Source: an uncultured Gemmatimonadales bacterium (lineage in GTDB: Bacteria > Gemmatimonadota > Gemmatimonadetes > Longimicrobiales > Longimicrobiaceae). From it: a DNA stretch of 64,000 bases. A model generated the notes under the pieces. The model was not told where the DNA came from. It made no database searches and was given only the letters and a program-made list of their open reading frames with translations. The position numbers were made by a program, and so were the translations under genes. The stretch lies in contig OY970303.1 in NCBI GenBank assembly GCA_963716255.1, forward strand, positions 352,001-416,000, read 5' to 3'. This document shows, one piece after another, positions 1-64,000 of the stretch. Positions within the stretch are counted from its first letter, which is position 1. Each line of letters starts with the position of its first letter.

Positions 1-745
<745 letters not shown>

Positions 746-752
746 GCGTGTC

Positions 753-3700
753 TCAGTCTCCCCCGAGCGACTGCTGCTCCAGCAGCGTCCGCTCGGCCTC
801 GTCGTCCGACATGGATCCGATGAGCCGCAGGATCTCCGCGACGCGCTCCGTCTGCCCCGGGACCGGGTCGCGCGCGACGATCGCCGCGGCCAGCTCCGCA
901 ACCGTGGGGTGCTCGAAGAGGACGCGCACCGGGACCTCGGCCTGGAGCGTGGAGCGCACCGCCACCACCAGCTGCGTGGCGAGGATGGAGTGGCCGCCCA
1001 GCTCGAAGAAGTTGTCGTGCACGCCCACGCGCTCCACGTGCAGCGTTTCCGCCCACACGGCGGCGAGCGCCTCCTCCACGGCGGTGCGCGGCTCCACGTA
1101 CTCCGCCTCCACCGCGGCGCGGCCGCCCTCCGGCGCGGGGAGCGCGGCGCGGTCGGTCTTGCCGTTGGCGGTGCGCGGCAGCGCGTCCAGCGGGACGAAG
1201 AGCGAGGGGACCATGTAGTCGGGGAGGCGGCCGCGCAGCCAGGCGCGCAGGTCCGGGGCGTCCGGCGGCACCTCGTCCTCCTCCACCACGTACGCCACCA
1301 GCCGGGCCTCCCCCGACTCGTCGGCGAGGGCGGCGGCGGCGGCCTCGCGCACGCCGGGGTGGGCCGCGAGCGCGGCCTCCACCTCGCCCAGCTCGATGCG
1401 GAAGCCGCGCACCTTGACCTGGTGGTCGTCGCGCCCCAGGAACTCCAGCACGCCGTCCTCGCGCCAGCGGGCCCGGTCCCCGGTGCGGTACATCCGCGCG
1501 CCGGCCCGCTCCGCGCCCCCGAACGGCTCCGGGAGGAAGCGGTCGGCGGTGAGGTCGGGCCTGCCCAAGTAGCCGCGCGCCACGCCCGCGCCGGCCAGGT
1601 ACAGCCCGCCCGGCACGCCGGCCGGCACCGGGTTCAGCCAGGCGTCCAGCACGTACGCCCGCGTGTTCGCCACCGGCGTGCCCACGGGCACCACGGCCTC
1701 GGACCCGTCCACCCGGTGGGCGGTGGACCAGACGGTGGTCTCGGTGGGCCCGTACAGGTTCCACACGACGGCGCCGCGCTCGCGCAGCAGGTCGGCGATG
1801 GCCCCCGGCAGCGCCTCGCCGCCGCTGAGGATGCGCAGCGAGCGGTCGCCCTCCCACCCGGCGAAGACCAGCATCTTCCAGGTGGCCGGCGTGGCCTGCA
1901 TCACGGTGGCCCCGGAGGCGGCGAGCAGGTCCGCGAGCGCCACGGGGTCCGCCGCCGTTTCCCGGTCCGCCAGCACCACCCGCGCGCCCACGGTCAGCGG
2001 CAGCAGCAGTTCCAGCAGCGCGATGTCGAACGCCAGCGTGGTCACCGCCAGCAGCGTGTCGTCCGGGGAGATCCCGGGGCGCTCGCGCATGGCGTGCAGC
2101 AGGTTGACCGCCGCGCCGTGCGTCACCATCACGCCCTTGGGGTGCCCGGTGGAGCCGGAGGTGTAGATGGCGTAGGCCAGGGAACAGGAAACCGGGAACA
2201 AACAGCCTGCAACGGCGTCCGTGTCCGCGACGTCGTCGACGCATACGGTCTCTCCCGCGAAAGGCGGGAGCGAGTCGCGCAGCGCCGCCTGCGTCACCAG
2301 GACGCGCGCGCCGGAATCGGCGAGGACGTAGGCGATGCGGTCCGCGGGGTAGGCGGGGTCCAGGGGGACGTAGGCGCCGCCGGCCTTGAGGACGGCGAGC
2401 AGGGCGGCGACCATCTCCGGGCCGCGCTCCAGGCACAGGGCGACGCGCGACTCGGGCCCCACGCCGCGCGCGGCCAGCTCCGCGGCGAGCGCGGAGGCGC
2501 GGCGGTCCAGCGCGGCGTAGGTCGTCGTCTCGCCGGCGAATTCCAGGGCGGCGCGCTCCGGGGTGCGGGCGGCCTGCGCCTCCACCAGGCCGTGCAGCGT
2601 GGAGGGCGGGACCTCGCGGGCGGTGTCGTTCCACCCCGCCAGGATGCGGCTGCGCTCGGCGGGGGCGAGGAGCGGCAGGCGGGAGAGGGGCGCGTCCGGG
2701 TCCGCGGCGACGCCCTCCAGCAGCGTCACCAGGTGCTCGCGCATCCGCTCGGCGGTGGAGGTGCGGAACAGGTCGGTTGCGTACTCCAGCAGGCACACCA
2801 GCTCGCCCTTTTCCTCGTGCGTCCACAGCATCAGGTCGAACTTGGCGGTGGTGCTGTCCACCCACTGCCAGGTCAGCTTCACCCCGGCCAGCTCCAGCTC
2901 CTCCTCCGGCGCGTTCTGGAGGGCGAAGAGCACCGAGAAGAGCGGGTTGCGGCTGAGGTCGCGCTCGGGGGCAAGCTCCTCCACCAGCTTCTCGAAGGGA
3001 AAGTCCTGGTGCGCGTAGGCGCCCAGCGTGGTCTCGCGGGCGCGGTGCAGCAGCGCGCGGAAGGGCGGGTCGCCCGAAAGGTCGCCGCGGAGCACCAGCG
3101 TGTTGACGAAGAAGCCGATCAGCGGCTCGATCTCACGGCGCGTGCGGTTGGCGATGGGGGTGCCCACCACCAGGTCCTCCTGCCCGGTGTAGCGCAGCAG
3201 CAGCGTCTGCCAGGCCGCCAGCAGGAGCATGAAGAGCGTGGCGCCCTCCTCCCGGGCGATGGCCTTGAGGCGCGCGTTGGTCCCGGCGGAAACGCGGAAC
3301 CACAGGCCGGCGCCGCGGTGGCTCTGCACCGGGGGGCGCGGGAAGTCGGTGGGAAGCTCCACGGTGGGGAGGCCGCGCAGCTGCTCGCGCCAGTAGCCGA
3401 GCTGCTTTTCCAGCACCTCGCCACCCAGCCGCCCGCGCTGCCACACGGCGAAGTCGCCGTACTGCAGGGGGAGGTCGGGGAGAGGCGAGGGGCGATCCTC
3501 CACGAACGCCTCGTAGAGCTGCGTCAGCTCGCGGATGAACACGCCCATGCTCCACCCGTCGCTGATGACGTGGTGCAGCGTGGCCGCCAGCACGTGCTCC
3601 TCGTCGCCCAGGCGCAGCAGCCGGGCGCGGACCAGGGGGTCCTGCTCCAGGTCGAAGGGCGCCTCCAGCTCCGCGCGGATGCGCTCCAGCAGCTCCGGCT

Positions 3701-4091
3701 GCGGGATGCCGGCGCACTCGTCCAGCGGGATCTCCACCGCGAAGGGCGGCCGCACCACCTGCCGCGGCTCGCCGCCCACCACCACGAAGCCGGTGCGCAG
3801 CGCCTCGTGCCGCCGGACGATCTCGGTGAGCGCGCGGGCGAGGGCGCCGCGGTTTAGCCGCCCCCGGAGCCGCACGGGGACGCCGATGTGGTAGAAGGGG
3901 CGCCCCGGCTCCAGCTGCTCCAGGAACCAGAGCCGCTGCTGCGGGAACGACAGCGGCAGCGGCCCCGTCTCCGCGCGGGGCGGGATGGGGTCTCGGGGGG
4001 CGCTGGCGGTGGCGCCGCGCAGCCGCTTTTCCAGCAGCGCCTTCTTCGCCGACGACAGCGCCGGGCGGGCGGGTCCGTCCTGGTTTTCCAT
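753..4091 (-). CDS. NRPS gene 7, C-A-T (A code DILQLGLVWK, Gly-type), about 1112 aa
   Basis: C-terminal part of ORF 753..9311; real start MENQDGPARPALSSAKKALLEKRLRG at 4091. Motifs HHVISDG, YAIYTSGSTGHPKG, FDIALLEL, NLYGPTETTVWST and PCP GGHSIL. Confidence 0.93.
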   Translation of the reverse strand: MENQDGPARPALSSAKKALLEKRLRGATASAPRDPIPPRAETGPLPLSFPQQRLWFLEQLEPGRPFYHIGVPVRLRGRLNRGALARALTEIVRRHEALRTGFVVVGGEPRQVVRPPFAVEIPLDECAGIPQPELLERIRAELEAPFDLEQDPLVRARLLRLGDEEHVLAATLHHVISDGWSMGVFIRELTQLYEAFVEDRPSPLPDLPLQYGDFAVWQRGRLGGEVLEKQLGYWREQLRGLPTVELPTDFPRPPVQSHRGAGLWFRVSAGTNARLKAIAREEGATLFMLLLAAWQTLLLRYTGQEDLVVGTPIANRTRREIEPLIGFFVNTLVLRGDLSGDPPFRALLHRARETTLGAYAHQDFPFEKLVEELAPERDLSRNPLFSVLFALQNAPEEELELAGVKLTWQWVDSTTAKFDLMLWTHEEKGELVCLLEYATDLFRTSTAERMREHLVTLLEGVAADPDAPLSRLPLLAPAERSRILAGWNDTAREVPPSTLHGLVEAQAARTPERAALEFAGETTTYAALDRRASALAAELAARGVGPESRVALCLERGPEMVAALLAVLKAGGAYVPLDPAYPADRIAYVLADSGARVLVTQAALRDSLPPFAGETVCVDDVADTDAVAGCLFPVSCSLAYAIYTSGSTGHPKGVMVTHGAAVNLLHAMRERPGISPDDTLLAVTTLAFDIALLELLLPLTVGARVVLADRETAADPVALADLLAASGATVMQATPATWKMLVFAGWEGDRSLRILSGGEALPGAIADLLRERGAVVWNLYGPTETTVWSTAHRVDGSEAVVPVGTPVANTRAYVLDAWLNPVPAGVPGGLYLAGAGVARGYLGRPDLTADRFLPEPFGGAERAGARMYRTGDRARWREDGVLEFLGRDDHQVKVRGFRIELGEVEAALAAHPGVREAAAAALADESGEARLVAYVVEEDEVPPDAPDLRAWLRGRLPDYMVPSLFVPLDALPRTANGKTDRAALPAPEGGRAAVEAEYVEPRTAVEEALAAVWAETLHVERVGVHDNFFELGGHSILATQLVVAVRSTLQAEVPVRVLFEHPTVAELAAAIVARDPVPGQTERVAEILRLIGSMSDDEAERTLLEQQSLGGD
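2179..2205. repeat. Degenerate heptamer tandem (AGGGAAC-like x3) in an A-domain loop
   Basis: agggaac-aggaaac-cgggaac; encodes CLFPVSCS just before LAYAIYTSG. Confidence 0.7.
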
Positions 4092-4111
4092 GTTCCGTTC
4101 GCTTCGCGTGT

Positions 4112-14008
<9,897 letters not shown>

Positions 14009-14054
14009 GGCTGCGCGGGTCGGCGGACCGGGACGGGGCTCGGGGCGGAGCGCG

Positions 14055-17000
14055 TCAGGCGCCCGCCTTCGCCAGCCTGCCCATCAGCCGGTCGAGCTTC
14101 TTCTGGTCCAGCTTTACGGACGGGAAGTCGGACGGGGTGTAGCCGCCCGCATCGCCCGAGCGGCAGTGCGCCACCAGGGCGCGCAACTCGTCCAGGAAGC
14201 GGTCGGCGAGCGCGCGGACCGTCGCCTCGTCGTGGATGCCGGCGCCGTACGTCCACCCCACGCGCAGCTCGCCCCCGGCCACCGCGGCGTTCACCTCCAG
14301 CAGGTGCGTGCGCGGGTTGGCGGCGGCGCGCGCGGGCCCGGCGCTTTCCGGGGTGATGCGGAAGAGCGCGTCGCCGGAGCGACCCGCGTCGAACTGGCCC
14401 AGGTAGTTGAAGGCGAGCCGGGGGCGCGGCGCCTCCGCCAGCGCCCGTGCCTCCGGCGCCCCGGGAGCCAGCCAGCGCAGCAGCCCCCAGCCGATCCCCT
14501 GCCGCGGGACGCGCCGCAGCTGCTCCTTGACCGCCTTCAGCGCCTCGCCGGGTCCCGCGCCGGGCGCAACCTCCAGCCGGACCGGGTGGATGGAGGTGAA
14601 CCAGCCCACCGTGCGCGACAGGTCCACCCCGTCGAAAAGCTCCTCGCGGCCGTGGGCCTCCAGGTCCAGGAGCAGCGGGCCGCCACCCGTCCACTCCCCC
14701 ATGGCCCGCGCCAGCGCGGTGAGCAGCGTCTCGTCCGCCCGCGTGTGGTAGGCGCGCGGCACCTCCGTCAGCAGCGCCCTCGTCTCCTCCGCCCCGAGCG
14801 TGACCGTCAGCGTCCGCGCCGAGCCCTCGGGGTTGGCGCCGTCGGCGTGGTCCACGGGGAGCGCCGCGGCGCCGGGGGCGACCACGTCCGCCCAGAACGC
14901 CGTCTCCGCGATCGGAGCCCCGCCGCGGGCGAAATCCGCCAGCCGCTCCGCCCAGCTCCGGTACGACGCCGTCTTGGGCGGGAGCGAAAGCGGCTCGCCG
15001 CGCGCCAGCTTGCGGTACGCCGTCTCCAGGTCCTCCAGCAGCGGGCGCCACGACACCCCGTCCACCACCAGGTGGTGCACGGCGAGGAGAAGCCGCGCGG
15101 GGCGCTCCGCCCCGCGGTCGAAGAGCACCGCGCGCGCCAGCGGCCCGTGCTCCAGGTCCAGCCCCGCCTGCGCCGCCTCGCCGTGCGCGTTCATCGCGCC
15201 GGCCAGCTCGGCGTCCGCGGCGTCCGCCACGTCCACGCGCTCCAGCGGGAAGGTGCCCTCCGCGGCGTACGCCTGCGTCCACCCCTCCGGCGCGCGGCGG
15301 AAGCGCAGCCGCAGCGAGTCGTGCTGCGCCAGCACCGCGGCGAGCGCGCGCTCCAGCGCCGCCGCGTCCAGCGGGCCCGCGGCTTCCAGCACCAGCGACT
15401 GGTTCCAGTGCCGCGGCTCCGGCAGCTCGTGCGCAAAGAACCAGCGCTGCGCCGGGGTCAGCGGCACCTCGCCCGTGGTGGAGGCGTCCTCCGCGCGGGG
15501 GGCGGTCGCGGCCTCGGCGGCAGACGCCAGCTCCGCGACCGTCTGGTTCCGGAAGACGAGCTGCGGCGAGATCTTCATCCCCGCCGCGGCCGCGCGGGCC
15601 ACCACCTGGATGCTGAGGATGCTGTCGCCGCCCAGCTCGAAGAAGTTGTCGTGCACGCCCACGCGCTCCACCCGCAGCGTCGCCTCCCAGATCTCCGCCA
15701 GAGCGCGCTCCGTCTCCGTGCGCGGCGCCTCGTAGCCGTGCTCCAGCTCCGGCCGGTCCTGCTGCGGCGCGGGGAGCGCCCTGCGGTCCAGCTTGCCGTT
15801 GGGGGTGACGGGAAACCCTTCCAGCGCCACGAAGGCGGAGGGCACCATGTACTCCGGCAGCCGCTCGCGCAGGTACGCGCGCAGGTCGGCGGTGGAGGGG
15901 GCTTCCTCGCCCGCGCGCGGGACCACGTAGGCCACCAGGCGCTTGACGCGCGGCTCGTCCTCGCGCGCGGCGACCACCACGTCGCGCAGCGCCGGGTGCC
16001 CGGCGAGCGCGGTCTCGATCTCGCCCAGCTCGATGCGGAAGCCGCGCACCTTGACCTGCGCGTCCAGCCGGCCCAGGAACTCCATCGTCCCGTCCCACCA
16101 GAAGCGGGCGCGGTCGCCGGTGCGGTAGATGCGCGCGCCGGGCGCGCCGCCGAACGGGTCGGGGACGAACTTGACGGCGGTCAGCTCCGGCGCCGCCGCG
16201 TACCCCTCCGCCAGCACCTCGCCGCCGATGTACAGGTCGCCCGCGACGCCGGTGGGGGCGGGCGCCATGCGCTCGTCCAGCACGTAGTAGCGCGCGTTGC
16301 GCATGGGGCGGCCGTAGGGGATGCTGGTCCAGTCCGGGTCCACCGCGCGGATGCGGTGGAAGTTGGACCACACCGTCGCCTCCGTCGCGCCGCCCAGGCT
16401 CACCACCTCGGCGCCGGCGAAGCGGCGGCGCACCTGGTCGGGGAGGGCGACGGGGATCCAGTCGCCGCTCAGGAACACCAGGCGCAGCGCGGCCGGCTCC
16501 GCCGCGCCGAAGAACGACACCAGCTGCTGCAGCGCCGCCGGGGCCGAGTCCCAGAAGGTGACCGGCTCCTCCGCCAGCACCCGCACCAGCCGCTCCGGGT
16601 CGCGCGCCTCGTCCGCCGTGGCGACGCGCACCGAGCCGCCCGCCGCCAGCAGCCCGAAGACGTCGTAGACCGACAGGTCGAAGGAAAGCGAGGTGACGAA
16701 GAGCACGCGGTCCGCGGGGCCCACGCCGAAGGTGCCGTTGACCCAGTCGATCAGGTTGACGGCGGGGGCGTGGCGCACCATCACCCCCTTGGGCGCGCCG
16801 GTGGAGCCCGAGGTGAAGATGACGTACGCCAGGTCGTCCGCGCCCACGCCGGAATCGGTCGGCGCGTCCGGGAGCGCGTCCGTCTCCTCCCGCGTCCACA
16901 CCCGGACCGGCGCGTCCTGCGGGAGCGCGGGCGCGCCGCCGCGGTCCACGCACACCAGATCCCGCAGCGAGGGCACTTCCCGCGCGAGGGCGGCGAGCAC

Positions 17001-18800
17001 GCCCGCGTGCGCCGTCTGCGTCACGACGCAGGCGGCCCGCAGCGAGCCCAGCACCGCGGCCATGCGCGCGGGCGGGTGGCCGATCTCCACGGGGACGTAG
17101 ACGCCGCCCGCCTTGAGGATCCCCAGCAGCGCGGGGACCACCTCCTCCGAGCGCTCCAGGTGCACGCCCACGTACACCCCCGGCCCCACGCCCAGCCCGC
17201 GCAGCCGGCGCGCCAGGCGGTTGGCCTCGCGCTCCACCTCGCCGTAGGTGAGCGCGCGCTCCCCGCAGACCACGGCCACGGCGTCCGGGTGGGCCGCGGC
17301 GCGCGCCTCGAACATCTGGTGGATGCAGACGCCGCGCGGGTAGTCGCCGTCCGTGGCGTTCCACTCGTGCACGACGCGGCGCGTCTCCATCTCCGAGAGC
17401 AGCGGCAGCTCCAGGAGGCGCGTGTCCGGGTCGGCGAGGGCGGCCTCCAGCAGCGAGCGGAAGTGGCCCAGCATCCGCTCCACGGCGGCGTGGTCGAACA
17501 GGTCCAGGCTGTACTCGAGCACGCCGGTGAGGCCGTCGTCGCCGTCGGTCATCCCCAGGAGGATGCTGAGGCGCGAGCGGCCGGTGTCGGTTGGGACGGG
17601 GACGACCGCCACCTCGCCGAGGCGCATCTCCGCGGCGGAGGTGCCGGGGTGGACCACGAACATCACCTGGAAGAGCGGGTTCTGCCCGGGGTCGCGCTCG
17701 GGGTGCAGCTCGTCCACCAGCTTCTCGAAGGGGACCTCGCCGTGCGCGAAGGCGCCCAGCGCGGCGTCCCGCACCCGGCGCAGCATCTCGCGGAAGGTGG
17801 GGTTCCCCTCCGCCGAGGCGCGCACCACGACCGTGTTGGTGAAGCAGCCGACCAGCCCCTCGGTCTCGGGGCGGGAGCGGACCTGGATGGGCGTGCCCAC
17901 CAGCAGGTCGTCCTCGCCGGTGTAGCGGTGCAACAGCGCGTCCCAGGCGGCGAGCAGCGCCATGAACACCGTCGCGCCCTCGGCGCGGGCCAGGGCGCGC
18001 ACCCCCTCCGACAGTTCCGCCGGCCAGGCGAAGCGGAAGCCCTCGCCGCGGTCGGTGCGCAGACGCGGCACCGGGCGGGCCACGGGGAGCTGGAGCGCGG
18101 GCGGGGCCCCGGCCAGCCGCTCGCGCCACCAGGCGAGCTGCGCGTCCAGAAGCTCGCCCTGCAGCCGGCCGCGCTGCCACACGGCGAAGTCGGCGTACTG
18201 GATGGGCGGCTCGGGGAGCGGCGACGCCCAGCCGCGCGCGAAGGCGGCGTACAGCGCGGACAGCTCGCGGAAGAAGATCCCCACCGAGCCGTCGAAGGCG
18301 ATGTGGTGGGTGACGACGACCAGGACGTGCTCCTCCGCGCCCAGCCGGAGGAGGCGCCCTCGCAGCATGGGCCCGCGCGCCAGGTCGAAGGGCGTGCCGG
18401 TCTCGGCATCGGTCAGGCGGCGCGTTTCCGCCTCGCGCGCGGCCTCCGGGAGCGCGGACAGGTCGTCCACGGGAAGGGGGACGGGGACGGCGGGCTCCAC
18501 CCTCTGCACCGGGCGCCCCTCCAGCCCCAGGAACACCGTGCGCAGCGCCTCGTGGCGCCGGACGATCTCGGTGAGGGCGCGCGCCAGCGCGTCCGCGTCC
18601 AGCCGGCCGGCCAGCCGCAGCGCCATGGGCGAGTTGTACGCGGCGCTCCCCGGCGACCACTGGTCCAGGAACCAGAGCCGCTGCTGCGCGAAGGAGAGCG
18701 GAAAGGTGTCGCGCCCCCCGCCCTGCTTCTGGAGGGCGAGCGCGAGGATGCGCCGCTTCTCGGGGGAAAGGGCTGCCAGCCGGCTGGAGATGTCGCTCAT
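14055..18800 (-). CDS. NRPS gene 5, C-A-T-E (Cys-clade A domain), about 1581 aa
   Basis: C-terminal part of ORF 14055..19976; start MSDISSRLAALSPEKRR at 18800. C motif HHIAFDG; A motifs FDLSVYD, SGDWIP, SLGGATEATVWSN; PCP GGDSIL; E motifs HHLVVDGVSW, EAHGRE, RTVGWFT; C-terminal COM-like TPSDFP. Confidence 0.93.
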   Translation of the reverse strand: MSDISSRLAALSPEKRRILALALQKQGGGRDTFPLSFAQQRLWFLDQWSPGSAAYNSPMALRLAGRLDADALARALTEIVRRHEALRTVFLGLEGRPVQRVEPAVPVPLPVDDLSALPEAAREAETRRLTDAETGTPFDLARGPMLRGRLLRLGAEEHVLVVVTHHIAFDGSVGIFFRELSALYAAFARGWASPLPEPPIQYADFAVWQRGRLQGELLDAQLAWWRERLAGAPPALQLPVARPVPRLRTDRGEGFRFAWPAELSEGVRALARAEGATVFMALLAAWDALLHRYTGEDDLLVGTPIQVRSRPETEGLVGCFTNTVVVRASAEGNPTFREMLRRVRDAALGAFAHGEVPFEKLVDELHPERDPGQNPLFQVMFVVHPGTSAAEMRLGEVAVVPVPTDTGRSRLSILLGMTDGDDGLTGVLEYSLDLFDHAAVERMLGHFRSLLEAALADPDTRLLELPLLSEMETRRVVHEWNATDGDYPRGVCIHQMFEARAAAHPDAVAVVCGERALTYGEVEREANRLARRLRGLGVGPGVYVGVHLERSEEVVPALLGILKAGGVYVPVEIGHPPARMAAVLGSLRAACVVTQTAHAGVLAALAREVPSLRDLVCVDRGGAPALPQDAPVRVWTREETDALPDAPTDSGVGADDLAYVIFTSGSTGAPKGVMVRHAPAVNLIDWVNGTFGVGPADRVLFVTSLSFDLSVYDVFGLLAAGGSVRVATADEARDPERLVRVLAEEPVTFWDSAPAALQQLVSFFGAAEPAALRLVFLSGDWIPVALPDQVRRRFAGAEVVSLGGATEATVWSNFHRIRAVDPDWTSIPYGRPMRNARYYVLDERMAPAPTGVAGDLYIGGEVLAEGYAAAPELTAVKFVPDPFGGAPGARIYRTGDRARFWWDGTMEFLGRLDAQVKVRGFRIELGEIETALAGHPALRDVVVAAREDEPRVKRLVAYVVPRAGEEAPSTADLRAYLRERLPEYMVPSAFVALEGFPVTPNGKLDRRALPAPQQDRPELEHGYEAPRTETERALAEIWEATLRVERVGVHDNFFELGGDSILSIQVVARAAAAGMKISPQLVFRNQTVAELASAAEAATAPRAEDASTTGEVPLTPAQRWFFAHELPEPRHWNQSLVLEAAGPLDAAALERALAAVLAQHDSLRLRFRRAPEGWTQAYAAEGTFPLERVDVADAADAELAGAMNAHGEAAQAGLDLEHGPLARAVLFDRGAERPARLLLAVHHLVVDGVSWRPLLEDLETAYRKLARGEPLSLPPKTASYRSWAERLADFARGGAPIAETAFWADVVAPGAAALPVDHADGANPEGSARTLTVTLGAEETRALLTEVPRAYHTRADETLLTALARAMGEWTGGGPLLLDLEAHGREELFDGVDLSRTVGWFTSIHPVRLEVAPGAGPGEALKAVKEQLRRVPRQGIGWGLLRWLAPGAPEARALAEAPRPRLAFNYLGQFDAGRSGDALFRITPESAGPARAAANPRTHLLEVNAAVAGGELRVGWTYGAGIHDEATVRALADRFLDELRALVAHCRSGDAGGYTPSDFPSVKLDQKKLDRLMGRLAKAGA

Positions 18801-18835
18801 CGGGCTTCCGTTGCTCGCGCGCTCCCGGGCCGCGG

Positions 18836-33339
<14,504 letters not shown>

Positions 33340-33343
<4 letters not shown>

Positions 33344-35277
33344 GGGCGGGCCTCCCCCTGCGGGGCGGGGTCCGCGTGCCGCGCGGACTCGGCCAGGAAG
33401 AGCGCGCCGGCCTCCTCGTCGGAAAGCTCCTCGATCTCGGCCAGGAGCGCGGCGACGCGCGCCTCCTCGGCGGAGTCGAGGAAGGCGGCCATTGCCGCGA
33501 GCGTCGGCGTGTCGAAGAGCTGCTGGATGGCGACCTCCACGCCCATGCGGACGCGGACGCGCGACGCCACCTGGGTGGCGAGCAGCGAGTGCCCGCCCAG
33601 GTCGAAGAAGTTGTCGCCGGCGCCCACGCGCTCCACGCGCAGCACCTCGCGCCAGATCTCCGCCAGCCGCTCCTCGGCGGCGGTGCGCGGCGCCACGTAC
33701 TCCGCCGCCCCGGCCAGCGCCGGAGCGGGGAGCGCCGCCCGGTCGGTCTTGCCGCCGGGGGTGAGCGGGAGTCGCTCCAGCACCACCACCGCCGAGGGGA
33801 CCAGGTGCTCCGGCAGCTCGGCCGCGAGCGAGCGGCGCAGATCCGCCGCGGCGAGCGCGGCGCCCTCCCGCGGGACGGCGTACGCCACCAGGCGCGCGTC
33901 GCCCGGCCCGTACAGGCGGACGGCGGCGGCGGCCTCCCGCACCCCGGGGCAGCGCAGGAGCGCGGCCTCCACCTCCCCCGGCTCGATGCGGAAGCCGCGC
34001 ACCTTTGCCTGCCCGTCCAGCCGCCCCAGCCACTCCAGCGCGCCCCCCGGGAGGACGCGCACCCGGTCGCCGGTGCGGTACAGCCGCGCGCCCGCCTCGC
34101 CGGAGAACGGATCGGGGACGAAGCTGGCCGCCGTCCCCTCCGGCCGCCCCAGGTACCCGCGCGCCACCTGCACGCCGCCCAGGTACAGCTCGCCCTCCGC
34201 CGCCGCCCGGCCCGTGTCGTCCAGCACGTGCGCCCGCATCCCGTCCACCGTCCGCCCGATGGGGACCGTCCCCCCCGCCCCGTTTCCGCCGTGCCGGTGC
34301 CAGGTGGCCTGGATGCAGGTCTCGGTGGGCCCGTACAGGTTCACCACCTCCGCCCCCGTGGCGGCGCGGGCGCGCTCCGCCAGCTCCGCCGGCAGCGCCT
34401 CGCCCCCGCAGAAGAGCCGCCGCAGCGACCGGCACTCCTCCAGCCCGCCCGCGTCCAGCATGGCCCGCAGCAGCGTGGGGACGGCCTGGAGCACGGTGGC
34501 GCGCTCCCGCGCCGCCAGGCGCGCCAGCCCGGCCGGGTCGCGCTCGGCCCCCGGGGGCGCCATGACCAGCGCCGACCCCGCCAGGAGCGGCGCCCAGAAC
34601 TCCCACACCGAGGCGTCGAAGCTGAACGGCGTCTTCTGGAGCACCCGGTCGCCCGCCGCCAGCGGGAACTCGCCCCCCATCCACGCCATGTGGCTGGCGA
34701 GCGCCCCGTGCGGCACCATGACGCCCTTGGGGCGGCCGGTGGAGCCGGAGGTGTAGATGACGTACGCGAGAGAAAGGGAACAGGGAACAGGGAACAGGGA
34801 ACAGCCTGCAACCGCTGCCCCGGCCTCGCCCTCCGACGTGTCTTTCTCCCCCTCCCCCCTTGCGGGGGAGGGGGCCGGGGGGTGAGGGGCGTCCACCGCG
34901 ACGACCGCGCCCCCGAACTCCGGCAGCCGGCCCCGCAGCCGCTCCTGCGTCAGCAGCACCGGCACCGCGGAGTCCGCGAGCATGTACGCCAGGCGCTCCG
35001 CCGGGTAGGCGGGGTCCAGGGGGACGTAGGCCCCGCCCGCCTTGAGCACCGCGAGCAGGGCGGCCACCATCTCCGCCGAGCGCTCCATGCACACGCCCAC
35101 GCGCGTCTCCGGGCCCACGCCCAGTTCCGCGAGCCGGGCGGCCAGCGCGTCGGCGCGGGCGTCCAGCCCGGCGTAGGAGACCGGGGTCCCGCCGGCCTCC
35201 ACCGCGACCGCGTCCGGGGTACGGCGGGCCTGCGCCGCGAAGGCGAGGTGGACCGGCGGGTGCGGGACGGCGGTCAT
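33340..35277 (-). CDS. NRPS gene 3, stand-alone A-T didomain (code DAWQFGLIQK, Gln-like), about 645 aa
   Basis: C-terminal part of ORF 33340..36789; start MTAVPHPPVHLAFAAQ at 35277 with ATGA overlap on the gene 2 stop. Complete A motifs and PCP GGHSL; no C domain. Confidence 0.92.
34775..34889. repeat. Coding insertion: AGGGAAC x4 heptamer tandem plus palindromic unit in gene 3
   Basis: agggaac x4 at 34775-34802; ccccctccccc-cttgc-gggggaggggg-ccggggggtgagggg at about 34847-34889. Confidence 0.88.
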
Positions 35278-38200
35278 CGGGGCTCCGCGTCGCGGTCGCG
35301 CTCCAGCGCCGCCATCTCCGCCGCGAGCCGGCCGCCGGCCTCGTCGTCCGACATCCCCTCGATCTCCGCCAGGAGCGCGGCGAGCGCTTCGTCCTGCCGC
35401 CGGTCGATCTCGGCGGCCAGGCGCTCCACGGTGGGGTGGTCGAAGATGGCGTGCACCGGCAGCTCCACCTCCAGCGCCTGGCGGATGCGCGAGACCGCCT
35501 GCATCGCCAGCAGCGAGTGGCCGCCCAGGTCGAAGAAGTCGTCCAGCGCGCCCACCGGCTCCACCCCCAGCACCGCGGCCCACGCGGCGGCCACCCGCGC
35601 CTCCGTTTCCGTGCGCGGCTCCACGTGCGCGCGGACCGCCTCCCCGGCTTCCGGCGCGGGGAGGGCGCCACGGTCCGTCTTGCCGTTGGGGGTGCGGGGG
35701 ATGGCGTCCAGCGCCACCCAGGCGGACGGCACCAGCGGCTCCGGCAGGCGCTCGCGGAGGAAGTCCCGCAACCCCGCGGCGTCCATCGCCTCGCCGTCGC
35801 GGAGCACCACGTACGCGACCAGGCGGGCGCCGCCGCGCTCCTCCCGCGCCGCCACCGCCGCCTCCCGCACCGCCGGGTGGCCCAGGAGCGCGTCCTCCAC
35901 CTCGCCGGGCTCCACGCGGAAGCCGCGCACCTTGACCTGCTGGTCCGTGCGGCCCAGGAACTCCAGCGCGCCGTCCGCGAGCCGGCGCGCCAGGTCTCCC
36001 GTGCGGTACATCCGCCCGCCCGGCCGCTCCGCGAACGGGTCGGGGACGAAGCGCCCGGCGGTGAGCCCCGGGCGCGCCAGGTAGCCGCGCGCCACCCCGC
36101 CCCCGCCCACGTGCACCTCGCCGGGGACGCCCACGGGCGCGGGCCGGCCCGTGCGGTCCAGCACGTACACCCGCGCGCCGGGCACCGGCGTGCCGATGGG
36201 GACGCGCGCCGCGCCCTCGTCCGGGCGGCACTCGTGCACCGTGCACCAGACGGTGCCCTCCGTGGGCCCATACTCGTTGTACAGGGCGGTCCCGGGGAGA
36301 AGGCGCGCGTGCCGCTCCACCAGCTCGCGCGGGCACGCCTCCCCCGCCACGACCGCCGCGGCGGGCGACCACCCCGGCCGGAGCTCCACCTCGTCCAGCA
36401 CCGCCGCGTACAGCGAGGGCACGCACAGCAGGTGCGACACCCCCTCCCGCGCCCCCAGCTCCACCAGGCGCGCGGGATCGCGCCCCGCGTCGCCCAACGG
36501 CACGTGCAGCGCGCCCCCGGAGCAGAGCGTCCAGAAGATCCCCGCCACGGAGCTGTCGAACGAGGTGGACGACAGCAGCAGGAAGCCGCGCACCGGCTCC
36601 GGGTAGCGCGCGAACCGCGCCGCCGTGGAGCGCGCCAGCCCGCGGTGGGTGACCTGCACGCCCTTGGGCCTGCCTGTGGAGCCCGAGGTGTAGATGACGT
36701 ACGCCAGGCTTTCGGGGTCGACGGGAACGGTGCTGGCGTCCGCCGGGGGGCCCCCACCCGGCTCGCTCAGGCTCGCCACCCTCCCCCAATTCTGGGGGAG
36801 GGCTTCCTGACCCTCACCGTTCGTCGTGTCGTTCTCCCCCTCCCCCCTTGCGGGGGAGGGGGCCGGGGGGAGGGGGGTCCCGTCAAGCGTGACGATCTCG
36901 CCCCCGAAGTCCGGCACCGCGGCGCGCAGGTCGTCGCGCGCCAGCAGCACCCGCGCGGCGGAGTCCTCCAGGAGGTAGGCGATGCGCTCGCGGGGATACG
37001 CCGGGTCCACGGGGACGTAGGCGCCGCCGGCGCGCAGCACGGCCAGGATCCCCACGATCGCCTCCGGCGACGCCCCGGCGAACACGGCGACGCGCGTCTC
37101 CGGGCCCACGCCCAGGCCGCGGAGGACCGCGGCGAGCGCTTCCGAGCGGGCGTCCAGCTCGCCGTAGGTGAGGCGGGCGGCGCCGTGCGACACGGCCACG
37201 GCGGCGGGGGTGCGCCGGGCCAGCTCCACGATGCGCAGGTGCACCGGCCGCCCGGCGTCCTCCGGCAGCGGCGCGCCCACGCTGGAATCCGGCAGGGGCC
37301 CGGGCTCGCCCACCTCGCCCACCCGGCCGCCGGGGGTGCGCGCCATCCCCGCCAGCAGCGCCGCCAGGTCGCCGAGCAGGCGCTCCACCGCGTCGCCGTC
37401 GAAGCGCGCCGTGTCGAAGAGCGCGCGGAACTCCAGCGTGTCCCCCGGCGCCACCAGCAGGGCGAAGGGGTAGCTGGAGCGCTCGGCAACGCGCGAGCCC
37501 AGCAGCGCGAGCCCGGCGCCCTCCACCGTGGCCGCGGAGGCCGGGTAGTTCTCGAAGACCAGGATGTGCTCGAAGAGCGGCGTCCCGCGCGGCACCTCGC
37601 TCCAGCGCTGCACCTCGACCAGCGGCGTGTGCTCCACCGCGCGCATCTCCGCCTGCCGCTCCTGCAGCTCCTCCAGCCAGGCCAGCAGCGGCGCCTGGAC
37701 GGGGACTCGCACGCGCACGGGGAGCGTGTTGATGAACAGTCCCACGCGCGACTCCATCCCCGGGAGCCCCGCCCCGCGCCCCGACATCGTCGCGCCGAAG
37801 ACCACGTCCTCCTCCCCCGAGTATCGCGACAGGAGCAACGCCCAAGCTCCCTGCACCAGCGTGCTCAGCGTCAGGCGGTGCCTGCGCGCCAGCGAGCGGA
37901 GCGCGTCCGTCGCGTCCGCGGGGAGGACGAGCTCGCACAGGTCCTGCGGCCCGCGCTCCGCGCCCGCGTCGCGCTCGATCCCCAGCCGCGTGGGGGCGCC
38001 GATTCCGCGCAGCTCCTCGCGCCAGAACGCTTCCTCCGCCGCCGCGTCGCGCCCGGCCAGCCACGCCACGTACTCGGCGAAGGGGCGCGCCGGCGGTAGG
38101 TCGGGCTCGCGCCCGGCGAGGAGCGCCGCGTACGCCGCGAACACCTCGCCCATCACCAGCGGCACGGACCAGCCGTCCAGGAGGACGTGGTGGTGGCTCC

Positions 38201-41200
38201 ACACCAGGCGCCACGCCTCGTCGCCGGTGCGCACCAGCGACACCCGCATCACGGGGGCGGACGACAGGTCCAGCCCGCGCGCCCGGTCCGCGGCGAGGAA
38301 TTCGTCCAGCCCGCGGGGGTGTCCGGCGGCGGGGGCGGAGCGCCAGTCGTGCTCCTCGAACGGGACCTCCACGTCGCGCAGTACCACCTGCACGTCCTCG
38401 CCGGTGGGTCGCCGGACGAAGGCGGTGCGCAGCACCGGGTGCCGCGCGGCGACCGCCTGCCACGCGCGCCGCAGCGCCTGCGCGTCCAGCGGGCCGGCGA
38501 GCTGGAAGGTGAACTGCCCCAGGTAGGTGGCAGGGTCCGCCGACTCCAGCGAGTGGAAGAGGATCCCGTGCTGGAGCGGCGACAGCGGGTACGCGTCCTC
38601 CACCCGGCCGCCCGCGGAATCGACGAGCCGGTCCAGCTCGGCCTGCTCGATGCGGAGGAGGGGGAAGTCGGACGGGGTGGCGCCCCCCGCGCCGGGCGCC
38701 GTGCAGTGGGCGACCAGCTCCCGCAGCGCGTCCAGCCAGGCCCCGGCCAGCCGCTCCACGGTCGCCGCCCGGTGCACGGCCTCGGAGTACGTCCACGCCG
38801 CCTGGAGCCGTCCCCCGGCGATGCCGGCGTTCACCTCCAGCAGGTAGCGGCGGGGAGCGGACGCCGCCCGCGCCGCGCCCGTGGGCTCCGCGGCCGGACG
38901 GAAGAGTGCGTCGGCCGCCCCGTCGCCGTCGAAGCGCCCCAGGTAGTTGAACTGCACCTCCGGCGCGGGGAGCGCCGCCAGGCGCTCGCGGACCTCCGGC
39001 GCGCCCAGCCAGCGCAGCACCCCGAACCCCACGCCCTTCCTGGGCACCGCGCGCAGCGTCTCCTTGGTGGCCTTCAGCAGCTCCGCAGGGCCGCCCGCGG
39101 CGTCCAGCAGCACCGGGAAGACCGAGGTGAACCACCCCACGGTGCGCGACGGGTCCAGGTCCCGGAACAGCGGCTCGTGCCCGTGCCCTTCCAGGTCCAG
39201 GAGGAGCGAGCGCTCCCCCGTCCACCCCGCGAAGGCGCGCGCCGCCGCGGCCAGGAGCACGTCGGCCACCCCGGTCCGGTACGCGGCCGGCACGTCGCGC
39301 AGCAGCGCCGCCGTCTCCGCCTCCGGCAGGTACACGGTGACCGTGCGCGCCCGCCCCTCGGTGTTCTCGCCCCCGGGAAGGTCGGCCGGGAGCGCGGGCG
39401 CGGGCTCGCCGCCCAGCGACAGCCAACCCGGGAGCTCCGCTTCCGCGGCGGGGGAGGACGCGTGCTCCGCCAGTCGCCGCGCCCAGGCCAGGAAGGACGA
39501 AGTCTTCGGCGGGAGGGCTTCCCCGGCGCAGGCGCGCTCCAGGTCCTCCGCCAGGATGCGCCACGAGACGCCGTCCACGGCGAGGTGGTGGACGACGAGG
39601 AGGAGGCGCCCGGGCCGGTCCGACCCCGCGTCGAAGTACACCGCGCGCAGCAGCGGCCCCGCCGCGAGGTCCAGGCTCGCCTGCGCCTCCGCCGAGATCC
39701 GCTCGATCTCCGCCGCCCGCTCCCCGTCCGTGCCGCCCGCCAGCTCCACCCGCCGGAAGGGCACCGCGCCGTCCCACGGGGCGATCTCCTGCCGCCACCC
39801 GCCGCCGTCCCGCACGAAGCGCAGCCGGAGCGCGTCGTGGTGGCGCAGCAGCGCGCCGACCGCCCGCTCCAGCACGTCCGTGCCGACCGGGCGCGCCACT
39901 TCCAGCAGCAGCGCCTGGTTCCAGTGGTGCGGCTCGGGGAGCGGCAGATCGAGGAACCAGCGCTGCACCGGCGTCAGCGGCGCGGCGCCCGTCACCTCGC
40001 CCTGCTCCGCCCGGACCGCCGCGGCCGTGTCGGCCACCGAGGCGAGGCCGGCGAGCGTCTGGTGCTGGAAGACCTGCCACGGCGCGATGCGCACCCCGGC
40101 CGCCGCCGCGCGCGACACCATCTGGATGGACAGGATGCTGTCGCCGCCCAGCTCGAAGAAGTTGTCGTGCGCGCCCACGCGCTCCACCCGCAGCAGCTCC
40201 CGCCAGATGCGCGCGAGCCCCGCCTCCGCCTCCGTCCGCGGCGCCACGTGCTCCGCGCCCCCCGCCGCACCCGCCTCCGGGGCCGGCAGCGCCCGCCGGT
40301 CCAGCTTGCCGCTCGGACCCAGCGGAAGCTCCCCCAGCACCACCAGCGCCGACGGCACCATGTACTCCGGCACCCACCCCGCCAGGTGCGCGCGCAGCGC
40401 CTCCGCGTCCACCTCCGCACCCCGCGCCGCCACCACGTAGCCCACCAGCCGCGCCCGCCCCCCGTCGCTCCGCACCACCACCGCCGCGTCCCCCACCGAC
40501 GCGTGCCGCCGCAGCGCCGCCTCCACCTCCCCAGGCTCGATCCGGAAGCCCCGCACCTTGACCTGCGCGTCCAGCCGCCCCAGGTACTCCACCTCCCCCG
40601 TCGCCAGCCAGCGCGCCCGGTCCCCCGTGCGGTACATGCGCGCGCCCGCCTCCGCCGCGAGCGGGTCGGGGACGAACCGCTCCGCCGTAAGCTCCGGCCG
40701 CCCGTGGTAGCCGCGCCCCACCTGCACCCCGCCAATGTACAGCTCGCCGGGGATCCCCACCGGCGTCTCCCCCAGCCGCCCGTCCAGCACGTGGATGCGC
40801 GTGTTCGACACCGGCCGCCCGATCGGCACCGTCGGCTCGCCGGGCACGCACGCGTGCCAGGTCACGTCCACCGCCGCTTCCGTCGGACCGTACAGGTTGT
40901 GCAGCTCCGCGTGGGGCATCCGCTCGAAGAAGCGGTCCCGCACCTCCGCCCCCAGCGCTTCGCCGCTGCACACCACCCGCCGCACGCTCCCGCAGCGCGC
41001 CGGCTCTCCCGCGTCCAGGAACGCCTGGAGCATCGACGGCACGAAGTGCAGCGTGGTGACCCCCTCCCGCTCGATCAGCTCCGACAGGTAGTGCGGATCC
41101 CGGTGCCCGTCCGGCTTCGCGAGCACCAGGCGCGCCCCCGCCAGCAGCGGCCAGAAGAGCTCCCACACCGACACGTCGAAGCTGAACGGCGTCTTCTGGA

Positions 41201-44200
41201 GCACCACGTCGTCCGCCGTGAGCCCGAAATGCCGCTGCATCCACAGCAGCCGGTTGACGACGCCGCGGTGCGCGTTCATCGCCCCCTTCGGCTGCCCCGT
41301 GGAGCCGGACGTGTAGATGACGTAGGCGAGGTTGTCGGAGTCGACCCGACCCCCCTCCCCCCTTGCGGGGGAGGGAGCCGGGGGAGGGGGGTATCCACCA
41401 CGACCACCTCGCCCCCGAACTCCGGGATCGTCCCGACCAGCCGCCCCTGCGTCAGCAGCACCGGCACCGCCGCGTCCGCCACCATGTACGCCAGGCGATC
41501 CGCCGGGTAGCCGGGATCCAGCGGCACGTACGCCCCGCCCGCCCGGAGCACGCCCAGCAGCGCCACCACCAGCTCCGCCGAGCGCTCCATGCACACGCCC
41601 ACCCGCGTCTCCGGGCCCACGCCCATCCCCAGGAGCGCCGCGGCGAGCGACGCCGACCGCGCGTCCAGCTCGGCGTAGGTCAGTGTGGCGCCCTCGAAGG
41701 CGACGGCAACGGCGTCCGGCGTGCGGCTGGCCTGCGCCTCGATCAGCGAGTGGAGCGTCGACGCCGCGCCGTCGAAGGCCTCGGCGGTGTCGTTCCACGC
41801 GGCGAGCCGGGAGCGCTCCGCGTCCGTCAGGAGCGGGAGGTCCGCGACCGGCGCGTCCGGGGCGGCGAGGGCGGCGTCCAGCAGCAGGCCGAAGTGCTCC
41901 GCCATCCGCGCCACCGTGTCCGCGTCGAACAGGTCGGTGGCGTACTCGATGGAGGCGCGCAGCCCGTCGTCCTCCGCGGCCACCTCCAGCGTCAGGTCGA
42001 ACTTGGAGGTGGCGCGCCCGGCGCCCTCCTGCGCGGCGACCGCCACGCCCGGGAGCCGCGGCGCCGCCGTGGGCGCGTTCTGCATCACGAACGCCACCTG
42101 GAACACCGGCGTCCGGCTGCGGTCGCGCTCCGGGTGAAGCTCGTCCACCAGCCGCTCGAAGGGGAGGTCCTGGTGCGCCCATGCGTCCAGCGCCGCCTCG
42201 CGGACGCGCGCGAGCAGGTCGGCGAAGCCGTCCTCCGGCGCGACGTCGGCGCGCAGGGCGAGCATGTTGACGAAGAAGCCGATCAGCCCCTCCGTTTCCT
42301 CGCGCTGCCGGCTGGCGACCGGCGTCCCCACCACGGTCGTGTCCTGGCCGGACCAGCGGGCGAGCAGGAGCTGCCAGGCGGCGAGCAGCACCATGAACGG
42401 CGTCGCGCCGCGCTCCCGGGCCACGGCGTCCACCCGCTCCGCCACGGCCGCTGGGAGGGCGAAGGCGTGCAGCGCGCCGCGGCCGCTCCACACCGGCGGG
42501 CGGGGGCGGTCGACCGGGAGGTCGATGGCGCGCGGCGCGTCCGCCAGCCGCTCGCGCCAGAAGGCGAGCTGCCGCTCCAGCGCGTCGCCGCGCAGCCAGC
42601 CGCGCTGCCACGCCGCGAAGTCCGCGTACTGCACGGGGAGATCGGGGAGCGCGGCGTCCTCGCCGCGGAGGCGCGCCGCGTACAGCTCCGACATCTCGCG
42701 CACCAGCACGCCCACCGACCACTCGTCGGACACGGCGTGGTGCATGGTGACGGAAAGCACGTGCTCGTCGGCCCCAAGGCGCAGCAGGAGCGCGCGGAAG
42801 AGCGGCCCGCGCTCCAGGTCGAAGCCGCGCGCGGCCTCCGCGCCCACCCTCCGCCGCGCCTCCGCCTCGCGCTCCGCCTCCGGGAGCGCGGACAGGTCCT
42901 CCACCGGGAGCGCCCACCCGCCCGCGGCGGCGACGACCTGCGCGGCGACGCCGTTCGCGGTGCGGAAGGTGGTGCGCAGCGACTCGTGCCTGCGCACGAC
43001 CTCGCCCAGGCCCCACTCCAGCGCCGCGGCGTCCAGCGCCCCGGACAGGCGGAGCGCGCCCGCCATGACGTACGCGGCGCCGCCCGGCTCCAGCTGCTCC
43101 AGGAACCACAGCCGCTCCTGCGCGAAGGAGAGCGGGAGCACCCCGTCGCGCGCCGCGCGACGGAGCGGCGGCGGCGCCTCCGCGTCGCCCGAGCGAGTGC
43201 GGCGCACCCGCTCCGCGAAGGCGTCCAGCCGCGGCGCGTCGAACACCGCCCGCAGCGGCACCTCCACCCCCAGCGCCGCGCGCAGGCGCGAGACCACCTG
43301 CATGGCCAGCAGCGAGTGGCCGCCCAGCTCGAAGAAGCCGTCGCGGGCGCCCACGCGCTCCACGCCGAGCACCGCGCCCCAGGCGCGGGCGACGATCTCC
43401 TCCTCCGGCGTCCGCGGCGCCACGTAGGCGTCCCGCGCGCCGGCGTGGGACACCTCCAGCGCCGCCAGCGCGCGCCGGTCCGTCTTGCCGTTGGGCGTGC
43501 GCGGGAACGCGTCGAGAGCGACGAAGGCGGAGGGCACCATGTGCTCCGGCAGCCGCTCGCGCAGGAAGTCGCGCACCCCCCCGGGAACGCCGCCGGCCAG
43601 GTACGCCACCAGCCGCGCGTGCCCGGACGCGTCCTCCCGCGCCACCACCGCCGCCTCGCCCACCTCCGGGTGCAGCGCCAGCGCCGCCTCGATCTCGCCC
43701 AGCTCCACGCGGAAGCCGCGCACCTTGACCTGGTGGTCGGTGCGGCCCAGGTACTCCAGCGCGCCGTCCGGCCGGCGCCGCGCCAGGTCGCCCGTGCGGT
43801 AGGCGTGCGCGCCGCGGCACGCCTCCGGTGCGAACGGGTCGGGGACGAAGCGCTCCGCCGTCAATTCCGGCCGCGACAGATAGCCGCGCGCCACCCCTTC
43901 GCCGCCCAGGTACAGCTCGCCCGCGATCCCCGCCGGCACCGGCTCCAGGGCGCGGTCCAGCAGGTACGCGCGCGTGTTCGCGATCGGCCGCCCGATCGCG
44001 ACCGGCCCCTCGCCCGCCTCCACCCGCAGGATCGTCGACCAGATGGTCGTCTCGGTGGGCCCGTACAGGTTCCACAGCTCGCCGCAGAGCGGGAGCAGCC
44101 GGTCGGCCAGCTCCCGCGGCAGCGCCTCGCCGCCGCAGAGCGCCTTCAGCCCCGGCGAGCCCGTCCACCCGGCCTCCAGCAGCATCCGCCACGTCGCCGG

Positions 44201-46309
44201 CGTCGCCTGCATCGCCGTCGCGCCCGTCGCCGCAAGCGCGTCGCGCAGCAGGGCGCCGTCCCCGGCCGTCTCGCGGTCCGCGAGCGCCACCCGCGCGCCC
44301 GTGGTCAGCGGCAGGAACAGCTCCAGCCCGGCGATGTCGAACGACAGCGTGGTCACCGCCAGCAGCGTGTCGACCGCCGCCAGCCCCGGCCGCGCGCGCA
44401 TGGAATCCAGGAAGTTGACCGCGGCCCGGTGCGGCACCACCACGCCCTTGGGCCGCCCCGTCGATCCCGAGGTGTAGATGACGTATGCGGCGTTCTCCGC
44501 CGTCGCGGGGCAGACGAAGTCCGCGTCGTCGTCCGGGAGGGGGGCCTCCCCGTCCACCAGCACCACAGCCGCCCCGCCCGTGGGCAGCTGCGCCGCGAGG
44601 GCGGCTTCGGTCACCACCGCCACGACGCCCGCGTCTTCCAGCACGTACGCCACGCGCTCCGCGGGATACGCCGGGTCCACCGGGACGTACGCGCCCCCCG
44701 CCTTCAGCACCCCCAGCAGCGCGGCGACCATATCCGGCCCGCGCTCCAGGCACACCGCCACCCGCGACTCCGGCCCCACGCCGAGCGCAGACAGCCGCCG
44801 CGCCAGCAGGGCGGCGCGGCGGTCCAGCGCGGCGTAGGTCAGCGCCTCGCCGCGGAAGACGAGCGCGGCCGCGTCCGGCGAGCGCGCCGCGGCCGCCTCG
44901 AAGCGGTCGTGGATCCGTTCGCCGCGCGGGAACTCCGCGGCGGTGTCGTTCCACGCCTCCAGCTCGCGGGCGCGCTCGGCCGCGTCCAGGATAGGCAGGT
45001 CGCCGAGGCGCGCCTCCGGGTCGCGGGCGATGGCCTCCAGCAGCGTGCGCAGGTGGCCCAGAAGGGCGCGCACGGCGGCGCCATCCAGGCGGTCGGCCTC
45101 GTACATGGCGCGCAGCACCAGCCCCTCCGCGGGGGCCACCACCAGCGTCAGCGGGTAGTTGGTGCGCTCGAAGGCGCGGAAGCCCGCGATCTCCACCCCG
45201 CCGCGCGGCTCCGCGGCGGAGGCGTCCACGGGAAAGTTCTCGAAGATCAGCAGGCTGTCGAAGAGCGGTTCGCCCGCGGGCAGCCCGCTCCAGGCGCGCA
45301 CGTCCACCAGCGGCGCGTGCTCGTGCTCGCGCGTCTCCGCCTGGCGGGCCTGGAGATCCTGGAGCCAGGGCGCGAGCGGGGCGTCCGCGGGGACCCGGAC
45401 GCGCACGGGCACCGCGTTGATGAACAGACCCACCATGCGGTCCACGCCGGGGAGCTCCGGCGGGCGCCCCGACACCGTCGCGCCGAAGACCACGTCGTCC
45501 GCCCCCGAGTAGCGCGACAGGAGCAGCGCCCAGGCGCCCTGCACGGTCGTGCTCAGCGTCACGTGGCGGTGCCGGGCCAGCTCGGCGAGCGCCGCCGTCG
45601 CCGCCGGGGACACGTCCAGCCGCTCCTCGCCGTACTCCCCCGCCCCGCCCGCGCGCGGCCCCCGGTCGATCCCCAGCGGCGTGGGCGCGCGGAAGCCGCG
45701 CAGCTCGGCGCGCCAGAAGGCCTCGGCCGCGGCCGGGTCGCGCCGCCCCAGCCAGGCCACGTACTCGCGGAAGGGGCGCGGCGCCGGGAGGGCGGCCGTC
45801 TCCCCCGCGCGGCCTGCCTCGTACAGGTCGAACACCTCGCCCAGCACCATCCCCACCGACCAGCCGTCCAGCAGCAGGTGGTGGTGGCTCCACACGAACT
45901 CCCACGCGTCGTCCGCCACGCGCAGCAGCGCGAGCCGCATCAGCGGGGCGCGCCCCAGCTCGAAGCCGCGCTCGCGGTCCTCGCGCAGGAACGCCTCCAG
46001 GCGGGCCGTCCGCTCCTCGTCCGCGAGCCCGCGCCAGTCCTCGCGGCGCCACGGGGCCCGGGCCGCGCGGGACACGATCTGGAGCGGCTTTTCGCGCTTC
46101 TCCCAGGCGAACGCCGTGCGCAGCACCGCGTGGCGCTCCACGACCCGCTGCCACGCCGCCTCCCACGCCGCCTCGTCCAGCGCGCCGCGCAGGGTGAACG
46201 CGAACTGCTCGAAGTAGGTTCCCGACGAGGGCGCGTACAGCGTGTGGAAGAGCATCCCCTGCTGGAGGGGGGAGAGCGGGTAGATCGCCTCGATCGCGCT
46301 GCGGTCCAT
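35274..46309 (-). CDS. NRPS gene 2, C-A-T/C-A-T-E/C-A-T (Gly, D-Ser, His), interrupted by a 1-nt frameshift near 41380-41384
   Basis: The 5' part is ORF 41276..46309 (MDRSAIEAIYPLSPLQQGMLFH...). The reading continues in the frame of ORF 35274..46166 from ...PPAPSPARGEGGRVDSDNLAYVIY. A codes DILQLGLIWK, DVWHVSLVDK, DSALVAEVWK. Confidence 0.9.
36745..36877. repeat. Coding REP/BoxC-like palindromic doublet in the His A domain of gene 2
   Basis: cccccacccggctcgctcaggctcgccaccctcccccaattctgggggagggcttcctg followed by the second hairpin unit. Confidence 0.9.
41350..41391. repeat. Single palindromic unit in the Ser A domain of gene 2 (contains the frameshift)
   Basis: cccccctccccccttgcgggggagggagccgggggagggggg; one nt shorter than the copy at 49102-49144. 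Confidence 0.88.
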
Positions 46310-46316
46310 CGTCTTT

Positions 46317-51023
<4,707 letters not shown>

Positions 51024-51418
51024 GGGGCTCGGCTCGCGGCGATTGAGGTCGGGACGGCGTGGAGAGCGGGCGCCCTCGCGAGCGCCCGCCGCGGGTCCTC
51101 GCACGGCCTGACGGATTCGGTACGGTGGCCGGCAGCGGCGGGCTCCGCGGCCGTCGCCGGCCATGCGGACGGAAGCCCTGTCACCCCGCCGAAAACCCGC
51201 GCATCCGCTGGATTCGAGGGCCGTCCCGGGGCCCTTCAATATCGCACTTCACCGAAGGGTGTCAAGCTGTACGCCGCCCTTCACGGGCGGTCTGGATGCA
51301 CTCCAAGTGTTTGTCCTGGAACAGTTTCGCCCGTGGGCAGCAGCTCGCGTCCGTTTCGGGGCCCTTTCGGGAAACCCGCACCGGAGGGCGGCACGGCGGC
51401 GCATCGCGGGCCCGGCCT

Positions 51419-52546
51419 CTACGGGTCCCCGACTGGGAGCGTGAAGTAGAAGCGGGTCCCCACCCCGACCCGGCTCTCCACCCAGCTCCGTCCTCCGTGC
51501 GCCTCCACGATTCCCCTGGAGATCGCCAGCCCGAGCCCCGCCCCTCCGCGGTGTGCCCGCCCGGCGTGCCAGAAGCGCGTGAAGACGTGCGGGATCTCGG
51601 CTTCCGGGATCCCGATTCCCGTGTCTTCCACCGACACCACGACCTCGCCGCCGTCCCGCACCGCCCGGACGACGACCAGGCCGTCCTCCGGCGTGAACTT
51701 GAGCGCGTTGCCCACCAGGTTCGACAGCGCCTGCACCAGGCGGTGCGGGTCTCCCTCGATGGGGGGCACGTCCGGGGCGGCCTTCCAGTGGAGCCGCTGG
51801 CGCTTCTGCACGGCCAGGCTCTCGAACTGGCTGCACACGGCCTCGAACACCGCGTCCAGCAGCAGCGGCTCCCGCTCCAGGGACAGGCGGCCCGCCTCCA
51901 CCTCGCTCACGGTCAGCAGGTCCTCGATCAGGCGCGACATGCGCAGGGCGGCGCGCCGGATCGCCTGGACCTGCACCGCCTTCCGGTCGTCCGGGATGGG
52001 CAGGTCCAGGACCTCCGAGGCCATCAGGATCATCTGGAGCGGGTTGCGCAGGTCGTGCGAGACGAAGGCCAGCACCTCGTCCCGGGCGGAGATGGCCACC
52101 GTCGCGTCGCCCAGGGCACCGGCGAGCCGCCTCTGCTCCCGCGCGACCTCCCTGTGCGCGTGCACCAGCTCCGCGTTCAGCGCAGAGATCTCCTCGTACA
52201 TCCGCCCGGCTCTCCGGCTCGGCGCGTGCTCCAGGAGCCAGAAGCGCCGGTCCGCGCCCGGATTCCCCCAGACCACCAGGAAGGTCCGCAGCTCCATCGA
52301 TCCGGGGGTGTGGAACACCAGCTCCCACGGCACGTCGGGATCGACGTTCCGCGTGCCGGAAAGGATCAGCCTCCACCGGTGCCGCGACGTGTCGTCGAGC
52401 ACCTGCGCGAGCGGGCACCCGGCGAGGTCGCGGCCGACCGCCGCGTCCAGGTGCCCGTTGGACCCGACGACCACGCCGTCGGCCGAGAGCTCCAGCACCG
52501 CACCGGGGAAGCGGTGAAGGCACTCGTGGAGGGAACTGGCGCCCAT
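51419..52546 (-). CDS. Sensor histidine kinase (PAS-like N-terminus, HisKA, HATPase), no adjacent response regulator
   Basis: H-box SHDLRNPL, N-box NLVGNALKF, G1 DTGIGIP, F-box, G2 GAGLGLAI. Confidence 0.93.
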   Translation of the reverse strand: MGASSLHECLHRFPGAVLELSADGVVVGSNGHLDAAVGRDLAGCPLAQVLDDTSRHRWRLILSGTRNVDPDVPWELVFHTPGSMELRTFLVVWGNPGADRRFWLLEHAPSRRAGRMYEEISALNAELVHAHREVAREQRRLAGALGDATVAISARDEVLAFVSHDLRNPLQMILMASEVLDLPIPDDRKAVQVQAIRRAALRMSRLIEDLLTVSEVEAGRLSLEREPLLLDAVFEAVCSQFESLAVQKRQRLHWKAAPDVPPIEGDPHRLVQALSNLVGNALKFTPEDGLVVVRAVRDGGEVVVSVEDTGIGIPEAEIPHVFTRFWHAGRAHRGGAGLGLAISRGIVEAHGGRSWVESRVGVGTRFYFTLPVGDP

Positions 52547-52744
52547 CCTGTGTGCTCCTGCGTGCGCGAAGCCTGCCGGGCTCGCTCCGGGGGCCCGGAG
52601 CGGGTGAATATGGCGGCGAAGCGTGGACGGGACGAGAGGAGCCCGGTCCGGGTCTGTCCGGACCGGGGCGCGCAGGTGCAGATTGTCGTCCGCCCGCCGC
52701 GTCGGCTCAGCGCGCCGCGCCGGTGCGGGCGAGATCCGCCCGGG

Positions 52745-52990
52745 TCACGGCTCCTGCACGCCTCCCGGACGGTGCGGCACGGTGTCGTTCGCGGCGGTCC
52801 CGTTCTGGTCGGGCCCCAGCGACTCCGTCACCTCCCCGGAAGCGGGCGTGGTGCCCGCCGCCTCGCCCTCCGCGCTGCTCTGCCCCACCGCGTCTCCGGG
52901 CGAGGACTTGGTGGAGTCGGAGGTCCCGCACGCGGCGGCGAGGAGGAAAAGCGCCGCCAGCGCGGCCGTCGAGGATCCGCGGATCGACAA
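52745..52990 (-). CDS. Small putative lipoprotein (about 81 aa)
   Basis: 3' part of ORF 52745..53182: (M)SIRGSSTAALAALFLLAAAC|GTSDST... signal peptide with lipobox and a polar low-complexity tail. Start is uncertain (TTG 52990 or GTG 52996). Confidence 0.6.
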   Translation of the reverse strand: MSIRGSSTAALAALFLLAAACGTSDSTKSSPGDAVGQSSAEGEAAGTTPASGEVTESLGPDQNGTAANDTVPHRPGGVQEP

Positions 52991-53165
52991 GAGCACCTGC
53001 CCGTTGGAGTGGTCGGGGCCGCGCACGCACCGGCGCGGCGCATGGCCGAGCGTACGGCATCCGCCGTACCACGCGCTCCGGCGGGCACTTTCGGGCGATC
53101 CCCGAAGGCGCAGCGGTGTACGAAAGTGGACACCGGGAACGGACGAGAAAACCAGCGGAGAAGCG

Positions 53166-55796
53166 ATGTCGGGAGCGAGCACCCCCCTGATGAAGCAGTG
53201 GCAGGAGGCAAAGGACCAGCACCCCGACGCGGTGGTGATGATCCGCGTCGGCGACTTCTACGAGCTGCTGGGCCCCGACGCCGAGCTGGCCGTGCGCGTG
53301 CTGGGGCTCGCCCTCACCTCCAAGGGCGGCCCCGGCGCCATCCCCATGGCCGGCGTCCCCGCCCGCTCCCGCGACGAGTACCTGGAGAAGCTGGCGGCCG
53401 GGGGCTTCCGCGTGGCCGTCTGCGAGCAGATGGAGGACGCGTCCGAGGCAAAGGGGACGGTGCGGCGCGAGGTCACGGAGGTGGTCACCCCCGGCGTGGT
53501 CTTCGCCGACGGGCTGCTCCGGGAGCGCCGCAACAACTTCCTCGCCGCGCTGGTGGAGGACCGCCACGGCGCGCTGGGCCTCGCCGCCGCCGACGTGACC
53601 ACCGGCGAGGTGATCGTCACCGCGGCCACCGAGGAGTCTCTGGAATCCGAGCTGGCGCGCATGGAGCCCGCCGAGCTGCTGCTGTCCGCCGACTGGAACG
53701 GCCGCGATCTGCCCGGGCTGGAGCGGCTGCGCGTCACCCGGCGCCCGCAGGTGATGTTCGACGCGCGCTTCGCCTGGGACGAGATCTGTTTCCGCTACGG
53801 CGTGCAGTCGCCCGAGGGGTTCGGCATCGGCGAGCGCGACGAGGCGCTGGTGTCGGCGCTGGGCGGGCTGCTGGCGTACCTGCGCGAGGTGCAGCCCGGC
53901 GGCGTGGTGGGCCTGCGCCCCCCGCGGCTGGAGCGCCCCGGCGAGGCCATGGTGCTGGACGACATGACCCGCCGCAACCTGGAGCTCACCGAGCCGCTGC
54001 GCCGCGAGCCGGGGATGAAGCCGGGCGAGGGGACGCTGCTGGGGGTGGTGGACGAGACGCTGACCCCCATGGGCGCGCGGCTGCTGCGGGGGTGGCTGCT
54101 GCGCCCCATGGTGGCGCTGGACCGCATCCGCGCGCGGCAGGACTCCGTGGCCGAGCTGGCCGGCGACAACGAGCTGCGCGGCCGCATCCGCCGCGAGCTG
54201 GAGCACGTGCGCGACCTGGAGCGGCTGGCCGGCAAGGTGGCCTCCGGGCGCATCGGCCCGCGCGAGCTGCGCGCGCTCGCCGACTCGCTCGCGCGGCTGC
54301 CGCGGCTGCGGCGCCTGGAGGAGGGCGCCGGCGGCGGCCCCCTGCGCAAGCTGCTGCGCACGCTGGACCCGCTGGAGGACGTGCGCGAGCGCATCGACCG
54401 GACGCTGGCCGACGCCCCCGCCGCCGCCTTCGCCGAGGGCGACGGGGTGATCCGCCCCGGCTTCGACGCGGAGCTGGACGAGCTGCGCGGGCTGCGCGAG
54501 GGCGGCACCGACTTCATGGCGCGCCTGCAGACGCGGGAGCGCGAACGGAGCGGCATCAACGCCCTCAAGGTGGGCTACAACCGCGTCTTCGGCTACTTCC
54601 TGGAGGTGCCGCGCTCCCACGCGGACCGCGTCCCCGGCGAGTACGAGCGCAAGCAGACGCTCGCCAACCTGGAGCGCTTCGTCACCGGCGAGCTGAAGCA
54701 GTGGGAGGCCAAGATCCTGGGGGCCGAGGAGCGCATCGCCGAGCTGGAGGCGCGCCTCTTCGGCGAGCTGCGGCAGGCGCTCGCCACCCAGGTGAAGCGC
54801 TTCCAGGACGCCGCCGTGCGCGTGGCGACGCTGGACGTGCTCGCCGGCTTCGCCGAGTGCGCGGTGAAGCACGGCTACACCCGCCCCGAGGTGCACGACG
54901 GCTACCGCCTGGAGATCCGCGGCGGGCGGCACCCCGTGGTGGAGACCATGATGCCGCGCGACCGCTACATCCCCAACGACGTGGTGCTGGACGAGGACGG
55001 GCGGGTGATGATCCTCACCGGCCCCAACATGGCCGGCAAGAGCACGCTGCTGCGGATGGTGGGGCTGGTGCAGCTCCTTGCCCAGGTGGGCGCCTTCGTC
55101 CCCGCGGAGCACGCCTCGCTGGGGGTGAGCGACCGCATCTTCACCCGCGTGGGCGCCTCCGACAACCTGGTGCGCGGCCAGAGCACCTTCATGGTGGAGG
55201 CCAGCGAGTGCGCCACCATCCTCAACGGCGGCACGCGGCGCTCGCTGGTGCTGATGGACGAGGTGGGGCGCGGCACCGCGACCTGGGACGGCGTCAGCCT
55301 GGCGTGGGCCATCACCGAGCACCTGCACGGGGTGATGGAGGCCCGCACCATCTTCGCCACCCACTACCACGAGCTGACCGAGCTGGCCGACCTGCTCCCC
55401 GGCGTGGTCAACTTCAACGTGGCCGCGCGCGAGGAGGGGGACCACATCCTCTTCCTGCACCGGCTGGTTCCCGGCGGCGCCGACCGCTCCTACGGCATCG
55501 AGGTGGCGCGCATGGCCGGGATCCCGCCCACGGTGATCGCCCGCGCCCGCGAGATCCTGCGCACCCTGGAGGGCTCGCGCTCGGCGGAGAGCCGCGTCAT
55601 CGAGCACCTGGCCGAGGAGGTGTACCTGGCGGACACGGCGCAGCGCGCGGCCGAGCGGGCCCCTGCTCCGTCCGCGCCGCCCGCGGACGGCCCCGAGCGC
55701 CGCGTCGCCGAGCGCATCCGCGCCGTGGACCCCAACCGGCTGACGCCCATGGACGCGCTGTCGCTGCTCACCGAGCTGCGCGGCGAGCTGGCGTAG
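53166..55796 (+). CDS. mutS: DNA mismatch repair protein MutS
   Basis: TPLMKQW..K, GDFYEL mismatch motif, RHPVVE, Walker A GPNMAGKST, GQSTFMVE, Walker B LMDEVGRGT, FATHYHEL, SYGIEVA, TPMDAL. ATG at 53166 follows GGAG. Confidence 0.96.
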   Translation: MSGASTPLMKQWQEAKDQHPDAVVMIRVGDFYELLGPDAELAVRVLGLALTSKGGPGAIPMAGVPARSRDEYLEKLAAGGFRVAVCEQMEDASEAKGTVRREVTEVVTPGVVFADGLLRERRNNFLAALVEDRHGALGLAAADVTTGEVIVTAATEESLESELARMEPAELLLSADWNGRDLPGLERLRVTRRPQVMFDARFAWDEICFRYGVQSPEGFGIGERDEALVSALGGLLAYLREVQPGGVVGLRPPRLERPGEAMVLDDMTRRNLELTEPLRREPGMKPGEGTLLGVVDETLTPMGARLLRGWLLRPMVALDRIRARQDSVAELAGDNELRGRIRRELEHVRDLERLAGKVASGRIGPRELRALADSLARLPRLRRLEEGAGGGPLRKLLRTLDPLEDVRERIDRTLADAPAAAFAEGDGVIRPGFDAELDELRGLREGGTDFMARLQTRERERSGINALKVGYNRVFGYFLEVPRSHADRVPGEYERKQTLANLERFVTGELKQWEAKILGAEERIAELEARLFGELRQALATQVKRFQDAAVRVATLDVLAGFAECAVKHGYTRPEVHDGYRLEIRGGRHPVVETMMPRDRYIPNDVVLDEDGRVMILTGPNMAGKSTLLRMVGLVQLLAQVGAFVPAEHASLGVSDRIFTRVGASDNLVRGQSTFMVEASECATILNGGTRRSLVLMDEVGRGTATWDGVSLAWAITEHLHGVMEARTIFATHYHELTELADLLPGVVNFNVAAREEGDHILFLHRLVPGGADRSYGIEVARMAGIPPTVIARAREILRTLEGSRSAESRVIEHLAEEVYLADTAQRAAERAPAPSAPPADGPERRVAERIRAVDPNRLTPMDALSLLTELRGELA

Positions 55797-55803
55797 CCCG
55801 CGC

Positions 55804-56754
55804 TCACCCGGCGGGCGGCCTGCCGGCCATCGCCTCCAGGTTGAAGCGCACCAGCAGCTCCGCCAGCTCCTCCGTCGCCTCGGCGCCGATCATGGGCTCG
55901 GGCGGAAAGGAGGGCGGCAGCTCCACCCCCGGGAGCAGCGCCCGCGCCGCCGGCGACACCAGCACCGGACGCGAAGGGTCCAGCCGCGCGACCGCCTCCG
56001 GGTCGCGCGCGGACACCCCGTGGACGCGCCCCCCGTACACGCTGCCGGCGATCAGGCGCACGCGCTCCACGAACGGCTCGTCGGCGTACAGCACGTCCAG
56101 CTCCTCCGCCGCCAGCCGCCGCTGGAGCTCGCGCGTGAACAGCCGGTTCAGGCGGATCACCACCAGCGGCTTCCCCAGCCGGGCCGCCGCGTCGCGGGCC
56201 TCGCCGGCGTGGAAGGCGGTGGTCGCCACCACGTCCGCCGCCGCCAGCTCCGGCGGCGGGGCTCCCCCGGACAGCCGGTCCGCGTGCACCGCCGACACGG
56301 CGAAGCCGAAATCGTCCCGCAGCTCCCCCCCGAAAGCCTGCAGCTGGTCCGCGGTGGACTCCACGAAGGCGCAGCGCACCGTGGCCGCCGCCGTGCAGCC
56401 GCGCACGAACTCCGGCAGGCCGGGGACGGCGATGCGCCGCGTCCACGCCTCGCGCAGCACGCCCACCATCCACCGCGCCGTCTCCGCCAGCACCCGCCCG
56501 CCGATGCGCTCCTGCGGCGCCACGTACACCCCCGAGCGCCCCCGCACCTCCACCAGCCCCTCCGCCTCCAGCCGCCGGTAGACGCGGGCCACCGCCCGCA
56601 GGTCCGCGCCCGTCTCCTCCGCCACCTCGCGATAGCTGGGGAGCCGGTCGCCCACGTCCAGCCGCCCGGTATGGATCCGACCCACGATCCTCGACCGTAT
56701 CATCTCCGCGAGCTGGACGTCGCTCCACCGCTCGCGCTCCCGCAGCTCTCGCAT
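55804..56754 (-). CDS. GntR-family transcriptional regulator
   Basis: N-terminal winged helix IRSRIVGRIHTGRLDVGDRLPSYREVA...VARVYRRLEAEGLVEVRGRSGVYV; C-terminal domain unassigned. Confidence 0.85.
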   Translation of the reverse strand: MRELRERERWSDVQLAEMIRSRIVGRIHTGRLDVGDRLPSYREVAEETGADLRAVARVYRRLEAEGLVEVRGRSGVYVAPQERIGGRVLAETARWMVGVLREAWTRRIAVPGLPEFVRGCTAAATVRCAFVESTADQLQAFGGELRDDFGFAVSAVHADRLSGGAPPPELAAADVVATTAFHAGEARDAAARLGKPLVVIRLNRLFTRELQRRLAAEELDVLYADEPFVERVRLIAGSVYGGRVHGVSARDPEAVARLDPSRPVLVSPAARALLPGVELPPSFPPEPMIGAEATEELAELLVRFNLEAMAGRPPAG

Positions 56755-56934
56755 GCCGCTCCCTCCCCCTGAGACAGTTCCGGTTTCCGGCTGGAATACT
56801 GTTGCAAAAAACGCATCAGTTTGGGAACGTCACTTGCGAAAACCGCGCCCGCCGCCGCACCGAAGCGAGCGGCCGGCGCGCCGGGCCACGTCCGGCAGGG
56901 CGCGTCACCACGTCCAAGACCCGGAGGCAAGCAG

Positions 56935-58029
56935 ATGCACACGCCGAGACCCGGCGCCGCCCGCGGCGCGCTCGCCCTTTCGCTCGTCCTGCTCGGCGCA
57001 TGCGGCGGCGGCATGGCCGGCGCCATGGAGACCGCCCCCCGGCCCAGCGCGGGCGCGCCGATGCCCGCCGCCGACCGCGACATGCAGGCGGTGCTGGACC
57101 AGCTCGCCGCCCTGGGCGCGCGTCCCGTCGAGACGCTTTCCGTGGAGCAGGCCCGCGCCCAGCCCTCCCCCGCCGACGCCGTCAAGGCGCTGCTCCGGCA
57201 GCAGGAGCGCAGCACCGCGCCCGAGCCGGTGGGGAGCGTGCGGGACCGCACCGTCCCCGGCCCCGCCGGCCCCATCCCGGTGCGCGTCTACACCCCGGCC
57301 GGGACCGGCCCCTTTCCGGTGATCGTGTACGTGCACGGCGGCGGCTGGGTGATCGCGAACCTCGACACCTACGACGCGTCGGCGCGCGCGCTGGCCAACG
57401 CCGCGAACGCGGTGGTGGTTTCGGTGGAGTACCGCCACGCGCCGGAGCACAAGTTCCCGGCGGCGCACGAGGACACCTGGGCCGCCTACCGCTGGGTGGT
57501 CGCCAACGCCGCGCAGGTGGGCGGAGACCCGGAGCGGATCGCGGTGGCCGGCGAGAGCGCGGGCGGCAACATGGCCGCCAACCTGTCCATCCGCGCCCGC
57601 GACGAGGGGGTGAAGCTCCCCGTGCACCAGCTGCTGGTATACCCGGTGGCCGGCACCGACATGAACACCCCGTCGTACCTCCAGAACGCCGACGCGAAGC
57701 CGCTGAGCCGCGGGGGGATGATGTGGTTCGCGCGGCACACGCTGCGCTCCCCGGCCGACGCCGCCGACCGACGCCTCAACTTAGTGGCCGCGAACCTGAC
57801 CGGCCTCCCGCCCACCACCATCATCGCCGCCGAGATCGACCCGCTGCGCTCCGAGGGCTCCGTGCTCGCCGAGAGGCTGCGCGCCGCGGGGGTGGACGTG
57901 GACTACCAGAGCTTCGAGGGCGCGGCCCACGAGTTCTTCGGCATGGGCGCCGTGGTGGGCGACGCCCGCGACGCCGTCATCCGGGCCGGCGCGCGCCTGC
58001 GCGCCTCGTTCGCGCGCGGAGGGATGTAG
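56935..58029 (+). CDS. Alpha/beta hydrolase (HSL family esterase/lipase), lipoprotein
   Basis: HGGGW, GESAGG nucleophile elbow, DPL and HEF catalytic motifs, lipobox LLGAC. ATG at 56935 follows GGAGG. Confidence 0.92.
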   Translation: MHTPRPGAARGALALSLVLLGACGGGMAGAMETAPRPSAGAPMPAADRDMQAVLDQLAALGARPVETLSVEQARAQPSPADAVKALLRQQERSTAPEPVGSVRDRTVPGPAGPIPVRVYTPAGTGPFPVIVYVHGGGWVIANLDTYDASARALANAANAVVVSVEYRHAPEHKFPAAHEDTWAAYRWVVANAAQVGGDPERIAVAGESAGGNMAANLSIRARDEGVKLPVHQLLVYPVAGTDMNTPSYLQNADAKPLSRGGMMWFARHTLRSPADAADRRLNLVAANLTGLPPTTIIAAEIDPLRSEGSVLAERLRAAGVDVDYQSFEGAAHEFFGMGAVVGDARDAVIRAGARLRASFARGGM

Positions 58030-58067
58030 CCCACGCGGGGACGCGGGGGGTCAGGGAGCCCGCACTC

Positions 58068-58244
58068 GCGGACGCAGCGCAACCCCCGCGTGAGGGATTT
58101 CGGCCCGAAGGGGCGAGACCTGGCGGGGTAGTTTCCGCCGGGGCTCGACTCCGTTGCAGACGGTTGTTTCGTCTGCTACGGAGCCGAAGCCCGACCCCGG
58201 CGCCAGCCGGGGGCACGCCCGAACCCGGCCGTACAACCAAGCCG
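58068..58244 (-). ncRNA. Candidate structured RNA / repeat element, copy 1
   Basis: On the minus strand: GGGCGTG...CCCCGG-CTGGCG-CCGGGG-TCGGGCT...ATCCCTCACGC. Homologous to 60292-60461 with compensatory stem changes. Confidence 0.7.
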
Positions 58245-59186
58245 TCAGTCCGCGAATGCCACTTCCCCCCGCGCCCGCCGCTCCAGCGGAAGCAGCGCGT
58301 GGTACATGACCCGGTGCAGCGGCGTGACGACCCCGCTCGCCGCCCCCAGCCGGACCACCGCCCCGCACCACGCCTCCAGCTCCGAGGGCCGCCCGCCCGC
58401 CACGTCCCGCTGGAGCGAGGTGGTCCCCTCCGCCGGCTGCGCGTCCACGAAGCCCATGGTCCGCTCCACCACGTCGTCCGGCAGACGGATCCCGCGCGCC
58501 CGCGCCACGGCCAGGATCTCCCCCATCGCCTCCTCCAGCAGCCGGCGCGTCTCCGGCATGACTCGCAGCACGCCGACCGGCGCGCGCGCCAGGGCGCCCA
58601 CGCCGCCCATGGGGACCACGAACAGGAACTTGGCCCACAGGTCCGCCAGCACGTCGTCGGGCGTCGCCGCCGCCACCCCCGCCGCCGCAAGCACCTCCCG
58701 CAGCCGCTCCACCCGCGCCGTGGGCGGGCCGTCCCACTCGCCGAAGGTGACGGACGCCGGCCCGCCGCCGTGCACCACCACCCCCGGCCCGTCCACCCGG
58801 CTGAAGATGCGCGCCACGCCGGGGAGCACGCGCTCCCTCCCCACCACCTCCGCCGCCTGGGCGGGCGCCTCCACCCCGTTCTGCAGCGTCACCACCACGG
58901 TGTCCGGCCCCAGCAGCGGTGCCGCGGTCCGGCACGCCTCCGCCACCTGCCACGTCTTGGTCGCCACCAGCACCGCGTCCACCGGCCCCACCTCCGCCGG
59001 CCGGTCCGTCGCCCGCACGGGGTGCACGGTGAAGTCGCCGGCCACGCTCCGCACCCGCAGCCCGTCCCGCCGCATGGCCGCCAGGTGCTCGCCGCGCGCG
59101 ACGAAGGACACGTCGTTCCCCGCCCGGGCGAGCCGCCCGCCGAAATAGCCGCCGACGCCGCCGGCGCCGATGATCGCGATGCGCAT
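58245..59186 (-). CDS. panE: 2-dehydropantoate 2-reductase (PanE/ApbA family)
   Basis: Rossmann IAIIGAGGVGG, VATK, LQNG, LWAKF, SLQRD..GRPSELE. Confidence 0.88.
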   Translation of the reverse strand: MRIAIIGAGGVGGYFGGRLARAGNDVSFVARGEHLAAMRRDGLRVRSVAGDFTVHPVRATDRPAEVGPVDAVLVATKTWQVAEACRTAAPLLGPDTVVVTLQNGVEAPAQAAEVVGRERVLPGVARIFSRVDGPGVVVHGGGPASVTFGEWDGPPTARVERLREVLAAAGVAAATPDDVLADLWAKFLFVVPMGGVGALARAPVGVLRVMPETRRLLEEAMGEILAVARARGIRLPDDVVERTMGFVDAQPAEGTTSLQRDVAGGRPSELEAWCGAVVRLGAASGVVTPLHRVMYHALLPLERRARGEVAFAD

Positions 59187-59283
59187 GGACCTCTCCTGGA
59201 GCGAATCGGGAGGCGGCGCGAGGAGGCTCGGCCGCCGGGACGATCATCGTACCGCGGGGCGCGGCGGGGCACAACGGAACGAT

Positions 59284-59301
59284 GGAAACGACATCGTTTC
59301 C
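59284..59301. promoter_or_regulatory. Perfect 8-2-8 palindrome, putative operator in the divergent panE/nuclease promoter region
   Basis: GGAAACGA-CA-TCGTTTCC in a relatively AT-rich intergenic region. Confidence 0.45.
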
Positions 59302-59398
59302 GGACTGAAACGCGAACATGGTGGCGCACTGATTTCCCGGCGCTTACTTTCCGCCGTGTTCCGCAGGAAATCCAGGACTCTCCCCCGAGGAGCCGAGC

Positions 59399-60271
59399 AT
59401 GCACCCCACCCGTGGCGTGTCGTCGTTCCGGCTGTACCCCGCCGTACTCGCTTCCCTGGCCGCGCTGCTCGCCGCGTGCGCCCCGGACCAGACGGTCCCC
59501 ACCGCCCCGGCCGCGCCGGAGGCACCCGCCTTCTACACCTACCCCAGCGCCATCTACCGCAGCCACGTGGAGTTCGGCACCCCGTACGACGCGAACTCGA
59601 GCAACGACCTGATCCTGTCCAAGCGCACCTTCACCTCGTCGCACAACTGCGCCGAGGGCGGGCCCAACTGGGTGTCGTACAACCTCAACAAGACGCACTA
59701 CGGCGACGCGGCGCGCTCCACCAGCTTCTACTCCGACGCCAGCCTCCCCGGCACCTGCTACCACGTCGTCACGTCCGACTACACCAACTCCGGCTACTCC
59801 CGCGGCCACATGGCGCGCAGCGAGGAGCGCACCTGGTCCGTGGACGACAACAAGCAGACGTTCCTGATGACCAACATCCTCCCGCAGTACCAGGACCTGA
59901 ACGGGGGGCCGTGGTACAAGTTCGAGCAGTACCTCCAGGACCTGGCGCAGAACCAGAACAAGGAGATCTACGTCATCTCCGGCGGCACCGGGAACCGGGG
60001 AACGCTGAACGGGGCCGGCAAGGTGGTGATTCCCACCTACACCTGGAAGATCGCCGTGGTCATGCCGTACGGTCAGGGGCTCGCCAACGCCACCTCCACC
60101 GGCAGCCTGCAGGTGATCGCGGTGGACATGCCCAACGTCACCGGCATCGCCGCGCGGCCGTGGACCGACTACAAGACCACCGTCGACCAGCTGGAAACCT
60201 TCTCCGGGTACAACTTCCTCGACCGGCTCCCCGACAGCATCGAGACGTACTGGGAGAGCCGGGTGTTCTGA
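59399..60271 (+). CDS. DNA/RNA non-specific endonuclease (NucA/Serratia-type His-Me finger), lipoprotein
   Basis: PNWVSYNL, YSRGHM active site, FLMTNILPQ...LNGGPW..FE, IPTYTWK, VDQLETFSGYNF; lipobox LLAAC. Confidence 0.92.
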   Translation: MHPTRGVSSFRLYPAVLASLAALLAACAPDQTVPTAPAAPEAPAFYTYPSAIYRSHVEFGTPYDANSSNDLILSKRTFTSSHNCAEGGPNWVSYNLNKTHYGDAARSTSFYSDASLPGTCYHVVTSDYTNSGYSRGHMARSEERTWSVDDNKQTFLMTNILPQYQDLNGGPWYKFEQYLQDLAQNQNKEIYVISGGTGNRGTLNGAGKVVIPTYTWKIAVVMPYGQGLANATSTGSLQVIAVDMPNVTGIAARPWTDYKTTVDQLETFSGYNFLDRLPDSIETYWESRVF

Positions 60272-60291
60272 CCTTTTCTCAAGGCTTTCAA

Positions 60292-60461
60292 CGGCTTTGA
60301 ACGGCGGGTCTGGGCGTGTCCCCGGCTGGCGCCGGGGTCGGGCTTCGGCTCCGTAAGCCCGCAAACAACGCGGGCTAACGGAGTCGAGCCCCCGCAAACT
60401 GCAGCGGGGTCTCGCCCCTTCGGGCCGGAATCCCTCACGCGGGGCTCGCGCTGGCGTCCGC
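60292..60461 (+). ncRNA. Candidate structured RNA / repeat element, copy 2
   Basis: GGGCGTGTCCCCGGCTGGCGCCGGGGTCGGGCT...ATCCCTCACGC, inverted relative to copy 1. Confidence 0.7.
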
Positions 60462-60463
60462 AT

Positions 60464-60530
60464 GGGGCCCCCTACCCGGCTCGCTTGAGGCTCGCCGCCC
60501 TCCCCCGATCCTGGGGGAGGGCTTCCTGTC
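60464..60530. repeat. Intergenic copy of the palindromic unit found inside the NRPS A domains
   Basis: ggggccccctacccggctcgcttgaggctcgccgccctcccccgatcctgggggagggcttcctg closely matches 36747-36809. Confidence 0.85.
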
Positions 60531-60864
60531 GTTCCGGGATCTGCGCAGGGAGGTCGGGGGAGGGTCCGCAGGCGGTGCGTTTGTTCGAAGCCAGCGTGAT
60601 CCTGCCCGTACTCGGAGGGTGGGCGAGTGCTCTTGCGAGTCCCTTCGGGTATCGCACCGCCGGAGGAGCGCTCACCCGGCCGACCCCAAACCGGGATCCT
60701 GCCGTAGCGGACCGCCCGCCCCGTAGTCCCACAGGATCTGGACAGGAGCGCAGAATCCGTAGACGACGGCAGGAAACCTTTCGATTACTGGCGGGAACAG
60801 TGCGGATCGGGTATCTTGTGCACACTCCCACGTCCACGAAACACCTCGTCACCCCGGAACCGAA

Positions 60865-61092
60865 ATGAAGAATCCGCGCGCGCTCACAGCGCTGGCACTC
60901 GTCGCGATGGCCGTGAGTGCCTGCGCCGACGGGGGCGCTGCCGGCCCCACCGCGCCCGAGGGGCCCCGCTACAACGGCGGTCTGTACGGGTCCGGGGGAA
61001 AGAGCGACGGCACGGGGACGGTGACCGGGTCCGAGGTGGCTCCGGGCTACGGCGGGGTGAGAGGGGGAGAGACGGCGGGCGGCACGGTCTGA
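60865..61092 (+). CDS. Small Gly-rich lipoprotein / secreted peptide precursor (75 aa)
   Basis: MKNPRALTALALVAMAVSAC| signal peptide with lipobox; mature part includes RYNGGLYGSGG. Confidence 0.75.
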   Translation: MKNPRALTALALVAMAVSACADGGAAGPTAPEGPRYNGGLYGSGGKSDGTGTVTGSEVAPGYGGVRGGETAGGTV

Positions 61093-62486
61093 CGCGCTCC
61101 CGGGAGGCGCACGCGCACGGGAACGGACAGGGCGGCGACGGGCTTTCCGCGCGCATCGCCGGGGTCCGGGAGCTTGGCCTCCGCCATGCCGGAGGCGGCG
61201 GACCACTTGCGCAGCCGCGTCAGGAAGCGCGCGGTCAGCTCCCGCACGCGGGGCCCGTCCGGGGGCCTGCGCTCCACGGGCCCCGGGTCGCGGACGGGAA
61301 CCCCCTCCAGGATGGCGCGGGCGCCGCACTGCGGCTCCGCCTCCTCGCGTCGGACGGCCACTTCCAGCGCGCGCAGGGCGGTCGTCTCCGCCCTCTCCCA
61401 CTCGCCGAAGCGGCGCGCCCCGTCGGCCACGTGGACCAGCGCGGCCGCCGCCCCCTCCTCCGTGGCCGCGGCCAGCCGCATCACCTCCCCGGCGGCGGCC
61501 TCGTACCCCTCCCGGTCGGCGATCCCGGCGCAGGCGCGCGCCAGGCTCCCCAGGATGGGGAGGCGCCGGTGCGGCGCGATGTGCGGCAGGGTGGCGCACA
61601 GCAGCACATGGGCGCCGGAGAAGAAGCCCTCCCGGTTCAGCAGCCAGGCGTAGTCGTGGGCCAGGAAGGGGACGCCGGGGTGCCGCACCGGGTACAGGTC
61701 CAGCGCCTGCCAGACGTGGTCCTCTGCCTCCTCGTACGTCCCCACCTCGCACGCCACGGTGAACAGGTCGTGCTGCGCCTGCCCCGCCAGCGCGCGCCGG
61801 CCCGTGCGCGCCGCCATGCGCGAGGCAAGCACGTACAGCCCGCGCGCCTGCTCGTAGTCGCCCAGGTGGAACATCAGGAACCCCAGGCGCAGGTGCCCCC
61901 GGATGTACCACACCCGGTCCATGGCGCGGCGCGCCAGCACCACCGCGCGCTGGAGCCACACCACCGCGCGGTCCACCGCCGCCACCCGCGTGCAGAACTG
62001 CCCCGCCGCCGCAGCGGCCCCGGGGTCGCGCGGGCGGGCCGCCGCGGCGGCCTCCGCGAACTGGAGGGCGGTCTCCAGCTTCCCCTGCCCTTCCGCCCAC
62101 TCCGCCACCGCCAGGCACGCCGCGGACACGGCGGAGGGGCGGGCGCGCTCCGGGTGGCGGACCATCGCCGCGAGCGTGGCGAGCGGGGCCCGCAGCTCCG
62201 GCGCCTGCTCCACCGCCCGGGCGAGCTGCTCCCGCGCCCGCCCGGAGGGCGGCATGAACAGCCCGGGGCGCCGGTCCCTGCGCGTGGACGCCCACAGCTT
62301 CACCGCGCGGACGCGCTTCCACAGCACCACCCCGAGCACGTCCTCCACCTCGCCGCAGAAGTCGAAGGTGTGCCGCTGTCCCGCCGGGGGGAGCGGCACC
62401 TTGGGGCGGCCGCGCCCGCGGACCCGGCGCGCCGGGTCCGCGGGGCCGTCCTGGTCTCCCTGGGTGCGGCCGGCGGGATCGCTCAT
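61047..62486 (-). CDS. TPR-like alpha-helical repeat protein (about 479 aa)
   Basis: Likely start MSDPAGRTQ at 62486. TPR-like helices such as HLRLGFLMFHLGDYEQARGLYVLA, GTYEEAEDHVWQAL and GEWERAETTALRAL. Confidence 0.75.
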   Translation of the reverse strand: MSDPAGRTQGDQDGPADPARRVRGRGRPKVPLPPAGQRHTFDFCGEVEDVLGVVLWKRVRAVKLWASTRRDRRPGLFMPPSGRAREQLARAVEQAPELRAPLATLAAMVRHPERARPSAVSAACLAVAEWAEGQGKLETALQFAEAAAAARPRDPGAAAAAGQFCTRVAAVDRAVVWLQRAVVLARRAMDRVWYIRGHLRLGFLMFHLGDYEQARGLYVLASRMAARTGRRALAGQAQHDLFTVACEVGTYEEAEDHVWQALDLYPVRHPGVPFLAHDYAWLLNREGFFSGAHVLLCATLPHIAPHRRLPILGSLARACAGIADREGYEAAAGEVMRLAAATEEGAAAALVHVADGARRFGEWERAETTALRALEVAVRREEAEPQCGARAILEGVPVRDPGPVERRPPDGPRVRELTARFLTRLRKWSAASGMAEAKLPDPGDARGKPVAALSVPVRVRLPGARQTVPPAVSPPLTPP

Positions 62487-62673
62487 CGCTCTCGGTGGAG
62501 GGAAGCGAAAACGGCACTGCGCGGGGGGACCAGCCCTGGACCATCCCGTCACCAGCCACTCATCAGCTACGATAGGCTCCTTTGGAGCTTGCGACTAGTA
62601 GCGGCCTCCGGCGGCAAATAATCGCCGGCGGCGCCTTTTCACCGCAGCCCGGGAGACGACCGCCTCGCGCGGT

Positions 62674-64000
62674 TCAGAAGCGCTCCCTCGCTTCCAGGTT
62701 CGCTTCCACTTCCGCCCGCGTGCGCCACACGGGGCGCAGCTCCTTGCGCGCGAAGAGCGGGAGCTGGTCGACGCGGTGGGGAGAGCTCGGCTGCGACGCG
62801 TTCCCGTAGCTCAGGAGCGCCTTCGCGCGCACGGGGCGCCCGAACTCGACGGCGGCCACGAACGAGTCGCCCCCGCCGGCGACGAAGCGGCCGTCCGGCC
62901 GCGGCTCCGACCAGAGCGCCCGGAAGACCCCGGCCTCGTCCGGGCCCCCGTTCGCGGGGAGGTCCAGGCTGTCCAGCCGCAGGCGGTTCACCTCGCCCCA
63001 GGGGACGTCCAGCGCGCCGTACGACCCGCGCACCAGCGCCGCGGCGGCCTCCAGCGCCGCCACCGCGGCGGCCGGATCGGCAAGGCCGTCGGGGGTGGCG
63101 AGAGGCGCCGAGGGGCTCCACCCGGTGGCGAACGACATGCCGCCGCTCCGCTCCATCATGGTCCGCACCCAGGCCAGGAAGAGCACGGCGCCCCGGCTCT
63201 CCGCGTCCGCGTCGTGGTTCCACCGCTCCAGGACCGCGGCGGCTTCCCGCGCCGCGGGGGTGCCGTGATCCCGCACGGCGGCCAGCAGGTCGTCCAGCAC
63301 CCGGTCGGCCAGCTCCATCCGGGTGGAGTGCTTGTAGGCGACCATCTCGTCCAGCGAGATGCTGGAGTCGGCCATGACCAGCCGGGCCGAGCGCTGCGGC
63401 CGGAACGCCATTCCCACCGGCGCCATGTACGCCGGGAAGGACTCCGGGCGGAGCGGCGACGGGAAGGTGGTGGTCCAGGGCGGATCGTTGGCGTTCTGCA
63501 GCCAGCCGCTGGGGGGATCGAGCACCCGCGGCAGGTCGCCGTAGGCGTGGGTGCGGGTCCACAGCGTCGCCGAGGTGTCCCCCCGTACGACCCCCTGCCA
63601 GAACCTCCAGTCGCCGCGGGAGCGAACGGGAACCCGCCCGTTGAACACGTGCAGGATGTGCCCGTCCCGGTCGGCGTACATGACGGTGAACATCGGCATC
63701 TGCAGGCGCCGCACCGCGCGCTCGAACTCCCCCAGGTCGCGGGCGCGCGCCATCTGCCAGTACTGGTCCGCCAGGAAGGGCTGGTCCAGCCCCACCACCC
63801 GGTAGGCGAGCGCGACTCCGCCGCGCTCGCCCAGCACCGGGCCGTGCACCGAAGCGCGCACGAGGAGCGTGTCGTCGCGCAGGCTCCCGTCGTCGCGGCG
63901 AACCCGGATCACCTCGCGGCGCGTCTCGAACGGGCGCACCCCCCCGTTCCAGCGGTACCCGCCCTCGGCCAGGGTCAGGCCGTACACGTCGGCTCCGTCC
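62674..64000 (-). CDS. Penicillin acylase / acyl-homoserine-lactone acylase-like Ntn hydrolase (partial, N-terminus outside window)
   Basis: SVHGPV, MYADRDGHI, WLQNANDPPW, GGDSFVAAVEF, SYGNASQPSSPH..DQL.LF beta-subunit motifs. Confidence 0.9.
   Translation of the reverse strand, partial: DGADVYGLTLAEGGYRWNGGVRPFETRREVIRVRRDDGSLRDDTLLVRASVHGPVLGERGGVALAYRVVGLDQPFLADQYWQMARARDLGEFERAVRRLQMPMFTVMYADRDGHILHVFNGRVPVRSRGDWRFWQGVVRGDTSATLWTRTHAYGDLPRVLDPPSGWLQNANDPPWTTTFPSPLRPESFPAYMAPVGMAFRPQRSARLVMADSSISLDEMVAYKHSTRMELADRVLDDLLAAVRDHGTPAAREAAAVLERWNHDADAESRGAVLFLAWVRTMMERSGGMSFATGWSPSAPLATPDGLADPAAAVAALEAAAALVRGSYGALDVPWGEVNRLRLDSLDLPANGGPDEAGVFRALWSEPRPDGRFVAGGGDSFVAAVEFGRPVRAKALLSYGNASQPSSPHRVDQLPLFARKELRPVWRTRAEVEANLEARERF

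Follow-up and report, generated by a model that had tools for sequence, protein, structure and literature searches.

Two copies of a folded repeat between genes

The window, a 64,000-nucleotide stretch of DNA from a soil bacterium of the Gemmatimonadota, contains two copies of an intergenic repeat of about 130 bases. The folding strand is the one that carries the ends of the Flavo-1 motif (Flavo strand), and P1 to P6 are the paired elements of the fold.

56935..58029, plus strand: flanking gene, alpha/beta hydrolase, which is absent together with the GntR gene here in two congeners
58068..58087, minus strand: semi-conserved flank of copy 1 past CACGC, two purines first (copy 2: 60441-60461, plus strand)
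58088..58220, folding strand plus: conserved core of copy 1, GCGTGAGGGAT ... AGCCCGACC-hairpin-GGCACGCCC
58088..58092, plus strand: 5' arm of P1 in copy 1, pairing with 58214-58218 (in copy 2, 60436-60440 pairs with 60314-60318)
58094..58103, plus strand: 5' arm of P2 in copy 1, GGG-A-T ..., pairing with 58184-58192 and common to Flavo-1
58104..58112, plus strand: P6 mini-hairpin of copy 1, C-GAA-G (copy 2: 60416-60424)
58119..58142, plus strand: exchangeable tip of P5 in copy 1 (copy 2: 60390-60409)
58156..58176, plus strand: exchangeable tip of P4 in copy 1, the covarying 7-bp stem-loop singled out by the earlier note
58195..58212, plus strand: terminal hairpin P3 of copy 1, loop C-GCCA-G (copy 2: 60320-60337)
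58221..58244, minus strand: variable flank that separates copy 1 from the stop codon and has 5-mers of the ACNGC type (copy 2: 60272-60311, plus strand)
58245..59186, minus strand: flanking gene, ketopantoate reductase family (panE-like)
59399..60271, plus strand: flanking gene, secreted non-specific endonuclease family
60312..60440, folding strand minus: conserved core of copy 2
60356..60376, minus strand: exchangeable tip of P4 in copy 2; at this site the tip is different in each of four species
60465..60527, plus strand: one copy of a second repeat family, which also flanks the small DUF559 gene of the genome

Both copies were found where the earlier note had placed them, and the motifs that it quoted were exact when the sequence was re-checked. 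As it had described, the central stems (GCAGACG/CGTCTGC versus AGCCCGC/GCGGGCT) differ in all seven pairs around the loop AAACAAC, and the A.A mismatch is kept. The GGGCGTG end lies 24 nt past the stop codon of the panE-like gene in copy 1 and 40 nt past that of the nuclease gene in copy 2. Folding of the window copies was far beyond chance as RNA (z = -4.3 and -4.8), and the z values as DNA were -4.8 to -7.0. The endonuclease gene at 59399..60271 showed no sign of belonging to the repeat element.

Copy number and placement in the genome

A genome-wide profile search gave 896 matches, 772 of them with the full core (about 770 full-length copies). Eight congeners carry between 1 and 550 copies each. 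In all four soil or rhizosphere metagenomes (4/4), read depth on the element was about 1000-fold above that of its flanks. Most chromosomal copies lie directly behind a stop codon (516/769), at a very tight spacing with a median of 27 nt. Convergent gaps are enriched (280/769 copies) and divergent gaps depleted (43). The earlier note had each copy following a stop codon in sense orientation, which is correct for both window copies but fails as a general rule, since tandem-gene gaps hold 236 copies in sense and 210 in antisense to transcription (p 0.24). Lack of orientation bias had been named there as a point in favor of a DNA-level repeat, and a DNA-level repeat is therefore favored over an RNA. 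There was likewise no overall bias toward the lagging-strand template (404/772, p 0.21; 420/772, p 0.016, and 139/265, p 0.46, in a version of the test based on local skew), and lagging-strand priming in the chromosome was rejected for this reason.

At orthologous sites, 21 empty positions were counted versus 76 shared ones, and no target duplication was seen when the 21 empty sites were read by eye. Three types of IS have inserted into repeat copies. Close pairs of copies are mostly inverted doublets (29/37). One of the 5-mers ACGGC, ACTGC or ACAGC occurs within 25 nt in 577/772 copies (8% expected), and the flank past CACGC starts with two purines in 762/772; the semi-conserved flank class seen at 58068..58087 accompanies 398/760 copies. 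The second repeat family has 328 copies and adjoins the CACGC end in 241/772 elements and the other end in none. An autonomous long form of the element was rejected, as the orphan ends in genome G000 are IS insertions or deletions. No gene-bearing version was seen in a half-frame scan of viral sequences, and no full-length match to the window element was found in plasmids. A rearrangement hot spot was rejected as a reading of the element: synteny loss did not differ significantly between gaps with and without it (p 0.14, 0.82 and 0.09). Ten of 53 loci in genome G001 join the flanks of two distant G000 copies, for which misassembly is a possible cause.

Fold of the element and exchange of its tips

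The frame is a three-way junction of P1, P2 and P3, joined by the linkers A, GA and N; CC forms its 3' tail, and a pyrimidine directly precedes P1 on the 5' side. In the genus of the window, the frame of long-form Flavo-1 encloses an interior that forms a four-way junction and bears two exchangeable tips. P1 covaries throughout the family (163/163), and 10/760 genome copies have exchanged a GC for an AT pair in it. The C-GNA-G mini-hairpin of P6 is kept in 746/760 copies; its register is fixed by a CGC/GCG variant (53 copies), which keeps the triloop and breaks the UNCG register. The minimum-energy DNA fold reproduces the covariation structure for the Flavo strand and not for the other strand. 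Among the 163 family members, C-GNA-G accounts for 34 of 85 triloop hairpins (mean 1.9 and maximum 6 in shuffles), and the 105 tetraloops include 3 GNRA and 0-1 UNCG. According to PMC13037366, mini-hairpins of the C-GNA-G/GNNA type are stable as DNA and are present at the G4, ssiA and N4 initiation sites. Counts of G.T versus A.C pairs (54 versus 93 cells, mostly from few subfamilies) gave no clear choice of strand, and small family members fold weakly by nearest-neighbor energies (z -0.4 and -0.8).

The arms of the P4 stem fall into 28 types, of which about 15 recur, and are exchanged as a block. The covariation reported for the two window copies is real across the family, but the seven compensatory changes do not represent seven events. 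Covariation among paralogues can, with this caution, mislead as evidence of RNA. The P5 tip has 130 variants and is independent of the P4 tip (p 0.45). At orthologous sites the P4 tip was identical in 8/31 cases with 93% flank identity and in 1/10 at 86%. A scaffold haplotype of 49 copies stays intact across the tips. Sites far apart within the main scaffold, however, likewise show almost free assortment, which general recombination together with selection on the fold is enough to explain, and a dedicated tip-exchange enzyme was rejected. The repeat is a high-copy bacterial element with no detectable transposase that evolves by swaps of stem tips at fixed sites.

Relationship to Flavo-1

The Flavo-1 motif is the Rfam family RF01705 (Weinberg et al. 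2010, PMC2864571), an orphan filed there as an RNA. The earlier note had pointed to a resemblance to it and had suggested a check against Rfam, including Flavo-1 and the ribozyme models; nothing relevant was found in the window at gathering scores or at E up to 10, and the RF01705 gathering threshold (42 bits) was not reached. The resemblance nevertheless stands for the outer frame, on the strand opposite to the one proposed, and fails for the four-way-junction interior. The repeat shares with Flavo-1 the 5' end GCGT[G/T]AGGGAT, the 3' end AGCCCGACC-hairpin-GGN[C/A]ACGCCC, a P2 with an A.G pair and multi-copy intergenic occurrence; both the terminal GGGAU/AGCCC and the long-form ends (GCGU[G/U]A, GAC, hairpin, ACGCCC) are present in it. 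It differs from the Flavo-1 rod with 3x3 GNA/GNA loops, an interior not found in the window repeat, by its four-way junction with two exchangeable tips and by its host phylum; the Rfam model omits P1 and P3. The GNA pair is present in 84/158 other family members. Identity of the frame with Flavo-1 seed rows extends to the flanks.

One pattern retrieved 748 matches to the repeat in the genome as well as Rfam-grade Flavo-1 matches; when pattern loci were compared with Rfam, 2/20 were at gathering score and 2 of 7 more were below it. A profile built from 158 members outside the Longimicrobiaceae matched only the two window copies in the window, end to end (E 0.003 and 0.004), and gave 0 matches in the reversed control. 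Read on the Flavo strand, the repeat carries a long-form Flavo-1 frame around a new four-way-junction interior.

Family members in phages and plasmids

Shorter members of the frame occur in microviruses and Bacteroides plasmids, usually in one or two copies. Microviruses make up 24 of 93 viral loci, and in all 24 the fourfold sites are T-rich on the Flavo strand. In a set selected by capsid gene (n = 219, by a strict count; two regex matches inside coding sequence were dropped as spurious), 48/148 T-rich genomes carry the element on the coding strand and 17/71 genomes of an A-rich clade carry it on the anti-coding strand; the reverse never occurs in either. The Flavo strand is therefore T-rich in 65/65 element-bearing loci, and placement flips with the strand skew between clades, a flip that compares one A-rich clade with two T-rich sets and so represents few independent events. 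The coding (virion) strands of phiX174 and G4 are T-rich (skew 0.78 and 0.50), and we infer that the T-rich strand of the microviruses is the packaged one. Since the frame is absent from 154/219 microvirus loci and from the cultured phage phiHBP1, it is not required. The pyrimidine at -1 of P1 is kept, and position -2 holds a purine in 67/73 phage and plasmid copies, so that a 5'-CTG primase start of the G4 type is not conserved. At 15/93 viral loci the element lies 0-16 nt past the stop codon of a 570-aa gene of larger, apparently tailed phages; this gene received no name from PHROGs or Pfam, and a single-strand role does not obviously explain this placement.

In plasmids the element precedes ardC (two replicon/MOB types), radC or pcfK-pcfJ-ssb, and the Flavo strand serves as the template for these genes. 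The relaxase-last rule (PMC11541004) predicts which strand is transferred. This predicted strand coincides with the Flavo strand in 5/6 stretches with a relaxase, which suggests that the Flavo strand is the transferred one. The plasmids represent only about four families. The discordant stretch, L472, was judged by its nearest relaxase, which seems to sit in an inserted element.

A single-strand initiation signal as the probable origin of the repeat

We favor, with a probability of about 55%, a folded initiation signal of single-stranded DNA that has turned into a high-copy chromosomal repeat with its tips overwritten in place. The frame lies on the strand that presumably travels single-stranded in small phages and plasmids and is therefore probably a start signal for DNA copying, not an RNA. 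The element would fold as DNA when the Flavo strand is single-stranded, and the conserved frame would most likely act as a single-strand initiation signal. An enzyme of the host (candidates are primase, the primosome and RNA polymerase) would begin RNA synthesis opposite the nucleotides on the 5' side of P1, and the resulting RNA would prime complementary-strand synthesis on incoming phage or plasmid DNA. In the genus of the window, the large four-way-junction version has come to occupy hundreds of sites between genes, for the most part shortly behind stop codons; the sites persist across species, and short recombination or conversion tracts keep swapping the two stem tips. Our preferred account of the spread is drive by single-stranded fragments that would carry their own priming site. 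Priming is thus what we infer for the Flavo frame in general; continued priming by the chromosomal copies is conceivable, with the odds somewhat against it.

Known complementary-strand origins and initiation sites (oric of G4, St-1 and alpha3, the phiX174 primosome assembly site and RSF1010 ssiA) resemble the element in their intergenic position, in GNA/GNNA mini-hairpins and in use of the presumed single strand of microviruses and plasmids. By the strand criterion for such sites, the element lies on the T-rich strand in all 65 microvirus loci and on the predicted transferred strand in five of six plasmid stretches, the single-stranded state of both strands being presumed; chromosomal copies show no bias. 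However, the element has no sequence match to phiX174 or G4 and no CTG start, and the window family has a branched frame and a high chromosomal copy number.

The favored reading would give Flavo-1, an orphan since 2010, a testable function and suggests that it is misfiled as RNA. It also points to a candidate way in which Bacteroidota convert the single-stranded DNA of phages and plasmids to the double-stranded form, with plasmid p5482 as a ready test case, and it predicts microviruses that package the anti-coding strand.

A bolder and rather unlikely generalization would remove Flavo-1 from the RNAs altogether and make it the outer frame of a single-strand initiation signal in wide use among the microviruses and conjugative plasmids of Bacteroidota, one large microvirus clade with a packaged anti-coding strand among them. 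Here the signal would have become a self-spreading chromosomal repeat of about 770 priming sites with shuffled modular tips, driven by priming and not by a transposase.

Alternative explanations

The element could be a repeat of the REP/REPIN or NTS/SRM type, a folded single-stranded DNA target that a putative small nuclease or transposase would spread and overwrite, with the phage and plasmid copies as passengers or as nuclease-control sites without a priming role. We consider this unlikely. The hundreds of intergenic copies, the preference for convergent gaps, empty and filled sites without target duplication and the IS insertions agree with it; REPINs are reported to be overwritten at fixed sites (REPORTH preprint, 10.1101/2024.10.14.618302), and repeats that flank nuclease genes are known (PMC11893778). 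However, the fold here is a multi-junction structure of 130 nt versus a 20-40-nt hairpin, and no RAYT or partner nuclease was found. Y1 (HUH) transposases are absent from genomes G000, G001, G002 and G008, with none in the three highest-copy genomes tested, and present in G005 and G019; no RAYT gene flanked by the repeat was found. Searches for a partner enzyme gave four tyrosine recombinases, one reverse transcriptase, two DUF559 and two GIY-YIG matches, none element-flanked where inspected; both GIY-YIG matches were in long reading frames, and the one inspected was UvrC-like. Inspection recognized no nuclease or recombinase among the genes listed as flanked by elements or among 62 neighbors in other phyla, which were diverse, mostly housekeeping and without a repeated mobility enzyme; the only enriched neighbor family was an IS5-like element. 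Passengers, moreover, should not hold a 65/65 strand rule.

A structured RNA (3'-UTR element, small RNA or ribozyme), as the earlier note had proposed and as Rfam files Flavo-1, is improbable. Covariation is strong, the post-stop spacing is tight in phages too, and CUUCGG would form a UNCG loop on the strand first proposed. Against this reading, orientation in tandem gaps is balanced, the loops are of the DNA mini-hairpin type and not GNRA or UNCG, the 53-copy variant loses the UNCG register and retains the triloop, and the frame of single-stranded phages and plasmids tracks the presumed single strand and not the coding strand. In Flavobacterium psychrophilum, Flavo-1 matches lie "indistinctly" in either orientation relative to transcripts and are often not within one (PMC9723704). 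No Rfam ribozyme family matched.

Slightly less probable still is a single-strand promoter of the Frpo type, which would serve early expression of downstream genes and not priming. The plasmid relatives, and only these, resemble the leading-region promoters outlined in PMC11541004 in lying upstream of ardC, the ssb region and radC on the predicted transferred strand with the correct template polarity, and the predicted start has a pyrimidine-purine step; but the element is much shorter, inspection recognized no -35/-10-like sigma boxes in its arms, the product would be antisense to all genes in the T-rich microviruses (48 loci), and most chromosomal copies sit just behind a stop codon.

A classical MITE was excluded (P1 of only 5 bp, variable flanks, no duplication at the empty sites), as were an integron attC array (tyrosine recombinases XerC/D-like and phage-like by sequence and context, no orientation rule), known self-cleaving ribozymes (no Rfam ribozyme model match in the window) and a tRNA-like CCA end (CCA not conserved); an HDV-like fold and IS91-type ends were weighed and dropped.

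The extended TwoAYGGAY element (RF01731; bioRxiv 10.64898/2026.09.22.753630, section 8) differs in its loops and frame, has no RF01731 match here, and its 5-mers correspond to ones that lie 3' of the folding strand in our repeat. It is similarly an Rfam "RNA" that is a multi-hairpin repeat of variable copy number: it has two like loops, the 5-mers GCCGT/GCAGT/GCTGT in its flank, REP arrays to one side and inverted doublets.

Copies of the Element and Its Fold

Both copies described in the earlier note were confirmed at their positions. Given here are the conserved cores, on the folding strand (opposite to that of the earlier note), and the copies of a second repeat family.

58088–58220, plus strand: element copy 1, conserved core, 133 nt
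60312–60440, minus strand: element copy 2, conserved core, 129 nt
60465–60527: second repeat family; also near 5582, 8806, 12055, and 36776

In the Rfam comparison proposed there, the window gave no match at the gathering level, and 57900–60700 gave no relevant match at E values up to 10. The genome is one contig of 8.42 Mb with 73% GC, and a profile search of it returned 896 matches, 772 of them full cores. Faulty assembly does not account for this copy number, because metagenome depth on the element was ∼1000 times that on its flanks in four of four metagenomes. All eight congeners searched carry the element (1 to 550 exact-pattern matches each), as does 1 of 16 other Longimicrobiaceae genera, with 2 matches. 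Sequence records sharing its interior are labeled Longimicrobiaceae or Gemmatimonadota. A phylum-wide sample of 400 genomes gave 0 matches to the frame pattern with a 60–110-nt interior, and a literature search on Longimicrobium surfaced no paper on the element.

The fold was deduced from 760 parsed genome copies (12 of the 772 were unparsed) and 178 distinct copies from relatives. The closing helix P1 leads into a three-way junction with P2 and the terminal hairpin P3, and P2 encloses a four-way junction of P6, P5, and P4. P4 and P5 each have a fixed mismatch followed by a variable tip with the loop ANACNRC (on the earlier note's strand). The fixed helices are ∼99% invariant, with paired changes in P1, P2, P4, and P6. 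For copies 1 and 2 of the window, the DNA minimum-energy fold of the folding strand equals the deduced structure (z = −6.2 and −7.0); on the other strand it differs. On the folding strand, 746 of 760 copies have a C-GNA-G triloop closed by P6, and the P3 loop is C-GCCA-G in 521 copies and C-GCA-G in 91. Reading a UUCG tetraloop on the other strand does not work for 53 CGC/GCG copies, which retain the triloop stem. Degenerate relatives at 482204–482292 and 619984–620074 of the genome contig have P4 or P5 tip modules and lack the outer frame.

Relation to Flavo-1

The suggested likeness to Flavo-1 (RF01705) holds as a frame shared on the folding strand (the P1/P2/P3 three-way junction), although the Rfam model itself gives no match. 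In the available parts of supplementary files 4 and 5 of PMC2864571, the Flavo-1 seed rows with flanks read GCG[U]-[G/U]-AGGGAU, AGCCCGACC, hairpin, GGN[C/A]ACGCCC, the sequence frame of the element's folding strand. A single Flavobacterium genome supplies many of the seed rows, which makes Flavo-1 a repeat as well. No DNA function is assigned to it in the accessible portions of PMC2864571 and PMC9723704.

The frame pattern occurs at at least 124 genome loci; the 80 named among the matches listed belong to Bacteroidota, Fibrobacter, Treponema, and Longimicrobiaceae, with single Demequina and Anaerobutyricum records. Gathering-score matches to RF01705 lay on the frame in 2 of 20 loci scanned (17 genome and 3 viral). 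Of 163 distinct members outside Longimicrobiaceae, 99 have GCGTT/AACGC as P1 and 64 have GCGTG/CACGC; the arms are never mixed, although the search pattern permitted mixing. A profile built from 158 such members had window copies 1 and 2 as its sole matches. The element is classed here as a new version of this frame that falls outside Flavo-1 as modeled in Rfam. Its closest architectural parallel is the extended TwoAYGGAY, as far as section 8 of bioRxiv 10.64898/2026.09.22.753630 describes it.

The Frame in Phages and Plasmids

Viral contigs scanned three times for the full frame yielded 93 loci with one match each, including 24 microviruses. Genes lie on the Flavo (folding) strand in 10 of these and on the opposite strand in 14, a split that seemed to refute a strand rule and was resolved by composition at fourfold-degenerate sites. 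The coding strand is T-rich in the former group and A-rich in the latter, and the Flavo strand is therefore the T-rich strand in 24 of 24. Sets selected solely by capsid protein confirmed this rule; they comprised 225 loci, of which 219 (at least 3.5 kb) were scored. In two sets the coding strand was T-rich (148 of 148), and 48 loci have the element on that strand and 0 on the opposite one. In the third it was A-rich (70 of 71), and 17 loci have the element on the anti-coding strand and 0 on the coding strand. These strand counts come from 37 different element sequences; the sets share loci with the seed set, and related loci are not independent. The frame was absent from 154 of the 219 loci.

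In phiX174 and G4, the virion strand is the coding strand. Their T skews were 0.78 and 0.50. Capsid relatives of locus L406 (L480–L553) form a large microvirus clade whose coding-strand composition at fourfold sites is the mirror image of phiX174/G4, and this A-rich clade may package the anti-coding strand. According to the part of PMC9865509 available, any microvirus is expected to have a hairpin signal for complementary-strand synthesis. The frame is absent from phage phiHBP1 (PMC13064476); at the place where other microviruses have the frame, this cultured Bacteroides microvirus has a different intergenic cluster, rich in GNA-type motifs (L479:2250–2750). In one phage group an unnamed 500–570-aa gene with a P-loop-like motif is followed, 0–16 nt past its stop codon, by the frame, and at some of the group's loci a portal-like gene is near.

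Phage loci with the frame after the 500–570-aa gene: L386, L389, L393, L396, L398, L426, L441, L442, L447, L451, L452, L457

The frame was also found in 84 plasmid records, 82 of them from Bacteroidales. Among eight plasmid stretches, p5482 and CP126057 have two copies each, both on one strand. In rep_cluster_1702/MOBB and rep_cluster_663/MOBP plasmids, ardC lies 340–720 nt downstream of the frame; in a third type the frame is upstream of radC, and in a fourth upstream of pcfK-pcfJ-ssb. The relaxase gene enters the recipient last (PMC11541004, in the part available). By this rule, the Flavo strand is the predicted transferred strand in five of six relaxase-bearing stretches.

Proposed Function

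The structure tracks the presumed single strand rather than the coding strand, and its loops are of the DNA mini-hairpin type (compared with the accessible part of PMC13037366). The best reading of the frame is therefore a single-strand initiation (ssi) signal. Priming is favored over a role in gene expression, since RNA from the element would be antisense to genes in the T-rich phages. A pyrimidine stands just 5′ of P1 in 152 of 163 members and in 72 of 73 phage/plasmid copies, which is consistent with primase or RNA polymerase starting at a purine; a G4-type start is not matched at the second position. The element probably works like an ssi signal. The ∼770 chromosomal copies, which may also prime, had no replichore bias around a dnaA-like gene at 3.13 Mb. 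Gemmatimonadota, Fibrobacterota, and Bacteroidota are members of one superphylum, which would suit recognition of the frame by a host protein common to them.

Tip Exchange at Fixed Sites

Orthologous element sites were compared over ∼1.75 Mb of three congeners. Position and orientation are retained and content is altered. In congener G001, whose flanks are 93% identical, the P4 tip was identical at 8 of the 31 orthologous sites shared among 53 loci examined (3.0 expected at random); in congener G008 it was identical at 1 of 10. The site of copy 2 has four different tips in four species. P4 and P5 tips are independent of each other (p = 0.45); one 49-copy scaffold type is linked across both. 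The seven compensatory pair differences between the window copies, which the earlier note described as a covarying stem, therefore represent exchange of ready-made tips from a between-species pool.

Of 115 sites seen from the window's genome, 76 were shared, 21 empty, and 18 non-colinear. Gained blocks at empty/filled sites take in the variable flanks, with no target duplication by eye. Among candidates in the genome no mobilizing enzyme was found; the chromosomal copies behave like REP-type repeats for which no partner enzyme was found.

Genomic Context

Context was counted with our own gene caller (5711 calls). Convergent-gene gaps hold 280 of 769 intergenic copies and divergent-gene gaps 43, compared with 18 and 24% of gaps >150 nt genome-wide. 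In tandem-gene gaps, orientation to transcription was unbiased (236 sense versus 210 antisense, p = 0.24). The median distance from stop codon to GGGCGTG end was 27 nt (516 copies). ACNGC 5-mers precede this end in 577 of 772 copies, and two purines directly follow the CACGC end in 762 of 772. Close pairs are mainly inverted with CACGC ends facing (29 of 37). The second repeat family (328 copies) adjoins the CACGC end of 241 element copies, and inverted copies of it flank a small DUF559 gene (125109–125640 of the genome contig). That arrangement resembles Ssn/NTS, but the nuclease fold differs.

A mutS-like gene occupies 53166–55796 of the window, and congeners have a second copy at ∼73% identity. 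In two congeners copy 1 directly follows mutS, and the GntR and hydrolase genes that separate the two in the window (55800–58030) are absent. The genome's only reverse transcriptase is encoded within a low-GC island (1015200–1017500 of the contig) that is unrelated to the element.

IS481-like, IS4/Tn5-like, and IS5-like elements, named from our reading of their proteins, were found inserted within copies (contig coordinates). The IS481-like element (639708–641035 and 3217626–3219121) is at one fixed P5 site with GTCT on both sides, as are internally deleted 300-bp derivatives at 443472, 1742883, and 3578007. Three IS4/Tn5-like insertions lie in the P5 tip (1756508–1758070, 3672850–3674415, and 4228519–4230080), with an ∼11-base duplication, and an IS5-like insertion lies in the P4 loop (7602882–7603990). 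Another IS5-like transposase gene (e.g. 8098648–8099763) is 190–300 nt from the CACGC end in 7 of its 10 copies.
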